In this document: piece after piece, positions 1 to 64,000 of the stretch
Layout of the letters: every line of letters starts with the position of its first letter
Position numbering within the stretch: the stretch's first letter is position 1
Assembly: GCA_014905635.1 (NCBI GenBank)
Contig: JABVCE010000050.1
Coordinates: forward strand, 1-64,000
Source: Scenedesmus sp. PABB004
Lineage: Eukaryota
Direction: 5' to 3'
Length of the DNA: 64,000 nucleotides
Made by a program: the position numbers and the translations under genes
The notes under the pieces: generated by a model
The model's input: the letters and a program-made list of their open reading frames with translations, nothing else
Database searches by the model: none
Told to the model about the DNA's origin: nothing

Positions 1-29
1 GCGTGCCGCGCGCCGCCGCCCACACGCAG

Positions 30-1057
30 CATCGCGCTGATGAAGGACGGCTGCATCCTGCTCAACGTCAGCCGGGGGGGCCTCGTGGACAGCGACGAGG
101 TGCGGCGGGCCAGGCGGGGGGGGGGGGGGGGCGGCGAGGGAGGGGGCGTGCGGAGCGGAGGGCAGGGCTGGGTGGGGGGGGGGGCGGCCGGGCGCCGCCC
201 CTGGCCTGCCCGCTGTCCCCCTCTTGACCCGCTGCCCTGCACCCCCCCCAGGTGCTCAGGGCCCTGGAGTCTAACAAGATCGGGGTGCGCCGCACCGCCG
301 CAGCGCCGCGCCGGGCAGGGGGCGCGCGGGGGCGCGCTGGGGGCTCCGCGCCGCGCGCAGGGCCCCGCGGCGCCGCAGCTGACCGCCCGCCGCCCGCCGC
401 CGCCCCCGGCCGTGTGCCGCGCGGTGCACGCAGGCGCTGGGCATGGACGTGTGGGAGAACGAGGTGCGACCGCCCGCCCAGCCGCCGGCTGGCACGCCGT
501 CCCGCCGCGCCGCCGCGCGCCCAAACAGGCCTCCCTCCTCTCTCTCGCGCTCAATCCACCCTAAACCCCGCCCCGTCGCCCCGTCGCCCTCACTTAACCC
601 GGTCGCCCCGCTACACCCCGCCCCTGCCCCCCCCCCCCGCTTAACCCCGCAGTCTGACATGTTTTTCACCGACTGGACCGACATGGACATCCAGACGCGC
701 ATGGCCAAGTGGGACCGCAAGTTCAAGCTGCTCACGAGCTACCCCAACGTGCGTGATGCGCACACGGGGGGGGGGGGGGATGTGTCTGCGTGTGCGCGCG
801 CACCCCCGGCCGCCGCGGCTCGCCAGCTCCCCGCCTGCCCCCCCTCCCCCCCCACACACACGCGCGCGCACACGCACACAACACGCACACGCACACGCCG
901 CGGCCGCCGCGCACAGGTCATGGTCACGCCGCACAGCGCCTTCCTCACGCACGAGGCGCTCGCCAACATCGCGGCGACGACGGTCGACAACATTCAGGAG
1001 TTCCTAGCCGGCAAGCCCCTCACCAACGAGCTCACGCTGCCTCCCAGCAAGCGCTGA
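30..1057 (+). CDS. D-lactate dehydrogenase / D-isomer 2-hydroxyacid dehydrogenase, 3' exons (5'-truncated by window)
   Basis: Spliced exons give MKDGCILLNVSRGGLVD..., LGMDVWENE, LLTSYPN|VMVTPHSAFLTHEALANIA (catalytic Arg/Glu/His motifs). GT-AG introns; TGA at 1055-1057. Confidence 0.9.
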
Positions 1058-1934
1058 CCAGCTCAAGCTCACGAGCGCGCCGGAGGGGCGACGTGGGGCG
1101 GCGCTTGCGGGGCGGCGGGCGCCGGCGCCTGCCGCGTGGTGTCGTTCTCGCGTCTTCGGTTTGTTTTGACTCTCGCCGCCGCGCCCCGGGGCGACGAGAG
1201 GCGGCGGCGGGGGGCGCTCTGTCGTGGCGGTGCGCCGCCGCATCGGCCTGGGGGAATCCAACGCTCGGCGCTGCGCGCGCGGCGCGGACTGCTGTGGGTG
1301 GGTGCGGGGGCGTCCCGCGGGCGCCGGGCGCTGCATGCAGCGGGGTGGGGGAGAACGAATGAACGCGCCGCTGCGCCCTGCGCCGCGCCAGGCTTGAGAG
1401 GGGAGACCGAGGGGGTGAAATGGTGTGTTGAGCCCGCAACAGCGTCACAGATTACAGCGCCATAGGCACAGGCACACACGCTCAACGCGCCACGCGATCG
1501 GCCGCAAGTCGAGGCGGGCAGCAGCGGGGGGTGGGGGGACACACAGATGGGAGGCAGGGCTTCAGGGTTTTGGTTGGGGCTTCAAGCGCGCATCGCCGAC
1601 ACATGCGCAACAGAAACGAACGCACGCCAGACAGCAGCGCAAGCGTGCGCGGCCGCGGCGCAACGAGGCAGTGCCGCCCCCGGCGCGAGGCGCAAGGGCC
1701 AGATCTGGAGGCCGGCGCGCACGCGCCGCCGCGAGGCGCGCGCGGCACTCAAAGTTCAATGGGCGCCGGCCGCCGCGAAGGCGCGGCGCCGGTCAATTGG
1801 TTGGCGATGGCGGGCAGGCCCGCGCCCGCGCGCGCGCCCGCGCGCGGCGCGCCGCAGCAATTGCGGCGGCGGGCGGCGTGGCGCCCGCGGGGCGCGGGGC
1901 GCGCTTCCCGGCTCCGCGCCGGCGAGTGCGTGCG

Positions 1935-2924
1935 TCAGTAGCTCACGGGGCAGGCCGACAGCATGTACTCGCGCGCGACCGCGCTGCGGCAGTCGTCGCC
2001 GCCGAGCGCGCCCAGCCGGCTCTCCAGCAGCAGCAGGCGCTCGCGCAGCGCGCCGCCCTCGTCGCGCGCCTCCTTGGCCGCCTTTTCGGCCGCCGCCGCG
2101 CGGCGCCGCGCGCGCCGCGCGTGGTCCTGCGCCGCGGCGAGGTCGCCGCGCAGGCCCGCGAGCCGGCTGGCCGACTGCGACGACGCCTGGCGGGCGAGCT
2201 CCGAGACCTTGAGCACCCTGTGTGTGTTTGTGTGTGTGTGTGTGTGGGGGGGGGGGGGGGCGGCGTCTGGGCGGAGCGCAGCGCCCTGCCGCTGCGCCCT
2301 GCCGCCGCTGCTGCCGCCGTCCTGCCTGCCTCCCCCCCCCACCTCCCACCCACCCAGACCCCCCGCGCCTGTAGTACTCCTTCTGCAGCTCTGCAAACTG
2401 CTCCTCCAGGTCCACCTTGGCCTTGGCCGCGCGGCTGCGCCCCTGGCTCAGCTCCTTGATGATCTGGCGCAGGTGCTCGCACTCGCGCTCCTGGCGGCGG
2501 CGCGGCAGCGGCGCGGCGCAGCAGCGCGGGTGGCGTGGGCTGCCGGCGCGGCGCGGCGGCGAGGCGGGCCGCGCGGCGGCGGCAGCGGGTGCCGCACCTT
2601 CTTGGCGAGGGCGTTCTTGAAGAAGGTGAGCTCGGTCTGCTGCTCCTCGACCTCAAACGTCGCCACAAACGTCGCCGCTGCGCTCGACACGCTGCCGGCG
2701 GCGCTCGGCGTCGCCGCGTCGCCCAGCTCGCTGTCGGACGAGGAGAGGTCATCATCCCAGCCGCCGGGCGGGCAGGCGCCGGCGGCGCTGAAGCTGCCGC
2801 TGCGGTCGAAGCGGGCGGCGCCGCCCGAGAGCGGCGCCGCGCTCAGCTCCACCGCATGCAGCCCGCGCCGCCCGATGAGGGCCATGATCTCCGAATCCCG
2901 CGCCGAGGGGCGCGGGCCAGCCAT
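1935..2924 (-). CDS. Hypothetical coiled-coil protein (3 exons)
   Basis: Exons MAGPRPSARDSEIMALIG...TELTFFKNALAKK | ...LRQIIKELSQ...ELQKEYYR | VLKVSELARQ...ACPVSY*. Coding-like codon usage; TGTAA on - strand at 1452-1456. Confidence 0.6.
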
Positions 2925-3143
2925 CAGAAGCGGGCGCCCCGCGTGCCGGCCGGGGCCCCGCGTTGGCGTCGTCGCGCCCGGGGGCAGCGATCCCGGTGCG
3001 GCGTGCGTGCTGTGGGCGGGCTGAGGGGCGGGCCGGGAGGGGGGAAAGGCGCGTGGCGCAGCGGTGGCTTAGGGGTTCCACGGCCGTCGCCGAACGCAAG
3101 CCCAACCAAGCGCGAGAGGTTGCCTGCAGGCCTGGCGGCGGCG

Positions 3144-4450
3144 CTACCGCCGCCCGCCGCCGCGCCCGCCGCCGCGCCCGCCGCCGCGCCCGCCGCCGCG
3201 CCCGCCTCGGCTGCTGCCGCCGCGCCCGCCGCCGCGCCCGCCGCCGCGCCCGCCGCTGCCGCCGCCCTTGCGCACGCCGCCGTCGCGCACGCCGCCGGCG
3301 CCCCTGCCGCCGGGCTTGAAGCCCCCGCCGCCGCCGCGCCCGCCGCCGCCACGGCCGCCGCCGCGCCCGCCGCCGCGCCCGCCGCCGCGCCCGCGGCCGC
3401 CCTCCGCCCGGCCGCGTTGGTGTCGGCGCGCGCCTTCATGCCCGCCTGCAGCTTCTCCTTCTTGCGCCGCTCGCGCGCCACCTGCGCGCGCCACCGCGCG
3501 GCGGCGGCGCGGCTGTGAGCCGGCCGCCCAGCGCGCGCCCCGCCGCCGCCCAGCGCGCGCCGCCGCCGCCGCCCAGCGCGCGCCGCCGCCGCCGCCCAGC
3601 GCGCGCCGCCCAGCACGCGCCTGGTCCTTGGACTTGAGCTCGCCGCCGCGCGGGGCGGCGCTGTCGGGCGTGAGCTTGAAGCTCTTGTGCCGCATGCCTC
3701 GGTCAAAGCGCCGCGCGAGCGCAGGGTCCGCCGCGCCGCCCTCCAGCGCGCCTGCCCGGGCGCAGGCGGGCGGGCGGGCTCGGCGCGCCGCCGAGCGACG
3801 CCCCCCGCCTGCGCGGCAGGCAGCCCCGCCCGCGCGCGCCGCCGCCGCGCCGCCGCCCGCGCCGCCGCACCCGTGGCGGAGACGCGCTGCTTGTGCGCCT
3901 TGGCCCACTTTTTGTAGAGCTGCCCCGCCGCGCCGTCCTTGCCCGGCCCCGCGAGCACGACCGCGCCGGCCTCGTTGCGCAGCTTGCGGACCTTGAGCCC
4001 CCGCTTGTCCGCCACGCCCGCGGTGTTGATGTAGGCCTTCTTCTTGGCGTCCCACCGGTACTGCCGCCGCGCCGCGGTCATGCCCGCCGCGTCCTCGCCC
4101 GTCAGGTCCAGCACCGCGCCCGCGAGCGCCGCGGCGTCGCCCTCCGCCTCAAAGCTCTCGCCGTGGCTCCGCCCCTCCCTGCGCGCCACGGCAGCGGCGG
4201 CGGCGGCGCGGCGGCGGGCGCGGTCAGCGCGCACCCGCGTGGTGCGCGCCGGCGGCCGCCGCGGACCAGCCGCCTGCGCTGCCCCCCCCCCTCCCCTTCC
4301 CCGAACGCCACCGCGCCACGCCCCCCGCACCGCGTGGCGCTGACGAAGAGGCCGTCGTCCCTGAAGCGCCCGCTCGCGAGCGGCGCGTCCACCGACTGCG
4401 ACAGCACGTACCCGCCCGCGCGCGCGCGCCGCGGCTGCTGCCGCCGCTCC

Positions 4451-4496
<46 letters not shown>

Positions 4497-4603
4497 ACTC
4501 GTCGCCGCTGCCGCTGCCGCCGTCCGACTCGTCGCCGCTGCCGCTCGCCGCGTCGCCGTCGTCGTCATCGTCGTCGTCGCTGCCCGCGCCCGGCTGCCGC
4601 CGC

Positions 4604-4646
<43 letters not shown>

Positions 4647-7600
4647 CCTTGCGGCGCTTGGGCGCCGGCCACTGCTCGTCGCCGCCGCCGCCCCGGCCGC
4701 GGCCGCCTCGGCCGCCTCGGCGGCGAGGCGGCGCTTCTGGCGCTCCTTTTCGATGACCGCTGCGTGGCTGGCGCGCTTGGCCGACATCACGTCGCTGCTC
4801 TTGTAGCGCAGCGCCGCCTCGGCCTCCGTCTGCATCGTCGGCCCCGCGTGCGCGGGCCGCACCTGCGCGGGGGCGCGGGCAGAGCGGTGGCGCGTGGGCG
4901 CGCCGCGCCCGGCCGGCGCGCGCGGCGCCCCGCGCGCGAGCACATGCCGCGCCGATCCTGGGCACGCCCCGCGGGCGCGCGTGCGCCGCACCTTGGCGAT
5001 CTCCGCCTCCAGCACCGTCGCGGTGGGCCGGAAGGCCCGCAGCTTCGCGGTGAACTCCGCCAGCGACGCCTCGTGCTGCGCGCGGCGCAGCGCGAGTCGG
5101 CGGGCCGCGGGCGAGTCGGCGGGCCGCGTGGCGCGCGCGAGCCGCACCGCCGCGGCGCCGGCGCGGCGGGGCGCGCGGCGCGGCGTGCCTGCATGTCGAG
5201 CCGGCCCTTGCCCGCGGCCTGCATGTGCGCGAGCAGCAGCGGGTGGTGGCCCTCGCGGGGGAGCCGCTTCGCGCGCTTGACGCTCTCGCTGCTCGCCGCG
5301 GGGCGGGTCTTGAGGTACAGCCCGTACGCGTTGGCCAGGCTGCGCCCCATGCCGCTCAGCTCCTGCCGCGCCGCCACCGCCTCGCGCAGGTGCTCCACCA
5401 GCGGGTCCAGCAGCAGCGGCGGGAAGGTCCCAAACGTGCTCGGGCCTGGCGTGCGCGGGGCCCGATAGCGGCGGGACGGTGCGGGCGGCGCGTGGGCGTG
5501 AGAGCGCGCGCGAGCGGGCGCAGCGCAGCGGAGCGCAGCGCGGGCGGCGGCGCGTGCGGGCGGCGGCGTGCGCGCGCGGCGCGCACCCTCATTCGTGGCG
5601 GCCGTCGCGGCGGCCGCGGCCGCGGCGCTCACGCCGCCGAGGCCCGCCGCCGCGCCGGCGGCCGCGACCGCGGCGGCGTCGGGCGTGGGCGGCGCGGGCG
5701 TGAGGGGCCGGCCGAGGTAGAGGTGGAGATCGAGCAGGTACGGCAGCTCCTCGCGCGTCGCCAGCACCATCGCCGCGCCCGACCGCCCCGCGCGCGCCGC
5801 GCGCCCACACCTGCGCGCGATGGCGGCGGCGGCGGCGGCGGCGCCAGGCCGTCGGCGGCGCGCGCGCCGGCCCCCGGCGCGCCGGCGCTCAGCCGCGCGC
5901 GTGCGCCGCGCCGCGGCGACGGCGCGGCGTGCAGCGGCGGCGCGCGCCTGTGCACGAAGAGCTCTGGCTTTGGCGGCGCGTCGTAGTGTATGACGTTGTC
6001 AATGAGCGGGATGTCGATGCCCCGCGCCGCGACGTCGGTCGTGAGCAGCACGCCCACGCGGCCGGCGCGGAACTTGGCGACGTGGATCTTGCGCGCCGTC
6101 TGCGGGGGGGGGGGGGGGGGGCGTGTGTGGGTGCGCGCGCGCGTGGGTGTCAGTGTGTGTGTGCGCGCGCGCGCATTGATGCGTGTGCGTGCGCGCCAGC
6201 GGGCGCGGCGGCGGCGCCCAATCCAAGGCGTGCCTGGTCCATGGAGCCGAACACGCACGCCGCCTCGACGCCCTCGGCCGCGAGCAGGGTGTGCAGGAAC
6301 TCGACGTGGTGCCGCGTCGACGCAAAGACCAGGCTCGCGCTGCCCTTGGGCAGCGCCTCGCGCACGAGCCACACCAGCGCCGCGGGCTTCTCGTCGCCGC
6401 GCACTGCGCGGCGCGGCCGCGGGGCGCGGCACCTCAGGGCCGGCGCAGGGCGCGGCGCGGCCCCCTCGGCGCAGCCCGCCCGCCTTCGCCAACCCCCCGG
6501 CCGGCCAGTTGGCGGCGCGCCCTTCCTCCCCTCCCCTCCCGTGCCCTGCCCGCCCCTGCCGCCTGCGCCCGCCGCCCGCGGCCGCGTGCCTGTGAAGAAG
6601 GCGAGGCTGAGGTCTGGGCTGAGCTTGCGGTCGGCGTCGAGCCGCACGAGGCTGGGGCTGCTCAGCCCCGCCGCCGCAAAGTCGGCGAGGCTGCGCGGCA
6701 GCGTCGCGCTGAACATCAGCGTCTGCCGGCTCTCCCGCAGGCAGCCGACAATCTCCTTGACCTACGGCCGCCGGCGCGGCGCGTGGGCGCGTGGGCGCGT
6801 GGGCGCGTGGGCGCGTGGGCGCGTGGGCGCGTGGGCGCGCGCGCGCGGCCGCCGGGGCGCGCTTGCTCTTTCGCGCCCGCATGCCCCGTGCACGGACGCC
6901 GCCGCGGCGCGCCTGGTCTGCGAAGCCCATCTCAAACATGCGGTCGGCCTCGTCAAACACGGCGACCTCGACCGCGCCCAGGCCAAAGCCCGACACCTCG
7001 GCCAGGTGGTGCAGCAGGCGCCCCGGCGTGGCGACGATCACGTCCGGGTTGGCCGCGAGCTCAGCAAACTGCGCCTCCATGGCATCGCCGCCGACGAGCA
7101 CCGCGGTGCGCAGGTTGCTGCCGCGCCCGAGGTCACGCACGACCTGCGCGGCAGGCGGCGGGCGCGGTCAGGCGCGCGCGGCGGCGCCGCCGCCGGCGGC
7201 GGCGCGCGGCGCGACGCCCGCGCGTGCACACGGCCCACCTTGTGCGTCTGCAGCGCGAGCTCGCGCGTCGGCGACAGCACGAGCCCGCGCGCGCCGGCCT
7301 TGGGCGCGTGCGCCGCGAGGCGGTGCAGCAGCGGCAGCACGAACGCCGCGGTCTTGCCGCTGCCGGTGCGGGCCATGCCGATGACGTCGCCGCCGGCGAG
7401 GATGAGCGGGATGGCGCGCCGCTGGATGGGCGTGGGCAGGCGGAAGCCCTGCCGCCGGATCGCCGCGAGCAGCCACGGCGCGAGGCCCATCGACTCTGCC
7501 GCGGCAGCGGCGGCGGAGCGCGGGGGCGGTGCGGCGGGCGGCGGGCGTGAGCGGCGAGCCTGTGCCACTGCCCACGCCGCCGCGAGCCTGTGCCGCTGCC

Positions 7601-7837
7601 GGGCCGCCGCCCCGCCCCGCCGCCGCGCCGCGCGCGCCACGCTGCAGCAGCGGCCGCCGCCGCTGCTGCGCGCGGCGCGCCGGCCCGCGCGCGGCGCGCC
7701 GGCCCCCGCCGGGCCGCACCGAAGGTGCCGGATCGGTTCTTCTTCTTCTGCGCCTGCGCCGCCTTCTTGCGGCGCCCGGAGAGCGGCTTTTTGGCCGCCT
7801 CGCCGTCGTCCCAGCCAAACTCGACCGTCTCCGCCAT
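3144..7837 (-). CDS. DDX54: DEAD-box RNA helicase DDX54/DBP10 (RH29-like), ~13 exons, RGG-rich C-terminus
   Basis: Q motif [42 protein letters not shown], a DBP10CT-like AVLDLTGED...RWDAKKKAY segment and a GGRG-repeat tail. Confidence 0.92.
3150..3400 (-). repeat. 12-bp coding repeat encoding the (GGGR)n RGG tail of DDX54
   Basis: Repeated CCGCCGCGCCCG units on the + strand; translation [13 protein letters not shown]... on the - strand. Confidence 0.85.
6781..6838. repeat. Intronic octamer tandem repeat (GCGTGGGC)x7
   Basis: Read directly; lies in a DDX54 intron. Confidence 0.9.
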
Positions 7838-8528
7838 GGCGGGCCCGCGGCGTCGGCGCGACCGGCGGGTGCGGTGGGTCAGAACCCTCGCCTGCTGTGG
7901 CCGCGCCGGCGGGACGCGCAGGCCCCCGCGGGGCGATGCAGAGGCCGCCGAGAGATGCCGCGAGCCCGCGGCGCGCTGCCGGCGAGACCCCAGCGGCGCG
8001 GGCGGGCGGGACGAGTGTGTGTGTGTCGACCCGCGCTGCCGGGTGGGCGGCGAGGGGCAGCGCCGCCGGCGCCGGCCGCGGCGGCGGCGCAGCGCGCCGA
8101 CTGCGCCCCGGCGGCGGCGGCCACGGCGGCGCGCCGGCCGCCGCCCGCGCCAGTCTGCGTGGCAGCCCCTGCGCGCGTCCCACTCCGCCCCTGAATTCCC
8201 TCGCCCCGGCTCGCTCGCGACAGCGCGGTCGAGCAGCAGCTCGCGAGAAGCAGCAGAATGCGGTGTTGAGCGCCCCGCCCGCATCGCTCAGGCTCACCAG
8301 GTGCGCGACGCGACACGGACGGTCGCCCGCCGCGCCGCTCGGAGCGCGTGCCGCGGCGCGAGGCACCGCCTGCGCGCCTGCACGCGCCGCCCGGGTGCGG
8401 CCTGGTTGGCCCACCAACGTCCCAGACCGGCGCGCCGGTGGCTCCGGGCGCCCGCGGGGCCAATGCGGCTGCGCCGCGCGCCGAGAGCTGCGCGCCCGCC
8501 CGCGATTGTTCGCAGGCCGCCGGGCGCG

Positions 8529-11361
8529 ATGCTGCAGCGCCAGCGCCCCTTCACCCTCGCCCGGACCGGCGGCGGCGGCGCGTCGGGACGGCCATGCGCG
8601 AGGGCGGCGCCGCCGCGGCCGCCGCGGCGCGGCCGCCGCGCGGCGCTGCTGCCGCGCGCGGCGATGGACTCCGGCATGGTGCGACGCCCGGCCCGGCCCA
8701 GCGCCGCCCCGCTTGCCGCCTGCCGCAGCCGCGAGGGGCGCCCCGCCGCCGGGCCGCCGGCGGCGCGCCCGCGGCGCCCGCGCCGCGCCATCGCGCGACG
8801 CGCGCGTCGCGGCGCCGCGCGCCGCCGCCGCCGCCAACCGCCGCGCCCGCGCGCGCCCCGCAGGCGAAGCAGGCGGTCGCAGGCGGGAGCGAGGCCCAGG
8901 CCGCCGCGGCCGCCGCGGCCGCCGCGGCCGCCGCGGCCGCGGGCGCCACGGCGCCGGACCAGGCGGCGCCGGAGCAGCCGGCGCAGGCGGCGGTGCAGCA
9001 GGCGGCGGTGGCGCAGGCGCCGCCGCCGGCGCCCGCCGGCGCGCCGGCCGCCGCACCCGCCGCTGAGCAGCCGGCGGGCGCGCACGACGCGTCGTGGGAG
9101 GCCTGGTGCGCGCACTTTGCGGAGGCGGACGCGTCGGGCAGCCGGTACGACGCGCTGAGCGGCGCGCTGGCGGCTGCCGTGGCGGGCGAGGACTACGCCA
9201 CCGCGGCGGGCGTGAAGGCCGACCTGGACGCGCTGGCGGCGCGCGACGCGGTCGCGCGCGTGTCGGCCGCGCTGTCCGACGCGCTGGCGGCCGAGCGCTA
9301 CGCCGACGCGGCGGCGCTGCGCGACGCGGGCTGGGCGGCGCTGCAGGGCTGGTGGGCGTGCATGGCCGGCGGCCACCCCACGGGCCACCTGCTGCGCGTG
9401 TTCCCAGAGTGAGCGGACATGCGCGCGGGGCGCGGGGCAGCGGCGGCCGCTCGGCGCGCGCGGGGGCCGCTGCGCCTGCCGCCCCCTCACCGAGCCTGCC
9501 GCCGGCGCGCCGCGTCAGGTACGGGCGCTGGACTGGCAAGGCCTACTCGCCACGCGACCTCGCCGACCTGCAGGGCTGGGGCGAGGAGGAGCCGGGCACG
9601 CTGCTCGCGCGCATGCCCGGCGCCCGGCAGGCGCCGCTCCCCGGCGGCCGCCGCAGCGGCGGTGGCGGCGGCGGCGGCGGCGGCATCACGGCCGAGGGCC
9701 TCGCGCAGCTGGGCACGCCGCTGCTCGAGGTGTTTGTGCGCCGCGACGGCGGCGACGGCGGCGACGGCGGCGACGGCGGCGGCGACGTCGACATCGCGCA
9801 GCTGCGTAGCCAGGCGGTGCTGCTGCAGCCGAGCGGCGCGGCGGCCGCCGACGCGGCAGCGGCGCGGCAGTCGGCCCGCGACATTGGGCTCGAAGCAGAG
9901 CTGGGGGAGCTGTTCCGCTCCGAGGTCTCCCGCGCGGTCTGGGGCCGCGCGGGCGTGCCCGGCGACACCGCCGCGGCCGCCGCGGCGGGCCTCGCCAGCG
10001 GCGCGCTCGCGAGCGCGCCGGGCGGCGCGGCGGGCGCGGGCCCGCCCGGCATCAGCTACGAGCTGCTGTTCAGCGGCGAGGCGCAGCGCGGCGGCGACGA
10101 GGAGGAGGGCGAGCTGAGCGGCGGGCCGGAGCCGTGGGAGCGGCTGCTGGACGACGCGGAGCCCCTGCTGGCGGCGGCCGCCGCGGCGGCGGACGCGGCC
10201 GGCGGCGTGGAGTGCGCCGACGGCGCGACGCGGCCCCTGGACCGTGGCGCCCGCGGCAGCGCGGGCGCGCCGGTGCTGCAGCTGCTGCTGGAGGTCGCGG
10301 AGGGCTGCAGCAGCGTGCTGCTGGCCGCGCGCGCAGTGCGCGGCGGCGCAGGCGCCGGCGCGGGCGCGGGCGCGCGCAGCACCGCGTGGGTCGTCGCGGA
10401 CATGCCGCCGGGGCCGCCGCTGCTGCCGGGCGCGCCGTGCGACGGCGCCGCTGCGGAGGAGCGCGCCGCGCGGCTCGCGGCGTCGCTCGAGGCGCAGCGC
10501 GTGGTGCGGGAGATGCTGGGCGCGCGCGAGGGCTGGTGGATGACGGAGCTGGACGTGCGCTGGAACCCGCCGCCGCCGTCCGACGGCGCCGAGGCGGCGG
10601 CCGCGGCGGCGGGCCGCGACGACGCGGGCGCGGCCGACCTCACGCTGCTCGAGGACGAGGGCTGGCCCGTCCCCGACGATGAGGCCAGCCGGGCGGGCTT
10701 CTATGCGCCGTTCTACGCCCAGCCTGGCGGCGGCGGCGGGCTGCCGCTCGGCAACGCGCTGCAGGCGCAGGCGATGGCGGCGGGCCAGGCGCGGCAGGCC
10801 GCCGCGGCCGCGGCCGCCGCGGCCGCGGCGCCCGGCGGCGCCGGCGGCGGCCTCGCGGGCATGGCGGCGGACGAGGCGGACGAGGCACGGCAGACGCTCG
10901 CGCAGCTGAAGGGCCTCGTGTCGCCGCCCGAGCCCGGCGCGCGCCACGAGCCGTCCGTCACGTGGGCGCCGCCGGCCACGCGCATCACCTGCCTCGAGCA
11001 GGAGCGCCAGGCGGCGGACGAGGCCGCGGCGGGCGCGCCGCCCGTGCAGCAGGCGCGCGGGCGGCGGCGCGCGGCGGGCCGCCCGGCGCGCCCGGCGCGC
11101 CCGGCGCGCCCGGCGTGCCCGGCGCGCCTGGCGGCGGGCTCGGCGCCGGCTGGCCGGCGCCCGCGTGGCCGGCCGCAGCGCCCGTGAGCGGCGGCGCGGC
11201 GCTGGCGGAGCTGGGCGGCGGCTGCGAGGAGCTCGAGCGCCACCCAGCCATCATCACCATGCACGGCCGCGACGCCTTCACCGTCACGCCCTGCGCCACG
11301 GCGGTGGCGGCGGCGCAGCACGAGCAGCAGGCTCGCGGCAGCGGTGACGGCGCCAGCACTG

Positions 11362-11399
<38 letters not shown>

Positions 11400-12452
11400 G
11401 CAGGCGGCGACGGCGGCGCGTCCGAGCGCCCGCGGCGCAGTCTGTTTGTCGTTGAGGTGCCCACGGCGCCGCTGCCGGCGGCGCAGGCGGGCCTGGGCGC
11501 GGCGCAGCAGCAGCTGGACGCGGCGCGCGGCTACCACCGCGTGTGGCAGCTCGCGGCGCACCAGGTGCTGCTCCAGCACGCGTGCGCGGAGGAGGGCGCG
11601 GCGCGCGGCGAGCCGGCCGCGGCGCCCGGCGCCGCCGGCAGCCTGCCGGTCACGTGGCGCCAGCCGCTGGCCGACCTCATGGCCGCGCGCGCGGAGGAGG
11701 TGCTGTGGGGCGGCGGCGCCGCCGACGGCGGACCCGACGGCGAGGAGCCCGACCGCAGCGCCGCGGTCGCGGCGTGCGTGCCGGAGCACGCGCCGCTGCT
11801 GGTGCTGCAGCTGCCAGAGGCGCTCGTCGCGGCGAGCGTCGGCGCGCACGCGCCTGCGGCCGCGGCGTACGCCGCGCTGGACGACGACGCCGCGCCGCTG
11901 TCGCCGGGGCTCGCCGCCGCGGCGGGCGTGCGGCTGGCGCCGGCGGCGGCGCCGGCGGCGGCTGCCGAGGCGGGCGCCGGCGCGGCGCTGAGCTACCGGC
12001 GGCTGCCGGGCGGCGGCGCCGGCTCCGACCCGCTCACCGGCCTCTTCCTCGGCGCGTTTGGCCCGCACGGCCCCGAGCTGCTGCACCTGCGCCGCGGGCT
12101 GTGCATGGAGACGGGCGCGGAGGTCGTGGAGGCGCTGAAGCTCACGGGCGACGCCAACGTGCCCGCGGGCGAGGTCTCCTTCCGCGCGCGCGTCGGGCGG
12201 CGCGCGCGGCGCGACGCGCGCGGCGCCTACCCGCCCGCGCTCGACGTCGTCGCGCGCTACCCCGGCGAGGGCCGCGTCGCGGGGCCGGGGTTCAGCAACC
12301 CGCGCTGGGTGGAGGGCGAGCTGCTCGTGTTTGGCCGCGGCAGCGCCGCGGCGGCGAGCTGGACGTCCGGCGCGGCGCTCGGGTTTGTGTGGGCGGTGCC
12401 GGGCGAGAAGCGCTTCCTGATCCTGCTCAACGCCGTCACCCTGCCCGCCTGA
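8529..12452 (+). CDS. EX1: EXECUTER-like plastid protein (UVR-like region + DUF3506)
   Basis: Transit-peptide-like exon 1. SWEAWCAHF...EDYATAA...[11 protein letters not shown]...GWW...[14 protein letters not shown], and C-terminal [46 protein letters not shown], as in EXECUTER proteins. Confidence 0.85.
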
Positions 12453-12995
12453 GCCTGGGCGCGCGGGGCGGATGGACGGACCGATGGGCGGCCAGCCCGC
12501 GGGGGGCACCCGGGGCGAGGCGCGGCGCGGCGCCCCTTGGCGCGGCGCCCCCCCCCCCCCTGTGACTGCAGAGCTTGAACCGGACTGTGTACAGTTTGCG
12601 TTGTCGTCGTCGTGGAGGCTTTTGGCAGAGCGCTGGCGCGAGCAAACAGGCGTGTCGGGCTTGAACGCAGAACCTGGCGGGGGCGGGCGCCGGCGCCTGC
12701 GCGGGCACCAGCACTGCACGGCGGCGCATCGTTGTGAGCAGCTGCACAGAGCCAGGGCTGAGAACTGCGTGGCGTGTGGCGTCTCTCTCACCCGAGTAAA
12801 GGTCCGGCCAGCGCTGCCGCGGCGCAGCGGCGAGGGCTCAGCAACCAGCGCCGCCCGCGCTCGCCTCCCCTCTCCTCCGCCACGCCACCGGATCCCCACA
12901 GCCAGCACACACGGCGCGCTCACGAGCTGCCACGCCACCGGTGGTCGAGCGCTCGAGCCCTCCGAGCAGTACCTGGCGCGCCGCGCGCGCGCGGA

Positions 12996-13560
12996 ATGGC
13001 TGGGCGGAGCCGCACGTGGGAGGGCGTGGCTCTGCTTCTGATAGCGTTGGCGACGGCCGGCGCCAGCGCGCGGGGCGCCGCGGCGTGCTCGGCGCCGGTG
13101 GGGGCCGTCTGCGCGCAGCGCGGCCCCGGCGTGCACTGCCACCCCTGCAGACGCGATGCCTACATCGTGTGTAGCTCCTCGAGCGAGGGCACGCTCGCGG
13201 CGTGCGGCGCCGGTGCGCGGCCGGGACCGGGGGCGGGAGTAGCGCGCGGCGCGCCTGCGCGGCCTTGCGCGGCGTCTGGAACGGCGCGAAGGCTTGCCAT
13301 TGGCTTTCTCCAGCCTGTCAGGGGCTTGCGCCTGCAGCACGGGCGCGCAGGCTGCTGCGGCAGTCGCCGGCGTGGCGGCGCCTCGCTCACCGCCGCCCGC
13401 CGCGCGCAGGCGAGGCCTGGGACGCCCTGCTGGCGCGCTGTGCGCCAGAGGGCTCTGACCCGGCGCCGTGCGCTGCGCCCACGGTCGATGCGCCGGGCGC
13501 GACGCGGCGCGCGGCAGCGTCGCTGCACCCCGAGCCTGACCAGCCGGAGCAGCAGCAGCG

Positions 13561-13593
<33 letters not shown>

Positions 13594-15183
13594 TGCCAGC
13601 AGCTGGGCGGACCGGCTGGCGCAGCTGGCGTCGGGTGCCACGGCGGCGCTGAGCGAGCGCCTGGCGGCGCTCGCCGAGGCGGCGGTCACGCCGCTGCGCG
13701 GCGCGCCGCAGGCCGCAGCGCCCCCGTCGGCGGCCGAGGCGGGCCGGCCCTCGCTGCGCGCGGTTATGCTGCTCGGGCCGCCCGCGCTGCCCAGCCCCGG
13801 GCAGCTGGAGGGCATGCAGGCGGGCCTCGCGGCGGCGGCGGGCATGCAGGCGCGCGCGCTCGCGCTCGCGGCCGACGCGGGCGTGGCCGAGGCGGCGGCG
13901 GACGCGGAGCTGCGCGCGGCGGCCGCGGCAGCGGGCCGCGGCGAGGCGCCCGCCGCGGGCGAGGCGCGCGCGCACCTCGCGCAGGCCGCCGCGCACCGCG
14001 CGCGCTCGGAGCGGCTCGCGTCGGCGGCGGACGGCCTGCTCGGCGATGCGGCGGCGCGCGCGGCGGGCGTGGCGCTCGCGCTGAGCGCTGCGACGGCGCC
14101 GCCGCAGCAGTTCCGCCCTGCGGCGCTGGGCGCGATCGTGGGCACGAGCGCCGCGTGGCGCGACGGCGGCGCCGGCCCCGCCGCTGGCGGCCCCGGCGCC
14201 GGCGGGCCGCACGCCTACTACTATGACGGCTACGCCGCGCCGGCGTACAGCTACGGCTACTCCTACTATGAGGCCCCCGCGTACGGCGAGGTGGAGCCGT
14301 ACACCTACGGCGACGACGACGGCGGCTACGACGGCGAGGCCCCCGGCGGCGCGCGCGCGCCCGCGCCCCGGCGCGGCGGCGGCGGCGGCCTGCTGGCGCA
14401 CCTGGCCGACCTCGGCGGCCCCGCGCTCGCGCCCGCGCTCGCCGACTGGGCGGCGCGCGGCGGGCGCCTGCCGCCGCCGGCGCTCGCGGCCGCGCCCGGG
14501 AGCGACGAGTTTGTGGACCTCTTTGCCTGGCCCGACGCTGCGGGCGACGGCGACGGCGGCGCGCCGCTGCTGGCCGCGTACGACTCGCACGCGCCGGGCG
14601 ACTACGGCCACTACGGCGACGGCGACGAGGGCGGCGACGGCGGCGCGCCCGAGGCGCTGGGCGGCACGGGCGCGGTGGTCCTCGCGGCCGCGCTGCAGGC
14701 GCGCGTCATGGACCTCGCGGCGCACGCGGCGGCGCGCGCGAGCGGCGGGCGCGGCGAGGCGCCGCGCCGCGCCGGCGTCGGCGGCGCGACGCTCGAGATG
14801 AGCGTCGCGCGGCAGCGCGAGGTGTCAGAGCTCGCGGCCGCGCTGCGGCGCGCCGCGGACGCGCTGGCGCCCGAGGCACTCGCTGCGCTCAAGGGCCTGG
14901 ACGTGGGGGAGGAGCTCGGCGCGCGCGAGGGCGAGGCGGGCCTGCCGTACCTGCGCCTCGGGCCGGTGCTGTCGGGCCTGCTGCGCGCCGCGCCCGCCGG
15001 CGGCGCGGTCGCGGCGAGCCTCAACGCGCAGCTCGCCGCCGTCTACGCCGACCTCCTCGCCCTGGTGCGCCGCAGCTGCAGCCGCCGGTGCCGCACCGGC
15101 CGCCGCTGTTGAGCGTGGGCCGCGCGCCGGGCGCGGCAGCGCGCAGGGCCAGCGCCCGCCGCCGCTCACGCGCCGCCGCTCAT

Positions 15184-15226
<43 letters not shown>

Positions 15227-15624
15227 AGCGCGCCGCGCCGGCGCACGCGGGCGAGGCGGAGCACTACGACTACGCCGCCCTCTACGACGACGCGCCCCGG
15301 CGCAGCGAGGGCGGCGACGAGCGCGGCGCCGCGCCGCTGCCGGCGGAGCCCTGGGACCCGCTGGCAGAAGCGGCGGTCGCGGCCGACGCGGCGCGCTCGG
15401 CGGCGGCGGCCGGCGCGGTGCCCGTGCCGCGCCGCCCGTCGACCGCGGCCGACCTGGCGAGCGACCCCGAGGCGGTGGCGCAGCTGGACGCCGCGCTGCT
15501 GGGCCTGGAGCGCGCGGGCGCGGGCGGCGGCGCGGCGGGCGCGCTGGCGCTGCCGGCAGCGGCCGCGCGCGGCCGGCCCCAGGCATCGACGAGGCGTGAG
15601 GCCGTGCGCAGGGCGCTGGCGTAG
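12996..15624 (+). CDS. Secreted protein with N-terminal chitin-binding type-2 (CBM14)-like Cys domain and Tyr/Gly/Asp-rich region
   Basis: Signal peptide MAGRSRTWEGVALLLIALATAGASA. After splicing: CAQRGPGVHCHPCRRDAYIVC...CGAGEAWDALLARC. Long exon with YYYDGYAAPAYSYGYSYYE; TAG at 15622-15624. Confidence 0.6.
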
Positions 15625-15750
15625 CGCCCTCTACGGGCAGCCGTGGGCGAGGGGGCAGGCAGAGTCGGGCGCGGGCCGCTGCGACACGCGGCCGCGCCCG
15701 AGCGAGTGCACAGCGAGCAGGAGGGAGGTGTGGTCTCGAGCCCACAGTGA

Positions 15751-19382
<3,632 letters not shown>

Positions 19383-19622
19383 TGATGCTCCTGCTGGCGC
19401 GGGGGCGTGGTGACTGGTCTCTCAACTCTGTTAACCTGATGGTGACCGGCCGCCGACGCGCGAGGCCGTTGCAGCCCCGCCGCGCCGAGGGCCCTGCACC
19501 ATGCCGCGCGACGCGGCCGCCGGGCGGCCGCTGCGCGCGCACGCGAGTGCGGCCGCCTCCCGGCCTCGCGGCATGCGCCGCGCTCTCCCCGCGCCCGGCA
19601 GACTCGCGCGGGGCGGTCGCTC

Positions 19623-21797
19623 CTACACTGCTGCCGCGAGCAGCAGCGGCGCGGCAGGCGCCGGCCGCCGCTGCTCGCACTGCGGCGCGGCGGGCCACGC
19701 GGCGGGCGCCTCGGGCAGGGCCTCGAGCGCCGCGTGCGCCGCCGCCAGCGCCGCGGGCTCGCGCTCCCTGAACGCGCCGGCGCCGAGCGCCTCGCACGCG
19801 CGCCCGTGCGCGGCCAGCCAGCCGCCGCCGGGGCGGTACCCGAGCCGCGCAAAGCCCTGCGCCAGCTGCACCAGCTCCGCGGGCCCGCACGCCGGCAGCG
19901 CCGCGGCCGACGCCTCGGCGAGCCGCGGCAGCAGCGGCCCGAGCGCGGCCGCGAGCGGGCGCCGCAGGTTGGCCGGCGCGAGGCGCGGCAGCGAGTGAAC
20001 CACCGCCGCGACGTCGGCGCCGGGCGCGAGGCTGTCGTCCGCGCGCGCCAGGAAGTGGGCGACCATGCCCGACACCCAGCCGTAGTGCGGCGCGTGCCGC
20101 AGCGCGCCGAGCGCGCGCAGCAACAGGCCGACGTCGCCCGCGCTCAGCCGCGCGCGCTGCGCCACCGCCGCACCGCGCGCGAGGCGCAGCAGGCGGGCGC
20201 TGGGCGCGTAGCGCAGGCGAGCCATCGACCACAGCAGCGCCGCGAGCTCCTGCCCGCGCAGCGCACGCGCGGCGACGGGCTGCCCCCGCGCGGCGCCGCG
20301 CGCCGCCGCGACGCCCTGGAGCCAGCACGCCGCGCCCGCGGCGCGCGCCGCCGCGGCCATGAAGGCGGCCCGGGGGCGGTAGCCCAGGCGGACGAGGGAG
20401 TGCAGCAGCAGCGCCACGTCGGCCAGCGCCACGTCGCCGCCGCCGCGCTGCGGCGCGCCCAGGCCGCGTGCCTGCTCCTCCCCTCCGCCCTCGGTGCCGC
20501 GGGCCTCCGCCGCCGCGGCGGCCGCAAACGCGTCGAGCTGCGCGCCCGCCGCCGCGAGCAGCGCGTCCACGGCGCCGGGCTGCGGCCGCAGGCCCAGGCG
20601 CGCGCACGCCAGCAGCGCCACGCACGCCAGCGTCAGCGGGCGCGGCTCGCGCGCCGCCAGGCCCTCCAGCCGCGGCAGGGCGGCGTCGGCGAGCGCCTGC
20701 ACGCCGGCGCTGTCGGCCGCCCAGGACGCGACGGCCGCGTCGAGCGCCCGCACCCGCTGTGGGTGGCTCCGCTGCAGCTGCGCCGCCTGCGCCGCCTGCG
20801 CCGCCGCCGCGCGCTGCCGCGCGAGCTGGCTGGTCGCCCAGAGCACCATCGCGACGTGCCGGCCCTGCATCGCGCCGGCGGCCGCGAGGCCCGCGCCACG
20901 CGCGAGCGCCGCCTCCAGCCAGGCCGCCTCCGCCTCGCCGCAGCCCAGCACCGCGAGGCCCCACAGGCCCATCGCGACGTCGGCCGCGCCCCAGCGGGGC
21001 AGCCCGCCCGCCGCCGCGCGCCGCCACGCGGCCTTCCACGCCGGCGCCACGCGCGTGCAGCGCGTGCGCAGCGGCGGCGCGGCCGCGAGGAGGCAGGCGC
21101 GCGTGAGCGTCGCGAGCGCCCACGACAGCAGCGCGAGCTCGCGCGGCCCGCAGCCGCCGCCGTCCATCGCGCGCCCGCTCGCGTCCAGCAGCGCGTCGAC
21201 CCAGCCCTCCGGCACGTCGTGCCCCAGCGCCGCGACCGCCCAGGCGAGGCCCGCGAGCTCGCCCGGCGCGAGGCTGCGCAGGTCGGCGCGCGCGAGCAGC
21301 AGCTGCAGCAGGCGGCGCGCGTGCGGGTACGCCGGCGCGCGCCGCCGCGCGAGGCCGGCCAGGCCGCACGCGATCGCCACGAGCTCGCGCGGCCCCGCGC
21401 CCGGGAGCAGCTCCTCCGCCAGCAGGCAGGCGTCGCCGAGCAGCAGCGACAGCGGCGCCGCCTCGGCGCGCGGCAGCGCCCGCGGCAGCACCCGGGGCAG
21501 GGCCGTGAGCAGCGCGGCCGCGTGGCGCGCGTTGAACGCGGCGCTGTGCTCGCAGAAGAGCTCGCCCGCCTGGCGCCAGTCGCCAGACGCGCCGATCGCC
21601 GCCGACAGCAGCGCGGGGTGCGCCGCCGGCGGCCGCGTGCGCAGCAGGGCGCGCAGCTCCTCCCACGTCCGGCCGGAGTTGCCGCCGCTCACGCCGGCGC
21701 CGGCGCAGCAGCAGCGCGGCCGCGACCGGCGCTCGCCGGCGCCGCGCGGCGCCGCCGCTGCGCCCCCAGCATGACCCGGGCGCGCGCCCAGCAGCAT
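19623..21797 (-). CDS. Octotricopeptide-repeat (OPR)-like organellar RNA-binding protein, intronless
   Basis: Degenerate helical repeats: LAPGELAGLAWAVAALGHDVPEGW, CGPRELALLSWALATL, LRGQELAALLWSMARLRYAP, CGPAELVQLAQGFARLGYRPGGGW. Arg/Ala-rich N-terminus. Confidence 0.8.
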   Translation of the reverse strand: MLLGARPGHAGGAAAAPRGAGERRSRPRCCCAGAGVSGGNSGRTWEELRALLRTRPPAAHPALLSAAIGASGDWRQAGELFCEHSAAFNARHAAALLTALPRVLPRALPRAEAAPLSLLLGDACLLAEELLPGAGPRELVAIACGLAGLARRRAPAYPHARRLLQLLLARADLRSLAPGELAGLAWAVAALGHDVPEGWVDALLDASGRAMDGGGCGPRELALLSWALATLTRACLLAAAPPLRTRCTRVAPAWKAAWRRAAAGGLPRWGAADVAMGLWGLAVLGCGEAEAAWLEAALARGAGLAAAGAMQGRHVAMVLWATSQLARQRAAAAQAAQAAQLQRSHPQRVRALDAAVASWAADSAGVQALADAALPRLEGLAAREPRPLTLACVALLACARLGLRPQPGAVDALLAAAGAQLDAFAAAAAAEARGTEGGGEEQARGLGAPQRGGGDVALADVALLLHSLVRLGYRPRAAFMAAAARAAGAACWLQGVAAARGAARGQPVAARALRGQELAALLWSMARLRYAPSARLLRLARGAAVAQRARLSAGDVGLLLRALGALRHAPHYGWVSGMVAHFLARADDSLAPGADVAAVVHSLPRLAPANLRRPLAAALGPLLPRLAEASAAALPACGPAELVQLAQGFARLGYRPGGGWLAAHGRACEALGAGAFREREPAALAAAHAALEALPEAPAAWPAAPQCEQRRPAPAAPLLLAAAV

Positions 21798-22703
21798 GGC
21801 GGCGCCTGGCGGCAGACGGCGGGGGCGGCGGGGGCGTCGTGAGCAGCGGCGGCCGCCGTTGCTGCCGCCACTCAGCCGCGGCGCCGCAGGCCCCGCCCGC
21901 CCGCCCCCGGCTGCCCGACACGCCCGCACCGGTGACGGGAGCAGCCCCGCGCCCGGGCGGTGCCTTGCGGCGACGGGGCAGCCGACTGCTGCTTCGGCGA
22001 CGCCGCGCTGCGAACGGGCTCCGGCGCGCCTGTACAGTTGCGGGGCGGCTATCGGCGTCTGCCGAGCGGGCGCGCGCGCGGCGCCGCGACGCGGGCGAGC
22101 CGCGAGGGCTGAGGCAGCGGCGGCCGGGAGATCCAGGCCGCCCCTGGCCGATCCGGTGGCCCCGAGATCGGACAAAACGCTATGCGTCGTCTCCGAGTGG
22201 CGGGCGCGAATGGGCGCCGGCGGCGCCGGCGGTTCCGGGCTGCGCCGCCGCTCGCTCACCGGCGGTTCCGGGCTGCGCCGCCGCTCGCTCACCCGCGCCC
22301 GACGCGGCGCGTCGCGACGGGCGCGCGCGGGCGCGTCCGCGGCAGCGCCTCCGTGCAGCCCGACAGCGCCAGGGGCGCGCGGCGTCACCGCTTCTGGTCA
22401 GCTTCTGCTGGCCAGCTTCTGCTGGCCCAAACCGCGCCCGCCACTCACAGCCCGTCCACGGCGCTCGCCCGATCAGCTTCACTCAACGCGCTCGCCCCAA
22501 GCAGCTCTCGACCTCTGCGCGCCGAGCGCAAGCCTCGATAAAACTTGCCACGACTGCCGTGCTCTCTGAACGCGCCCCGGCATCGCTCCCGCCCGGGCGA
22601 TCGACCCGTTAGCAGCTCCTGCACGCCTGGGAGTGCTCACGCACGCATCTCGCCGGGTGGTCGCGGCAGCAGCTCCGCGGTCGAGCAGCTCCCCGCGGCT
22701 CCC

Positions 22704-23240
22704 ATGGCTCGCTGCGCGGCGCCCCTGATCGCCCTGGCTCTGCTGGCCCTGCTCGCGGCGCCGGGCGTGGGTGCGCGCGGCGGCGGGCCCAAGGCGGCGC
22801 GCCAGGCTGGCGCGGGCCGGCCGCTGGGCGGCGGCGCCGGGCGCGGCGCGGCAGGCGCCCTGCCCCCGCCCGCCCTGCTCAGCCCGCATGCAGGCGACCC
22901 CCCTGCCAGCGTCGGCGCGGCCCGCGCCGTGCTCACGAGTCTGTGCCGCCGCCGCCGCCCCGGCACGCGCCCGCGCGCAGACGCGAGCGGCGGCGCGCGC
23001 AGCCTCGCGCAGTGGTGGGGGTACGGCAACCGCGGCCGCTACGGCGCGGTCGGGGACGCGCAGCTGGCGAGGAACAGTGCCAGCATTGTGAATACGCAAT
23101 ATGCGATACGATCGGCCGTCGAGTCGGGCGCGGAGCCGCGCACGACGCGCGCGGCGGCCGTGTACGGCAACGACCAGGCCTGGCTCGCGGCCAACAGTCG
23201 CTGGTACGGCTACGGCAACGGCTGGTGGGGCCGGCGCTGA
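22704..23240 (+). CDS. Small secreted peptide precursor (2 exons; intron 22771-22980)
   Basis: Spliced product MARCAAPLIALALLALLAAPGVDASGGARSLAQWWGYGNRGRYG...SRWYGYGNGWWGRR*. Phase-1 GT-AG intron. Confidence 0.75.
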   Translation: MARCAAPLIALALLALLAAPGVGARGGGPKAARQAGAGRPLGGGAGRGAAGALPPPALLSPHAGDPPASVGAARAVLTSLCRRRRPGTRPRADASGGARSLAQWWGYGNRGRYGAVGDAQLARNSASIVNTQYAIRSAVESGAEPRTTRAAAVYGNDQAWLAANSRWYGYGNGWWGRR

Positions 23241-24033
23241 TTGTGGCGCTCATGGGCGCCGTCACGGGTGGTTTGGCGCGAGCGTGAGCGCGTGGCGCGG
23301 CGTGAAGAGCGTGCGCGGCGAGCTGCGGCGTGTGGGCCGCGCGCTGCAGCTTGCAGCAGCCAACGCACGTGACGTGGGGGCGGGGCCGCCATCCGCATGG
23401 CGGCGGGCAGGTGCCAGGGGGAGGCCACCTTTCCCTTGTCGGCGCGGCCGGCCCACGCCGGCGCGCATGCAGGTTGTGACGAGTTGCACAGGTGCCGGAT
23501 CAGTTGCACAGGTTGCACGCCGCCGTCACACCGGCGGCAGTGACCCAGACTTGACCGTGGGGGTGCGGGTTGCACAGACGCGCGGGACAAGCCCGCGCTG
23601 CAGCGGGAGTGGCGGTGATCGCGACACGTCGAGCGTGATGGACTGGGGGGTTCAGCCTGCGGCGCGGCGGCTTGCAGGAGGCCGCCCTGACGGTCGGCGT
23701 GACGCGGGGGCAACAAGCAGCAATGCGCGGCAATGCGACAGTGTGCGCAGCGGCGGCGCGCGAGGCCGGCCCGCCGGCCGGCGCCGGCGGATGAACTTGC
23801 TCGCCTCCGTCGCACCCGGGGCTCGCAAAACCCTCGCGCCGCAGCGGCCGCTCAACACCACCGCCGCGCGCTGCTGCTCAGCGCACCTGCCCACGCCGTG
23901 CTCTCGCCACACTCGACCCCGCACAGCCGCCATCGCCGCGCGCCGTGCGCCGTCCTTCGACCGCTGCCGCCGCCGCCGCCGCCCGCCGCGATCGCAACCA
24001 CCTCCGCCGCCCCGGACGCAGCTCGCACTCCAA

Positions 24034-24639
24034 ATGAGCGATCCACCCAAGCAGCTGTTCGACGACGAGCGGTGGGAACGGCTGCTGGACGTCACGCTCC
24101 GCCGCAGCGTCTACGGCGTGCTCGCCGGCTCCGCAGTGGCGCTGCTGCTCTTCCGTGAGCGCGCGCGGCCGGCGGGCGCGGCGGGGCGCAGCGCAGGGCC
24201 AGATCGGGGCCTGCAGCAGCAGCGGCGGCAACCGCGGCGGCGGCGGCGGCGGCGGCGGGGCAGCGGCGCAGCGGCAGCCGCGGCACTGCCGCCTGGCAGC
24301 GGGCGCAACGTGGCGCAGCGCAGGACCAGATCGGGGCCCCGGCCGCTGCCGCCGGCACCGGGCGAGCGCCCACCCCGCCGCCGTGCCGCGCGCTCCGCAG
24401 GCGGGCCGAGTACGCGCGCAGCGAGCGTCGCGTTTGGCACGGGCTTCGGCGCCGGCTCGGCGTGGCAAGCATGCGCCAAGGACGTGAGCGCGGGCGGCGG
24501 CTCTGCCGCGAGGCTGCGGCCGCGGCGCGCGCGCGCGCTGCGCGGGGTCGGCCCCACCGCCGCCGGGCGCGCGCACCGACGCGGGCGCGCGCTGGCCGCC
24601 GCTGCCGCGCCGCCGTAGTTTGAGGGGCCGTCGAGTTGA
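24034..24639 (+). CDS. MIC10: MICOS subunit Mic10 (DUF543), 3 exons
   Basis: ERWERLLDVTLRRSVYGVLAGSAVALLLFR|GGPSTRAASVAFGTGFGAGSAW...|FEGPSS*. Two TM segments with the GxGxGxG motif. Confidence 0.85.
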
Positions 24640-25401
24640 CGCCGGCGCTGGCGCCCTGTTCAGAAGGAGCCGGCGCAGCCGCGCCACGCCGCCGGGCCGG
24701 GCGGCGGCAGCTGCAGCCGGCAGCGGCCGCCGCGACGGGCGTGGCGCTGGGGTGGGGCTGGGCGGGCGGCGAGCGGCGGGCGCAGCAGGTGACGAGCTGG
24801 TGGGGCGTTGACGAGCGCGGTTGAGGCCCGGTTCAGCAGGGTTTGGGAAACCGAGCTGCGTACGTCCCAGGCCTGCGTTCCACCGCTCGCTGCGCACCCA
24901 CGGCAGCCGCAGGGGGCGCACGCCTGTTGGCGGCGGCGCTGGTGAGCAGCAGTCTCACAACTCGTTTGCACCGCGGTCGCGCGCCCACCACAGCCCCCCA
25001 GCCCCTCCTTGCCGTCAGCTGAGCTCGGCCAGCCTCCGCGCGCGACGCCCGCACCCCGGCGCCAGCCAAGCGGCGCGGGCCCCCGGCGGCGCGCCCCGGC
25101 GCGCGCCCACTGGGCCCCTACGCACAGGGTGCGGGCGCCGGCGGTAGTCACCCGGGGCCGCACAAAAGCCCTGGCCCCCTTGCGGCCGCCGCCGCACGCT
25201 GGCGCGGGCGGCGGGCCGGCGGGGAGCCTCCCTGGGGTCAGCCCACACACAGCCAGCGTTACGCACAGCCAGCTGCGCACGTGCTGCACACGTGCGCAGC
25301 ACGCTGCGGCGGCACCCCCGACGACGCCCCCGCACGTACGTTGACACCCGGCCCCTTGGTGACGGCTGGCGAGAGCTCCGCGAGCCTTCGCACACCATGC
25401 C

Positions 25402-26106
25402 TCACGCCGCCAGCGCCAGCGCGGTCGCCAGCACCGCCGCCGCGGCCAGCGCCCAGGGCGCGCGGCGTGCGGCGCCGCCGGCGCTCGCGGCGGGCGCGGG
25501 CGGCGCGTCCGCGGGGCGGCGGCGGCCTGGGCGAGCGCGGGCGGGGGCGCGGCGGGGCGCGCCGGCGGCGCGCCCGCCAGCGCGGCGCAGTCGAGCGCCG
25601 CGCCGTCGACCTGGCAGAAGCCGAGCGCCGCGAGCGCGTCGCCGCTGAGCGCGCCGCTCGCGAGCAGCTGGGCGCCCAGCAGCGCGGAGCAGTTGGTGAC
25701 GAGCGCGTTCACGCCGGCCAGGTCGCCCGCGGCGGCGAGCTGCGCCACGGGCACGCCGCCGAGCGCGACGCCCGCGCGCTCCATGCCGGCGACCAGCGCG
25801 GTGCCGACGCCGCACACGCACGACGCGCAGAAGCCCAGCCCGGGCGCCGCCGCGTCGGCTGGGCGGAGCGCCGGGGGGGGGGGGGGGTGAGCGGGGCTCG
25901 CGCGTGCGCGAGGCGGTCAGGGCTCCCTGACGCCCGCAGTCCGCACCGCACGCGGTCGCGATCGGGCCGAAGTCGACGGCGTTGAAGTCCACGTCCCGCA
26001 GCGGGCAGCCGTCGGAGAGCTGCGCGACAACGCCCGCATCGATCCCGCCCTGCGCGGCGGCGCACGCCAGCAGCAGCGGCAGCAGCAGGGCGGCGGCGGC
26101 GCGCAT
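25402..26106 (-). CDS. Secreted 8-Cys, probably GPI-anchored protein
   Basis: Signal peptide [18 protein letters not shown] and a Cys-rich core. The hydrophobic tail APWALAAAAVLATALALAA* is reached via a 47-nt GC-AG intron or a frameshift near 25527-25573. Confidence 0.65.
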   Translation of the reverse strand: MRAAAALLLPLLLACAAAQGGIDAGVVAQLSDGCPLRDVDFNAVDFGPIATACGADCGRQGALTASRTREPRSPPPPPGAPPSRRGGARAGLLRVVRVRRRHRAGRRHGARGRRARRRARGAARRRGRPGRRERARHQLLRAAGRPAARERRAQRRRARGARLLPGRRRGARLRRAGGRAAGAPRRAPARARPGRRRPADAPPAPAASAGGAARRAPWALAAAAVLATALALAA

Positions 26107-26646
26107 GGCGGCTGCTTCGTCGGCGCACACCAGAGGCGGCGGGGCCGGGAGGGTGTCTGGCCGGGCAGCGTGCGGCGGCGCGGGCCGCGAGCAGCGGGCA
26201 GCGCAGCGCAGCGGCGGCGGCGCGCGCTGAGCCGCCGCCTCGTCCGGGTCGAACGCGGCCGCCCGTTGCCACGTATCCGCGGCTCTCCCTGGCCGTGCGC
26301 AAGCAGGCAGACGCCGAGAGAGCGGGCAGAGCGCTCGGCCGGGCGTGCTGCTGCCGGCAGCAGCAGCAGCCCGGCGCGAGCCTCTGCCGCGCGCGGCCAC
26401 GCGTCGCCACGCGCGCTGATGGAGGCCGCGGCGACGCCTGCTCGCGCCACGCGCTCGCCGCAGGTCATCATCGCGGGTTCACTCGTGCGCCCCACACAGC
26501 CCGCTCTCTGCCGTCCGTTGCCAGCGCGCGGGATCAGCGCCCGAGGCCCGCGCCGCAGCCCAGAGAAGCGCCGCAGCACCCGGCGGCGGCCCATCGCGCC
26601 GCGCCCCCGCGCCTCCCGCCGCCCAGAGCGCCCGCCGCGGCGCGCC

Positions 26647-29600
26647 ATGGCGGACGTCGAAGAGGTCAGCCTTCGGCCGCTCTCACTGCGGCCCGGTGGC
26701 GGCCCCAACCCCTTCTCCGCGTTCAGCAAGGGCGCCGGCCTCGGGCTGCGCAGCAAGCCCGTGAGCGCGCGCCGCGCGCGGCCACCGGGCGGGCCTCGCC
26801 GGGGCCGTGCCCCCGCGCCCCGCCGCCGCCGGGCCGGGGGCTCAGGCGCGCCAATGGCCGCAGGTGTTTGCCACGGCCATCCAGGAGGTCGAGTCGGTGC
26901 CCCGCAAGCCGCGCCACCTCATCGTCCGCTATGACCGGGAGTTCCTCCTCAAGTTCATGGACGTGAGGCGCCGCCCCGCACCGACGCAGGGGCCCGCAAC
27001 CGCCGGCAACTGCCCGCGGCGGCCGGCGCGCGCGCCGCTGCTCCGCTGCTGCGCTGCTGCCGCCCATCGCGCCCGCGCCGCGCCGCGCCGCGCAGCAATA
27101 CATCAAGGCGCCGATCGAGGTGCAGCAGCTGCAGCTGGAGATTGTGATCGCGGAGGACACGGAGCGCGAGACGCAGCGGCAGGTCCTCAAGGTGCGCGGC
27201 GGCCGCTGCGCGGCGCCGGCGCGCCGTGCATCGACTGCGGCGCCCGCGGCGCCTGCGGCGGCTGGGCGGGGCGGCGGCGCCGCAGCCGCGCGCGCACGCG
27301 CCCGCCCGTCACGCGTGCGTGCGCGCGCGCCCCGCCCCGCAGCAAGTGGTGGAGGAGACGGAGGACGACCGCGACTGGCGCAGCCGGGCGCCGCTGGCCG
27401 CCGCAGCGCCCCCCGCCGGCGGCGGCGCGGCCGGCGCGCCGCAGCGGCAAGCGCCGCCGCCGCAGCAGCAGCAGCCCGCCGGCGGCGCGCCGGCGCTGCA
27501 GCAGCAGCAGCAGCCGCAGCGCCAGCAGCCCTCGCAGGACGCGCTGAGGATACACAAAGCGGAGGAGAAGGGCCGGCAGGCCTACAAGGTCGGCGGCGAC
27601 CTGGGCCAGCAGGAGCGGGTGCGTGTGTGGTCGGCGCGCAGCCGCGCGCGCGCGCGGCAGGCGGAGCCGCTCGCTGCGCACGCGGCGGGCGCGGCGGCGC
27701 CGCGCGCCGACCGCCCCGCCCCCCTGCCCGTGGCTGCCCCCGCGCGCGCAGGCGCTGCGCAGCGTGAAGGGCATCCTGAACAAGCTGACGCCCGAGAAGT
27801 TTGAGCGCCTGCTGAACCAGCTGCTGGAGGTCGTGACCACGGCGGACGTGCTCAAGCACACCATCGCGCTCGTGTTTGAAAACGCGGTCGCGCAGCCCAC
27901 GTTCTGCGCGATGTACGCCGACCTCTGCCTCTCCCTCTCCAAGGAGCTGCCCAGCTTCCCGCCGCCCGAGGGCGACGACAAGCCGGTCGCGTTCCGCCGC
28001 GTCCTGCTCAACACCTGCCAGGACGAGTTTGAGGGCGCCGCGCAGGCCCGCGAGGTGGGGCGACGCGGCGCGGCGCCGCGCGGGGCGGTGGCGGCGGCGG
28101 CGGCGGCGCAGGGGCAGGGGTCGGCCGGCAGCCGCGGCGGCGCCGCGCCCACCCCGCGCCGCGCCCGCGCCCGCGCCGCGCAGGAGCTGTCGACGCTGAG
28201 CGACCCCGCCGAGCGCGCGGCGGCGGAGAAGCGCGTGAAGAGCCGCACGCTGGGCACGGTGCGGCTCATCGCCGAGCTGTACCGCCAGGAGGTGGTCAAG
28301 GAGGCCATCATCACCGTCTGCCTGCGCGAGCTGCTCGAGGTGCGCGAGGGCGGCAGCGCGCCGCCGGAGGACAACATCGAGAGCGCGTGCGAGATGGTCA
28401 GCATCACGGGCAAGAGCCTCGCCGCCGCGGAGAGCAAGAAGACGCGCGACGCGCTCGACGCCTACCTCGCCCGCCTCGCGCGCCTCGGCGACGACAAGAC
28501 CCTCTCCAGCCGCGTCCGCTTCCTGGTGCGCGCCGCGCCGCCGCGCCAGCCCCACCTGCGCCACCGCGCGCGCGCGCCTCGCCCGCCTTGGCCGCCGCCG
28601 CGCCTCACCTCACCCCCCCCCCCCCCCCACACACACACCAACCACACGCACACCCGCCCACCCACCCGCCCACCCACCCGCCCACCTACCACCCCTCCCC
28701 CTCACACCCCCCAGATCCGCGACGTGCTCGACATGAGCAAGAACCGCTGGGTGCCGCGGCGCGAGACCTTCACGGCCAAGAAGCTCGACGAGGTGCACGC
28801 CGAGGCGGAGGCCGAGCTCGGCATGGTCAGCAGCCGCATCGTCGCGGACCTGCCCGCGCTGCCGGTGCAGGCGCGCATGGCGGCGGAGGACTTCAGCCTG
28901 CTGCCGCCGCTGCGCGGCGGCGAGGAGGGCTGGGAGTTTGTCGGCAAGCGCTCCGGCCGCGCGCCCGCGTTTGGCGCGGGCGGCAGCGCGCTCGTGGGCG
29001 AGTACAAGCCGCCCGAGCCGCTCACGCGCCCCGCGCCCGCGGCGGCGCCCGCGGCGGCGCCCGCGCCGCCCGCGGCGGCCGGCGCGGGCTCCGCCAAGGC
29101 GGGCAAGCCGGGCAAGCCGCTGAGCGGCGAGGACGTGGCCAACAAGACCAAGGGCTTCCTGCGCGAGTTTGTGGGCCTCGGCGACACGGCCGAGGCGGCC
29201 GCGTGCCTCGCGGAGCTGCGCGCCGCGCCAAAGGACGCCGAGGTCGCCGACCTCTCCGGCGTCGTCGAGGCGGGCGTGGCGGAGCTTTTCGACGCCCAGG
29301 TGCGCCCGCGAGCGAGCACGGCGGCTCGCGAGCAGGGCGGCCGGCGGCAGGCGCCGCGCCCGCGCGCCGCGCCCGCGCGCCGCGCCGCGCCGACTGTGCC
29401 CCTCCGCTCCGCGCGCGCGCGCGCCGCAGACGGACAAGGCGAGCGACGCGCTGCTGGGCCTGCTGAGCGGGTTCATCAAGGACGGCGCGCTCACGCCAGA
29501 CGAGGTCCGGGCCGGGCTCAAGCCCCTCACCTCCACGCTGGGAGACCTGGCGTGCGTGCCGCGCGCGCGCGCGCGCGCGGCGCTGCGTGGCGCGCGCGCC

Positions 29601-29996
29601 CGCCGCCAGCCCCGGCCCTGGCTCGCCGCGCGCGCCCCGCCACGCGCCGCACGCGCCTCACGCGCCTCACGCGCCGCGCACGCCGCGCGCAGGCTGGACG
29701 TGCCCAAGGCCCCGCAGCTGCTGGGCCGCCTGCTGGGCGAGGCGGTGGCCGCGGGCGCGCTGCCGCTCGCGGCGCTGCCGGAGCTGCTGGAGGGCGCGGA
29801 GGGCGCGGAGGCGAAGCGCGGCTTTGGCGAGGCCGCGCTCAAGGCGGCCGCGGCCGGCGGCGTCGACCTCGCGGCCGCGTGCGGGCCCGCGGGCGTGTCC
29901 GGCGAGGCGCTGTTTGCGGCGGACGAGTTTGACGGCGACCTGCCCAGCGTCAAGGACTGGCTCGCCGGCGCGGGCCTCAGCGCGGTGCCGCTGTGA
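26647..29996 (+). CDS. eIF4G: Translation initiation factor eIF(iso)4G-type (MIF4G + MA3)
   Basis: N-terminal SLRPGGG, eIF4E-binding YDREFLL, MIF4G VKGILNKLTPEKF...FCAMYADLC...LLNTCQDEFE, SSRVRFL|IRDVLD, C-terminal MA3-like DVPKAP. Confidence 0.93.
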
Positions 29997-30403
29997 GGCG
30001 CGCGCCGCGGCTCGGGCTCGGGCGGCGGCGGCCGCCGCCGCGCAGCGCCGCGGGGGAGGATGGCGCGGGCTGCGGCTGGCAGGCAGGCGGGGCCGGGGGG
30101 CGCAGCGGGCGTGCAGCGCGCGCGCGCGCGCGGGCGGGCGAGGGCCCCCGCCGCGTTGCCGGGGAGGGCTGGCGCGGCTGGCGCGCCGACGGCGGCGCGT
30201 GTCGCTTCGTGGTGCACCGCCTCAGGCAGGCAGGCAGAGGGCCGCGCAGGCGGCCGGGCAGGGGCGCGCGACAACATAACCTCAGCCCGCCTGCGGCAGA
30301 GTGAGTTTCGCAGTGCGCGTGGGCGCGTGTGGCGGGCGCGGGGCGGCCGAGGGCGGTCGGGCGGGTTTTGGTGCACAGCAACGGGGCGGGGCGAGCGGCA
30401 ACC

Positions 30404-30408
30404 TGTAA
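30404..30408 (+). promoter_or_regulatory. TGTAA polyadenylation signal of eIF4G
   Basis: Chlorophyte UGUAA motif about 400 nt after the stop, in otherwise AT-poor DNA. Confidence 0.6.
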
Positions 30409-30593
30409 TCGCTGCACAGCGCACTGCGGCACGATCGGCAGCCCCCACCGGTTGGCGCACATCAGCTCGCGATGTTGCAACACACCACCGGCAACTGCTG
30501 CGCCCGCCGCCACCGAGCGGCTGCCCCGTCGCCCGCCGCGCCAGCGCCGGCGCGCGCGCGCGCGGCCGCCATGGCCCCGTGCACCGCCGCCGC

Positions 30594-33287
30594 TCAGACG
30601 GGCGGGCCCTCCAGGTTGCCGTAGAGAGCGAAATTGTTGTGGTGTGGGTTCCCCGAGGTCGCGCCAAACGCGTCGGCACCGTAGCCGAGAGCGCCAAAGT
30701 CGACGTCACACGCCCTGCGCCGCGCGGACGGCACACCGTCACGCTCGGCGCCGCGGCAAGCACCAGCGGTTGCCCCCCCCCCCCAATCTCCCCAGCGCAC
30801 CACGGCATGTCGGCGCCGGGCTCGTACGGCACCGGCGGCAGGCGGTACGGCACCGGCAGCAGCACAGGGGCGCCGTCCACGCCGTCGCCGGCCGGGTCGC
30901 GCTGCATGCGGTCCCACGCGAAGAAGCGCACCGGGCCGCCCTGCGCCGCGGCGCCGTCGGCAGCGCTGCAGCCCGCGCCGCTGCCCAGCGCCGCAGAGGC
31001 GGCCGCGTCGCCGGTGCAGCTGTAGAACCTGCGGGGCGCACGCCAGAGGGGCGACAGCAGCCGGTCAGCGGCGGCGGTGCTGGTGCGGCGCCACGCGCGC
31101 GACGCAGCGCCGCCGCAGTGCGCGCCTGTGCGGGTGCGAGCGCCACGCCTCCTCGAGCTTTGGCAGTGCCAGCACGCCCAGCTCGTAGCTGCGGACCATC
31201 AGCTGCAGCTGGCTGCCACTCTTTTGCAGGGACCCCCAGGCGGCCTTGGACAGGTTGTGCGAGGTGACCAGCCACCACGCCAGCTCCGCGCCCGCGCCGC
31301 GCGGCGCCGGCACGGCGCCGTTGCCCGGCGGCGGCAAGTAGCGCGCGTAGCTCTTGACGTGCGGCATGGCGGCGGCCCGGCCCGCGGGCTCGCCGCCCCA
31401 CCTGCACGCGGGGGCGCGCAGGGCGCGCGCGGTGTGCGGTGGGCGCCCAGGCGCCGCGCGCGCGGCGGCGGCGCGCGCTGCTCGCGCACCTGCACCAAAG
31501 GCGCTGCAGGAAGTCCTTGCTCACGTTCTTGTGCGGCCCCGGCACGCAGCCGCCCGCGATCCAGCCCTCGCACGAGTCCCGCACCTCCTCTGCAGTCGGC
31601 CACACCAGGCGCAGCGGCGCGTTGCTGGGCCCGGGGCCCTGGCCGCCAAACACGCGCGCCGCCGCCGCGACCGCTGCGGCGTGGCTGCTGGACGCCCCCG
31701 GCGGCGCAACGGGCGGGGCCGCGGGCGGCTCCAGGCGACCGGCGGTGAGGGAGGCTGTGAACTCCTCGTGCAGCCACTTGGCGTCGAGGCTGCCCAGGCT
31801 GCTGAACTGGGCAACTAGCTGCGCGGCGGCAAAGCGGCGCGGCAGCGTCGTGCCAGCCAGCAGCGCGCGCAGGCGCATGTGGCCCCACTTGTGCAGGTTG
31901 GCGCCTGCGCGCGCGGCAGACGAGGCGGCGGCGTCCCGGGCGTCGCGGGCGGCGGCGGCGGCGCGGGCGGCGTGGGTGGCGCGCACTCGCAGTGGAGACC
32001 ACGTGGGCGCGCGCCGCGCCGGCAGCGCCCTCAGGGGGCGGCCAGCGCCCACGCACCGCACCTGAGTGGTATCCGGGCACGCTGGCGACGAGCGCGACGC
32101 GCGCGCTGGAAAAGTCGGCGCCGCGGATGAGCGCGGCCACGCGCTCGCGCCAGTCCTGCGGCTGCTGCGGCAGCTTCAGTGCAGCGACGTAGTCGGCCAG
32201 GCTCTCCTCAAACTCGGAGCTCGTCGGCGCTGCGCGGGCGCGACGCGCAGGCGGCGCGCGCTTGAGCGGCGTGCGCGGCCGCTGGCGCGCGGACACGAGC
32301 TGCGTGCGCTGCCGCCGCGTGCGCGCACCGCCGGGGGCCTTGGGCGGGAAGTCCTGTGAGTAGATGCCCTGGGTCTTGTCGTTGCAGTCATGGTAGATCG
32401 CGTTTGCCGTCATGATGATGACCCGCACGCCGCCGCCCGCATAGCCCAGCAGGAACGCCTTGCTGTGGTGGCAGCCAAACCGGATGGGCAGCGGCGGGCG
32501 GTGCATCGCAAAGCCCGGCGCGGCCAGCCCCGCCGCCTCCGCGGCGCCGCGCAGGTGCTGCTCGCTCATGCCAAGCTCGCCGTGCACCAGCAGCAGCTGC
32601 GGCGCGGCGGCGCGTGCGGCAGCTGAGCGCGCGGGCGGCGGCCAGGCGGCGGCGCCAGGGACGACCCCTGCCTCCCGCTCCGCCCTCGCCCGGCGCCGCG
32701 CGCACCTCTGGGGCGGCCGCGAGGTCTGGGCAGGCGCTGAGCAGCCAGGTCAGGTCAAGCATGAAATTCTCCACCAGCGCCAGCCTCAGGCCCCGCCCGC
32801 CCACCAGCCGCCGCAGCAACGCGCCCGCGCAGCCCGCGTTGGCCCAGGCGGGCAGGCCCCTGCCCGCGGGTCCGGGGCACGCGGGTGCGTGGCGTTGGCA
32901 TGCGCGCGCGCACCGGCGGCTAGCGCGCGCGCTGGCGCAGGCCCAGGCGCACCTCACGGCCATCAGCGCGATGGGTGAGTCCCGCAGCCCCGGCGCAGGC
33001 ACGTGCCCTGCGTTGCCCTCGCCGCCCGCGGCGTCATAGGCGATGCGCGCCGTCATCTCCGCCAGCGTGGGCAGCACGCCGCCGCCACCGCCGGCGCTGA
33101 CGCCCAGCGCGCCGCGCTGCCTCTTGGCCGGCGGGCCGGCGTCTGCTGCCTCTGCGGCGCCGCCGCCCAGGCCGCCTTCTGCGCCGCCCGCCAGCCAGCC
33201 GCCGGCCGCCCCCTCCTCTGCCAGCGCTGCCGCCAGCGCTGCGTCCGCCGCCTCCTGCTCGCGGCGCGCGGCAGCGCCCGGGGCCTG

Positions 33288-33328
<41 letters not shown>

Positions 33329-33725
33329 CGTCTGCCGTCAGGGCAAACTTGGTCGTCTCCTCCAGCGAGGCCAAATAAAAGCAGCTGCCGGCCGCGAGCA
33401 GGGTCTGCTGGCCCTGATACAGCGCGTCGGGCTCGCCGCCCGCGGGCTCAAACATCAGCGCTGCGGCGGCGACGGATGGAGCGTCAGGAGAGCGCCTGCT
33501 GCGGCGCTAGCTGTCCTGCTGCGTGCAGGGTGCGCGCTCACGGTTGCTGCCGACGTTGGTCAGCGTGACGACACCACCGACGCCCGCCACCGGCTCCAGC
33601 CGTGCCTGCTTCTTGCTCATCCAGGGGTGAGTCAGGCTCTCCGGCGCGCCGCGCCCAAACGTGGCCGCCGCGTCCGGCGGCAGCAGCTGGCTGCTGCCGT
33701 CCGGCAGGTGCAGCCGCAGCCGCAT
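30594..33725 (-). CDS. TDP1: Tyrosyl-DNA phosphodiesterase 1 with N-terminal FHA-like domain
   Basis: Two HKN motifs (GCHHSKAF...TAN; MPHVKSY...[11 protein letters not shown]), [35 protein letters not shown]-terminal FGRG...MSKKQA..GSN. Confidence 0.93.
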
Positions 33726-34234
33726 CGCCGGGCGCTGTGCGCGCTGCGCCCGCCGCCACGCGCTGCCGCCGCGTGCGCCTGCTGCCCTTGCAGCGCCTGC
33801 TCCGGCCAGGCGCAGGTGCCGGACCCGCTCTCAGGGCCGCTCGGCGCCAGCGGCGCGCCGGCTGGCGCGCCGGGCCGACGCCGCCGGGCGCCCCTGGGCG
33901 CCGCTGCCGGCAGGACGCACCGCTCACGGCCGCGCAGGGGCGTTGCAGCGGCCGCAGACCGCGCCTGCGGGGGGGGGGGCGCAAGGCGGTGGGGCCGCAA
34001 GGCGCCCCGCAGCGCACGGGCGGCGGCGGAGCAGCAGCGGCTGCTCTCAGGCGCCTGCCGGGCTGGCGGGGCCACGGGCTCGGCGGGAGCTCGCGAACGG
34101 TGTGAAGACGGGCGGGAGGCGTCCGGGGCGGCGTTGCGTGCGGCAGCTGTGCGGGCGACGCGCAGAGACCCGCGCCGCCGTTGCACAGCGCGCGGCGCAG
34201 CCGCCCGGCGGCAGGCCGTGCGACAGCGCACGCG

Positions 34235-37013
34235 CTACCGCCGCTTGCTCTTGCCCGCGGCGGCCTCGTTGAAGGCCTTGCCCTTGTCCTTCTTTGCGCG
34301 CTCGCGCTCCGCCTTTGACATCTTGGACTTGGCCTTGGTCGCGCTGCGCTCGATCGCGGCCGCGCGCGCGGCCTTGGCCTCCATCTTGGCCGCCTCGGTC
34401 TCGTGCTTGCTGAGGAAGTACTCGTAGTCGCCGCCAAAGTCGACCAGCGACGCATCCTCAGCCTGGGGAGGGCCCGCCGCGCACAGCAGGCCCGTCGCGC
34501 GGTGAGGCGAGGCGCGCTCCACCCCCGCGCTCGCGCGCTCGCGCCCGGCGGGGCGGGCGCGCGCGGTGTGGGGCGGCGCGGGCGCGCACCAGCAGGACAC
34601 GCGTCGCGATGCGCTTGAGGAAGTACCGGTCGTGGCTGACCGCGATGACGGCGCCCTCAAACGCGCGCACCGCCTCCTCCAGCGTCTCCTTGCTCGGAAT
34701 GTCCAGGTGGTTGGTCGGCTCGTCCAGGATGAGCAGCGTGCCGCTGGTGCACATAAACTTGGCCAGCGCCAGCCGCGCCTTCTCGCCGCCGCTCAGCACC
34801 TTGACCTGCGCGCGCGCACAGCGCCGGCGGCGGCGGCAAACAGGGGCGGGCGGAGGCGTGAGCGCGCGCGGCGCGGCCCGGGGGCGGTGGCGCGGCGGCA
34901 GCAGCGCGCCGCCACAGCCCCGGCGTCGTCACCCCCCCCCCCCCTCACCCTCCCGCGCTGCGCTCTGTCCCTGTCTCGCCTTTTTGTCCATGGCGGTGCC
35001 GCTGAAGAGCATGCGGCCGAGGAGCTGCTTGAGGTCGTTCAGCTTGGCGTCCGGCGCCGCGCCCACGAGCGTGCCCAGCACGGTCGCGTTGGGGTCGAGC
35101 GCCTCCGCCTGGTTCTGCTCAAAGTAGTTGGGAACGATGTTGTGCTCGCCCAGGCGCACCTGGCGGGCCACACGGCGGCGGCGCCCGCGGCGCGCGGGTT
35201 TAGGCGGGCGGGCGCGCGCCGGCGGCTGCGCCGTTGACCACAGGCGGGCCGCTCGCTCGCCACGCGGGCACGCGCGCACGCACCGTGCCGCGCAGGGGCT
35301 TCTCCTTGCCCATGATCAGCCGCAGCAGCGTCGACTTGCCCGCGCTGCGCGCGCGGCGCGCGGCGGCGGCGGCGACCGCAGCAACCGCGGCGGCGTCAGC
35401 TGCTGCACGTGCGCGCGCGCCCGCTGCTCCGTCCCCCCCCCCCCCCCCTGCGCCCGCGCGCCCGCGCCCGCCAGCGGCGCACCCGTTGGGGCCGATGATG
35501 GCGATGCGCTCGCCCTGCTGCACCTCCAGGTTGGCGTCGCGGAAGAGCAGGCGGCCGTCGTAGCCGTGGCTCAGCCCCGACACGCTCACCACGCTCTGCC
35601 CCATCTTCTCGACCGGCGGGAACGTGAAGCTGCGGCGCTTGGGCACAAACGGCTTCTCCACCAGGCCCTCCGCCTTCATGCGCTCCAGCTGCTTCTCCGC
35701 CGCCGCCGCGCGCCCGCTCTGCGCGCCGCCTGCGCGGCGACGGCGGGCGCGGCGGCGGGGCGGCTGTCAGCGGCCCGCGCGCGGCGGGAGGGCCGCATGA
35801 GCGCGGCCGGAGCCCCCCCCCCCCCCCCCCGCGCGCGGCGGCCGCGCGCGTGCGCGCTGCGCCGGCGCGCACCCGAGAGGCGGCGCACGAGGTCCTGCAG
35901 CTTGTCGATCTCCTTCTGCTGCCGCTCGTACGCGGCCCACTGCAGCGCCTCGCGCTCGCTCTTGGCCGCGACGTAGGCGGTGTAGTTGCCCTTGTAGCTC
36001 GTCGCCACGCCGCGCTCCGTCTCCACGATCTTGGTGCACAGGTTGTCCAGAAACTCGCGGTCGTGCGACACGATGACCATGGGGACGTCCTGCGCACACA
36101 CCGGACACGCGCGGCGCGGCGCGGCGCGGCGCGGCGCGCGCGCGGCGCGACGCGGGGGTGTGGGCGCGCGCGGCCGCGCCGCCGCCAGCGCGGCACGCCC
36201 CGCGGCCGCCGGCGCGCGCGCGCGCGTGCGGTGGTGCGGCGCGGTGCGGCGCCGTGCTGTGCGCACCCACCTGCTGCTTGAGGTAGGCCTCGAGCCACTC
36301 GATGGCGTCGAGGTCGAGGTGGTTGGTTGGCTCGTCGAGCAGCAGCACGTCGGGCTCCTGCAGCAGCAGCTTGCCGAGGCATATGCGCATCTGCCAGCCG
36401 CCGCTGTAGCTCGCGACGAGGCGGTCGTTGTCGGCGGGCGCAAAGCCCAGCTCCGGCATCATCTGGTCGATGCGCTTGTCCAGCAGCGCGACGTCCATGT
36501 CCACCGCCTGACGATTGAGCTTGTCCAGCCGGTCCAGCAGCGACTGCGCGGCGCCCGCGCCCGCGGCGGCAGGATGGCGGCGTGACGGCGGCGCGCGGCG
36601 GGCCGCGCCGCTGCGCCGCGCCGGGCCTGCCACCCGGCCGCTGGCTGTGCGCGCGTGCTGCCGCCGGGCGCGCGGCAGCGCAGCGGCGGCGGCGGCGTCA
36701 GCGCAGGCGCGGGTGCGCGCGCCTGCATCTTGTCCATGTCCTCGCCCGCGCCCTCCATCTCCTTGCTGATGCGCTCCTGCTCCGCCACGATCGCGAGCTG
36801 CCTGTTGTACACGCTGTAAAACTCCTCCCGCACCGTGCGCCGTGGGTCGACGTCAAACTCCTGCGCGGCACCGCGGCACCGCCGCGCGGCGCGAGGTTCA
36901 GGGCGGGGGCGCGCGCGCCGCCGCGCCGCCGCAGGCGGCAAGGCCCGCAGCCCGCCCTGCCGTCACCCCGCCCCCGCCCCGGGTCCCTGCCTTCATTCCT
37001 CTCCTCCCGCCCT

Positions 37014-37044
<31 letters not shown>

Positions 37045-38172
37045 ACACACCTGGGCCAGGTAGGCGATCTTCATGTGCCGCTTCGCCTTGACCACCTCGC
37101 CGCCGTCGGGCTGCAGCCGGCCCATCACAATCTGCAGCTGCGTCGTCTTGCCCGCGCCGTTGACGCCTGCAGCGCCGCGAGCGGGCGCGCGCGCGCGTCG
37201 TGCGGGCGCGCTGCGCAGCGCGCGTGGCGTGCGCAGGGGGGCCGCGCTGCTGCCGGGGGCGGCGCGGGCGCGCACCGACGAGGCCCACGCGCTCGCCCTT
37301 CTTGACCTCCCACGACACGTCCTTCAGCACCTGCTGGTTCTTGAACGTGATGGACACCTGCGCGTGGACGACGGGGGGCGTCGGCGCGGTGGCGCAGCGG
37401 CGGCGCGGCGGCGGCGCGGCGCGGCGGCGGCGCGGCGCGGCGGCGCGCTCACGTTTTCGAGGCGCAGGCCGGACGCGATGCCGCTGCTGCCCGCCCGGCT
37501 CGCCTCCTCCTCCTCCTCGTCCACCACCACGCCCGCGGGCACCGGCTCGGGCTCCTCGTACGTCGCCTCCGCGCTGCCCGGCGCGGCGGCGGCCGGGCCG
37601 GCGCCGCCTGCCGCTGCAGGCGCGCCAGGCGCGGACGCGGCGGCGCCGGCGCCGGCGTCGAGCTCCGCGCTGGCCTGCGGGCTGGGCTGCGGGCTGGGCT
37701 TGGCCTTCTTGGGCTTCTTGGCCTTGCGCAGCGGCGCCGCCTCGGCCACCTCCACCTGGCGGCGCGGGGCAGCGGGGCGCTCGGCGGCGGCGGGGCGCGC
37801 CGCGCCGCCGTGCTGCCGCCGCGGCGCCGCCCTGCTGCGCGCCGGCCCCTCGCGACGGCGGCTGCGGCAGCGGCGGCTGCGGCAGCGGCGCCCGCGCGCA
37901 CCTCGGCGGCGCGCGGCGCGTGGCGCGGCGCGGCGGGCCCCCTGTGTGTGGCAGCGGCGGAGCAGCGGACGCGGCGGCCTGGGCGCGCGCCCGGCGCGCC
38001 GCCGCGCGCGCCGTGCGCGCCGCGGGCGGGCGCTGGACCTCCGGGCGGCGCCGCACCGTGGCTGGGGCGCCGGGCGCGCCACAATTGCGGCGGCGGCGGC
38101 GCGCAGGCTCCGCGCCGCGGCGGCCGGCGCCGCGCCGGCGCCGCTGGCGCGGCGCCCGGCCAGGGCGCGCAT
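34235..38172 (-). CDS. ABC-F family ATPase (plastid ABCF5-like)
   Basis: Two ABC domains ([56 protein letters not shown]) and no TM segments. Transit-like N-terminus; start codon tentative. Confidence 0.92.
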
Positions 38173-38516
38173 GGCGCCGCGCGTGTGCGGGCGCTGCGGG
38201 GCGGCCGCCCGCGCGCTGCTGCCGCGCGGGCGCGGCGCTGCTGCCGAGGGGCGTGCGGGGCGGAGCGCCGGCGGCGAGGGCACTGGTGCTGCGCAGCGGT
38301 TCGTGTCGACGTCTGGCGAGGCGCGCGGGCGGCGGCGTCGCTGGACACAGTTGTTCTTTTTCACGATGTCTCGCGGCCCCGCCGCTGCCGCCCTGCTGCA
38401 CGCCGACCCGGCCCGCCCGCCGCGTTCGCGCCCTCCCACCCCCCTCGCCGTCCTCGCCTCCCCGCCAGCCCGCCCGCCGCCCCCCGGCCCCGCGCCGCGC
38501 CACGCCGCCCTCCGCA

Positions 38517-40206
38517 ATGGCCCTGGCCGCCAAGCAGAGCCTGCGCGCCGCCACCGGCGTGCGCGCGGGCCGCACCGGCCGCGCGACGGCCGTGCGCGTG
38601 GCGGCCAACGCCCGCGTGGACGCGTACAGCAAGAACGACATCATCGTCAGCCCCTCCATCCTGTCGGCCAACTTCAGCAAGCTCGGCGACGAGGTGGGGC
38701 GCCGGCGGGCGCGGCGGCGGCGCGGGGCGGGCCCGGGGGGCCAGGGTGCCGCACTGATGTCGCCTCCCCGGCCTCCCCCGGCCCCGGCGCGGCGCGGCGC
38801 ACGGCGCGGCGCGGCACATTGGCCGCGAGCCAGGCACGGGACGCGCGGGGCCGGGCAATTGCCCCCCGCACGCGGCGCTGGGGCTGTGCCATTCGCACCT
38901 ACTGCTCGCCAGCCCGGGCCCCGCGCCGAGCCGGCCCCGGCGAGCCCCGGGCCGCCCGGGGGCCCGCCCCAGCTCGCAGCCGATCGGGCGCGGCACGCGG
39001 GGGCCCCTCGCTCACAGCCGCCCGCCCGCCGTCCGCCCGCTGCCGCCCGCCCGCCCGCCGCTGCCGCGCCGCGCCAGATCCGCGCCATCGACCAGGCCGG
39101 CTGCGAGTGGGTGCACGTGAGTGCCTCTGCGCGCGCAGCCAGGGGGGCGGGTGCTCGTCGCGGCGCATGAGCGCGCGGGCGCGGCGCGGCGACCGCTGCA
39201 CGCGGGCGCCGCCGAGCGCGCGCCCCTCGCCGCGCCGCGCAGGTGGACGTCATGGACGGCCGCTTCGTGCCCAACATCACCATCGGCCCCCTGGTCGTGG
39301 ACGCGATCCGCCCCGTGACCGACAAGGTGCTGGACTGCCACCTGGTGAGCGGGAGGGCCTGCGTGGGGCGGGGCCGCGGCGCGCCGGCGCGGCGCGACGC
39401 GGCGCGTGCAGGACTGGGCCCGGGCGCGGCGGCTGGGGGCGAGGCGCGGCCGCCCACGCACCTCACGCGCCGCCCCGCGCGCCGGCGGCGCTGCGGCGGT
39501 CAGATGATTGTCGAGCCGGAGCTGCGCGTGGCCGACTTTGCCAAGGCGGGCGCGGACATCATCAGCGTGCACGCCGAGCAGAGCGCGACGATCCACCTCC
39601 ACCGCAGCCTCAACCTCATCAAGGACCTCGGCTGCAAGGCGGGCGTGGTGCTCAACCCCGCGACGAGCCTGAGCACGATCGAGCACGTGCTGGACGTGGT
39701 GGACCTGGTGCTCATCATGAGCGTCAACCCCGGCTTTGGCGGCCAGAAGTTCATCGAGAGCCAGGTCGCCAAGATCCGCGCGCTCAAGGCGATGTGCCTC
39801 GAGAAGGCGCGCCGCGGCACGCAGCGCGCGCCGCGGCGCGGGCGCGCGGCGCACCGCGCGGCGCGGGCGGCGGCGCGCGGGCGGCGGCGCCGCGCGCGCA
39901 CACGCCCCCCGTCGCCGCGCAGGGCGTCAACCCCTGGATCGAGGTGGACGGCGGCGTGACGCCCGCCAACGCGTGGAAGGTCATCGACGCCGGCGCCAAC
40001 GCGATCGTGGCCGGCAGCGCCGTGTTTGGCGCGCCCAGCTACAAGGATGGTGCGCCTGCGGCAGGGCGGGCAGCACCGCTCCGCGCCGCGCCGCGCGCAG
40101 CACCGTGCCGCGCGCTGCGCTCACCCCCCTGGTCCCCCCCCCCCCCGCAGCCATCCAGGGCATCAAGAACAGCAAGGCCCCGGTCAAGGCCGCCGTGGCG
40201 GTGTGA
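38517..40206 (+). CDS. RPE: Ribulose-phosphate 3-epimerase, chloroplast
   Basis: [58 protein letters not shown]. Confidence 0.97.
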
Positions 40207-40521
40207 GCGGCCCGCCCTCTCGCAGCAGCGGCGCAGCGGGCTGGCGGCGCCGGCGTGCCGGCGCAGCTGCGCCGGCCGCCTGCGGCCGCGCAGGAGCGCG
40301 GCCGGCCGTGTACAACATTGCGCGCACGCTGCCGGCCCGGGCTGGCCGGCGGCGGCGGCGACACGCGGGACGGTTCAAGGCCTGGGCGAGCGAGGGCGCC
40401 CGTCGCGGCGAGCATTGCTTGGACGATTGTGGGCGGCAGGCGGGCGCTGCGGCTGCGCGGCCGCAATGAAGCTCGGGGCGCGCTGAACGCGGCGCTGCCT
40501 CGGCGGTGAGGGCGGCTCGCA

Positions 40522-40526
40522 TGTAA
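40522..40526 (+). promoter_or_regulatory. TGTAA polyadenylation signal of RPE
   Basis: UGUAA motif about 315 nt downstream of the stop. Confidence 0.6.
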
Positions 40527-40558
40527 CACACCGCCCCCGAGACGCTCCAGAGCTAGCG

Positions 40559-42871
40559 TCACACGAACACCGGCGCTCGCCCTGCCGTCGCCGCGCGGCC
40601 GCCGGCTGGCAGCCGCAGTGTCGCACTGCGCGCCCCGGCGGCGGGGCCGTCCGACACACCGCTGGTACGCGGGCGCACGGGCTGGCTAGGCCCCTGCTGC
40701 GGCGCCGGCGCAGCACCGGCGCCCAGCCGGCTGCCGCCAGGCGCGCCCGCCCGCAGCACCAGCTCCAGCGGCTCGGCGGCCAGGCCGCCCGACTGCTCAC
40801 GCCACAAGGCCGCCTCGCGGCTGCCGCGGCCAGCGCTCGCGCGGCGCGCCGCCGGGCCCGCGGTGACCGGCCTGACCGCGTCGAAGCGCGGCAGGCCCCC
40901 CTGCGCTGTGGCGCCGCGTGGCGGGCTCGGGCCGCGGTCGCCCAGCTCGCGCTCGCACACCAGGCACCTGCGCCGCCGGGCGGCAGGAGTGAGCGGCGCG
41001 TGGCCGAGCTCAGCGCACGCTCGGTTGGCGCGGCTGGGGGGGCGCAGCCCTCACCGTGTCGTTCTTGCAGCGCTGGCGTCCTGCGCTCCCCCGTGGGTGC
41101 CGAGCGCCTCCAGCGCCGCCGCGACCGCGCGCGCAGCGACCTCGTGCATCATGCCAGCATCGCACGCGCGCGACGCATATCTTGACGCCCCCGCCTCGGT
41201 CGCTGCCACCGCCGCGTCTGCTGCGGCCAGCCGCGCTGCCAGCTGGCCCACCTGCTGGCGCAGCTGCGCCAGCTGCCCCGCGAGCAGCCTGTCGGCGTCG
41301 CTCACGGCCGAGCCAGCGCCAGCGCCCGCGGCGCGGCCCAGGCGCGCTGCGAGGTCCGCCACGCCCGCTGCCAGACCGGGCAGCTCCTTGGTCTGACAGG
41401 CGTTTTGGGGCGGGCGGAGACGGGCGGCGCTCAAGCGCCGAACGCTTGGCACGGCGGCGGCGCCGCGGCGCGCGCACGGGCAGCAGCGGCGGCGGCCAAC
41501 CTTGAACGCGTGCAGCTGCTCCTTTGCGGCCGCAGCCTGCGCAGCTGCTGCGGCCACCTTGGCCGCGAGCTCGCTGAAGTCCGCCAGGCTGGGCTGCGCT
41601 GCCACGTGCGCCGCGTCCCGCCGCAGCTGCGCCAGCTGCGCGTGCAGGCTGCTGCTGTCGGCCTGAACCCTGTCCTGCAGGCTGGCGACCAGCTGCAGCA
41701 CCGAGTCGCGTGACGCGTCGGTGCCCGCCGACAGCGCCGACACCTGTGCGCGCGGCCGCGGCGCTGACCTGATCAGATCGGGCGGAGCCAGCGGGCGGGG
41801 CTGCCCTGCCGCTCCCCCTGGCGCACGCCTCACCTGCTGCTTGAGCTCGCCAACCTGCTTCTGCGTCTCCTCCGCCGCCGTGCTGATGGCATCCAGCTGC
41901 GCCTGGAGCGCCTGCTGTCGCGAACGGGTCAGCACCCCAACCGCTGTCGCCCCTGCCTGGCCAGACGGTGTGTGGCCGCTGCCGGGACAGCCACCGATGA
42001 GGCTCTCGCTACCAGCGAAGCTGGCCAGAAGCTGCGGCTGCGGCTGCGGCTGCGGCTGCTGCGGCTGCTGCGGCTGCGGCTGCGGCTGCGGCTGCGGCTG
42101 CTGCGGCTGCTGCGGCTGCTGCGGCTGCTGCGGCTGCTGCGGCTGCTGCGGCTGCTGCGGCTGCTGCGGCTGCTGCGGCTGCTGCGGCTGCTGCGGCTGC
42201 TGCGGCTGCTGCGGCTGCTGCGGCTGCTGCAGCATCAGCGGGGGCTCAGCAGCCCTCGCCGTGCCAGGCCAGCCGCCTGGCAGCTGCGGCACGTCGATGC
42301 CCAGCTCTGCAGCAACGGCGTCCATGGCCAGGAGGCGCCCAGCGAGGTTGTGGACGCCGGCGAGGCGGCCCTCGAGGCCCGCCACGCGCGGCGCGAGCTG
42401 CCCGGACGCGGCAAACCTGAGCGACGCGGAGGCCTCCTCCAGCTGCCCCGCGCGCGCCTCCACCGCCGCCAGCCGCGTCAGCACCTCCTGCTGAGAGAAG
42501 GGCGAGAGCGGTGCGCCGGCCGCCGCCGACAGCCGGTCCTCGAGCAGTCGCAGCCGGTCGACGAGGCCGTGGCTGTCCGAGTGCGCGCGCTCCATCGCCG
42601 CCACCCTGGCCTGCGTGCGCGCCGCCGCGGCCGCCTGCGCCTGCATACGCTTCACCAGAAACTCCAGCGTCGCTTGCAGGGGCGACTGGATGAACAGCGG
42701 CTGTTGTGTGGCGCGCCGGCGCGGCACGACGCCGTCAGCAGCAGCCACGCGCCCCGGACCGGCGCGCGCGGTGCGTGCGGACACGGGCCGCCGCACCTGG
42801 CGGATGGAGCTCAGCAGGTGCGCGTGATCAGCCTCTGCGTCTGCGCTCATCGCGTCGTCAGCGGCTGCCAT
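40559..42871 (-). CDS. Coiled-coil protein with QQP repeat and C-terminal RCLVCER motif (DUF4795-like?)
   Basis: Exons from MAAADDAMSAD..., heptad-rich segments, then spliced TTR|CLVCERELG. Confidence 0.6.
42031..42230 (-). repeat. Coding 9-bp/6-bp repeat encoding about (QQP)15 followed by (QP)n
   Basis: GGCTGCTGC tandem units on the + strand. Confidence 0.92.
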
Positions 42872-43150
42872 CTTGAGCGCGCGCGGCGCCGCTGCTGTCG
42901 GCCCTGCGCAGCCCGCTGCGGCTGCCGCGCGGACAAGCCGCGCGCGCGTGGCGAGAGGGAACGAACAGATGCGCGAGGCGCCCTGGGGTGGAGCGAGCAG
43001 CGTCGCTCGATGACGTTTGCGCCCCGGCATTGACCGCGCGGCTCCCGCTCGCCCGCCGTGGCATAAACGGCCCGCTGGGCTGCAATGGACTGCATCACCG
43101 CGCACGCGAGCGCTCAGTGGGTCAGCAGCAGCCGCGACAGCAGTGGCGCG

Positions 43151-44987
43151 ATGCCGCGCTCCGCGGTCCGCGTGGTGCTGCGCACGCGGCCCTGCGACCC
43201 GGCGGCGACCGCCGCGGCGGAGCAGGGCCTGGGGCAGCTGCATATCGCCGGCGACACCAAGGCACACACGCGGCCGCCGGGGCGACGGAGGGCGGCGCAC
43301 CCGCACGCATGCGGCGGCTGGTCGACGGCCTGGCCGCCGCTGCTCCGCGTCTGCTGCACCGCAGACGGTGACCGTCGTGAAGGGCGGCCGAGCTGGGCTG
43401 CCGGGCGACAAGGCGGGCGCGCCGTCGCAGCACCAGGCGCGACCGGGGCGCGTGCGCCGCTGCACGCTGGCGAGGGGCCCGGGCCCGCCGGGCTGCCGAC
43501 GCGTGCGCGCTGCGCTGTGCGCGCAGTTCAAGTTTGATGGCATCCTGCACGGCGCGCCCCAGGAGGACGTGTACCAGGCGCGCGCACGTGCGCGAGTACT
43601 GCGTGCACGCCGAATCCCGCCGCGCCCGCCGCGCCTGCCACGCCACGCGCGCCGCGCGCCGCGCACCGCCGCGCCCCGCGCCCTGCGCGCCGCGCGCTGG
43701 GCACCGCCGCGTCACGCGCCCTGCGCGCAGATGTGCGCGGCCGACGTCGTGGCGGGCGCGCTCGAGGGCATCAGCGGCGCGGTGCTCTGCTACGGCCAGA
43801 CGGGGGCGGGCAAGACGTACACCATGACCGGCGACCGCGCGTGCTTTGCGGGGCGCGGCCTCGTGCCGCGCGCGATCGCGGGCCTGCTGTCGGGCCTGCG
43901 CGCCGCGCCGGGCGTGGCGGCGTGGCGGCTGAGCCTGAGCTACCTGGAGATCTACAACGACGCCCTGTACGACCTGCTCGACCTCGCCGCCGACCCGCAC
44001 GACCTGGCCCTCTACGAGGACGGCGCCGGCCGCGTCGCGGTCGCGGGCCTGCGCCGCGTGCCCGTCACGAGCGAGGCCGAGGCGCTGGCGCTCTTCTTCG
44101 AGGTGCGCCGGGGCGGCGCGGCACGCGGCAGCTGTGGCGCGCACGCCGTGGCACGGCGCGCGTGCGCGGCGGGGTGCAGCAGCCCACGCGCCCGCGCGCG
44201 CATACACACGCGATGCAGGGCGAGTCCAACCGCGTGATCGGGCAGCACCAGCTCAACCGCGAGAGCAGCCGCAGCCACAGCGTGTTCATGATGGCGCTGG
44301 AGCTGGAGCGCGCGGGCGGCCAGGGCGTGATGCTGGTGCGAGGCGGCGGCCAGCGGCGCACGCGCGCGCGGCGGCGGCAGCCCGCCGGCAGCCAGCCCGG
44401 CCGGACGGCGCACGGGTCCAAGCTCCCCGGCGCTCCGCGACGCGCGCCCCGCGGCGCAGGAGTCCAAGCTCGCGCTGGTGGACCTGGCGGGCAGCGAGCG
44501 CGTGGCCAAGACGCGCAGCGAGGGCGCGGTGCTGCGCGAGGCGGGCGCGATCAACCGCTCGCTCACGCTGCTGGAGCAGGTGGTCGTGGCGGCGGGCGAG
44601 GGGCGCGAGCACGTGCCCTACCGCTCCAGCAAGCTCACGCACGTGCTCAAGGACGCGCTCGGCGGCAGCGCCGCGGCGGTCCTGGTGGCCAACGTCTGGG
44701 CCGACCCCGCGCAGCTGGCCGAGACGCTGGGCACCTGCCGCTTCGCGGCGCGCATGGCGCGGCTGGTGTGCGAGGTCACCCGCAACGTCGTCCCGCGCGG
44801 CGGCGGCGCGCGGGTGGGTGCGCTGGAGCGGTGAGCGGGGCGCTGGCTGGGCCGGGCCGGGCCAGGCTGGCTGCTGGAGCCGCAGCGCGCGCCGGCCACG
44901 CACGGCACCGCACCGCCTCCTGGCGCCGCCGCAGGGAGGTGGAGGAGCTCAAGGAGGAGCTCGCACTGGTGGAGACGATGGCCAGCT

Positions 44988-45025
<38 letters not shown>

Positions 45026-46474
45026 GAGAGGGACCGGCGAGAGCTAGGCGGCGGCAGCAGCGGCGGCTGCCACGAGCCGTTCACCGACGCGCAGCGGCAG
45101 CGCACGCACGAGGCGGTGTGCGCGTGGCTGCAGCAGGACGACGACGGCGGCGGCTCGCTGGCGGCGCTGCCGCTGGCCAACGCGCGGCAGCTGCGGGAGC
45201 TGCTGCTGGCCTGCAAGGTGGGCACGGGGGAGGGCCTGGGTGGCCCTCTCAGTGCGGCGTGCGACGTGCGCGCAAGCAAAACCAAAAACCAAGACGCGTC
45301 GCCGCCCGCCCCGCGCGCGCCGCAGGCGGTCGTGCGGGAGGTGCAGGCAGGGCAGCAGGCGTGTGGCGGGAGCAGCTGCGCAGCTGCCCCCGGCCCGCTG
45401 CGCGTGCGGGAGCCTCCTGCTGAGCAGCTGCCGGCGGCGGTGTGCGACGACGACGGCTGCGTGGGCGACGGCGCCGACCACGCTGGCGCCATGCCCGCCG
45501 CGCCGGACGACGCGCGGCCAGGCAGCAGCGGCGCGCCGGGTGACCCGGCGGCGGAGGGCAGCGGCGGCAGCGCGGAGGAGGCAGGGCCCGGCCCGGGCTC
45601 GCAGCGCGCTCCCGCAGCCGCGGCGCAGCAGTGGCAGCTCGGCAGCAGCTCCTGCGCCAGCAGCCGGCAGGGCACGCCGGCCGGCGGCGAGCGCGCGGCG
45701 CTGGAGGCGTACCGCGCGGGCCCCGGCGCGGCGCACGCGGCGCTGCTGAACGACAACGCGACGCGGCTGCGCGCCGCCAAGCGCCGCGCGCGCGAGCTCG
45801 GCGCCGCCTGCAACGCGCTGGTCGCAGAGCTCGAGGCGGCGCGGCGGCGGCAGGAGGAGCTCCGCGCCGCGCGCCTAGCGGACGGCGCCGAGGCGCTGGG
45901 CGAGGAGGAGCTCGCGCTCGTGGTGGGCATGCGGGACACCAAGGCGCGCTACAGGTGCGGCGGCGCGCGGGGCTGCTGCGCTTTAGGCACGGTGGCGCGC
46001 GGGGCTGCGCGGCCGCAGCGCAGCGCACGCCGCGGCCCACACCCCCGCCGCCGCCCGCCCGCCAGGGACGCGCACGCGGAGCTGGCGCTGGCACGCGACG
46101 AGGTCCAGTACACGCGGCGCCTCATGGAGGCCTGCGGCGCGGAGCTGGCGGCCGGCTTCGAGGCCTGGGCGGCCGACGCGCGGCGCAGCGCGCTCGCGGG
46201 CGAGGCCGGCCTCGGCGGCGACGCCCGGCCCGCCTCGGGCACGCCGCCACTCGCCTCCAGCACCAGCACGGCGCCGACGGCACGCCGCGCGGGCTCGCTG
46301 CGTGCTGGCACGCCGCCGCTCGCCAGCCTGCTCGGACCGCTGGCGCCGGCGGGCGAGGCCGGGTGTGAGCCCGCCGAGGCGGCGTACCTGGCGGCGGCGC
46401 GCCCCGGGCGCCACGGCGGGGCCTCCAAGCTGCAGCAGCAGCAGCGGGGCACGTTCGGCGGCGCGCCTCGCTGA
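43151..46474 (+). CDS. KIF9: Kinesin-9 family motor (KIF9/KLP1-like)
   Basis: VRVVLRTRP, FKFDG, YGQTGAGKTYTM, YLEIYN, NRESSRSH, LVDLAGSER, HVPYRSSKLTHVLKDALGG, AQLAETLGTCRFAARM, plus a coiled-coil tail. Alternative start at 43085. Confidence 0.85.
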
Positions 46475-46722
46475 GCGCGCGGTGGGTCGGCGGCGCGTGT
46501 GCCGCCGCTGCGACCTGAACCACGCCCGAGGCCTTGCGCTCGCGCCTCCCACGACCCGCCAGCACACCCCGGCCGCCAGGGCAAGATCAGGCGCGCGCTG
46601 CCGTCCATCCCGCGTCCAGCAGTTTGCAGCGACAGCACGTTTGCCCGCTCCGCGTGCCCGCCGCGCCCTGCCTGCTCGTTGCTCGTTGACGGCTGTAGAG
46701 TCCCTCACACCCTGCAGATTCG

Positions 46723-47514
46723 ATGGCGCTGAGTGCCAAGGCTGCTGTGCGGGTGAGCCCGGGCCCGCATCTCGGCAGCTCGGCCGGGAGCTTGCACTGC
46801 CCGGGCGGGGCGCCCATTGTGCCGGGCGCGTTGACGGGCGTCGTGATAAGAACGCAGCACACGACTTCGCCGCCTCAGCAACGTCTGGCGCCCGTGCGCC
46901 GCCGCGCTCGGCCGCTGCTCCACCCGCCGCGCCGCCGCGCCGCCGCATCGCTGCTCACCCGCTGCTCCGCCCACCGCCGCTGCTGCTCTCCTGTCGCGCC
47001 ACCGCTGCCGCAGGCGGCCGGCCGCCCCGGCAGGGGGCGCGCCGCGGCGCCCGCGCCGGCGCGGCGTGCGCGGCCGGGGCGCGCTGTGTCGGCCCGCGGG
47101 TTCAACGGGCCCGACTTTGCGCCCGACGCGTTCAAGCAGGCCCTGCAGGAGGCGCTGCAGCGCAGCGGCGGCGACGCCATGAGCGGCGGCGGCAGCGGCT
47201 ACTCCGGCGGCGGCGGCTACTCGGGCGGCGGCGGCGGCGGCGGCTACTCGAGCGGCGGCGGCAGCGGCGCGTACGAGCGGTCCCTGCAGACGGCGGCGGC
47301 AGCGAACGCCGACCCCATGCTGCAGGTCGTCGCGACCGCGCTGGCACAGAGCCGCGCCACGCTGGAGCGCCTGCAGGCGGAGGAGGCGGAGATTGAGCAG
47401 CTCGTGCAGCGCGAGCGCAAGCAGGTGGAGCGCCTGCAGTGGCTGATGGAGAAGGTGCAGCAGGACTACGCCTACTTCAGGCAGCTGCAGAAGCGCTTCG
47501 AGGAGGGCGGCTAG
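46723..47514 (+). CDS. Small probable plastid protein with GGGGYS repeats and C-terminal coiled coil (intron 46753-47013)
   Basis: MALSAKAAVR|AAGRPG...ARGFNGPDF...SGGGSGYSGGGGYSG...LERLQAEEAEIEQLVQRE...*. Confidence 0.65.
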   Translation: MALSAKAAVRVSPGPHLGSSAGSLHCPGGAPIVPGALTGVVIRTQHTTSPPQQRLAPVRRRARPLLHPPRRRAAASLLTRCSAHRRCCSPVAPPLPQAAGRPGRGRAAAPAPARRARPGRAVSARGFNGPDFAPDAFKQALQEALQRSGGDAMSGGGSGYSGGGGYSGGGGGGGYSSGGGSGAYERSLQTAAAANADPMLQVVATALAQSRATLERLQAEEAEIEQLVQRERKQVERLQWLMEKVQQDYAYFRQLQKRFEEGG

Positions 47515-47881
47515 GGGGCTAGGGCCTCCAAGCAGGGGGCGGCCGCTCTGTGTCTGCGTGGTGTTCATGGTGGCGCGCTGCCGCGCGCCTGCGCGGCAGC
47601 GGAGCGCGCGGTTGAATCAAGCGGCGATGCTCTGCCGCAGCGTGTTTTCAATCAACGGCGCCGCGGCGCCGCCGCGTGCGGCCCCAGCGAGGTTTTGACC
47701 GTGTTTGAAGCGCGAGGCCGCGCAGCGTCTGCTGCACGCGTCAGTTTTGTCGAGGGTGGTGGTGAGCGGGGTGTAGGTAACGCAAACGCGACGGCCTTAC
47801 CCGCCAGCCAGGTCCCAACCGCAACCTCTCGCCAGTGCCCGCTGCAGCCCCGCGCCCCCGCAGCGTGCGCTGTGACACGCG

Positions 47882-50800
47882 TCACAGCGAGAAGGCGGCC
47901 TCCATGGAGGCCAGCGTGGGCGCGGCAGACAGCGGCAGCTCGCCGCTCGCCGCGCCCTCGGCCTGCAGCTGCCGCCGCAGCGCGGCCAGCAGCGCGTTGT
48001 CGCTGGGCGTGCTGGCGCCACCGCCGAAGCTCGGACCCGGCGCCGTGGCGCTGGAGAAGCTCCAGCCCGCCCCCGAGGCCGCGGCAAACGGGCCCAGCGG
48101 GTCCAGCGGGCCGCCGCCCGCGCCGGCGCTGGCGACCGGCTGCGGCGGCTGCCCCGCCGCGTCAGGCCCGGCCGGTGCCAGGCTCGGCGCCGCCAGTGGC
48201 GCCTGCCCGTCAACGCCTGCGAGCTGCAGGCGCGGCCCGCGCTGCCCCTGCCCCTGCACCTCCCCCTGCTGCTCGCTGCCCGGCGCCTGCGCAGGGGCGC
48301 CGCCGCCGGGCAGCGGCAGTGAGTTGATTCGCCACGCCTGCGGGCCCCCGCTCTCGCTGCTGGTCGGCTGCGCGGCCTGCTGCCCGTGCTGCTGGTGGTG
48401 CAGCACGTGCGTGGGGTGGTGCTGCAGCCGCCGCGCGTGCGGCGGCGCGTGCGCCATGTCCAGCGTGGCCACCGGGGGCGGGCCGAGGCAGCACCAGTGC
48501 CTGCGCGGCGGCGGCGACGCGGCGACGCGGCGCGGCGACCGCGGCTCAGCCACGGCAGCTGCGCGCAGGCCGCGGCGCGCAGGCCGCGGCGCGCAGGCTG
48601 CGGCGAGCAGGCGCGCCCCGCCTCACCGTGCCTGCACCGCCTGCGCCTCGGCGATCGCCGCCAGGCCCGCCCGACTGGGCGTGAGCGGTGCCGGCAGGCG
48701 CGCCGGCGCGCGCCCCGTCACGAGCACGCGCACGCACGCCTCGGTCGCGGCCGCCGTCATCGCGAGGTTGTAGCCCCCCTCGAGGAGCAACACCAGGGGC
48801 GCGAGCGGCGCGAGCAGCGCGGTCATGTGGCCGAAGCAGGCGGGCGAGACGTGGCAGCCGCCGAGCGGGTCGCCGGCGGCGGCGTCAAAGCCGGCCGACA
48901 GGATGGTCAGGTCGGGCGCAAACTCGTACGCGATGGGCAGCACGCTGCGTGGGGTGGTGGTGCACGGCGCGCGCAGGGCCGGGCTCGGCGCGCGGGCCGG
49001 CGTGCTGCCGCGCCTCGGCGCCGCCGCCCCCCACGCCCTCCCCACCCCCTGGCTGGCTCACAGGCGCGTGAAGGCGGCCAGGTAGTCGCCGTCGCCGCAG
49101 CCTGGGCCCGGCCAGGCGACGTTCACGCAGCGCCCCACGCCGGCGCCGCTGCCGACCTCCGCCGGGTGGCCCGTGCCGGGAAAGAAGTTGCCGCCGTCGT
49201 AGCGGTGCAGGCTGACGTACAGCACGGTCGGGTCGGACTCAAAGATGGCCTGCACACGCCCGCGCGCGCGCGTGTGCGTGTGTGTGGGGTGGGGGGGGGG
49301 CAGCGGCGGCCCCCGTCGCGTGCGGCCCCCGGCGGGCCCCTGCGCGCCTGCGTCCCGTTGCCGTGGTGCACGTCCCAGTCCAGGATGAGCACGCGCGCCG
49401 CGCCCGCGGCCTGGCAGGCGAGGCAGAGGAGTGGGCGGTCGCGCAGGCCCTCGCCCGGCCGGCGGCGCCCCGGCGGCCCCGGCGGCCGCGGCGGCCGCGC
49501 ACCTGCCCTGCGCGTGCTGCGACCGCAGCATTGTTGAACAGGCAAAACCCCATGGCCAGGCCGCCCTCGGCGTGGTGCCCCGGCGGCCGGATGATCGCGG
49601 CGCCGCTGGGCGCCTCGCCGCGCGCGACGGCCGCCGCCACGTCCGCCGCGCCGCCCGCTGCGCGCGCCGCGCAGTCGTACGTCGCCGCGCCGAGGTAGCA
49701 GTCGAGGATGTGCGCCGCGCCCAGCTCGCTGCCGTGGCTCACGCCCGCGGCGGTGTCCTCGGCCGCGCCCGCCGCCGGAAGGTGCGCGCCCGCGCCGCGT
49801 GGCAGCGCGCTCGCGCCGGGCGCGCCCCGCGCGGGTCGCCTGCCGCGGCGGCGGCGAGCAGCGCAGCGGCAGCACCGCAGCATGGCACACCAGCGCCAGC
49901 CGCACCGCGCGGGCGCGGGCCGCGGAGCCCACGAGCGCAGCGCCACGCGCGCGCCGCACCCGCGAGGCCGCCGCCGAGCGCCGCCTGCGGCGCGTTCGCC
50001 TGCCCTGCTGCCGCCGCCGCCGCGGCGGCGGCCGCCGCCGCCGCCGCCGCGGCCTCCTGCTGCTGCTGCCTGCTCGCGGCGGCGACCTCTGTGATGAGCG
50101 ACTGCTCGTGCACCGCGGCCAGCTCCTCCACGCGCGCCGCGCGGCAGCCAATCTGCCGGCAACGGGCGGCGCGGGGGCGAGGTCAATGTGCGACCCGGGC
50201 GAGGCCAGCAGCACACGTGACAGCCGCGGGCCGCGCCGCGCGGCCGCCACGCCACGGCCAGCGACGCACCCGGCGGCACCGCGCGGCCAGGCCTGTGGCG
50301 ACGAGGCGCGCCATCACCGCGGCGGCGCGCTCGGGTCGCTCTGGGTGGCTGCTGTCAGCGGGGGGCGCGTGGCGCAGCAGCTCGTCGTCCCACGCCAGCA
50401 GCGGCGCACGTGGCGCGGCAGGTGGCGCCTCGCTGCTCAAGACGCAGGCCTGCGCGGGCGGCGGCGGCAGACTCGGCGGTGGCCACGGGTCGAGGGCCGG
50501 CGCTGCGCGGGCGCAGGCCCCCCGGCGCACAGCATGCGGCGCGGCGGCGGCACCCACCCAGGCAGCGCTGCCCGCGCTGGCCTCCAGGTGCGCGGGCAGG
50601 CGCCCCGCCATGAGCGCAGCGTCGTCAGCGCGCCGGTGCCCGCAGCTGCTGCACGCGCCGGACGCGCGGGCGCCGCGCCCCGACACGCCCTCCATGCCGT
50701 CGCCGCCGCCGGCGGCCTCGCTGGGCGCGCCGTGGTGCTGCTCGGCCAGCTCCTCGTCGTCTGAGAGGTCGAACAGAGGCGCGGTGCAGTTGAGGCACAC

Positions 50801-51790
50801 GTCGAGCGCCTCGGCGCTGCCGGTCAGGTGTGCGAGCAGCGCGCGCAGCGGGTCGCTGCCGTCGCTGTCGCCGTCGCCCATGTCCGCGTCGCCCCCCACG
50901 GCCGCTTTGCCGCCGGGGGCAGCGTCGCCGCCGCCGCCCGACGGCCCGCGCCCCGCGCCGTCAGGCGGCGCCTGCGCGCCCGGCGCGGGCTGCAGCGCCG
51001 GCGGCGCGCCCCAGCCGCCGGCGCCCGTGCTGCTGCCACGGCACTGTGGCGCCTCCGCCTCCTCCAGGGCCATGGCCGCGTCCTCCTCCTGCGCCCCGAG
51101 GGGCGCCCACGCCGGCGCACCCCCCGCCGCGGCAAAGCCGGCCATGGAGCGGCTGCACGACACGTCGCCGCCGCCGCCGCCGCGCGGCGCCGCCACGCCG
51201 GGCGAGCCGCCCGCGGCCGCGAGCGGCACCATGGCGCCGGCGTCGCTGCTGCGGCGCTGGGCGCTCGCCGCCGGCAGCAGCTCGCCGCCGCCGCAGCTGA
51301 AGGCGCCGCGCACGCTGCCCGCGCGCCGCAGGCCGTGCGCCGCCTCCGCGGCGGGCAGCCCCGCGGCCGCCAGCGGCGGCAGCAGGCCCGCGCCGGGGCC
51401 CAGGCCGAGGCCGAGCGGCGTCAGCGGGCCGCCCTCGTGCGCCGCCGCGAGGCTGCCCGCGGTCGTGGCCCGCCGCGGCTGCTGTGCTGGGCTCCGCGAC
51501 AGCAGCAGCTGCGCCGGCCCCTCGCTGGCGAGCGGCGGCGGCGCCTGCGGCGACGTCAGCAGCGGCAGCGGCGCCTCCAGGCTGCCGGCGCGGCCAAACG
51601 CCGCCAGGCCCGGCGCCGCCCAGGACATGCCCTCGCAGTCGGGCAACGACAGCTCGGCAGCGGCGGGGCGGATGCTGACTGGCGCGCTGCCCACAGGCAG
51701 CGGTGCAAAGGCCGGCTGGCGCGCGGGGCTGGCGAGTGGGCCCGCGCCGGGGCTCGCCAGCACGAAGCCCTCATCCGCGCTCGGCTGCAT
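47882..51790 (-). CDS. Class II histone deacetylase (HDA15/HDA5-like); 5' end tentative
   Basis: [65 protein letters not shown]. Confidence 0.92.
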
Positions 51791-52424
51791 GGCGCCTGCG
51801 GGCGGCGCGCGGGCGCAGCGTGGGGCACAGCAGCAGCGCCCGGGCGGCCGGCGGCGGCGCCGGTGCAGCCGTCAGAACGGCGCTGAAGCAGAGCGACGAA
51901 GCAGGAGGCGCCCGCCGCAGCCGCTCCTTCCCTGCCGGCGCCGCCGCTGCCGCTGCTGCCGCCGCCGCTGCTGCCGCCGCTGCTGCCGCCGCTGCTGCTG
52001 CTGCTGCTGCTGCTGCAGCGCGCACCGCTGTCGCCGTCGCGCCGGCGCGCGTCGGCTGCTCGTCTAGGAAGCCATCGAGTGGGGCCGCACGGGGCGGCCG
52101 GCGGCGCGGCGCCGGCGCGGCGCGGCGCGGCGCGGTCAGGCGGCGCCGCGCGCGGGGCTCTCGGCGCGCGCTGGCGCAGCCGCGCTGGGATAGCTTGTCC
52201 ACGCTGCCGCCGACCGGCGCGCCGCCGCGGAGCAAGTCCAGCGCGCGGCGCGGCGAGCGGCAGCGCGCGCTTTTGCTTGTACCGCGGCCTGCTGAGTCCT
52301 CGCGGCTCGCCTGGCCGCCCACTCTCGCTCTCCTTGTCCCATTCACCGCGCATCCATCGGACACGCAGCAGGGCGCGCCGCAACCGCCGCAGGCAACCGC
52401 TGCCGCCGCTGCTGCCAGCCTCTC

Positions 52425-53971
52425 ATGGCGGCGGCGCGAGAGTTTGACGTCGTCGTCTTCGGCGCGACTGGCTTCACCGGTCAGCGCGTCCTGGAGGAGG
52501 CGCTGCGCGCGCTGCCGCCGTCGACGCGGCTGGCGGTGGCGGGGCGCAGCGCGGCGTCGCTGTCCGCGCTGGCGCAGCGCCTGGCGGCGCCGGGGCGCCT
52601 GCAGGTCATCGGCGGCGTGCAGGCGTCCGACGACGCGGCGCTCGCAGCGATGGCGGCCCGCACGCGGCTCTTGCTGAACTGCGCGGGCCCGTTCCGGGAG
52701 CTTGGAGGCGGCGTGTTCGCCGCGTGTGCAGCCGCAGGCACCGACTACCTCGACATATGCGGAGAGCCGGGTGGGTGCCTGTGTGCGCGTGTGTGGCAGG
52801 GCAGGGGCGGCGCCCGCGCGCCCCACCAACGCCCCGCGCCGCGCAGAGTTCATCGAGCGCATGGCGCTGCGCCACGGCGCCGCAGCGGCGGCGAGCGGCG
52901 CGGTCATGGCGTCTGCTGCTGGATTTGACTCGCTCCCCGCCGACATGGGCGCCCTCATGGTCAGCCGAGAGTTTGTGCCGCCGGCGGTGCCGGGCGCGGT
53001 CGAGGCGGTCATCACCCTCGCGCCGGGGCCGGGCGGCACGTCCATCCACTACGCGACCTGGGCGGCCGCGGTGCAGGGCATGGGCTCGGTCGCGGAGCTG
53101 CGGCGGCTGCGCGGCGAGGCGCGGCGGGCGGGGCTCAACCCGCCGCCGCGCCTGCTGGGCCCGCGGCCCAAGGCGCCCGAGGGGCCCACATGGGACGCGC
53201 GCCTGGGGCTCTACACACTGCCCTTCCCCGGTGCGCCTGGGCCCCTGCTGACGCCCCTGGCCGCGCGCGCGGCGCGCACGAGCCGACCTGACGCGCCGCG
53301 CCGCGTCGCCGCCGCCGTGCCAGGCGCCGACGCGAGCGTCGTGCGGCGCACGCAGTCTGCGCTCGCGGCCGCCGGCGAGCCCGCCGTCCACTTCACTGCG
53401 CGCTTCACCGTCCCGAGCGCGTGGGCGGCCGTGCAGTTTGTGTTCTGGGCGGGCCTCGTCTTCAGCACGCTGTGCAAGGCCGCCTGGGGCCGCGCGCTGC
53501 TGCTCAGGTGTGCGCGCGGCGCGCGGAGCCGGCGCCCAGCTGGCTGCGCGCGCAGCAGCAGGCGCGGCCACCACGCCCGCGCGCCCGCGTGCCGCCAGGT
53601 TCCCCGGCTTTTTCAGCCGCGGGCTCGTGACCCACGCGGGCCCGAGCGAGGCCCAGATGGCCGCCACGACCACGACGCTCGACTTTTTCGCGGCGGGCTG
53701 GTCCGCGCCGCCGCCGCCGGGCGTGGCGCCGGGAGCGCCGGACCGCGCGGTCCACGCGCAGGTGACGCTCGGTGACCCAGGCTATCGTTGCACCGCGGTC
53801 ATGCTCGTCGCGGCCGCGGCGACGCTGCTGGAGGACGATCGAAACGCGATGCTCGCGGCCGTCGGCGGGCGCGGCGGCGTGTTCACGGTCGGCCAGCTGT
53901 TCCGCAACAGCAGCCTGATGTCGCGCCTGGACGCGCGCGGCGTCAGGTACGCCGTCAAGCGCGCGGCGTGA
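52425..53971 (+). CDS. Saccharopine dehydrogenase-like oxidoreductase
   Basis: FDVVVFGATGFTG, LAVAGRS, LLNCAGPF, YLDICGEP, AGFDSLPADMG, DPGY...GGVFT. Confidence 0.9.
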
Positions 53972-54258
53972 CCGGGCCAGGGGCGGCGCTGGCGCTGCGC
54001 CGCGCGCGCCCGGCCGCGCGGCCGGGCAGCGCGTGCCCGTGTGCAACCTGACCGCGGCGCCTTGAGAGCGACCGCTGGCAGCTGCGCCGTTCAGCTGCCA
54101 CGGCAGCCGCTGCGCGGCTAGCTCCATGCAGCCAGCTGGCCGCCGCTACGCGCTGCCGCGGCCTCAGCCCAGGCCTGGCCGCTGAAGAAGTGTTGGCAGC
54201 TTGGCTGCGCGGCGCTGCTGCTTGCAAGCGCGCGTCGCGCAGGCCGCGGCGGCGCGCG

Positions 54259-54263
54259 TTACA
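54259..54263 (-). promoter_or_regulatory. TGTAA polyadenylation signal of metaxin
   Basis: TTACA on the + strand, 30 nt beyond the stop. Confidence 0.55.
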
Positions 54264-54292
54264 GCGCGCGGCGCGACCCGCTCGGCGCCGGG

Positions 54293-55729
54293 TCAAGCGT
54301 CCACCTCCACCTCCTCCACGTCGTCGTCGTCCTCGTCGTCGTCGCCGAGGTCGTCCCCCGGCGCGAGGCGCTCGATGGAGATGTAGTCGCCCCCCAGCAC
54401 CACGTACGCGCCCACCGCCGCCACGGCGCCCGCGAGCCACCACTGGCTGCCGCGCCACATGCGCGCCTCCTCCACCGTGGGCGTCGCCTTGGGCGCGTGC
54501 GGCTGGCCCTGCGGCCGCACGGCCGGGCGCGGCGGTGTCGGCAGCGCGCCGCGGCGCAGCAGTGCCGGCGCGGCAGTGTCGGCGCGGCGCCGCGCGCGCA
54601 CCTGCGCCGCGTCGGACCAGGCCGAGGCGTCGTCCGCGGGCGGGGGCGGCATGTCCGTGGCAAAGAAGTCCGCCAGCAGCGCGTCCACGTAGCGCACCAG
54701 CACCAGCAGGCCGCCCACCTTTTCGCGCAGCACCGGCGCGGCCACGGGCGAGTGGCGGTAGAACGCGAGGTGCCCGAACAGCAGCGCGTCGAGGCTGCTG
54801 GGCCGGTCGCCGAAGAAGAAGCGCCCCGGCGATGCGCGCAGGCGGTCGGCCAGCGCGCTCAGCGCCTCCACCGCGCCCTGGTACGCCTGCGCCGCCGCGT
54901 GCAGCCGCGCGGCGGCGGCGGCCGGGCGCGCGTCACGGGCAGCGCCTCGTGCGGCAGCGCCCCACGCGGCAGCTCGACCGCGCCCCGCGCGGCAGCGCCC
55001 GCCGATCGCGCGTGCACAGTGCGCGCGCCTTGTATCCGTCGATGTGTCCCAGCAGCTTGGCCATGTCGTTGCGCTGGCTCCAGGGGACGATGAAGCTGAG
55101 CGGGAAGGGCAGCGAGCCGCCGTACGCGGCCTTGCGGAACTCCCGGAAGCCGCGCCGCTCGAGCCAGGTGGTGTAGTGGGTCGCGGGGTCGAGCTTGGCC
55201 TGCAGCAGCGCGGTGAACGCGAGCAGCTCCGCGCGCTGCGCGGGCGAGAGCCAGGCGTCGAGGTCGGCCAGCCCCGTGCGCGCGAGCAGCGCGATGATCG
55301 CGCGCGCCGCGCCCAGGTCGCCCGCCTCGGACGCCGCCGCGACCTCGCTGCCCGTGTCCAGCGCGGGCACCACGCCTGCGCCGCGGCGCGCGGGCGGTCG
55401 GCGCGCGCGCGCGCGGCACTGCGACGGCGCCGCGCGCCGCCTCTGGCCGCGCCCCCCAGCGCCGCCCGCGCGCACCCGTGGGCGTGCTGGATGCGCCGCC
55501 CTCCTGCACGCAGAACTGCACCTGGCCCAGCCGCAGCGCCGCCTGCGGCGCGTGCGGGCGCCGTCTGCAGCGCGGCGCTCGCCCGCCGCCGGCGGTTGCG
55601 GTTGGCGGCGCCGCCGCCGCGCACCTCTGCCTGCAGCGCCGCCGCGGTGAGCGAGGGCAGGCCCGCGTACGGGGGCCACTTGTACAGCACCACGCTGCCG
55701 CCGCCGGCGCCAGCGGCGGCTGCTGCCAT
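54293..55729 (-). CDS. MTX1: Metaxin (mitochondrial outer-membrane import, GST-like)
   Basis: LYKWPPYAGLPSL, GSLPFPLSFIVPW, ALSALADRL...FFFGDRPSSLDALLFGHL, C-terminal TM segment and acidic tail. Confidence 0.88.
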   Translation of the reverse strand: MAAAAAGAGGGSVVLYKWPPYAGLPSLTAAALQAEVRGGGAANRNRRRRASAALQTAPARAAGGAAAGPGAVLRAGGRRIQHAHGCARAALGGAARGGARRRRSAARARADRPRAAAQAWCPRWTRAARSRRRPRRATWARRARSSRCSRARGWPTSTPGSRPRSARSCSRSPRCCRPSSTPRPTTPPGSSGAASGSSARPRTAARCPSRSASSSPGASATTWPSCWDTSTDTRRAHCARAIGGRCRAGRGRAAAWGAAARGAARDARPAAAAARLHAAAQAYQGAVEALSALADRLRASPGRFFFGDRPSSLDALLFGHLAFYRHSPVAAPVLREKVGGLLVLVRYVDALLADFFATDMPPPPADDASAWSDAAQVRARRRADTAAPALLRRGALPTPPRPAVRPQGQPHAPKATPTVEEARMWRGSQWWLAGAVAAVGAYVVLGGDYISIERLAPGDDLGDDDEDDDDVEEVEVDA

Positions 55730-56098
55730 CGCGGCGCGCGGCGTCGGGCCGCGGGCGCTGCTGCTGCCGGGCGTCGCGCGGCGGCGGGCGGCGGCGGCGG
55801 CGCGGATCAAGGCCTGCGTGCCGGTGAGGCCGATCGGGGCGGGCGGTACTTGGGCCGGCAGGCGGGCGGGCGGCAAGGCTGGGGCTTTGCTGTGCGCCAG
55901 CCCGTGCACCCTACAGCCCGCCCGGACCTCCCGCGCCGCCAGTCTTCCACCCAGTCTTCCACCCTAGACGCCGGTGGGCTCCCAGCTGGGTGGCAGGCAG
56001 GCAGGGGCCTCGCAGGCGCCGCGGAGACGGGGAGGACGTGGCCAGAGGACGCGGACCACGGCCTCGCGCTCGTTCAGGGCGCAGCAGCAGCCCCCGCG

Positions 56099-57256
56099 AT
56101 GGCCACCGACGTGCTGGCCCCGCAGCAGCGCCTCCTGCTGGCGCGCATGGCGCGGGCGCAGCTCGCGGTGGCGGCGGCCGCCGCGCTGGCGCTGGGGCTG
56201 GGCGCCGCGCTCAAGGTGGCCGCGGCGGCCCTGCTGGCGGCCCTGCGCGGTGCGCTGACGCTCGCGGGCGCGCTCGCGGGCGCGCGCGCGTCGTCGCTGC
56301 TCCTGCTGCGCCCCGCGCCGTCGGCCGGCGGCGCGGTCGCGCAGCAGCCGGGCGCGCAGCCGCAGCCGGGCGCGCAGCCGCAGCCCGCCGCGCAGCAGCA
56401 GCCGTCCCGGCGTGAGCGCGAGGGCGCGCCCCGCGCGGCCGGCGTGCCCCGGCCGGCGCGCCCGCGCGCCCCGCCGGCGCCGGCGCGGCTGACCGTGGTG
56501 CTGGACCTGGACGAGACGCTGCTCTGCACCTACCGCCTCCACGCGGCGGGCGACGCGCTGCAGCTGCAGCCCAGCGCCGCGTGCGCGGCGCTGCGCCGGC
56601 GCTCGCTCGCGGGCCTGCTCGGCGGCGGCGGCGCCGCCGCGCCGGCCGCGGGCGGCTGGACGGCGCGCGTGGCGCGCGTCGCCGACTGCGGCGGCGAGCT
56701 GGCGCGGCTGGGCGCCGAGTGCGGCGCGAGCGCGTGGGCAGAGTACACGCCCGCGGGCGGGGGCGCGCCGACGCTGCTCGCCGTGTTCCTTCGCCCGGGC
56801 GTGTCGGAGCTGCTGGCGCGCGCGTCGGCGTTTGCCCAGCTCGTGCTGTGGACCGCGGGGACGCGCGCCTACGCGGACCCCCTCGCCGACCTGATTGACC
56901 CCACGCGCACGCGCTTTGCGCGCCGCCTCTTTGGCGACGCGTGCGGGGCGACCCAGGGCGGGCGGCACGTGAAGGACCTCGTCGCCGCGCTGGGGCCGCG
57001 TCTTGACCTGTCGCGCACGGTGCTGGTCGACAACGACGCGCACGTCTTCACGTCGCAGCCCGACAACGGCCTGCCCTGCCCGCCCTTTGTCGGGCACCGC
57101 GGCGACGGCGCGCTGCTGGGCGTCATCCTGCCCATGCTCGCGAGCCTGGCCGAGGTGGGCGACGTGCGGCCGGTGCTGGCAGAGCAGTTCCGAATCCAGG
57201 CGTGGCTGGCGGCCAGGGGCGCGGCGCACGCGCGCGGCAGCGCCGGGCGGCACTGA
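56099..57256 (+). CDS. NIF/FCP1-like HAD phosphatase with hydrophobic N-terminus, intronless
   Basis: LTVVLDLDETL, FLRPGV, LWTAG..YA, VKDL, DLSRTVLVDN, QPDNG. Confidence 0.85.
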   Translation: MATDVLAPQQRLLLARMARAQLAVAAAAALALGLGAALKVAAAALLAALRGALTLAGALAGARASSLLLLRPAPSAGGAVAQQPGAQPQPGAQPQPAAQQQPSRREREGAPRAAGVPRPARPRAPPAPARLTVVLDLDETLLCTYRLHAAGDALQLQPSAACAALRRRSLAGLLGGGGAAAPAAGGWTARVARVADCGGELARLGAECGASAWAEYTPAGGGAPTLLAVFLRPGVSELLARASAFAQLVLWTAGTRAYADPLADLIDPTRTRFARRLFGDACGATQGGRHVKDLVAALGPRLDLSRTVLVDNDAHVFTSQPDNGLPCPPFVGHRGDGALLGVILPMLASLAEVGDVRPVLAEQFRIQAWLAARGAAHARGSAGRH

Positions 57257-57799
57257 CCAAGCGGCGCCGCGGCGCCAGGCGGCGGGGGGAGCCCGGCCCT
57301 CGCCGCGCGCCAATTGGCGGCGGCGGGGCAGGGCGCCGGCAGGGCGCGACATGGCACGATTGAGGCATCCATCCACGCAGCGCACCAGGAATAAACCCAT
57401 GCAGCTTTGCACAGTTTTGACAGTGGCCGCGCTCGACAGACGCCTGACGCCTGCACAGACAGACAGCCCTGCTGTCAGGCCGACCTGCAACGCGCCCCGC
57501 CTCCGCGCCGGCACGTGCGGCGGGCGCCTCAGCTTGCAGTGAGCGCAGCGCCGGTCCGGTTGTGTGTGTGTGTGTGTGTGCATTCACTCTTGATGCCTGC
57601 GGATTGCACGCCTCGCGGGGCGTGGGGGCGCGCTGCGCGCCCCGCTGTGTACCAGTAGCACACGCGATCTGCCGCCTGCCTGCGAACGGGCGGCGCCAAG
57701 CACTGCTCGCACTGCGCTGCGCCGAGTGACCCCCCTCCGATTTTGAGACGGTGACGGTTAACGAACAACCTCCGCGCCGCCGCGCCGCGCCGCCGTGCG

Positions 57800-59178
57800 T
57801 CACTCGGTCTCCATCGACACCGCGCCCTCCACGACCGTGACCTCGCTCAGGGGGATGACCTTCTCCTTGAGCACGGCTGCGCGGCGGGACAGGCGGCGGC
57901 ACGTGCAGCTCAGCGGCGCCAGCGGCGGCTGCTGCCCGCGCGCGCGCCGCACTCACGCGCGGTGCCGGGCGGGTAGTGGACGGGGAACTGGCGCGTGTAG
58001 GTCTTGCCCTGCAGCAGCTCGTAGTTGCGCAGGTAGTCCACGCCGTCGGCGGTGATCACGCACAGGTCGACGTTGGACCCGGAGCCGAGGTCGTTGTACA
58101 CGCCGCTGCGGCGCGGGCGGCGGCGCGGGCGTGGCGCGGTCGGCACGCGCATGCGCGGGCGCGGCGGTCGCCGCGCGGCGCTGCGCGCGGCGGCGGCGGG
58201 GCGCGCGCGCGCAGGGGCAGCGCGCGCCTGCGGATGGCGCGCGCGGCGAGGGCCATGGCCTCCTCGCGGGTCATGTCGTCCTTGTAGCCCGCCTCAAACA
58301 CGGCCATGGCGTTGAGGCTGCCGCTGCCCATGGTCGCGTAGGGCAGCGCGTCGGTGGAGCCGTGCGGGAAGATCTGCGACCCGGTGCGGCGCGGCGCGGC
58401 GCGGCGCGGTCGGGCGCGCTGCTGCCGCGCGGGGGCACGCCGCCGTGGCGCGCACGTGCTGCCGCGCGGGCGGGCCGTGCCGGGCGGCGGCGCGCGCCCA
58501 CCGTGAAGAGGTGGGGGCCGTGCAGGTCCACGCCGCCGAGGATGAGCGCGGCGGAGACGTGGCCCTGGTACCTGAACAGGTGGCTCTTGAGCAGCGTCAT
58601 CGCCGTCACCACGCGCGCCTGGCGCCCGGTCGCGTACTTGTGCAGCTCCAGGTTGGACGACACCATCGCTGCGCCGCCCCGCCCGCGCGGCGCGGGCGTC
58701 GGCGCCCGCCGGCGGCGGCGAGCGCGGCGCGCGTCGCCCCCCGCAGCGCAGCGGCCGCGGCGGCCGGCCCTGCGTGGCGGTGGCGCGCGCGCACCTGTGA
58801 CGTTCATGGTGTCGGCGGCGGTGCCCGCGCCGCAGCAGTAGATGTTGGGCGCGATGTAGTGGATCTTCTCGCAGTTCTTGTCCGCGACGGTGCTGCCCGA
58901 CGTGGACCGCGTGTCGGCGGCGAGCACCACGCCGTCCTGCGGCGGCGCGCCGCGCGACCGTCGGCCCGCGTGGGCGTGCGCCGCAGGCGGCCGGCCCCGC
59001 TGCCGCCGGCGGCGGCGCTCGCCCGGGGCGGCAGGCGCGCGGCGGCGCGCGCCTTGTACACGACGCCGACGATTGTGGTGCCCGTCTTCCAGGCCCGCGG
59101 CGGCTGCACGCCCTTGCTGGCCAGCAGCTCATTGCGCTTGACCAGCTCGAAGCTGAAGCCGCCCGCGTTGGAGCCCAT
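57800..59178 (-). CDS. PBB1: 20S proteasome subunit beta2 (PSMB7/PBB)
   Basis: [10 protein letters not shown]...[49 protein letters not shown]. Confidence 0.96.
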
Positions 59179-59807
59179 GTCGGCGCGCCGCCGCAGCAGC
59201 GCCGCCGCCGCGCGCGCCGCCGATCGCCGCGGCCTCCCTGCGCGCCGTCCGCCTCGCTGCGCGGCGCGTGCGCCTGCCGGCGGTCTGGATCGGCGCGCGG
59301 GGGGTCGATCAAGCCCTGGCAACGGGCGAGCTCGCCTGTGATGGGCTTAGATGAGGCCCGGCTGGCGAGGCGGGGCGCGTGCGTGCCTGGCAGGTGCACC
59401 CTGGGTCGTGCGAGTGGGTGTCGAGTGGCGGGGGAGGCGAGGGAGGGAGAGGACAGCAGGGCGCGGCGAGAGGCGCGAACCGCGCGAGTCGCGCGGTTGT
59501 GACGCACAACCGTCTCGCCCCTCACCTCCTGTGCCTGCACGCTGCCCACACGCTTACCACAACGCCGCGACGCCGTGATCAGAGCACACGCGCGGGAGCG
59601 CACGACAGCAGACGCCGCCGCAACCGCCGCGCGCCGCAGCCGACCGCGCCGCCTGCTTTGCCCGTGCGTGCCCTGCCCCGACCCACCGCCGCCGCGCGCG
59701 TCAGCCGGCTCCGGCAGCAGGGCCCGCAGCAGGCGCCCGCGGCGGCGCACACGGGAGAGCAGCGGCGGACCGGGCGCAGCGGCGCGCGGCGCCGGCGAAG
59801 CTGCACG

Positions 59808-60997
59808 ATGGCGTGGCCGGAGCGGCCAGAGACGGAGCGGGTGCGTGGGGGCAGGGAGGAGGGGCAGCGGGAGCCAGGGCGACGGCCGCCGAGCGCGCCC
59901 ACGCCGCCGCTGCTGCCCCGGCGTGCGCCGCCGCGCGCACACGCAGCTGTTTGGCGACAGCGTGCCGTCGGTGCCGCTCTCGACCGCGAGCGCGAGCCAC
60001 GGCAGCCTCGCGCCGCTCGCGGCGGCCGGCGGCGGCGGCGGGTTTTGGGAGGAGAACACGCTCGACGAGTCGGTCTGGGCGACGCTGAAGCGCGACGTGC
60101 TCACGATCGGGCGCAACCTGCGCAGCGTGCTCATCCCCGTCAACTGGGACTTCCAGAACCACCAGGCCGCGCTGCACAACTGGGACCTGTGGGGGCCGCT
60201 GGTGCGGCGGCGCCGCGCGCCGCAGGTCAGGCGCCCGCCGCGAGCTGCTGCTGTGCGCGCCGCCGCGCCGCGACGGCCGCCCGCGGGCGCTGCTGCTGCG
60301 CGCGACGCGGCGCAGATCTTCATGCTCGGCCTGGCCATCACGCTGTCGGTGGGGGAGCAGAAGCCGTCAGACGTGTTTGCGGTGAGGCGCCGCGGCTGGG
60401 GCTGCAGCAAGCGCGCGGCAGCGCGTGCGCGGCGGCCGACGCGCACGGGGACCGGCGCGCGCGGGGGCCGACGCGCGCGCGCGCGCACGCCCCGCAGCTT
60501 GTGTTCACCGAGGTCGCGCTGGGCGCGTGCGTGCTGACCGTCAACGTCATCCTGCTGGGCGGCAGCATCGTGTTCTTCCAGAGCCTCTGCCTCATCGGCT
60601 ACTGCCTCTTCCCAATCGTCATCGCGGCCATCGTGTGCGTGCTCGTCAAAATGGCGGTGCGTGGCCGCAGCGGCGGCAGCGCCAGCGGCCGCGGGCGCGG
60701 CGGGCGCGCGCGCTGAGCGCCGCAGCGCGCGCCCGCCCACCGCCGCAGTGGGTGCGCACGCTCGTGCTCGTGGCGTGCCTGGGCTGGGCGTCGTTTGCGA
60801 CGGTGCCCTTCATTGGCAAGACCGTGTCGTCAGAGTGAGCCGCGCAGGCCGCTTCGCGCGCGCGTGCGGCCGCCGCATGCGCCGCGCCGGCGCGCTCACG
60901 CCGCCGCCCCGCCCCGCGCAGGCGCCGCGCGCTGGCGGTCTACCCGGTGCTGCTGATGTACGTCTCCATAGGCTGGCTCGCCCTAGTGAAGAGCTGA
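59808..60997 (+). CDS. YIP1-family Golgi membrane protein (YIP4/YIPF6-like)
   Basis: [56 protein letters not shown]. Confidence 0.92.
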
Positions 60998-61361
60998 GGG
61001 CGCGCCGGCCGGCAACGAGCGAGCAGCGCGAGCCCTGCGTCATGACGCCAGCCGCCGCAGCTGCCGCAGAGCGCCGCCCCGGCTCGGTCACAGGCCCACA
61101 GGCGACAGCCAAGCCAGCAGTCGCGCCCGCAGCTTGCAGCCGCGCAGCCTCCGGGGCGTGGCGAGCGCTGCCGCAGCCGCCGCCGCTGCCGGCAGACGGC
61201 AGCCGCGCGCTCCGCGTCCACGCGGGCGGAGCTGTGTGTGCTGAGCTTCCTGACCAGCCGCGCGCGCGGCACTCGCCCGCCCGCCCGCGCGCATCGGCGC
61301 CCGCGCTGCAGCCGCGCGTGGCGCGGACGGCGCGCGGTGACGGGCGCGTCCTGTGGGAGGC

Positions 61362-64000
61362 ATGGCATCGCTCAAGGTCTCGGCGCCAGATGGCGTCAAG
61401 GTGAGGCGCCCCGGCGGCGCGGCGCAGCGCGGCGGCTGCGCTGCTGCTGCCGGCGGCCGCGCGGCCGCCGCAGCGCGCAATCGTGCGCGCCAGCCTGGAT
61501 GCGGAGCGGCTGCTCTCTCTGGCAGCTGAGGCGCAGCGTTGCGCAGGTGTACACGGTGGGCAGCGGCAAGACGATGCCCGCGTGGCTGTCCGAGGCCAAG
61601 AAGCGCGCGCTGCGCAAGGACGAGGACTACAGGTGCGCCTGCGCCAGGGCGGGGGTCGGGGTGCCGGGAGGGAGGGCGGGACGGCCACGCGCAGCGGCGG
61701 CGCGCGGCAGCAGGGCAGCGCGCGGAGCACGCTGACCTGACGCGCGCTGCCCGCGTGCAGGCGGCGGCTGGAGCTGCTGCAGGACCTGCAGTTCCCCTCT
61801 GCCTGCCAGCGCATCAAGATCACGCCCGACCAGCAGTACATCTTTGCGACCGGCTACCACCCGCCCATGGTGCGCGCGGCGCGGCGCCGGCCGCGCGGCG
61901 CGGCGCGGCGCGCGCGGGGGCCCGCTGCGGCGGTTGCGGGGGTGATGATCTTTCACTTTTGCCTCATACTTCGCTGAAAGCCGCTCGCGGCCATGAGGAG
62001 ACACAAGTGAACACACCTGACCCGCCACGCCCGCGCGCGCGCGCCCGGCCAGCCGCGCCCGCGCGTGCGGCGCCGCGCCGCCAACGCGCCGCGCACGCCG
62101 CCGCCCCCTGCCCTCCCCGCCTGCCGCCCGCGCCGCCCGTGCTGCCCCTTGGCGGCGGCGGCGCGCAGGTGAAGCTGTACGACCTGCACAACCTGTCGCT
62201 CAAGTTTGACCGCCACCTCGACGCCGAGGTGGTGGACATGGTCGTGCTGAGCGACGACTACTCCAAGCTCGCCCTGCTCTGCGCCGACCGCTCCATCTCC
62301 TTCCACGCGCGGTTCGGGTCGTACACCAAGACGCGCACGCCCCGGCAGGGCCGCGACCTCGCGTACGCGCACGCGTCGGCGGAGCTGCTCGTCGTGGGCA
62401 GCGCGCCAGAGGTGTGGCGGCTCAGCCTCGCGGAGGGGCGCTTCATGGCGCCGCTGCCCGCAAAGTCGAGCGGCATCAACGCATGCGGTGAGCACACCGC
62501 GGCGCGGCCCCGGCGGCGGCGCGCCATGCCTGCGCACGCCGCCCGCGGCGCGCCGCGCCGAGCGCCCGCCGCCGCGCCTCCGCCGCCGCCGCGCAGGGCT
62601 GAGCCCCACGCACGGCCTGTTTGCCGCCGCGGGCGAGGACGGCCTGCTGGAGTGCTTCGACCTGCGCCAGCGGGGCAGCGTGGCGGTGCTGGACGCGGCG
62701 GCAGCGGCCGGAGCGCCAGGTGGGCGCCGCCGGCGGCGCAGCGGCCGCGCGGGGGTCCACGCGCCACGGCACTGACGCCGCCCTCCGCCTCGCCGCGCAG
62801 GCGCGCAGCTGACGGCGCTGCGCTTTGACGACAGCGGGCTGCAGCTCGCGGCGGGCACCAGCAGCGGGCTGGTGGGGCTGTGGGACCTGCGCTGCGCCGC
62901 GCCGCTGCTGGTCAAGGACCACATGTACGGCGCGGCCATCCGGGACATCAAGTTCCACAGCGGCGCGGTGCGGCACCGCGCGCGACCCAGCCCCCCGCGG
63001 CCAGCGCGCGCCCGCCTGCGCAGCTGCTCAGCGCAGCGCCCGCCCCCGGCCGCGCGCGCAGGCTGGCGTGGGCGGCGGCGGCAGCTCGCTGGACGTGCGG
63101 CGCGTCATCAGCGCGGACAGGCACATCATCAAGGCGCGGCGCGGCGCGGCGCGGGGCGCGCGGAGGGGGGGGGGGACCTCCAGCGCCGCGCCGCCGCGGC
63201 GCATGCGCTCGCGCGAGTGCGCCACGCATGCGCCCGCGCCGAGCGGAGCCGCCCCGCGCCGCCGCGCGCCGCGCGGTCAGGTGTGGGACGCGAGCAGCGG
63301 CGCGGGCTACACCTCGATCGAGCCCGCCGACGGCGCGGATATCAACGACGTCGCGCTCTGGCCGGGCAGCGGGCTGCTGCTGGTCGGCAGCGACGCGCCG
63401 CGCATCGGCAGCTACTTTGTGCCCTCCCTCGGCCCCGCGCCGCGCTGGTGCTCCTTCCTGGAGGGCCTCACCGAGGAGCTGGAGGAGGCGGCGCCCGCGG
63501 TCTACGACGACTACCGGTGAGAGGCGGGGGGGGGGGGGGGTGAGCGGCCCGGCGGCGCCGCGCGCACGCCGCGCGCACGCTGCGCCGCGCCCGAGCACGC
63601 GCCGCGCCCGCCTGCGCGCGCGCGCCGTGCGCAGGTTTGTCACGCGCGCCGACCTAGGGCGCCTCGGCCTGGAGCACCTGCTGGGCAGCCCGCTGCTGCG
63701 CGCCTACATGCACGGCTTCTTCATGGACGCCCGCCTCTACGCCAAGGCCGCCGCCGCGGCGCAGCCGTTTGCGTACGAGGCGTACCGCGCGGCGCGCGTC
63801 GCGGCCAAGCTCGAGGAGGAGCGCCAGGGCCGCATCAGCGTCGTGCGCAAGCTGCCCAAGGCGAGGCGCCGCGGCGCGCGCGCGGGGCGCCGGCCCCCGC
63901 TGCAGCGGCCGCGCCACTGACGCGCGCCCTCTGCCGGCCCCGCGCCCGCAGGTCAACCGCGCGGTCGCCGCGCGCCTGCTGGCGCAGCAGGAGGCAGAGG
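61362..64000 (+). CDS. NOL10: Nucleolar protein 10 / ENP2 (WD40), 3'-truncated by window
   Basis: [83 protein letters not shown]. Confidence 0.95.
61936..62025 (+). ncRNA. Intronic box C/D snoRNA (probable 18S rRNA 2'-O-methylation guide)
   Basis: C box GTGATGA 61942-61948, D' CTGA 61974-61977, C' ATGAGGA 61993-61999, D CTGA 62017-62020, terminal stem GCGGG/CCCGC. Forms an AT-rich island in an unusually long NOL10 intron. Confidence 0.88.

What the first reader, a model, noticed from the sequence alone, without database searches (positions are those of the whole stretch)
22704..23240. Candidate neuropeptide-like precursor: signal peptide, RSLA|Q, C-terminal WW-GRR
Seen: after splicing, a ~108-aa protein with a signal peptide ending VDA, then a short pro-piece ending RSLA. 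A Gln follows and starts QWWGYGN; an echo motif WYGYGNGWW lies at the other end; the terminus is Gly-Arg-Arg. Established: RxLx is the S1P/SBT6.1 subtilase site, N-terminal Gln can cyclise to pyroglutamate, Gly plus basic residues is the PAM amidation signal, and Chlamydomonas has PAM and amidated secreted products. Inference: the product could be a pGlu...Trp-amide signalling, antimicrobial or wall peptide of an undescribed family.
Basis: partly seen in the sequence, partly recalled or inferred. Interest (0 to 1): 0.7.

Follow-up and report, generated by a model that had tools for sequence, protein, structure and literature searches.

The report
Small secreted algal pro-protein family
A real but mis-annotated gene in a very GC-rich green alga encodes a small secreted protein of an unnamed family, and its conserved end motifs suggest it is trimmed and chemically capped at both ends like a peptide hormone, though no experiment shows this yet.

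Summary
ATG 22704, a 210-nt in-frame GT..AG intron (22771-22980) and TGA 23238-23240 give a 108-aa product with a signal peptide, RSLA-Q, two Trp/Tyr/Gly arms and a terminal GRR.

The gene is real. It has relatives of about 100-120 aa (E down to 6e-18). An exhaustive profile search of 1.84 billion representatives gave only 33 hits, 3 of them spurious. Every named relative is a 'hypothetical protein' of Sphaeropleales. There is no Pfam, PDB or fold match.

The public model, KAF8054976.1, uses the same intron. It then skips the stop and fuses to the neighbouring Mic10 gene.

An R-x-L/M-x motif follows the signal peptide wherever that region is present, and Q comes next in 28 of 36 contexts. Among 40 intact distinct tails, 29 carry G-[KR][KR] and 4 carry GRH or GGR. 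These match the -GRRR, -GR and Arg-His ends of proven Chlamydomonas amidated proteins.

Processing, the presence of PAM in this genome, and expression of this gene are all untested. The predicted product is a 73-aa helical hairpin, not a short neuropeptide, and its function is unknown.

The parts
22704..22770 (+). Exon 1. Start codon plus 22 codons and one base, encoding most of the signal peptide: n-region M-A-R, a 16-residue hydrophobic core, and the start of the c-region.
   Evidence: The spliced product is identical to public model P0017 over 103 residues. The signal peptide was called by eye (hydrophobic core, V at -3 and A at -1); SignalP was not available.
22771..22980 (+). Intron: 210 nt, GT..AG, phase 1, in frame and without a stop. 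Alternative in-frame acceptors lie at 22854 and 22893.
   Evidence: GC 0.87 and no codon-position periodicity. Relatives lack the 70 residues it would encode. The public model uses the same intron. A relative has an intron at the equivalent junction.
22981..23240 (+). Exon 2. End of the signal peptide, the pro-piece, the mature region and the stop (TGA 23238-23240).
   Evidence: The homologue aligns end to end up to the stop.
22986..23009 (+). Short pro-piece (8 residues) ending in the conserved R-S-L-A site (22998-23009). This is the inferred propeptide cleavage site.
   Evidence: R and Q are invariant and L nearly invariant in alignment A1. The R-x-[LM]-x motif appears in all 36 distinct contexts that keep this region. 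The spacer before it varies in length and sequence.
23010..23057 (+). N arm (16 residues), starting with the conserved Gln. It is rich in Trp/Tyr/Gly/Arg/Asn and predicted to be disordered.
   Evidence: 75% W/Y/F/G/R/K/N, 4 aromatics; pLDDT below 50.
23058..23189 (+). Conserved 44-residue core, predicted to be a helix-turn-helix hairpin. It carries most of the invariant columns.
   Evidence: The core is exactly 44 residues in 10 of 10 close members. Helices 23-47 and 52-71 of P0002 appear in both AF2 runs, at low confidence (pLDDT 49-52).
23190..23231 (+). C arm (14 residues), rich in Trp/Tyr/Gly and ending in the conserved Gly (23229-23231).
   Evidence: 86% W/Y/F/G/R/K/N, 5 aromatics. G83 is invariant in A1.
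23229..23240 (+). Gly-Arg-Arg-stop: the inferred signal for carboxypeptidase trimming and amidation.
   Evidence: Of 40 intact distinct family tails, 29 carry G-[KR][KR] and 4 more carry GRH or GGR. Chlamydomonas precedents are -GRRR, -GR and removal of Arg-His (PMC6919629).
23225..24107 (+). Not part of the gene. This is the 883-nt 'intron' of public model KAF8054976.1. It skips the last five codons and the stop, and joins this gene to the middle of the downstream Mic10 (DUF543) gene, whose own ATG is at 24034.

Best explanation
The locus is a two-exon nuclear gene of a scenedesmacean green alga. It encodes a 108-aa pre-pro-protein of a small, unnamed family whose named members all come from Sphaeropleales. 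Shown: the ORF, the family, its fixed architecture (signal peptide, variable spacer, R-x-L-x, aromatic/Gly/Arg N arm, 44-residue core, aromatic/Gly C arm, Gly followed by basic residues), and the mis-fusion in the public model. Inferred pathway: the signal peptide is removed after V-D-A. The 8-residue pro-piece is cut off at R-S-L-A by a secretory-pathway protease, either an S1P/SBT6.1-like subtilase cutting before Gln or a PEXEL-type protease cutting after Leu. A carboxypeptidase B/M-like enzyme removes the two terminal Arg. PAM then converts the exposed Gly into a Trp-amide, and the N-terminal Gln may cyclise. The result would be a cationic protein of about 8 kDa (73 aa, pI 9.7). Its helical hairpin would place two flexible, end-capped, Trp/Tyr/Arg-rich arms side by side. 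Because the polar surface of the core is nearly invariant while the arms keep only their composition, I favour a specific extracellular partner (a receptor or a wall polymer) over unspecific membrane attack. That last step is the weakest.
For: Gene and family: relatives at E 5e-13 to 6e-18; 33 hits in 1.84 billion representatives, of which P0032, P0037 and P0043 are spurious; named members only in Tetradesmus obliquus, two Scenedesmus strains and Raphidocelis subcapitata. Splicing: plus the same intron in the public model. True stop: the T. obliquus homologue aligns through the terminal G-R-R, whereas the public model loses similarity after residue 101. DUF543 belongs to the neighbour, which has its own ATG. 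N-terminal site: R and Q are invariant in A1; R-x-[LM]-x is found in 36 of 36 distinct contexts that keep the region, followed by Q in 28 and D in 1; the spacer before it is variable. RKLL is a pro-PME processing motif and SBT6.1/S1P processes pro-RALF23 (bioRxiv 10.1101/2022.07.28.501549, passages). Chlamydomonas has an S1P-like subtilase core (PMC6313938, passages). C-terminal site: 29 of 40 intact distinct tails have G-[KR][KR] in the last 14 residues, sometimes followed by 1-11 further residues, and 4 more have GRH or GGR. The motif persists in subfamilies whose C arm is not Gly-rich. In C. reinhardtii only 24 of 771 signal-peptide proteins end in Gly(K/R)n, and mass spectrometry showed amidated products from proteins ending -GRRR and -GR and from a site needing removal of Arg and His (PMC6919629, passages). 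A family member in Scenedesmus sp. NREL 46B-D3 (JGI 1479461) has RNA-seq values of about 7-52 in all 72 samples (PMC7955037, supplement file 2). Metallocarboxypeptidases annotated 'Carboxypeptidase M' and an S8/S53 peptidase appear in a S. obliquus table (PMC12638912, supplement 4). Physical properties.
Against: There is no direct evidence that this gene is transcribed, spliced or secreted. No whole genome is held, so PAM, carboxypeptidase, S1P-like subtilase and glutaminyl cyclase could not be sought. The words peptidylglycine, amidating, ascorbate-dependent and NHL do not occur in the S. obliquus table searched. That table is cut and lists only differentially expressed genes, and two of its entries carry the GO term 'dopamine beta-monooxygenase activity'. 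I found no paper linking PAM to Sphaeropleales. Seven of 40 intact tails lack Gly-basic: 5 end in or just after a Cys loop, and 2 are otherwise different. Q after the site is absent in 8 of 36 contexts. Both motifs could be structural or charge features of the mature protein. AF2 confidence is low (pLDDT 49-52), so the hairpin is a secondary-structure-level inference. The product is much larger than classical amidated peptides.
Confidence: 0.5

Rival explanations
1. It is an ordinary small secreted or wall protein, and signal-peptide removal is the only processing. On this view the R-K-L-L-Q segment is the structured start of the mature protein. The terminal Gly-basic run is then a charge patch that holds the protein on acidic wall polymers or membranes, not a signal for cleavage or amidation.
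For: No enzyme or product evidence exists. The first AF2 run put a short helix over the L-A-Q-W segment. The arms are Arg/Lys-rich anyway. Seven of 40 tails do without Gly-basic. PAM is not documented for Sphaeropleales in what I searched.
Against: In 29 of 40 distinct tails a Gly immediately precedes a basic pair, including subfamilies with Gly-poor C arms, and a further 4 tails read GRH or GGR. A pure charge patch would not need that Gly. The motif is kept whether it is terminal or followed by up to 11 unrelated residues, which is how a cleavage site behaves. The segment before R-x-L-x varies freely in length and sequence, as pro-pieces do.
Confidence: 0.3
2. It is a cationic Trp/Tyr/Arg-rich antimicrobial or allelopathic protein, processed or not. 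The aromatic/arginine arms would insert into foreign membranes, and end-capping would serve only to resist exopeptidases.
For: Net charge about +3, pI 9.7, and 12 aromatic residues in 73. The arms are conserved in composition but not in sequence. That Trp/Arg- and Gly-rich antimicrobial peptides are often amidated is recalled knowledge, not tested here.
Against: The 44-residue core is length-invariant, and its polar positions are nearly invariant among members only about 60% identical overall. That fits a specific partner better than unspecific membrane attack. One copy was found in the window and at least two paralogue types are named in T. obliquus, so no large expansion was seen. No activity data exist.
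Confidence: 0.1
3. The public model is right. On this view the locus is the 5' part of a longer gene whose product carries a Mic10/DUF543 domain. A variant of this rival is that the intron is retained or spliced at 22854 or 22893, giving a longer pro-region.
For: KAF8054976.1 is annotated that way. The intron is in frame and open. Two alternative in-frame acceptors exist. No RNA data are available.
Against: All nine closest relatives end at the aromatic-Gly-basic tail exactly where the window has its stop. The model covers only positions 34-74 of the 75-position DUF543 profile, while an ORF with its own ATG at 24034 supplies positions 13-49. An ER signal peptide fused to a mitochondrial inner-membrane protein is implausible; this point is an inference. 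The intron shows no codon periodicity.
Confidence: 0.07

Closest known systems
Chlamydomonas reinhardtii amidated pro-proteins (Cre03.g204500, the GATI-amide precursor; Cre12.g487700; Cre17.g722300). PMC6919629, passages read.
   Same: All are chlorophycean secretory proteins with a signal peptide. Their C-termini, -GRRR, -GR and a site followed by Arg-His, are trimmed and amidated by PAM. The same three kinds of end occur in this family (G-[KR][KR] and longer basic runs, GGR, GRH).
   Different: I saw no sequence relationship: nothing outside the small family appeared in the exhaustive search. A direct comparison was not made because I held no Chlamydomonas sequence. The Chlamydomonas examples are large (94 kDa for Cre03.g204500), have many dibasic sites and are bound to ectosomes. 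This product is about 8 kDa with one predicted product. Amidation is proven there and only inferred here.
Plant S1P/SBT6.1 substrates: pro-RALF23 and pro-pectin methylesterases with RKLL/RRLL motifs. bioRxiv 10.1101/2022.07.28.501549, passages read.
   Same: The layout is signal peptide, then pro-piece, then an R-x-L-x / RKLL motif, then the mature secreted domain. RALF-like in being a small basic secreted product.
   Different: There is no RALF or PME similarity (no Pfam hit at E up to 10). The pro-piece is much shorter. Land plants lack PAM (PMC6529398, passages), so the C-terminal logic has no plant counterpart.
PEXEL-type maturation sites of apicomplexans (R-x-L-x-E/Q/D, cleaved in the ER by plasmepsin V). 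PMC10900883, abstract seen in a search listing.
   Same: A pentamer of the same pattern lies a short distance after a signal sequence. It is matched by 29 of the 36 contexts.
   Different: PEXEL belongs to a parasite system for export into host cells, with cleavage after Leu by an aspartic protease. This alga is free-living, and no such protease was examined.
Mic10 / DUF543 (PF04418), the only domain annotated on the public model of this locus
   Same: Nothing beyond adjacency on the same strand.
   Different: The domain lies wholly in the downstream gene, which has its own ATG at 24034. The family itself has no Pfam domain.

Membership tests
Candidate amidated pre-pro-protein (criteria used for C. 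reinhardtii in PMC6919629) | N-terminal signal peptide | tested here: met
   Read directly from the sequence: M-A-R, a 16-residue hydrophobic core, and V-D-A at -3..-1. The full-length relatives whose N-termini I read by eye show the same layout. No predictor was run.
Candidate amidated pre-pro-protein (criteria used for C. reinhardtii in PMC6919629) | C-terminal Gly(K/R)n, or Gly followed by a dibasic site | tested here: met
   G-R-R-stop at 23229-23240. Conserved in 29 of 40 intact distinct tails, with 4 more reading GRH or GGR.
Candidate amidated pre-pro-protein (criteria used for C. reinhardtii in PMC6919629) | PAM and a carboxypeptidase B-like enzyme present in the same organism | not testable with these tools
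   No genome is held. The only leads come from a relative's table: 'Carboxypeptidase M' entries and two 'dopamine beta-monooxygenase activity' GO entries, with no 'peptidylglycine' entry.
Candidate amidated pre-pro-protein (criteria used for C. reinhardtii in PMC6919629) | Amidated product detected | not testable with these tools
   This needs mass spectrometry. The cell-wall proteome supplement that I searched does not list any family accession.
Classical neuropeptide precursor | Short (under about 40 aa) or multi-copy peptides flanked by dibasic sites | tested here: not met
   A single predicted 73-aa product. The only multi-repeat hits in the exhaustive search (P0032, P0037, P0043) were spurious.
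S1P/SBT6.1 substrate | R-x-x-L or R-x-L-x motif between pro-piece and mature part | tested here: met
   R-S-L-A here. R-x-[LM]-x in 36 of 36 contexts that keep the region.
S1P/SBT6.1 substrate | Cleavage by an S1P-type subtilase | not testable with these tools
   No genome and no biochemistry were available. Chlamydomonas has an S1P-like catalytic core (PMC6313938).
RALF peptides | Sequence membership (Pfam RALF domain) | tested here: not met
   No Pfam family at E up to 10 for P0001 and P0002. None at E up to 1 for three relatives.
Mic10 / DUF543 | DUF543 domain within this gene's product | tested here: not met
   No hit on P0001 or P0002. The domain maps to the downstream ORF with its own ATG.

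The most novel reading that the evidence does not exclude
The family is a Sphaeropleales-specific extracellular ligand, capped at both ends (pyroglutamyl N-terminus, Trp/Tyr-amide C-terminus). It would be an algal counterpart of RALF-type or animal peptide hormones, with a helical-hairpin receptor-binding core and two aromatic arms that tether it to the wall. It would be made by the S1P-like/carboxypeptidase/PAM pathway and would control a population-level trait such as coenobium formation or autospore release. That would make it the first small, foldable PAM substrate family with a testable signalling role outside Chlamydomonas and animals.
Probability: 0.12. Interest if true: 0.75.

Novelty: new member of a known kind. 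Interest (0 to 1): 0.45.

Why it matters
The substrates and roles of peptide amidation in green algae are known from only a handful of large Chlamydomonas proteins. This family offers a small single-product candidate of about 8 kDa. Its two putative maturation sites are conserved across genera, including variants (GRH, GGR) that match the proven Chlamydomonas cases. One top-down mass measurement could therefore confirm or refute the whole pathway. It also corrects a public gene model that fuses a secreted protein to mitochondrial Mic10. The wider lesson is that, in 80% GC genomes where every frame is open, small secreted genes are easily lost or merged. If the motifs are not processing signals, the finding reduces to an ordinary lineage-specific small secreted protein.

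Tried and rejected
- Wrong frame at first: one search started one base late. Corrected.
- Whole genome: none is held, so PAM, carboxypeptidase and subtilase searches in the organism were impossible.
- RNA evidence: no RNA holder was listed for 22500-23500.
- Genomic loci of relatives: the metagenome scan with alignment A1 found no relative. The scan with P0007 returned four loci (L001-L004) that match only 19-21 residues of P0007's non-family N-terminal part. None contains the family core, so all were rejected as spurious.
- Paralogues in the window: none. tblastn finds only the locus itself.
- Pfam: no family for the product or three relatives.
- ESM Atlas: no usable hit.
- PDB profile search: best E-value 0.3.
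- Foldseek against PDB: no match. The model is low-confidence in any case.
- Long hits P0032 (coiled-coil repeats) and P0043 (Ig-like repeats), and P0037 (translation of a DNA repeat): rejected as false positives after reading them.
- Earlier notes of this scan: nothing found by place or by sequence.
- Literature searches for the core motif, locus tags and accessions: 0 papers.
- Scenedesmus plus peptidylglycine: one irrelevant paper.
- Sphaeropleales names plus peptidylglycine: none of the 40 listed papers (of 348) contains 'peptidylglycine'.
- Cell-wall proteome of S. obliquus (PMC11839794): family accessions are absent from the one supplement held, and Table 3 as shown in the passages does not list them.
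- S. obliquus UTEX393 table: it uses another ID scheme, so the T. obliquus member could not be looked up.

Full report
**Observation.** The window is 75-83% GC throughout, so open frames are everywhere: 95 stop-to-stop frames of at least 330 aa. At the finding, an ATG at 22704 opens a frame that runs without a stop to TGA 23238-23240 (178 aa, P0001).

It is 210 nt, GTGCGC...GCGCAG, phase 1 and a multiple of three. Removing it gives 327 nt, or 108 aa. The product has a signal peptide ending V-D-A and an 8-residue piece ending R-S-L-A. A Gln then opens a Trp/Tyr/Gly/Arg-rich stretch, a similar stretch sits at the other end, and the protein finishes with G-R-R-stop.

**Is the intron real?** Stop codons do not force it, so I looked for other evidence.
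- The nine closest relatives are 101-122 aa and have nothing matching the 70 intron-encoded residues.
- The spliced CDS shows the codon-position GC pattern expected of coding sequence in such a genome (0.69/0.64/0.91). The intron is flat (0.83/0.89/0.90) and, at 0.87, more GC-rich than either exon.
- The public protein P0017 (KAF8054976.1, named by the tools as Scenedesmus sp. PABB004) is identical to the spliced product over its first 103 residues, so it uses the same intron.
- In a relative, the same gene is on record in two forms. In one the signal peptide is joined to the rest (P0003; P0012 also carries upstream read-through). In the other (P0045) an identical 88-residue C-terminal part is preceded by unrelated residues. 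P0004 and P0016 behave the same way. I read this as spliced versus intron-read-through copies, which places an intron at the equivalent signal-peptide/pro-piece junction.
- There is only one in-frame donor. Two other in-frame acceptors (22854, 22893) would lengthen the pro-region and cannot be excluded without RNA.

**The public model is a chimera.** After residue 103, P0017 leaves the family. It uses a GT at 23225, five codons before the stop, and rejoins at 24108 inside the next gene.

Pfam finds DUF543 (Mic10) at P0017 residues 105-148, covering only profile positions 34-74 of 75. An ORF with its own ATG at 24034 supplies positions 13-49. The T. obliquus homologue aligns to the window's frame right through the terminal G-R-R, but to P0017 only as far as residue 101.

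**The family.** A search with exon 2 found nine relatives at E 5e-13 to 6e-18. A profile of these, scored against all 1.84 billion representatives, gave 33 hits at E up to 1e-3. Three of them (P0032, P0037, P0043) are repeat artefacts. Two further word-index searches with wider alignments added a few members.

All named members are 'hypothetical' or 'uncharacterized' proteins. They come from Tetradesmus obliquus (two paralogue types), Scenedesmus sp. NREL 46B-D3, Scenedesmus sp. PABB004 and Raphidocelis subcapitata, so all named members belong to Sphaeropleales.

Nothing links the family to a known one:
- no Pfam family;
- no PDB sequence relative (best E 0.3);
- no Atlas neighbour;
- no Foldseek match;
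- no paper containing the core motif, the locus tags or the accessions.

There is no second copy in the window. The neighbours are unrelated genes with Pfam matches to Cyclin D1-binding, adenylosuccinate lyase, Mic10, MIF4G and Tdp1 domains.

**Architecture.** In the ten closest members the core is exactly 44 residues with no indel. It holds most of the invariant columns. The N arm is 11-16 residues and the C arm 12-17. Both arms are 62-92% W/Y/F/G/R/K/N, against 25-34% in the core, with 3-5 and 4-7 aromatic residues respectively.

AlphaFold2 with 10 and then 33 sequences gave the same picture at low confidence (pLDDT 49 and 52). Two helices, at 23-47 and 52-71 of P0002, form a hairpin, and both arms are unstructured. 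A hairpin would bring the two arms together at one end of the molecule; this is an inference.

Columns invariant across the wider family are small or hydrophobic and spaced as expected for helix-helix packing. The closer group also conserves many polar positions. Some subfamilies add a Cys pair within an arm.

*N-terminal side.* R and Q are invariant and L nearly invariant in A1. One search printed 36 distinct sequence contexts. I removed one spurious pick (P0031) and the duplicate of the window's own gene (P0017). I then added two contexts read by eye (P0063, P0064), which again gives 36.
- All 36 read R-x-[L/M]-[L/A/Q/V]. The script's pattern required this, so the alignment columns are the unbiased measure.
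- The next residue is Q in 28, D in 1, and T, A, G, N or Y in 7.
- The 11 rows without the motif are N-terminally truncated or mis-modelled.
- The stretch between the signal peptide and the motif varies from about 7 to over 30 residues and is not conserved. That is how a pro-piece behaves.

RKLL is a described pro-PME processing motif, and S1P/SBT6.1 processes pro-RALF23 (passages). Chlamydomonas encodes a subtilase whose core most resembles S1P (passages). The pentamer also fits the PEXEL pattern R-x-L-x-[EQD], which plasmepsin V cleaves in the ER (abstract in a listing). The responsible protease, and the exact bond cut, therefore remain open.

*C-terminal side.* The 61 family rows give 47 distinct last-14 tails. 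Seven of these belong to broken or truncated models. The remaining 40 divide as follows:

| Tail type | Distinct tails |
|---|---|
| G-[KR][KR], terminal or followed by 1-11 residues | 29 |
| GRH | 2 |
| GGR | 2 |
| Ends in or just after a Cys loop | 5 |
| Otherwise different | 2 |

The Gly persists in subfamilies whose C arm is not Gly-rich. In C. reinhardtii only 24 of 771 signal-peptide proteins end in Gly(K/R)n. The three amidated products found there by mass spectrometry derive from a protein ending -GRRR, one ending -GR, and a site needing removal of Arg and His (passages). So 33 of 40 tails fall within the experimentally precedented range for a chlorophycean alga.

**Mechanism I commit to, and what is inferred.** The gene, the family, the architecture and the motif conservation are shown. 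The following steps are inferred:
1. co-translational entry into the ER and signal-peptide removal;
2. loss of the short pro-piece at R-S-L-A;
3. removal of the two Arg by a carboxypeptidase B/M-type enzyme;
4. amidation of the new C-terminal Trp by PAM;
5. possible cyclisation of the N-terminal Gln.

The product would be 73 aa, about 8.07 kDa before modification, with pI 9.7 and net charge about +3. End-capping makes functional sense for a protein whose two termini are long, flexible and exposed outside the cell. The nearly invariant polar core suggests a specific partner. I put the whole chain at about 0.5, the existence of a secreted family protein at about 0.9, and any particular biological role well below that.

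**Supporting leads.**
- A family member in Scenedesmus sp. NREL 46B-D3 is transcribed in all 72 RNA-seq samples of PMC7955037. Values are about 7-52, it sits in the unassigned 'grey' module, and it is highest in the first cold time point (supplement files 2 and 4).
- A S. obliquus table lists carboxypeptidase M-type metallocarboxypeptidases and an S8/S53 peptidase.

**Gaps and counter-evidence.**
- That same table has no entry worded peptidylglycine, amidating or NHL. It has two entries with the GO term for dopamine beta-monooxygenase activity, which may or may not be PHM-type enzymes. The file is cut and lists only differentially expressed genes.
- PAM is reported for Chlamydomonas, Gonium, Volvox and Ostreococcus, and PHM for Coccomyxa and Chlorella, with loss in land plants (PMC6529398 passages). 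I found nothing for Sphaeropleales.
- For this gene itself no whole genome is held. bioRxiv supplements are closed and were not needed.

**Comparison and novelty.** By mechanism, the locus most resembles the Chlamydomonas amidated pro-proteins at its C-terminus and plant S1P substrates (RALF, pro-PME) at its N-terminus. It is a sequence member of neither. It fails the 'short or multi-copy peptide' criterion of a classical neuropeptide precursor. It is not a Mic10 protein.

I file it as a new, unnamed family belonging to a known kind: candidate amidated secretory pro-proteins of green algae. The interest is moderate. The pattern evidence is unusually clean and directly testable, but nothing is yet shown biochemically, and lineage-specific small secreted proteins are common.

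Noticed in passing
window 23225-24107 and 24034-24640: Public model KAF8054976.1 fuses the small secreted gene to the downstream Mic10 (DUF543) gene across an 883-nt false intron. The fusion drops the true stop of the first gene and the first 25 codons of the second. Mic10 has its own ATG at 24034.
   Followed up: yes
window 22226-22297: A 33-bp unit is repeated 2.2 times at 97% identity, just upstream of the gene. On the minus strand it lies inside a 924-aa open frame (19623-22397) and would duplicate an 11-residue segment there. That frame has no Pfam match at E up to 0.01.
   Followed up: partly
window 22394-22427: A 14-bp unit (CTGGCCAGCTTCTG) is repeated 2.4 times, about 280 bp upstream of the ATG, in the presumed promoter or 5' UTR. 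Its function is unknown.
   Followed up: no
window 23484-23577: The octamer TTGCACAG occurs three times within 94 bp, between the stop of this gene and the start of Mic10. The whole 64-kb window has only 5 plus-strand and 1 minus-strand copies. No TGTAA or AATAAA lies between 23241 and 24033, so the polyadenylation signal of this gene is not the volvocalean type.
   Followed up: partly
window 10683-12452, 17156-19385, 27548-29932, 30739-32749: Neighbouring frames carry Cyclin_D1_bind, adenylosuccinate lyase (Lyase_1 plus ASL_C, split over frames by introns), MIF4G and tyrosyl-DNA phosphodiesterase domains. This is ordinary nuclear gene content, with no clustering of secretory or processing genes.
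   Followed up: partly
relatives P0034, P0049, P0050, P0051, P0048 (not in the window): The second subfamily, with a G-K-R-K-Q type tail, shows a further break point inside helix 1. There, genomic-type ORFs diverge from the full-length protein, suggesting an extra intron absent from the window's gene.
   Followed up: partly
relatives P0021, P0024, P0027-P0031, P0033, P0035, P0038, P0040, P0023, P0026: Several subfamilies carry a Cys pair inside one arm. In five of these tails no Gly-basic motif remains and a Cys lies at or within two residues of the end (four end on the Cys itself). This may be an alternative way of protecting the end. Others have both the Cys loop and G-K-K/R.
   Followed up: partly

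Follow-up and report, generated by a model that had tools for sequence, protein, structure and literature searches.

Host gene and intron

The window analysed here (the whole stretch of DNA, 64 kb in length) contains a NOL10 gene with a candidate box C/D snoRNA in its third intron (Table 1). That the host is NOL10 had been proposed from the sequence alone, and the flanking exons bear this out: the downstream one matched the Pfam family PF23098 (NOL10 N-terminal propeller) at 3.5e-13 and showed 99% identity to the protein P0001 (NCBI name, nol10), and the exon junction (...HPPM/VKLY...) was aligned gap-free in 13 NOL10 homologues. A 36-aa exon of the gene had no Pfam match. The host intron is the longest among the mappable introns of NOL10, the rest of which range from 81 to 147 nt. 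Its G+C content is above 90% (93 to 97% on either side of the snoRNA element), versus 57% for the element and 79% for the 64-kb window, so the earlier description of an AT-rich island in an intron longer than its neighbors holds. The element is on the same strand as its host. It had also been stated that ribosome-biogenesis genes often harbor intronic snoRNAs, and Ostreococcus tauri provides two such cases, Ot-CDsno72 inside NOP58 and Ot-CDsno16 inside SAS10/Utp3.

Table 1. Features of the NOL10 intron and of the snoRNA element within it
Feature	Position	Strand	Basis
Upstream NOL10 exon	61762..61869	+	Identical to P0001 residues 297-333
Host intron, third of the NOL10 gene, 299 nt, GT...AG	61870..62168	+	Exon mapping of P0001
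Box C/D snoRNA (putative), 90 nt stem to stem	61936..62025	+	Boxes, motif scans, CrCD06 homology
5' half of terminal stem, GCGGG	61936..61940	+	Pairs with 62021-62025
Three unpaired bases; the last two also begin the C box	61941-61943	+	Read directly
C box, GTGATGA	61942..61948	+	Read directly
5' strand of proposed internal helix, TTCACTT	61952..61958	+	Perfect 7-bp complement of 62005-62011
D' guide TTGCCTCATACTTC, antisense to 18S rRNA	61959..61972	+	13/14 Watson-Crick, loci L019, L024, L036
Single base G between D' guide and D' box	61973	+	Read directly
D' box, CTGA	61974..61977	+	Read directly
D'-C' hairpin, GCCG/CGGC, loop CTCG (4 bp)	61980..61991	+	Folding
C' box, ATGAGGA (TGAGGA variant)	61993..61999	+	Read directly
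D-side spacer, 17 nt; 62005-62011 forms the 3' side of the proposed internal helix	62000..62016	+	
D box, CTGA	62017..62020	+	Read directly
3' half of terminal stem, CCCGC	62021..62025	+	Pairs with 61936-61940
Downstream NOL10 exon, part of the N-terminal beta-propeller	62169..62489	+	PF23098, P0001

Architecture of the element

The four boxes (C, D', C', and D) and the 5-bp closing stem originally described are present base for base. The C box fits RUGAUGA near the 5' end, and the D box is a CUGA near the 3' end. On the C side, a 3-nt bulge follows the 5-bp terminal stem before GA, while on the D side the stem abuts CUGA; we read this arrangement of stem, bulge, and GA/AG as the geometry of a C/D kink-turn. 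The small hairpin between D' and C' is also there, as four pairs closed by a tetraloop; the 5-bp version given previously would leave an impossible 2-nt loop. Its folding energy (-5.6 kcal/mol) was equalled in 18 of 200 shuffles, and it is thus weak on its own.

Both strands of the window were scanned with a strict pattern (RTGATGA, 45 to 110 nt, CTGA, and terminal pairing over 4 bp or more). The sole match was the element at 61936-62025, and the same was true of a looser scan in which one C-box mismatch was allowed and a stem of at least 5 bp demanded. Dinucleotide shuffles of the window gave a mean of 0.04 matches to the strict pattern, with any match at all in 8 out of 200. The Infernal/Rfam check that had been suggested produced generic C/D matches only (15.5 to 16.8 bits against thresholds of 35 to 43; the best reached 16.8 against 43), and no family attained its gathering threshold anywhere in the window. 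Viral contigs searched with a looser snoRNA pattern gave 0 matches. A chance motif, or a decayed snoRNA copy lacking function and stable expression, would fit both the empty Rfam result and the occasional C/D-plus-stem motif in shuffled windows. We consider this very unlikely, given that the D' and C' boxes are present as well, that the guide pairs with 18S rRNA at 13 of its 14 positions, that 13 letters at the guide are identical to those of a described Chlamydomonas family, and that the element stands out as a low-G+C island from the intron around it.

The D' guide and its predicted 18S rRNA target

The pairing of the D' guide with heterologous 18S rRNA (13 of 14 Watson-Crick, in the correct register and starting at position 2) was equalled by 1 of 400 shuffled guides; with a lenient scoring that rewards G-U pairs, 26 of 300 did as well on heterologous rRNA. 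The single mismatch falls in an 18S dinucleotide that varies between taxa. The complementary 18S sequence named in the sequence-only reading was borne out in its context. Matches to a degenerate form of the word were listed in at least 40 loci (1 viral and at least 39 genome), and the seven loci checked all corresponded to SSU rRNA in Rfam. GAAG..TGAGGCAA lay directly 5' of TAACAGGTCTGTG in 41 of the 41 matches listed. However, the variable dinucleotide in these 41 was TT (37), CA (2), CT (1), or CC (1) and never the TA of that reading, and the exact 27-mer with TA was absent from the genome contigs scanned. Pairing with the 18S rRNA of the alga itself is therefore an inference; the predicted target there would read GAAGUAUGAGGCAA directly before UAACAGG.

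The fifth-base rule had been applied correctly, C61969 pairing with the last G of GAAG. This G, the one predicted to be methylated, is the equivalent of yeast G1412 and precedes the Gm1428/U25/snR56 site by 16 nt; a count taken backwards from the 3' end of one of the loci (L039) also gives 1412. It is found neither among the listed 2'-O-methyl sites of yeast, Arabidopsis, tomato, and tobacco nor among the predicted targets of O. tauri. Since it is unlisted in yeast, three land plants, and Ostreococcus, the putative site may be confined to chlorophycean algae. In the available part of the PMC5122169 supplement text, there was no land-plant snoRNA guiding the TT form of the site and no 18S alignment covering it. 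Searching paper texts for 14-letter words retrieved one irrelevant primer match only.

A counterpart in Chlamydomonas

A counterpart of the element is found in CrCD06, a box C/D family of Chlamydomonas reinhardtii whose source is reportedly Chen et al. 2008, Genetics 179:21. The family is listed with five copies as "snoR69 / CrCD06" in the PMC5122169 supplement (Additional_folder_5 and _6). The name CrCD06 occurs in no main text of the papers searched; the sequence-only reading did not recognize the family as already described.

CrCD06-1 to -4 carry GCCTCATACTTCG followed by CTGA, by eye identical at 13 of 13 positions to the end of the guide in the window and likewise followed by the D' box. 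The 13 letters in common are the 3' twelve of the guide plus G61973. In CrCD06-5, the guide stretch has one C-to-T change that still allows pairing as G-U. The C' boxes are both of the TGAGGA type, CTGAGGA in CrCD06-1 to -4 versus ATGAGGA in the window. By eye, CrCD06-1 to -4 also have the D'-C' hairpin and all five copies the terminal stem, in each case with a different sequence and the pairing kept. Like the window element, CrCD06-1 has a terminal stem of 5 bp and a 3-nt bulge before GATGA.

There are also differences. CrCD06 copies are 83 to 88 nt long, versus 90 nt in the window, and their guide forms 12 bp rather than 14 bp, with TAGCC in place of TTGCC. The 64-kb window holds one copy, whereas a single scaffold of Chlamydomonas carries four CrCD06 copies in tandem, at intervals of ca. 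150 nt. A scan of metagenomes for homologues recovered seven loci, all of them chance matches, with a pattern that demanded TTGCC and would miss even CrCD06; the seven look coding, have a G+C content of 39 to 49%, and include four that are one and the same stretch.

As the same 13-letter guide and D' box, the unusual C' box, and the layout all recur in CrCD06, sequence comparison places the window snoRNA, as a new member, in an algal family that is already known. The complete set of boxes, the stem, and this described homologue argue for the box C/D identity originally proposed, and we are fairly confident that the element is a genuine intron-encoded snoRNA of ca. 90 nt, the counterpart of C. 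reinhardtii CrCD06 in a Scenedesmus-like chlorophycean. Because such a counterpart had already been described in Chlamydomonas, the earlier identification was right and the finding itself is an ordinary one.

The D-side spacer and a proposed internal helix

In the sequence-only reading, the D guide was left without an assignable target and taken as a possible orphan guide. We found no target either: in a search that covered heterologous rRNA (one full large-subunit sequence and a few partial ones), the best match was 10 of 14, equalled by 381 of 400 shuffled guides, and there was no target within the 64-kb window. Rather than an orphan guide, the spacer is more likely a strand of an internal helix. 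Positions 62005-62011 and their complement after the C box are paired within the minimum-energy fold of the element, which has a z value of -2.46 and is matched by 2 of 200 shuffles; a 7-bp helix arose in 258 of 20,000 shuffles.

The comparison with CrCD06, made by eye and over two lineages, points the same way. A helix between the post-C and pre-D spacers can be seen in CrCD06-1 to -4, as in the window, and is not evident in CrCD06-5. It consists of the pair GCTCTT/AAGAGC (6 bp) at the same place, with four pairs the same as in the window and two changed on both sides. It abuts the D box in CrCD06 and lies 5 nt away from it in the window. The D-side spacers themselves, 17 nt in the window (GACACAAGTGAACACAC) versus 14 nt in CrCD06 (CAAAACTCAAGAGC), differ in sequence, and only the pairing with the 5' spacer is kept. 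The D-side spacer motif of CrCD06 likewise had no clear target in rRNA (best, 10 Watson-Crick plus 2 G-U pairs of 14). AtsnoR69Y guides 25S Cm2949, and its sequence has no likeness to either spacer.

These data bear on a second possibility, namely, that the snoRNA is a true double guide in which 62000-62016 targets another RNA (a lineage-specific rRNA expansion segment, an snRNA, or other) and the helix is incidental or masking. A 17-nt spacer directly adjoining a perfect D box is what such a guide would look like, the target search was restricted to heterologous rRNA, and a chance frequency of 1.3% for the helix is not negligible. However, the best rRNA match is one that most shuffled guides attain, the spacer is not conserved relative to the CrCD06 one while its pairing partner co-varies with it, and the guide is absent from the plant, Chlamydomonas, and O. 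tauri snoRNA supplement texts in the parts available, so we give the double guide a distinctly smaller, though real, chance. Pairing with the post-C-box spacer and the compensatory changes in CrCD06 indicate instead that the D-side spacer is probably a structural strand and not a second guide.

Proposed mode of action and significance

By analogy with other intronic snoRNAs, the element would be transcribed together with NOL10 in one pre-mRNA; after splicing, trimming of the intron down to the protein-bound C/D kink-turn would set it free. Its box architecture suggests assembly with Snu13, Nop56, Nop58, and fibrillarin. The D' guide would then pair with GAAG(UA)UGAGGCAA in the 3' major (head) domain of 18S rRNA, and, following the fifth-base rule, fibrillarin would 2'-O-methylate the G opposite C61969. 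The helix between the D-side and post-C-box spacers may extend the stem beyond the kink-turn, leaving ca. 15 nt for a single working guide. We put forward, tentatively and as somewhat short of an even bet, that CrCD06-type snoRNAs are obligate single guides in which a helix, preserved through compensatory changes between the orders Chlamydomonadales and Sphaeropleales, lengthens the kink-turn stem and determines how long the guide is, and that this guide ribose-methylates an 18S head G (yeast G1412) directly before a pseudouridylated U run, at a site that is seemingly chlorophycean only.

With this element, a very G+C-rich algal genome gains a snoRNA gene that had not been annotated, and a family so far treated as restricted to Chlamydomonas extends to another order of green algae. 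If the predicted site is true, a universally conserved portion of the 18S head would carry a 2'-O-methylation specific to one lineage. A co-varying internal helix may also account in a simple way for one class of "orphan" guides. The general understanding of snoRNAs is not changed by any of these points.

Relation to other guides acting near the site

The same conserved 18S stretch is served by several known guides: U25/SNORD25 for human Gm1490, snR56 for yeast Gm1428, AtsnoR19 for Arabidopsis Gm1434, and Ot-CDsno72 for O. tauri G1398. All belong to the box C/D class and direct methylation of a G, as the window element is predicted to do, and Ot-CDsno72 resembles it further in being intronic in a ribosome-biogenesis gene. 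The window snoRNA pairs less than 20 nt from the Gm1428 site, which could suggest that it is simply a member of the ancient U25/snR56/AtsnoR19 group guiding this universally conserved modification (Gm1428 in yeast, Gm1490 in human, Gm1434 in Arabidopsis). We find this reading scarcely credible. The GAAG G is at a distance of 227 nt before the equivalent of C1639 in eight loci, whereas the G located 211 nt before it in yeast-numbered loci, 16 nt further 3' than the GAAG G, is the first of CAGGTCTG. Besides, the O. tauri guide for the Gm1428 site is antisense to a different word (CAGGTCTGTGAT), and neither SNORD25 nor snR56 had an Rfam match even at an E value of <=10. Identity with U25/snR56/snoR19 was rejected by the register of the guide: yeast G1428, the first G in CAGGUCUG, is not the base that it selects. 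The window element thus differs from the group in target (16 nt further 3' in the group), in guide word, and in having no family match.

Two other guides belong to another class and direct pseudouridylation instead of ribose methylation. The O. tauri H/ACA snoRNA Ot-HAsno25 has 18S U1384/U1385 as predicted targets, and yeast snR83 guides pseudouridine 1415. Both would act on the two or three bases that directly follow this GAAG on its 3' side, and, since they act just next to it, the stretch to which the D' guide is predicted to bind is already a known modification spot.

An intronic box C/D snoRNA in NOL10

The element at 61936-62025 was read directly from the sequence, and all the coordinates assigned to it by the sequence-only reading were correct (see the table). 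Its terminal stem adjoins CUGA on one side and lies three bases from GA on the other, and by sequence the stem and the box spacing have the C/D kink-turn layout. The inner hairpin was also present, with four pairs rather than the five claimed for it.

Features of the box C/D element and of the NOL10 exons around it
Feature	Position	Strand	Basis
NOL10 exon upstream of the snoRNA	61762-61869	+	P0001 mapping
5' stem half GCGGG	from 61936	+	sequence
3-nt bulge after the 5' stem		+	sequence
C box GTGATGA	61942-61948	+	sequence
25-nt spacer between C and D' boxes, ending with TTGCCTCATACTTC (D' guide) plus one base	guide 61959-61972	+	
D' box CTGA	61974-61977	+	sequence
4-bp hairpin, CTCG loop	61980-61991	+	fold prediction
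C' box ATGAGGA	61993-61999	+	sequence
17-nt D-side spacer	62000-62016	+	sequence
D box CTGA	62017-62020	+	sequence
3' stem half CCCGC	to 62025	+	sequence
NOL10 exon downstream of the snoRNA	62169-62489	+	P0001 mapping

Both strands of the 64 kb were scanned for RTGATGA and CTGA separated by 45 to 110 nt and enclosed by an end stem of 4 bp or longer; this element was the only match, as it was in a looser scan of the window. RTGATGA words occur 4 and 6 times on the two strands, and dinucleotide shuffles gave a mean of 0.04 motif matches (one or more in 8 of 200). No Rfam family reached its threshold in the window; for the three weak matches (SNORD12, snoU31b and snoU54; 15.5-16.8 bits, E 1.1-2.4), little outside the boxes aligns.

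The exon starting at 62169 matches the Pfam NOL10 N-terminal propeller (PF23098, 3.5e-13; one of four fragments searched, two others being out of frame) and is 99% identical to P0001, a public Scenedesmus protein model named nol10 by NCBI. A protein search with this exon gave 69 proteins at E ≤0.001 among 274 candidates, the next relatives being chlorophycean and trebouxiophycean algae (66-73% identity). By P0001 mapping, the introns of the NOL10 part measure 146, 128, 299, 109, 81, 94, 147, 118 and 91 nt, the host intron being the longest. Across the exon junction, 13 NOL10 homologues show no alignment gap, which identifies the 299 nt as an intron and rules out a skipped exon in its place. 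The snoRNA lies on the sense strand of NOL10, leaving 66 nt of intron to the 5' splice site and 143 nt to the 3' one. Thus the proposed host gene, and an intron longer than its neighbors (81-147 nt), were both borne out. So was the AT-richer island, with 57% G+C in the element, 93-97% in the intron beside it and 79% in the window. The composition of the window is extreme: mapped introns have 78-91% G+C, and the coding exons, at roughly 60-70%, are its low-G+C parts, so that a dip in G+C signals an exon or, in this case, a non-coding RNA.

Incidentally, in P0001 (1004 aa) a Yip1-domain protein (PF04893; exons 59808-60988) and NOL10 are linked by a 391-nt "intron" and an exon of only 8 residues (59808-61403). 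The model probably fuses two genes, since the in-frame ATG at 61362 looks like NOL10's own start.

The D' guide and its predicted target

The complement of the D' guide is GAAGTATGAGGCAA, and the fifth-base rule makes the nucleotide paired with C61969 the predicted methylation target. The 18S sample consisted of eukaryotic sequences contaminating other collections (one viral locus and at least 39 genome loci); all seven loci checked against Rfam were eukaryotic SSU rRNA. All 41 matches listed read GAAG, two variable bases, TGAGGCAA and directly TAACAGGTCTGTG, a uniformity due to the search pattern having been built so. The variable bases were TT in 37, CA in 2, CT in 1 and CC in 1; TA appeared in none of these, and the exact word with TA had no match in genome_contigs. 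Eukaryotic 18S pieces occur in at least 39 assemblies of bacteria or archaea, and one of Nostoc holds a complete eukaryotic rDNA unit on a 31.7-kb contig (L011:1148-12560), with 18S, 5.8S, a 6.9-kb LSU and two group I introns.

Compared with 8879 nt of heterologous rRNA (18S, 5.8S and one full 25S-type sequence), the guide forms 13 of 14 Watson-Crick pairs at the right register, equaled by 1 of 400 shuffled guides. Lenient scoring that rewards G-U discriminated far less, 26 of 300 shuffles doing as well as the guide. On the strict score we consider the complementarity to 18S real, as had been proposed, and we infer that all 14 bp would form with the 18S of this alga. In the naked-RNA fold the guide also pairs with the C' box (CCTCAT with ATGAGG, 6 bp; 61959-61966 / 61993-61999), because the 18S target itself contains the C'-box-like TGAGG.

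The site first assumed was Gm1428 of yeast (Gm1490 in human, Gm1434 in Arabidopsis), the ancient site of snR56, U25 and AtsnoR19, and it was rejected by the guide register. In eight loci, the last G of GAAG precedes the C1639 equivalent by 227 nt, and the base that precedes this C by 211 nt is the first G of CAGGTCTG. In one of them (L039), numbering backward from the 3' terminus of 18S likewise places the GAAG G at 1412 and the CAGG G at 1428. These distances point to the equivalent of yeast G1412 as the predicted methylated G, 16 nt upstream of Gm1428, and membership in the U25/snR56/snoR19 group was rejected on this offset. Ot-CDsno72, the O. tauri guide for the Gm1428-equivalent site, is antisense to CAGGTCTGTGAT. 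The G1412 equivalent is absent from the full table of yeast 18S ribose methylations, from the sites mapped in Arabidopsis, tomato and tobacco in Table 2 of PMC11542601 and from the predicted O. tauri C/D targets; the Us lying two and three bases beyond it are predicted targets of an O. tauri H/ACA guide.

The Chlamydomonas counterpart and the D-side spacer

A guide-word search of the PMC5122169 supplement led to CrCD06, a Chlamydomonas reinhardtii box C/D family of five copies, four of them ca. 150 nt apart on one scaffold. There, copies 1-4 carry GCCTCATACTTCG followed by CTGA, letter-identical to the element, and copy 5 has one C-to-T change in the guide, at which a G-U pair would still form. 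The element has in common with copies 1-4 the unusual TGAGGA-type C' box and the short D'-C' hairpin, and with copy 1, where checked, the 3-nt bulge before GATGA. The terminal stems of copies 1-5 differ in letters and keep the pairing. Elsewhere, the sequences of the two algae have drifted apart. The identical guide in two orders of green algae supplies the conservation check for which the sequence-only reading had called. The partial complementarity of the guide to its own C' box holds for CrCD06 too. Row 157 of supplement file 8 names the family "snoR69 / CrCD06", AtsnoR69Y being a guide for 25S Cm2949; neither CrCD06 spacer resembles Arabidopsis snoR69Y or would select a C as it does. CrCD06 is not mentioned in the main texts of the literature searched.

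The D-side spacer had been taken for an orphan guide. Its best match to heterologous rRNA was 10 of 14 (381 of 400 shuffles did as well), it had no target in the 64-kb window, and no similar guide appeared in the plant, Chlamydomonas and O. tauri supplement texts searched. Its core AAGTGAA (62005-62011) is the perfect complement of TTCACTT (61952-61958), just past the C box, and this helix is in the minimum-energy fold (z -2.46; 2 of 200 shuffles as good). Since one strand is T-rich and the other A-rich, 7 bp were also attained in 258 of 20000 shuffles. By eye, the same regions of CrCD06-1, -2 and -4 read GCTCTT and AAGAGC (6 bp), with one G-U pair in copy 3. Read from the end nearest the guide, the two algae share four pairs and differ at both bases of two others (A-T to T-A, T-A to G-C). 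With no rRNA target above shuffles and a helix kept by paired changes in two lineages, we think the spacer is structural, a reading preferred to that of an orphan guide. The helix would lengthen the stem beyond the kink-turn and leave about 15 nt for one working guide.

Thus, the element itself is confirmed, and its interpretation as a box C/D snoRNA is supported by the boxes, the stem and a CrCD06 counterpart with the same guide, which is identical in two orders of green algae. A snoRNA in a NOL10 intron is real and helps annotation, and is unsurprising. Judged by guide, boxes and layout, and not by its D-side spacer sequence, the element belongs to the CrCD06 family, and it would work like any box C/D methylation guide.
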